Below are positions 1-5,255 of a stretch of 5,255 nucleotides of DNA, one piece after another. The notes below the pieces were generated by a model that had not been told where the DNA came from, did not search any database, and worked only from the letters and a program-made list of their open reading frames with translations. Both the position numbers and the translations under genes were made by a program. Source of the stretch: a virus (lineage: Duplodnaviria; Heunggongvirae; Uroviricota; Caudoviricetes); the IMG/VR virus record IMGVR_UViG_2695420564_000007, positions 1 through 5,255 of that record; one strand, given 5' to 3'. Positions within the stretch are counted from its first letter, which is position 1, and each line of letters opens with the position of its first letter.

Positions 1-89
1 ACCTGCCGAATCAGCATTAATGGAATCAACAACAGTAATACAGCGCCAAACAGGGTAGCTATCTTCCAGAACAGGGGGGATTTCAACAT
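1..89 (-). CDS. creD: Inner membrane protein CreD-like, first 29 codons only (gene runs off the window start)
   Basis: Reverse complement of 1..89 reads ATG TTG AAA TCC... = MLKSPLFWKIATLFGAVLLLLIPLMLIRQ, a hydrophobic signal-anchor N-terminus matching my recollection of E. coli CreD (MLKSPLFWK...). AGGAG-type RBS sits 6-10 nt upstream on the minus strand (plus ~96-101). Too short for the six-frame track. Confidence 0.5.
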   Translation of the reverse strand, partial: MLKSPLFWKIATLFGAVLLLLIPLMLIRQ

Positions 90-163
90 AGTCTTCTCCT
101 TTGCAATAGCGGCAGTTTATTTCATCAGAGTTTTTCTCTCGCCTGATTACAAATTTTGTCGTC

Positions 164-308
164 TTAAAAAGTGATACAGGTTGCGCCCTGTTCGGCACCG
201 GACAGTTTTTCGCGCAAGGCACTGAATAACTCACGTCCTGTTCCCACGCGTGACGCGCTCAGGTCAGGGATGTGCGGTTCACGAGCGGCCAGTTCCGCTT
301 CGTCTACC
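164..308 (-). CDS. C-terminal ~47 codons of an unidentified protein (...LFSALREKLSGAEQGATCITF*), cut off upstream by the NNN at 309-311
   Basis: Minus-strand frame is open from the NNN down to a TAA at 166..164 and reads VDEAELAAREPHIPDLSASRVGTGRELFSALREKLSGAEQGATCITF*. Protein-like composition, but I cannot place the family and it does not resemble a histidine-kinase C-terminus as expected for creC. Confidence 0.25.
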
Positions 309-416
309 ANNNGCCGAATCACGGTCGTTGCGCTACCTACTAGAGTTGAAATTTTCTATCTCAAAACGAATTATTCTGTTTTCGCCCATATAAAAAATAT
401 GTATGCGGAAAGTGCT

Positions 417-2159
417 TTAAAGTAACCAGCCGCGCTCATGTTTCCTGTCGGAGACGCGTGTTCGTGCATATTCCTCGCGCTGCCATTCGTCCCAGGTGCG
501 ATTAAAACCCAGCGAGCGGAACAAATGATCCGGCTGTTTTTCTGGTGTATTGACGGCAGCAAAAAGCGGTGCCTCACGGGTTTTCAGATGAAACAGCATA
601 AGTTCTGGCGCAGGGCGTGCCGGACTGTCAGCATCGTGGTTTACCGCTTCACCATAACCGGCAAATCGTAAACCTTTGTCGGTCAGAGCATTGATTACCA
701 GCTGGCTGTTGTCGGCTGTGGGGACGGCAAACGCAGGATACAGCGTACCATTAAGCCGGACAACACCGCCCAGAGAGTCATCCACGCCCATGACCAGCAA
801 AAGCTGAAGCTGGCGGGTTTCCCGGTCGACAGAACTCATTACCGGCATCAGCGTCGGTGGCAGACGTCCCTGCGTAAAATCCACCTTCCTTGCTGCCAGT
901 GATGGCATGGCTGGCTGGCGGTCTTCTCCAAGACAAAAAGACTCCGGCCATGTCTTCGGCTGGCGGAGATTGCGGGTATGTTGCGGCCATGTCTGGCAAA
1001 CCTGCGTCAGAAGTTGCTCAAAGGTCGCAGAGGAATAAACACGTTGCAGTGGTGGATGTTGACCGATTTCGCTTCGGTCACAGATATAACCACTCCTGTC
1101 ACGCATTAAATCAACACGCTCAAAGATCCTGGTGCGGTATTTCTCCAACTCGTTCCCCCAGAGCGTATATTCTCCGTTCCGGTTGTGAAGCAGAAGGTAA
1201 CAGGTCATTTCCCAGTTACCAGGCATAGGGGCCTCGCCATACCCCGTAACGACTGCGCTCAGTACCCCTGAATCCATAACGGCATTGTCATTTTTCCTGA
1301 GCTGTTCCGCTCGTCGCTCCGCGCGACTACGTTCTGTATCCTCCTGCTCCTTCCTGCGTAATTCCTCTTCACGTTTAAGCAACTGGGCTCTGAGAGCTGC
1401 AAGGCTGGATGCGGCCCACTGCTGCCACTGTTTTTCAAATGCCGTCTGACTCGCGGGAATGTCCTGTTTCTCCACCTTCCGGTAATGCTGTCGCAATTTT
1501 TCCATTTGCTGGCTCAGAGACTGGATTTTTCCCTGCTCACTACGGTATTCCGGTGCCGCCCATTGCATCAGGGGAATACGGGAAAAACCGGACGAAAACG
1601 GCGATGATTTTTTCAGGCTGGCAGCATGGCTCATCGCTTCCTTTCGTTCGGTGTTCAGCTCTTCCCAGCGTCTGCGCGTCGCCTGCATATCTGCCATCAT
1701 CGACATGGCATTACTGGTGAGTTTCCATGCCGCATTACTGTCCTTCGGCAACGCTTCGATGATGTCACGTAGTGTGTACGAAGTTGCGTTGTCAGGAAGC
1801 CCGATATTCAGAAGGTTAGCCACACGGCGGGCTGGCTCTGTCAGCCCGCCGTTCCTGAGTTCGGTGCGGGAAATCTGTATTTCCAGGTTAAGCCTGTTAA
1901 TCAGACGATTCTGTTCGCCGCGTTCTGTTTCGATACCACGTGTTTCCATCGCACAGGCAGACTTTCCGAGGTGAATACCCGGCGTTTTCTCAAGCCCCTG
2001 TCGCTCGTATGAACGATGGTCTATCTCTTCCTGATAACCGGCGTTCGCCAGTGCCCTGTTTGCATGGTCAGCCCATGATGCCCGCCACGCCTCAGCATGT
2101 GTCCGGTCGTTCCAGTCCCTGACCTTTCCGCCNATCTTCTCCATTAAAAAGAGCGCCAC
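417..2159 (-). CDS. MobA/MobL-family (MobQ-type) relaxase-like protein, N-terminally truncated: relaxase-domain tail, long coiled-coil, C-terminal domain of unknown function
   Basis: 580-codon ORF (GTG start at 2159, TAA at 419..417). Residues 10-70 (DWNDRTHAEAWRASWADHANRALANAGYQEEIDHRSYERQGLEKTPGIHLG) match the conserved block after motif III of MobA/MobL relaxases such as Agrobacterium TraA (...LALAGLEVRVDARSY..GIE..PT.HIG). The catalytic Tyr and HxDxxxxHxH motifs that should lie ~150 aa upstream are absent; a stop lies 2 codons upstream of the start. A Q/E/R/K-rich coiled-coil (about aa 200-290) follows. One codon is ambiguous (N at 2133). Confidence 0.55.
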   Translation of the reverse strand: MALFLMEKXGGKVRDWNDRTHAEAWRASWADHANRALANAGYQEEIDHRSYERQGLEKTPGIHLGKSACAMETRGIETERGEQNRLINRLNLEIQISRTELRNGGLTEPARRVANLLNIGLPDNATSYTLRDIIEALPKDSNAAWKLTSNAMSMMADMQATRRRWEELNTERKEAMSHAASLKKSSPFSSGFSRIPLMQWAAPEYRSEQGKIQSLSQQMEKLRQHYRKVEKQDIPASQTAFEKQWQQWAASSLAALRAQLLKREEELRRKEQEDTERSRAERRAEQLRKNDNAVMDSGVLSAVVTGYGEAPMPGNWEMTCYLLLHNRNGEYTLWGNELEKYRTRIFERVDLMRDRSGYICDRSEIGQHPPLQRVYSSATFEQLLTQVCQTWPQHTRNLRQPKTWPESFCLGEDRQPAMPSLAARKVDFTQGRLPPTLMPVMSSVDRETRQLQLLLVMGVDDSLGGVVRLNGTLYPAFAVPTADNSQLVINALTDKGLRFAGYGEAVNHDADSPARPAPELMLFHLKTREAPLFAAVNTPEKQPDHLFRSLGFNRTWDEWQREEYARTRVSDRKHERGWLL

Positions 2160-2440
2160 CGTTTACAGTTATATCAGTATTCTCTTCTGGAGAATCAGGT
2201 GAACTCGTTGTACCACCACTGTTATCTGTTACCAAATCCCCGGTACTGCCTTTTAGACTGCGGCCGCACATAGCGATCCGGCTGACTGGCTGCAGGATAT
2301 TATGGGGCCACCAACCGCTATGGCACGATTTCACTGGCCAGTGCTGCCAGCCAGGCCGGACTGACCTGGGAAGGGCAGGCACACTCAGCGATCGCCGACG
2401 CACGGATGGCGGTGTACATCGAGGATGCCGCCTGAACCAN

Positions 2441-3088
2441 TCAGACGTTGACTGGTTGCGTCTGGCAAAAGTTAAAGACCTGACGCCCGGCGAACTGACC
2501 GCTGAGTCCTATGACGACAGCTATCTCGATGATGAAGATGCAGACTGGACTGCGACCGGGCAGGGGCAGAAATCTGCCGGAGATACCAGCTTCACGCTGG
2601 CGTGGATGCCCGGAGAGCAGGGGCAGCAGGCGCTGCTGGCGTGGTTTAATGAAGGTGATACGCGTGCCTATAAAATCCGCTTCCCGAACGGCACGGTCGA
2701 TGTGTTCCGTGGCTGGGTCAGCAGTATCGGTAAGGCGGTGACGGCGAAGGAAGTGATCACCCGCACGGTGAAGGTCACCAATGTGGGACGCCCGTCGATG
2801 GCTGAAGATCGCAGTACGGTGACGGCGGCAACCGGCATGACGGTAACGCCAGCCAGTGCGTCCGTAGTGAAAGGGCAGAGCACCACGCTGACCGTGGCAT
2901 TCCAGCCGGAAGGCGTAACCGACAAGAGCTTTCGTGCGGTGTCTGCGGATAAAACAAAAGCCACCGTGTCGGTCAGTGGTATGACCATCACCGTGAACGG
3001 CGTTGCTGCAGGCAAGGTCAACATTCCGGTTGTATCCGGTAATGGTGAGTTTGCTGCGGTTGCAGAAATCACCGTCACCGCCAGCTAA
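2441..3088 (+). CDS. V: Lambdoid major tail protein V, C-terminal fragment including the Ig-like (Big_2) domain; N-terminal ~30 codons missing
   Basis: Frame 2 reads [36 protein letters not shown]...FRGWVSSIG...[18 protein letters not shown], which I recognise as lambda gpV. Similarity begins right after the N at 2440; the upstream in-frame sequence is unrelated. The track ORF 2456..3088 uses an internal TTG. TAA at 3086..3088. Confidence 0.8.
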
Positions 3089-3103
3089 TCCGGAGAGTCA
3101 GCG

Positions 3104-3535
3104 ATGTTCCTGAAAACCGAATCATTTGAACATAACGGCGTGACCGTCACGCTTTCTGAACTGTCAGCCCTGCAGCGTATTGAGCATCTTGCCTGGTTGA
3201 AAGAGCAGGAAAAAAAGGCTGAATCCAGTGGCAACCTGCAGGTGTCTGTAGAGGATCTTATCAGAGGCGGGGCGTTTCTGGTGGCGATGTCCCTGTGGCA
3301 TAACCATCCGCAGAAAACGGGGTCACCGTCAATGAATGAGGCTGTGATGCAGATTGAGCAGGAAGTCCTGACCACCTGGCCTGCTGATGCCATTGCCCGG
3401 GCGGAAGATGTGGTGTTGCGTCTGTCCGGGATGAGCGGGCTTGTTCATGTGGATACGGATATTACCGAAGTGGCGAAAAATAACGCGCTGACTGATGATG
3501 ATTTTTCTGCGGGAAAGTCTTCGACGGCGAGCTGA
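3104..3535 (+). CDS. G: Tail assembly chaperone G (lambda gpG homolog), apparently intact
   Basis: 143-codon ORF, ATG at 3104 with a GGAG RBS ~9 nt upstream. Begins MFLKTESFEHNGVTVTLSELSALQRIEHLA... and contains AFLVAMSLWHNHPQKT, as in lambda gpG. Ends ...FSAGKSSTAS* with the slippery heptamer near the 3' end, as in lambda. Confidence 0.9.
   Translation: MFLKTESFEHNGVTVTLSELSALQRIEHLAWLKEQEKKAESSGNLQVSVEDLIRGGAFLVAMSLWHNHPQKTGSPSMNEAVMQIEQEVLTTWPADAIARAEDVVLRLSGMSGLVHVDTDITEVAKNNALTDDDFSAGKSSTAS
3511..3517 (+). other. -1 programmed ribosomal frameshift slippery heptamer G_GGA_AAG for G to GT
   Basis: GGGAAAG at 3511..3517, in the X_XXY_YYZ register relative to the G frame (gcG GGA AAG), 6 codons before the G stop. 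The -1 frame is open from here to 3975. This is the known arrangement for lambda G/GT. Confidence 0.8.
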
Positions 3536-3975
3536 ATTTTGCCCTCAGACTGGCGCGTGAGATGGGGAGGCCTGACTGGCGCGCCATGCTTGCCGGGATG
3601 ACATCCACCGAATATGCCGACTGGCGACATTTTTACCGCATGCATTATTTTCACGATACCCAGCTGGATATGCATTTTTCCGGGCTGACGTACGCTGTAC
3701 TCAGCCTGTTTTTTTGCGATCCGGATATGCATCCCTCTGATTTCAGTCTGCTTGTCCCCCGGCATGAGGAAGAGCAGGTGGAGAGGCCGGATGAGGACAA
3801 AATGCTGATGCAGAAAGCGGCAGGACTTGCCGGAGGCGTCCGGTTCGGTGGGGACGGAGGGCGCGATATTTTATCGTCTGCGGATGTGGCGGATGTCATG
3901 GTGGATGATGCCGCATTAATGGTGGCTTCAGCGGGGATTTCCGGAGGTGTGAGATATGTCCCAGCCGGTTGGTGA
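3517..3975 (+). CDS. T: T portion of the tail assembly chaperone GT fusion (lambda gpT homolog), made only by -1 frameshifting from G
   Basis: -1 frame relative to G reads VFDGELNFALRLAREMGRPDWRAMLAGMTSTEYADWRHFYRMHYFHDTQLDMHFSGLTY...GGVRYVPAGW*. No independent start or RBS at the 5' end (track ORF 3562..3975 starts at an internal Met). Stop TGA at 3973..3975. Confidence 0.8.
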   Translation, partial: VFDGELNFALRLAREMGRPDWRAMLAGMTSTEYADWRHFYRMHYFHDTQLDMHFSGLTYAVLSLFFCDPDMHPSDFSLLVPRHEEEQVERPDEDKMLMQKAAGLAGGVRFGGDGGRDILSSADVADVMVDDAALMVASAGISGGVRYVPAGW

Positions 3976-4048
3976 TCTTGTTATTGACCTTAGTCTGGAT
4001 GCGGTCCGTTTCGATGAGCAGATGAGCCGGGTAAGGCGTCATTTTTCA
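3956..4048 (+). CDS. H: Tail tape-measure protein H, N-terminal 31 codons only; truncated at the NN at 4049-4050
   Basis: ATG at 3956 overlaps the T 3' end by 20 nt and reads MSQPVGDLVIDLSLDAVRFDEQMSRVRRHFS, close to the lambda gpH N-terminus as I recall it (MAEPVGDLVVDLSLDAARFDEQMARVRRHFS). After the NN the frame encodes unrelated sequence and the antisense strand becomes nuoM. Confidence 0.65.
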
Positions 4049-4050
4049 NN

Positions 4051-4148
4051 AGCGCTATCCAGCGCGGCACCTTGACGCCAAAGCGTTCGGTCTGCCAGCA
4101 CAGGAAGCCGCCGATAAAGGGAATCAATATTAGCCAGGGTAGTAACAT
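4051..4148 (-). CDS. nuoM: NADH-quinone oxidoreductase subunit M, N-terminal ~33 codons only
   Basis: Minus-strand ATG at 4148..4146 reads MLLPWLILIPFIGGFLCWQTERFGVKVPRWIAL, matching the E. coli NuoM N-terminus from memory. The reading frame is cut at the NN (4049-4050), where lambdoid H sequence begins on the opposite side. Confidence 0.6.
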
Positions 4149-4196
4149 GGCGATCTTTATTCCTTGTAAAAGTCCCGTCAGGACCGGATTTTCAAC

Positions 4197-4691
4197 GAAT
4201 TCTCAGACGCGCTGGCAAAAGTGATGCCGTCTGACATCCCGCTTAAACACCGTCACTGGCTGGGCCTACAAATGCTGGAAGGCGATATTTACAGCCGTGC
4301 CTATGCCGGTGAAGCGTCGCAGCACCTGGATGCCGCCCTCGCCCGTCTGCGTAATGAAATGGACGATCCGGCATTGCACATTGCTGATGCCCGCTACCAG
4401 TGCATTGCAGCTATCTGTGATGTGGTAAGCAACACTCTGACGGCAGAACCCAGCCGTTTTACTACCGCGGTGGATAAAATCGTGCTTAACCGTTTCCTCG
4501 GTCTGCCGATTTTCCTGTTCGTCATGTACCTGATGTTCCTGCTTGCCATCAACATCGGCGGAGCATTACAGCCACTGTTTGATGTCGGTTCTGTGGCGCT
4601 GTTTGTACATGGTATTCAGTGGATTGGCTACACACTCCACTTCCCGGACTGGCTGACTATCTTCCTCGCCCAGGGGCTTGGCGGCGGTATT
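4197..4691 (+). CDS. feoB: Ferrous iron transporter FeoB, internal fragment (linker/helical region and start of the membrane domain); G-domain and most of the membrane domain absent
   Basis: Plus frame reads ...SDALAKVMPSDIPLKHRHWLGLQMLEGDIYSRAYAGEASQHLDAALARLRNEMDDPALHIADARYQ...VDKIVLNRFLGLPIFLFVMYLMFLLAINIGGALQPLFDVGSVALFVHGIQWIGYTLHFPDWLTIFLAQGLGGGI, typical of FeoB at the start of its transmembrane core. It has no upstream GTPase domain (upstream is nuoM antisense) and stops matching FeoB after ...GGGI at ~4691. The left boundary (4197-4203) is approximate. Confidence 0.7.
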
Positions 4692-4923
4692 CGAGGTACC
4701 TCTTTCGTTCCTTTCAGGATGAACGTGTAATTGCCCGGCGTATTGTTTTTCATCAGACGAAACGCGACGTTATCGACAAACGAATAGGTCGAAAGCTCAG
4801 AAAGATCGCGACACATCAGAGTAAAGTTGTGACCGTCCGGCAGCTGACGAATACGACAAATGCGCTCCATTGCGTTTTTATCTTCAATTTTACAACCGAG
4901 CGCATAGCCGGAATCGGTTGGAT
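4692..4923 (-). CDS. yciO: YciO (Sua5/YrdC/YciO family) internal fragment, roughly residues 30-105
   Basis: Minus strand reads YPTDSGYALGCKIEDKNAMERICRIRQLPDGHNFTLMCRDLSELSTYSFVDNVAFRLMKNNTPGNYTFILKGTKEVPR, matching E. coli YciO from memory. Flanking residues on both sides do not fit YciO, and there is no start or stop of its own. Confidence 0.6.
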
Positions 4924-5255
4924 ATCGCATGGGTTGCCGCCTCACGGGCTGATGTGCTGGCATCGCCGGCTGACTTCTTCGCGGCTGCCGTGTTCTGTGC
5001 CACCGCAGACGCGTTACGCGCCACCTCTTCCACCATCAGTTCAAAACGGCGCAGTGCCTCAGGACGGGCAATGATAAACAGAATCATGGCAATGAGCGGA
5101 CCACTTATCGCGTAAATCATTGAAATAGCATTCGGGTTGATACAGCAGATGATAAAGGTAATCAGCGATACCAACATAATGGATAGTGCGCGGTTAAATG
5201 ACCGGCTTTTTTTAATCCCTACCTGTTGTAATGTTGTTTTGACAACTTCAGTTGC
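4924..5255 (-). CDS. Unidentified membrane protein, N-terminal region (about 40 hydrophobic residues followed by an Ala-rich helical segment); runs off the window end
   Basis: Minus frame is open from 5255 and reads ATEVVKTTLQQVGIKKSRSFNRALSIMLVSLITFIICCINPNAISMIYAISGPLIAMILFIIARPEALRRFELMVEEVARNASAVAQNTAAAKKSAGDASTSAREAATHA. The hydrophobic stretch then helical segment looks like a real membrane protein, and is loosely reminiscent of chemoreceptor cytoplasmic helices, but I cannot assign a family. The track ORF 4890..5177 is the same frame from an internal ATG; its last ~10 codons run into the yciO fragment. Confidence 0.3.

Follow-up and report, generated by a model that had tools for sequence, protein, structure and literature searches.

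Composition of the window

Is the stretch of DNA analysed here (5255 bp, called the window), in which pieces of bacterial genes stand next to phage tail genes, a contiguous native locus? The initial annotation had read it as a mosaic of unrelated gene fragments, and comparison with 5426 complete E. coli genomes bore this out: none (0/5426) carried at least 80% of the window in one place, and a single genome aligning collinearly with it was looked for in this set and not found. In the median genome, the pieces fell in seven separate places. We resolved at least 13 fragments joined at 12 junctions, a finer map than the one proposed initially. They derive from a chromosome, two plasmids and a prophage, are not adjacent in their sources and lie in mixed orientation. 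Alignments revealed a separate native locus for each assigned segment and an abrupt departure from that locus. From left to right the pieces belong to creD, eda/edd, a MobQ plasmid, a stretch of 121 nt, an exonuclease gene (two pieces), a stretch of 27 nt, the phage block V-G-T-H, nuoM, feoB, yciO, a tail-fibre gene and yqeG. Very short pieces of 27-233 nt are found between longer native stretches of 486, 1608 and 1820 nt.

The window spans the whole of the NCBI WGS contig CCBU01001292.1, with a contig number above 1290, of GCA_000940615.1, a very fragmented public assembly of Escherichia albertii type. Judged by the ORF list, gene calls and Pfam, it contains no complete gene except phage G and T, and neither the window nor the sister contig described below showed a replication, integration or transposition function. 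An IS, an att site or a repeat boundary was likewise not seen in either contig. Truncated genes of this kind, accompanied only by phage G and T and without boundary or mobility features, do not constitute a natural genomic island or a mosaic of mobile elements.

Chromosomal fragments

The left end of the window, initially taken as one segment (1-308), consists of two pieces, both on the minus strand. Positions 1-115 are the 5' end of creD, with the first 89 nt of the coding sequence (window 1-89) and 26 nt upstream, and are 90.4% identical to K-12 (local BLAST, K-12 L001 13267-13153). Positions 113-309 comprise the start of eda (11 nt), the eda-edd spacer and the last ~146 nt of edd, with 94.9% identity to K-12. 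On the right, the 5' end of nuoM (4051-4205, minus strand; first 98 nt with the start codon at 4148, and 57 nt upstream) is 97.4% identical to K-12. It is followed on the plus strand by an internal piece of feoB (4206-4691) covering approximately codons 187-347, which corresponds to K-12 feoB nt ~559-1041. The boundary between these two had been placed at 4197; its true position is 4205|4206. As predicted initially, the feoB piece has no GTPase domain, its Pfam match being FeoB_Cyto only and no G domain. Past both of its break points, feoB of the E. albertii reference (L012) continues natively. The adjoining yciO piece (4692-4924, minus strand, 90.1% to K-12) holds nt 94-326 of 621 and has neither start nor stop, again as first described. 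The right-hand segment 4924-5255, previously treated as a unit, is composed of an internal piece of a gene for a prophage tail-fibre N-terminal domain (4925-5070, minus strand), 100% identical to several E. coli prophages, and an internal piece of the amino-acid permease gene yqeG (5071-5255, minus strand), which reaches the contig end and shows 84.3% identity to E. coli.

The earlier designation of these genes as E. coli core genes was correct as to gene identity but not as to E. coli sensu stricto: the feoB piece has 98.6% identity to E. albertii NBRC 107761 as compared to 90% to E. coli K-12. By piece, identity to E. coli was 84% for yqeG, about 90% for creD and yciO, 95% for eda and 97% for nuoM.

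Plasmid and unmatched fragments

Positions 313-2132 (minus strand) contain codons 149-719 of mobQ and 104 nt downstream of it, with two mismatches in 1820 nt to pGCUET01-4. The segment was initially extended to 2159; it ends at 2132, ahead of an N at 2133. With 99.9% identity to the mobQ region of a 5.1-kb E. coli plasmid, the piece closely resembles the MobQ (MobA/MobL) relaxases of small plasmids, from which it differs in lacking the N-terminal 148 codons; moreover, the window has neither oriT nor mobC nor rep. The suggestion that this relaxase has no catalytic core is confirmed by the absence of the first 444 nt. The window ORF retains positions 163-224 of the 224 positions of the Pfam profile MobA_MobL, whereas the full-length reference matches positions 2-224, and it does not encode a functional MobQ relaxase.

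The region 2160-2439 had been regarded as one segment, but at least four pieces can be distinguished here. For a stretch of 121 nt (2134-2254), neither the E. coli genomes nor the plasmid matches listed gave a counterpart, and Pfam gave no match. It is followed on the plus strand by two pieces of a plasmid 3'-5' exonuclease gene, 2255-2292, which is 100% identical to NZ_CP024225.1 (L091 1501-1538), and 2286-2412 (L091 1569-1695). From the first piece to the second, the gene sequence jumps 37 nt at a 7-nt direct repeat (2286-2292). This microhomology sets the skip apart from the other joins and may mean that more than one joining process was involved. The last 27 nt (2413-2439) have no source assigned.

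Phage-derived block

Positions 2441-4048 (plus strand) are 100% identical to positions 5338-6945 of a contig with an intact prophage (L007). Like lambda-type tail modules with their G/GT -1 frameshift, the block has its genes in the order V, G, T, H, the motif GGGAAAG near the end of G (at 3511) and Pfam matches to Phage_TTP_12/Big_2, Phage_TAC_2 and Phage_tail_T. G extends from 3104 to 3535 and the T ORF from 3562 to 3975. In contrast to such modules, the block is a 1608-nt excerpt. V, which ends at 3088, lacks its first 31 codons (93 nt), and H (3956-4048) is cut after its first 31 codons (93 nt), each as compared to the intact prophage contig and as the initial annotation had stated for both genes. 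Because of these truncations, the V-G-T-H block is not a functional tail module in this contig.

At both ends the block departs from the prophage contig abruptly, at single bases. Native-phage 34-mers, meant to fetch from IMG/VR further contigs of the window's own and the sister assembly, proved too conserved for this and matched 240 unrelated lambdoid loci, which served as a background set. Three native break points are crossed by 199-211 of these 240 independent loci, and the window junctions occur in none of them (0/240).

Junction sequences

The native flanks on both sides were in hand for three junctions, all of which are blunt with 0-3 nt of overlap: creD and eda overlap by 3 nt (CAG), nuoM|feoB and feoB|yciO by 0 nt. 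An apparent 14-nt microhomology at nuoM|feoB was an artefact of alignment to the diverged K-12 feoB and disappeared with the E. albertii reference, which places a blunt join at 4205|4206.

The window contains four runs of N, which had not been mentioned before, and all of them sit on junctions; eight of the twelve joins are seamless and carry no N. At 310-312 (NNN, eda/edd to MobQ plasmid), native eda/edd reads GCA and the native plasmid TTT. A single N at 2133 marks the transition from the plasmid piece to the 121-nt stretch, and another at 2440 the transition from the 27-nt piece to the phage block, where native phage has T and where the junction is missing from the sister contig. At 4049-4050 (NN, phage block to nuoM), native phage has GG and the sister contig CC. 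The native continuations disagree at the N columns wherever both were readable. In the sister contig, too, Ns are found only on columns where the native feoB and yciO sides disagree. This coincidence of Ns with disagreeing native continuations makes support for the junctions look about as thin as that from native reads.

Adaptor, linker and vector 12-mers (Nextera, TruSeq, Ion, 454, SMRTbell, WGA primers, M13/T7) were sought at the joins and not found, and the 12 joins have neither a motif in common nor a recurring restriction site. The 36-mer across nuoM|feoB had no match in 185,579 species-representative genomes or 241 M metagenome records, and ORFs spanning the junctions are singletons among ~15 billion proteins.

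A second assembly shares part of the mosaic

Five junctions and the right-hand contig end are common to contig CDRK01001346.1 of assembly GCA_000936005.1 (L002), which IMG/VR catalogues as the viral genome IMGVR_UViG_2695420687_000009. This sister contig was the only other carrier of window junctions among the genomes and contigs searched; neither the E. albertii species representative nor any other genome searched has them. Over 2.8 kb the two contigs show no SNP. One join differs between the assemblies by a 2-nt indel and Ns, and the contigs disagree as to what lies to the left of the phage piece. The private end of the sister contig is also a mosaic, with yqjD at 1-115 and proC at 116-240.

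Origin of the contig

We consider it very probable that the window is not a native locus but a chimeric contig of artefactual origin, formed when an assembler chained together chimeras present in a sequencing library. The fragment map, the blunt joins where both flanks are known, the abrupt departures from the native loci and the Ns on disagreeing columns at the joins are its observed basis. Of the possibilities raised initially, a chimeric read or clone or a misassembled contig is supported by these features of a complete small contig, while a deliberately composed sequence is not, as the window is a deposited public contig with no vector, adaptor or systematic restriction site at its joins. 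The DNA would have come from one isolate of E. albertii type with a chromosome, a small MobQ plasmid, a second, larger one with the exonuclease gene and a lambdoid prophage. The library presumably held molecules in which short fragments were joined end to end, most likely by blunt ligation of fragment to fragment during library construction or pre-amplification. Chimeric reads would then have served the assembler as bridges on which it walked into ordinary native reads and out again; the runs of short pieces (27-233 nt) plausibly lie within single chimeric reads, and the longer stretches would be native. At the joins, overhanging reads from the native locus would conflict with the chimeric reads, and the consensus caller would write N. 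Low read support of this kind would also account for the indel and Ns by which one join differs between the two assemblies, as such a difference is expected if support is thin.

Like chimeric contigs and library inserts of draft assemblies, the window combines unrelated pieces that do not meet at biological boundary features; it is likewise a small contig from a highly fragmented assembly, with ambiguous bases at the joins and with joins absent from reference genomes. It differs from them in its unusual density, with 12 joins in 5.3 kb, and in the recurrence of five joins in a second assembly, which one-off chimeras would not show unless the assemblies had data or a DNA preparation in common. 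Chimeras from random ligation are not expected to appear again in independent libraries. The artefactual origin therefore requires that the two assemblies shared a DNA preparation, a library or reads, or that the chimera was amplified before library preparation.

An unlikely alternative is a purely computational misjoin, in which no molecule or read contained the junctions and a scaffolder, contig merger or consensus step abutted small contigs, writing N where ends collided. The Ns at four of the 12 joins do behave like two colliding sequences, feoB|yciO of the sister contig resembles a forced overlap of unrelated ends (~20 columns, nine of them agreeing), and both assemblies are highly fragmented. 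However, the other eight joins are seamless, and where both flanks are known, at three junctions, the overlap of 0-3 nt rules out false joins driven by overlaps or k-mers and implies that reads contain those junctions; De Bruijn or overlap assemblers cannot make such joins unless reads span them. Moreover, pieces of 27 and 38 nt could not stand alone as contigs, each N takes the place of a base and is no gap insertion (NN of the window corresponds to CC of the sister contig at equal length), and five joins recur in both assemblies.

That recurrence, together with the missing SNPs over 2.8 kb in two separately deposited assemblies, would be explained by a real DNA molecule of an E. albertii lineage, in which fragments of the chromosome, two plasmids and a prophage were joined by their ends in vivo, conceivably when the DNA had been extensively broken or degraded through phage action, and maintained as an additional locus or episome. 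One cell could supply all the pieces, and the characterised joins are blunt and resemble end joining. Nevertheless, we regard such a molecule, including a trigger of this kind, as very unlikely. To our knowledge, the Ku/LigD end-joining pathway is lacking in E. coli-group bacteria, and neither contig shows a mobility or replication function or an element boundary. A junction sequence differs between the two records, which also conflict to the left of the phage piece, and Ns at joins are unexpected for a single-copy locus at normal depth. The joins are missing from the species representative and all other genomes searched, and the pieces of 1.6-1.8 kb would duplicate native DNA exactly, a kind of repeat that short-read assemblers do not normally resolve.

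Still more improbable, to the point of being almost negligible, is an engineered or cloned concatemer from restriction-ligation cloning or from a proximity-ligation library of the 3C/Hi-C type. GAATTC, GGTACC, GATATC and GCGGCCGC occur near some proposed joins, and the source replicons share one cell. These EcoRI, KpnI, EcoRV and NotI sites were examined as traces of such an origin and rejected, being native to the fragments or created by a join: GAATTC belongs to the native sequence upstream of nuoM, the true join being at 4205|4206, GCGGCCGC is part of the native plasmid exonuclease gene and GATATC arises from the join itself. No site is repeated over the 12 joins, and they carry no vector or adaptor sequence.

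Significance

The overall fragment evidence supports the initial warning that any operon or system spanning the junctions would be an artefact. The joins of the window have no biological importance and should not be read as linking genes into an operon, a system or a gene fusion. Their importance is one of data hygiene: the spurious fusion ORFs of both contigs, for example feoB-yciO, are singletons in large protein collections. GCA_000940615.1 and GCA_000936005.1 probably contain many more contigs of this kind, and both assemblies should be used with caution in pangenome or prophage surveys.

Fragment composition of the window

The window constitutes the entire NCBI WGS contig CCBU01001292.1 of assembly GCA_000940615.1, and the contig number above 1290 points to a very fragmented draft assembly. 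Megablast with the whole window yielded matches in all 5426 of 5426 complete E. coli genomes, at a median of 7 separate places per genome, and no place covering 80% of the window in any of them. Segment-wise searches and local BLAST comparisons, for which regions of K-12, an E. albertii reference, plasmids and an intact prophage contig served as subjects, resolved at least 13 fragments and 12 junctions. The initial annotation had proposed a mosaic of eight unrelated segments. The mosaic stood, as the pieces map to separate loci and the whole window is collinear in 0/5426 E. coli genomes; the segmentation did not, as several boundaries were misplaced and three of the segments were themselves composite.

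The left part comprises the creD 5′ end (1–115, minus strand, 90.4% identity to K-12), the eda start with the edd 3′ end (113–309, 94.9% to K-12) and a piece of a small MobQ plasmid (313–2132) differing from pGCUET01-4 by 2 mismatches in 1820 nt. These are followed by a 121-nt piece (2134–2254), two pieces of a plasmid 3′–5′ exonuclease gene (2255–2292 and 2286–2412, 100%) and a 27-nt piece (2413–2439). The 121-nt and 27-nt pieces, which have no assigned source, gave no match in the 5426 E. coli genomes, the plasmid matches listed, 240 prophage loci or Pfam; the former contains, on its minus strand, an open frame with abundant G, T, S and D. Within the exonuclease gene, 37 nt are skipped across a 7-nt direct repeat at 2286–2292, a skip that the best-matching plasmids did not show. 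Whereas the joins elsewhere in the window are blunt, this event is of the microhomology type and represents either a true deletion allele or an artefact of polymerase template switching.

The right part consists of a lambdoid V(partial)-G-T-H block (2441–4048), the nuoM 5′ end with upstream DNA (4051–4205, 97.4% to K-12), internal pieces of feoB (4206–4691) and yciO (4692–4924, minus strand, 90.1% to K-12), a prophage tail-fibre gene piece (4925–5070, 100% to E. coli prophages) and yqeG (5071–5255, 84.3%). The truncations noticed initially were all recovered: feoB lacks the G domain, yciO both ends and V its N-terminus, H stops after 31 codons, and of the catalytic part of the relaxase nothing remains, only MobA_MobL profile positions 163–224 of 224 being left.

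Native context of the phage block and the host DNA

The gpG protein of the window is also encoded on the 11.8-kb Logan contig ERR738819_130 (L007), which bears an intact lambdoid module from portal to tail. Window positions 2441–4048 equal L007 5338–6945 with 0 mismatches, and similarity is lost at single bases on both sides. Among 240 independent lambdoid prophage loci from IMG/VR, a single collinear alignment ran through L007 positions 5338, 6945 and 4396 in 199/240, 201/240 and 211/240, respectively, and the window junctions were crossed in 0/240. Two of these loci, IMGVR_UViG_3300001493_000001 and IMGVR_UViG_2671180673_000015, contain 29 and 27 short N runs and could likewise be chimeric or of low quality. 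The block resembles the lambda-type V-G-T-H tail module, including a GGGAAAG heptamer (3511–3517) near the gpG end, but is an excerpt only. With this slippery site and the succession of the G (3104–3535) and T (3562–3975) ORFs, the prophage excerpt retains the layout of the programmed −1 frameshift of lambda G/GT. The plasmid piece holds a truncated version of a MobQ relaxase gene, and neither it nor the tail block is functional in the window.

Identity of the feoB piece is 98.6% to Escherichia albertii NBRC 107761 but just 90% to E. coli, E. ruysiae and other Escherichia; the 84–97% identity that the remaining chromosomal pieces show to E. coli would be consistent with E. albertii-type divergence. 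Together, these values indicate host DNA that is E. albertii-like rather than E. coli. In the E. albertii reference, feoB continues natively beyond both break points, and the 36-mer spanning the nuoM|feoB junction was not found in 185,579 species-representative genomes or the metagenome collection. The assembly accessions are cited in no paper of the literature searched, where one E. albertii-related paper concerns other assemblies. The species-representative records CP169086.1 and CP170191.1, named Enterobacter hormaechei, carry feoB with 89.8–90% DNA identity, as near to the window as that of K-12, and the Chryseobacterium sp. record CACSKA010000004.1 contains an Enterobacteriaceae-type feoB; all three are probably mislabelled or contaminated.

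Sister contig, joins and ambiguous bases

A sister contig, IMGVR_UViG_2695420687_000009 (CDRK01001346.1 of GCA_000936005.1, 4003 bp), differs from window 2441–5255 only in Ns and, at the feoB|yciO join, a 2-nt indel, and thus shares five joins and the right-hand end. On its left side, native phage sequence is kept 942 nt further, up to L007 4396, beyond which lie proC (116–240, about 91% to E. coli) and yqjD (1–115, 92%). Both records are therefore mosaics, and they branch differently at the same native sequence; a greedy path through a tangled read graph would do likewise. The joins private to the window were not found in IMG/VR, and among about 15 billion collected proteins the junction-spanning ORFs are singletons.

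Overlap was measured at the three junctions for which both native flanks were in hand, and amounted to 3 nt (CAG) at creD|eda and 0 nt each at nuoM|feoB and feoB|yciO; an apparent 14-nt overlap that alignment to K-12 had suggested at nuoM|feoB was lost when feoB of E. albertii served as the reference. No motif recurred at the joins of the window, and 12-mers of adaptors, linkers or vectors were absent. EcoRI and NotI sites near joins are native to their own fragments, and an EcoRV site was made by the joining itself. These features argue against cloning, proximity ligation and linker-mediated joining, and the short overlaps (0–3 nt) also against overlap- or k-mer-driven false joins. The N-free junctions, at least, were presumably present in reads.

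All four short N runs of the window (310–312, 2133, 2440 and 4049–4050) lie at joins, and where both native continuations are readable their bases conflict at the N columns. NNN at 310–312 corresponds to GCA in native eda/edd and TTT in the native plasmid, NN at 4049–4050 to GG in native phage and CC in the sister contig, and N at 2440 to T in native phage; position 2133 is the first base past the end of the plasmid match. At the feoB|yciO join of the sister contig, AACNNNGTNCNNCNTTNG, called bases mark columns where the native feoB and yciO sides agree and Ns stand on disagreeing columns only. The Ns substitute for bases and are no gap spacers, as window NN and sister CC are of equal length. 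They probably reflect consensus ties between native-locus reads overhanging a join and reads containing it; support for the junctions would then be about as thin as that for the competing native reads.

Origin of the mosaic

We consider it very probable that the window is an artefactual chimera rather than a native locus; as a whole it belongs with the chimeric contigs of draft assemblies. Within this judgement, chimeric library molecules that the assembler chained together receive about two thirds of the weight, and other ways of producing an artefact the remainder. The simplest source of such molecules would be blunt ligation of fragments to one another while the library was made, or a pre-amplification step based on ligation. 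Several tiny ligated fragments would then sit in each of a small number of reads, themselves a few hundred bases long, and the assembler would link these reads via ordinary native ones. Fragment sizes are bimodal, as would be expected from this process: runs of very short pieces (115+197, 121+38+127+27, 155 and 233+146+185 nt) lie between long native stretches (1820, 1608 and 486 nt).

One observation does not fit, since random ligation chimeras are expected to be unique to one library, whereas another deposited assembly contains five of the same joins. Possibly both assemblies share isolate, DNA or reads, or the chimeras were amplified before library preparation. The recurrence would also be accounted for if the mosaic physically existed in the strain, which is the least likely explanation: the join sequence is not the same in the two records and carries Ns, the records conflict left of the phage piece, and functions for replication, integration or transposition are lacking from the window, as are boundary repeats. 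Moreover, the contig traverses pieces of 1.6–1.8 kb, each of which would exactly duplicate native DNA.

IMG/VR lists the sister contig as a viral genome with the order yqjD, proC, phage Z-U-V-G-T-H′, nuoM, feoB, yciO, stf and yqeG, although host DNA of non-phage origin, artificially joined, makes up about 36% of it. The practical value of the window is solely that of a warning that chimerism has contaminated both assemblies as well as several singleton fusion proteins and one "viral genome" entry of IMG/VR.

Follow-up and report, generated by a model that had tools for sequence, protein, structure and literature searches.

A relaxase-like reading frame that begins shortly before the end of the relaxase fold may be a naturally short protein or what is left of a longer gene. 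This question was raised by a 5,255-nt stretch of DNA assigned to the Caudoviricetes (IMG/VR record IMGVR_UViG_2695420564_000007, positions 1 to 5,255; hereafter the window). A preliminary description had left two readings side by side, namely a relaxase gene truncated at its 5' end within a mosaic, or a naturally N-terminally deleted relaxase remnant.

Extent of the reading frame and its parent gene

The announced reading frame was present: positions 417-2159 contained a single long ORF of 580 aa with a GTG start, located on the minus strand, which had not been specified before. According to the earlier description, it comprised the end of a relaxase fold and ~500 more residues, and the profile searches agreed with this. 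Pfam MobA_MobL (PF03389) matched exclusively residues 12-74 of the ORF, and therefore significantly within its first 80 residues, corresponding to profile positions 162-224 out of 224 (E 8.9e-18; 65.3 bits for a cut-off of 26.7). Only the last 63 of the 224 profile positions were thus represented, i.e. a domain fragment. Likewise, the NCBIfam MobQ equivalog model was matched over its last 45 positions only and reached 43 bits for a cut-off of 200. IDHRSY began at residue 46, which fits the figure of about 40 residues given earlier for the distance to the IDHRSY...HLG block.

The start of the ORF was of a different origin. One codon ahead of the GTG was an in-frame TAA (2163-2165); the stop reported just upstream was therefore found, but relaxase sequence ended at 2132 and not at 2159. 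The first nine codons (GTG, ALFLMEK and X) came from 2133-2159 and displayed no similarity to the parent plasmid described below, minus-strand stretch 2134-2159 being unrelated DNA that supplies a spurious GTG plus eight codons (VALFLMEK). The sequence ahead of the GTG contained no Shine-Dalgarno motif, and a promoter and terminator scan around the ORF yielded counts equal to the shuffled-sequence level. In the best explanation as a whole, which is very likely correct, the 580-aa ORF is a reading-frame accident whose GTG was borrowed from the neighbouring fragment, and it does not warrant annotation as a protein.

The parent gene was found on a small plasmid. In a megablast search of all complete E. 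coli genomes, no record other than the 5,093-bp plasmid pGCUET01-4 covered more than 80% of window 300-2500. Window 313-2132 aligned to positions 2008-3827 of this plasmid at 99.9% identity (1820 nt, two mismatches, no gaps; three-way alignment and local blastn), an identity to known plasmids that places the match of the ORF far beyond chance. The two mismatches corresponded to one amino-acid change (G391S) and one silent substitution. The same plasmid type was encountered in PLSDB as pB16EC0698-1, typed there as mobilizable, MOBQ and rep_cluster_1778. About 330 further plasmids from the E. coli genomes and PLSDB covered at least 80% of the segment, most of them ~4.07 kb long and ~95% identical; DNA identity to pSF-468-4, which also appears in Table S2 of PMC6856555, was 95.6%.

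On pGCUET01-4, the mobQ CDS is 2,160 nt long and encodes a protein of 719 aa (WP_032347464.1); its end at plasmid position 2112 corresponds to window position 417. The window retained codons 149-719 and the stop codon (417-2132, minus strand), that is, the 3' 1,716 nt of mobA encoding a MOBQ41 relaxase of the WP_032347464 type, and 570 of the 571 residues were identical, G391S being the sole change. Positions 313-416, within the same 1820-nt block, are plasmid DNA and form the 3' flank of mobA on the parent. In the full-length protein, Pfam MobA_MobL extended over residues 18-213 (profile positions 2-224). Residues 1-148, absent from the window, hold AAYRSG (residue 23; Tyr25, motif I) and HHMDKTNPHAHIM (residue 125; His125/133/135, the triad of motif III), and E87/E89 (motif II) likewise belong to the missing N-terminal part; Y25, E87/E89 and H125/H133/H135 are the catalytic residues described for this relaxase (PMC6856555). 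The earlier statement that the catalytic tyrosine and histidine motifs are not encoded upstream was thereby confirmed, and comparison with the 719-aa parent located the truncation point exactly between codons 148 and 149.

What remains of the relaxase fold (1938-2132, minus strand, residues 149-213 of the parent protein) consists, according to Pfam, of the last MobA/MobL helices including IDHRSY...HLG and contains zero catalytic residues. It is followed by a central, mostly helical and charged linker (1263-1937, minus strand, residues 214-438; AlphaFold2 and composition). Long helices were predicted by AlphaFold2 at full-length residues 278-323, 342-370 and 373-435, at low confidence (mean pLDDT 59), and E, Q, R and K together accounted for 36% of residues 215-435, rising to 46% within 373-435. 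Of the long coiled-coil proposed previously, the long helices and the E/Q/R/K richness were thus recovered, but a coiled-coil was not demonstrated. As most of the central region is missing from a related 615-aa relaxase (P0177), its behaviour is that of a variable linker.

In 2019, Garcillan-Barcia et al. (PMC6856555) defined MOBQ4 as a relaxase family, with MOBQ41 as one of its subgroups. MOBQ41 plasmids are small and cryptic; they encode a Rep_3 initiator, MobA, MobC and one hypothetical gene, and mobA and mobC diverge from each other, separated by a 178-bp oriT (PMC6856555). The Rep protein of the parent plasmid displayed Rep3_N and Rep3_C and is thus a Rep_3 initiator. An 84-aa gene (pGCUET01-4 4450-4704) was divergent from mobQ, and the gap between both was exactly 178 nt (4272-4449). 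Together with the MOBQ typing, these features agree with the backbone and with the oriT length given for MOBQ41 plasmids in PMC6856555. Table S2 of that study lists pYU39_5.1 (5,093 bp, subgroup 1, relaxase WP_032347464), and its accession is the one encountered on the plasmid matched here. From these sequence comparisons, the ORF represents a fragment of an already known gene from an already known plasmid family and not a new kind of protein. The oriT, mobC and the Rep_3 gene were absent from the window, blastn of the whole parent returning only the 2008-3827 block. The search for an oriT near the ORF, suggested in the preliminary description, was therefore negative in the window, the 178-nt gap that matches it lying on the parent plasmid.

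Junctions and origin of the truncation

Plasmid identity started right after an NNN mark (310-312), which forms the left edge of the plasmid-derived segment, identity to pGCUET01-4 beginning at 313. It stopped right before a single N (2133), the junction that cuts the relaxase gene between codons 148 and 149. To the left, positions 113-309 corresponded to the end of edd (residues 553-601 of 601) and the start of kdgA, both chromosomal, at ~95% identity. To the right, 2255-2412 displayed a partial match, in two pieces, to a plasmid 3'-5' exonuclease gene and 2441-4048 contained a lambdoid tail block (V', G, T, H') with ~87% identity to known phages. Beyond 4051 were found the first 33 codons of nuoM and then feoB residues 191-348 (of 772; 91-92% DNA identity), as well as a TsaC-like fragment (residues 26-104 of 202), 57 nt of a tail-fibre gene and a fragment of a serine/threonine transporter. 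Besides the joint of the plasmid segment, at least nine further breakpoints occurred within 5.2 kb; four breakpoints were marked by one to three Ns and the others were devoid of them. In E. coli, the loci from which the pieces derive lie apart from one another, and every piece has at least one end within a gene.

Window 313-2132 is consequently regarded here, with high confidence, as 1.8 kb derived from a small, cryptic and mobilizable MOBQ41 plasmid (pYU39_5.1 / pGCUET01-4 / pB16EC0698-1 group), comprising the 3' four-fifths of mobA and lying between unrelated pieces of DNA. Since the other parts of the window are internal pieces of unlinked genes, the truncation would, as part of the same explanation and very probably, be a junction of a patchwork sequence and not the end of a natural short relaxase. 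Of the two readings offered at the outset, the 5'-truncated gene within a mosaic is thus the one that stood, the segment being flush with Ns on both sides, the 719-aa parent being available and residues 1-148 being missing. The patchwork itself may stem from a chimeric assembly, from the scaffolding of short contigs or from a deliberate construction.

The alternative of a naturally N-terminally deleted remnant was unsupported, because the best 120 of 464 homologs were all full-length (715-801 aa), covered 99-100% of the query and included none called at the length of the window ORF. Homologs that naturally start at this position were not encountered either: among nine aligned homologs, eight had their first residue at MAIYHLSMKIISR or further upstream, and the remaining one, P0155, started seven residues later, at MKIISR. 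A related possibility is that a genuine shorter C-terminal product arises from an internal in-frame start of mobA, as with SogL/SogS and with mobA/repB of RSF1010. There is a precedent in the literature, sog yielding SogS by internal reinitiation, and the C-terminal domain of the ORF corresponds by homology to Sog sequence still present in SogS. Nevertheless, the start codon of the ORF is not plasmid sequence, parent residues 140-150 (...GPAGFGGKVRDW) hold no start codon, no homolog of that length was found among the best 120 of 464, and neither a Shine-Dalgarno motif nor a promoter-like signal precedes the GTG, where the scan remained at chance level. This possibility was considered highly improbable and was rejected.

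A natural relaxase pseudogene would be formed if a MOBQ41 piece had recombined into a genome with loss of the 5' end of mobA, 2133 then being a joint made in vivo. Integration or capture of small plasmids does happen, and truncated mob genes are common in enterobacterial genomes. The cut exactly on a codon boundary also speaks for such an event, although chance produces this one time in three. Against it, the plasmid segment is bounded by N marks on either side and adjoined by short pieces from the interior of genes not linked to one another in E. coli, with the further breakpoints described above. No E. coli genome or plasmid match crossed 2132/2133 in the complete E. coli genomes and PLSDB. 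The flanking 129 nt (2134-2262) gave no match by sensitive blastn in 5,426 complete E. coli genomes, PLSDB and a phage collection, nor in two exact-pattern scans of 185,579 GTDB representative genomes. Finally, no IS end, att site or repeat was evident in the sequence at the 2133 joint. A pseudogene thus appears very improbable; a genuine recombination event at 2133, with an ambiguous base there by coincidence, is conceivable in a formal sense. Under the patchwork reading, the break is a property of the sequence and not of biology, and the window is not to be interpreted as a single locus.

The Sog-like C-terminal module

The C-terminal domain (435-1262, minus strand, residues 439-714; BLASTP and AlphaFold2) was intact in the window. 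By BLASTP, MobA residues 439-714 aligned to residues 947-1247 of the 1255-residue SogL with 44% identity (E 1e-70). This similarity was unevenly distributed: identity to SogL reached 81% at the protein level over the 102 residues of the domain core (MobA 589-690; window 507-812, minus strand) and 32% over residues 439-588. At the DNA level, window 528-767 was 83-85% identical to sog of ~1,300 conjugative, mostly IncI-type plasmids in PLSDB. In p15A44 (IncI-gamma/K1, MPF_I), the match was situated at the very 3' end of sogL. The link to SogL itself is not new, since a "low homology to SogL primases" was already noted for the MOBQ4 C-terminus, which was assigned no function (PMC6856555).

An exhaustive HMMER scan of 1.84 billion cluster representatives retrieved 77 members only. 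All long members were either MobA_MobL relaxases (three) or Sog-type primases (12), in which the domain was always located at the extreme C-terminus, the match ending within ~25 residues of the C-terminus in every long representative; short members in the representative library were fragments scattered over the domain. The domain had no Pfam model, and the C-terminal 290 aa retrieved nothing below E 0.06 when compared by sequence with PDB chains. AlphaFold2 modelled it confidently as mostly beta (mean pLDDT 81, pTM 0.68), and Foldseek comparison of this model with PDB and BFVD gave no match at E <= 0.001, TM-scores being at most 0.3. The domain, left unassigned in the preliminary description, could nevertheless be placed as the C-terminal module of Sog primases. 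Below threshold, Foldseek pointed to HIN-200, RPA70 and LEF-3 (DNA-binding OB-type folds), which is a weak lead only.

Homology to a protein annotated as "SogL DNA primase" might suggest a relaxase-primase fusion like MobA-RepB' of RSF1010, with the C-terminal domain acting as primase. The homologous region is, however, confined to SogL 947-1247, while the Sog domains DUF5710, Toprim_3 (residues 266-365) and LPD7 all lie upstream of it. Toprim has no counterpart in MobA, and no Toprim or primase model matched either the ORF or the full-length protein. As the homology is located outside Toprim_3, primase activity is not implied, and this fusion was rejected as scarcely credible.

On the intact plasmid, the relaxase domain nicks oriT between mobA and mobC and stays attached to the transferred strand; MobC assists, and the complex is exported by the type IV secretion system of a helper, best by MPF_I systems of IncI1 and IncL/M plasmids (PMC6856555). 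The MOBQ4 relaxase displays a cis-acting preference, and the MPF_I helpers R64drd11 and pCTX-M3 were the most efficient mobilisers (PMC6856555). Devoid of residues 1-148, oriT, mobC, promoter and start codon, the copy in the window would be unable to act as a relaxase. No function is expected from its module, which is detached from the catalytic domain, oriT, promoter and genuine start.

For intact MobA, we infer that the Sog-like C-terminal module may recruit the relaxase to the MPF_I machinery or, as Sog probably does, act on the transferred strand. SogL reaches the recipient by export, and so does SogS, which is devoid of the primase part (literature). A Tn-seq analysis of an IncI1-like plasmid gave a score of 1.00 ("required for transfer") for the SogS portion of sog vs 0.74 for the whole SogL ORF, scores that may reflect polar effects on downstream tra genes. 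The delivery of SogL and SogS, these scores and the confinement of the domain to two MPF_I-associated exported proteins lend support to such a role. Sub-threshold resemblance to OB/HIN folds binding ssDNA or dsDNA would fit a DNA-binding role of the modelled domain equally well.

A further, tentative proposal, which we consider possible though rather doubtful, is that the core (residues 589-690, window 507-812) is a portable module that serves recruitment or translocation in MPF_I (IncI/IncL-M, Dot/Icm-like) systems, acquired fairly recently by small MOBQ41 plasmids from the Sog of a helper. The recent date is suggested by the high conservation of the core (81% protein, ~84% DNA identity) as compared with 32% for the rest of the domain. 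If true, this would amount to substrate mimicry by a parasitic plasmid, and a core serving as MPF_I docking signal would explain why such cryptic plasmids, which are very common, accompany IncI1 resistance plasmids. The wider interest of the locus lies only in this domain of the parent gene, which is confined to two kinds of proteins passing through IncI-type conjugation machines (MOBQ4 relaxases and Sog primases) and combines the absence of any structural relative found here with a sharply conserved core of 100 residues.

Comparison with known systems

The closest known relative is MobA of pYU39_5.1 and pIGWZ12-type plasmids, to which residues 149-719 were identical except for G391S, with 99.9% identity at the DNA level; the parent plasmid also displays the MOBQ41 backbone of Rep_3, MobA, MobC and a hypothetical gene. 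In contrast to a functional MOBQ41 MobA, the copy in the window lacks residues 1-148 with the three relaxase motifs, as well as oriT, mobC, a promoter and the true start.

MobA of RSF1010/R1162 (MOBQ1; PDB 2NS6) shares the relaxase fold and the arrangement of tyrosine and histidines with the full-length parent (PMC6856555), and none of this common catalytic part is found in the window. RSF1010 MobA is fused to a primase (RepB'), whereas the MOBQ4 C-terminus is a non-primase Sog module.

SogL and SogS of IncI1 plasmids (R64, ColIb-P9) have in common with MOBQ41 MobA a C-terminal module of ~300 residues, in each case at the very end of a protein transported by an MPF_I conjugation system. The parts preceding this module differ: Sog displays DUF5710, Toprim and LPD7, while MobA displays a relaxase domain and a helical linker without any primase domain. 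The extremities differ as well, since many Sog-type proteins and two distant relaxases end with ...SPGR or ...APGR, in contrast to the ...ERGWLL encountered at the end of MOBQ41 MobA.

Composition of the window

The window (1-5255) is a patchwork built from internal fragments whose genes are unlinked, and reading it as a single locus should be avoided. N marks stood at 310-312, 2133, 2440 and 4049-4050, and further breakpoints lay near 112, 2255, 2412, ~4190, ~4693, ~4925, ~5010 and ~5070. The pieces, the shortest of about 57 nt and the longest of 1.8 kb, comprised the end of edd, plasmid mobA, a plasmid 3'-5' exonuclease, lambdoid V'/G/T/H' genes, the start of nuoM, a mid-gene part of feoB, a TsaC-like fragment, an N-terminal piece of a tail-fibre gene, a Ser/Thr transporter and an unmatched piece; one piece is presumably a CreD-like N-terminus. 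In the lambdoid piece, a lambda-G-like ORF (3104-3535) was followed by a T-like frame (3562-3975). The heptamer GGGAAAG occurred near the end of the former (3511-3517), and from its position and sequence we take it to be a putative counterpart of the lambda G/GT -1 programmed frameshift site.

Among 5,426 E. coli genomes, the closest match to the chromosomal pieces 113-309 and 4212-4691 reached just 91-95% identity (at best 92.3% for feoB and 95.4% for edd/kdgA), in contrast to 99.9% for the plasmid piece. These chromosomal pieces came either from a non-coli Escherichia or close relative, or else were altered.

The relaxase piece and its parent plasmids

The ~120 nt adjoining the relaxase cut (2134-2254) had no detectable match among E. 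coli genomes, PLSDB, phage records and GTDB representative genomes. Two frames were open in this stretch, one of which, on the minus strand, reads ...GDLVTDNSGGTTSSPDSPEENTDITVNGGALFNGED. At the other end of the relaxase piece (313-2132), similarity to the 4.07-kb plasmids ended at window position ~422, about 110 nt earlier. Part of the ~1 kb size difference between these and the 5,093-bp MOBQ41 plasmids is explained by a hypothetical gene of 163 aa carried by the latter (minus strand, 1368-1859 of the matched plasmid pGCUET01-4, outside the window), which had no Pfam match.

Many database calls of the relaxase gene were 748-753 aa long (among the best 120 of 464 MobA homologs, P0001-P0120; columns 1-29 of the relaxase alignment), because an in-frame start further upstream (MRTYTISTPFRLCAPCGAERKPQKGITAE-) was picked. 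The RefSeq start, MAIYHLS, gives 719 aa, and the stretch between both starts overlaps the 178-bp oriT region.

The MobA core and tail compared with Sog-type proteins

Window 507-812 (MobA residues 589-690) was compared with the 3' end of sogL, the IncI primase gene (~4980-5285 of the sogL-bearing sequence). Similarity stepped sharply, with 81% protein identity over these 102 residues versus 32% over the 150 preceding ones, and the core DNA was about 84% identical over 240 nt. This step, together with the DNA identity, suggests that IncI helper plasmids would have exchanged the core alone with MOBQ41 plasmids fairly recently.

Inspection of the C-termini of P0123, P0125, P0128, P0129, P0131, P0132, P0168 and P0177 revealed a tail, ...H/P-S/A-PGR, conserved in many Sog-type proteins and in one distant MobA_MobL relaxase (P0177). 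MOBQ41 MobA, and with it the copy in the window, has ...ERGWLL at its end instead. The tail may be a lineage-dependent terminal signal.
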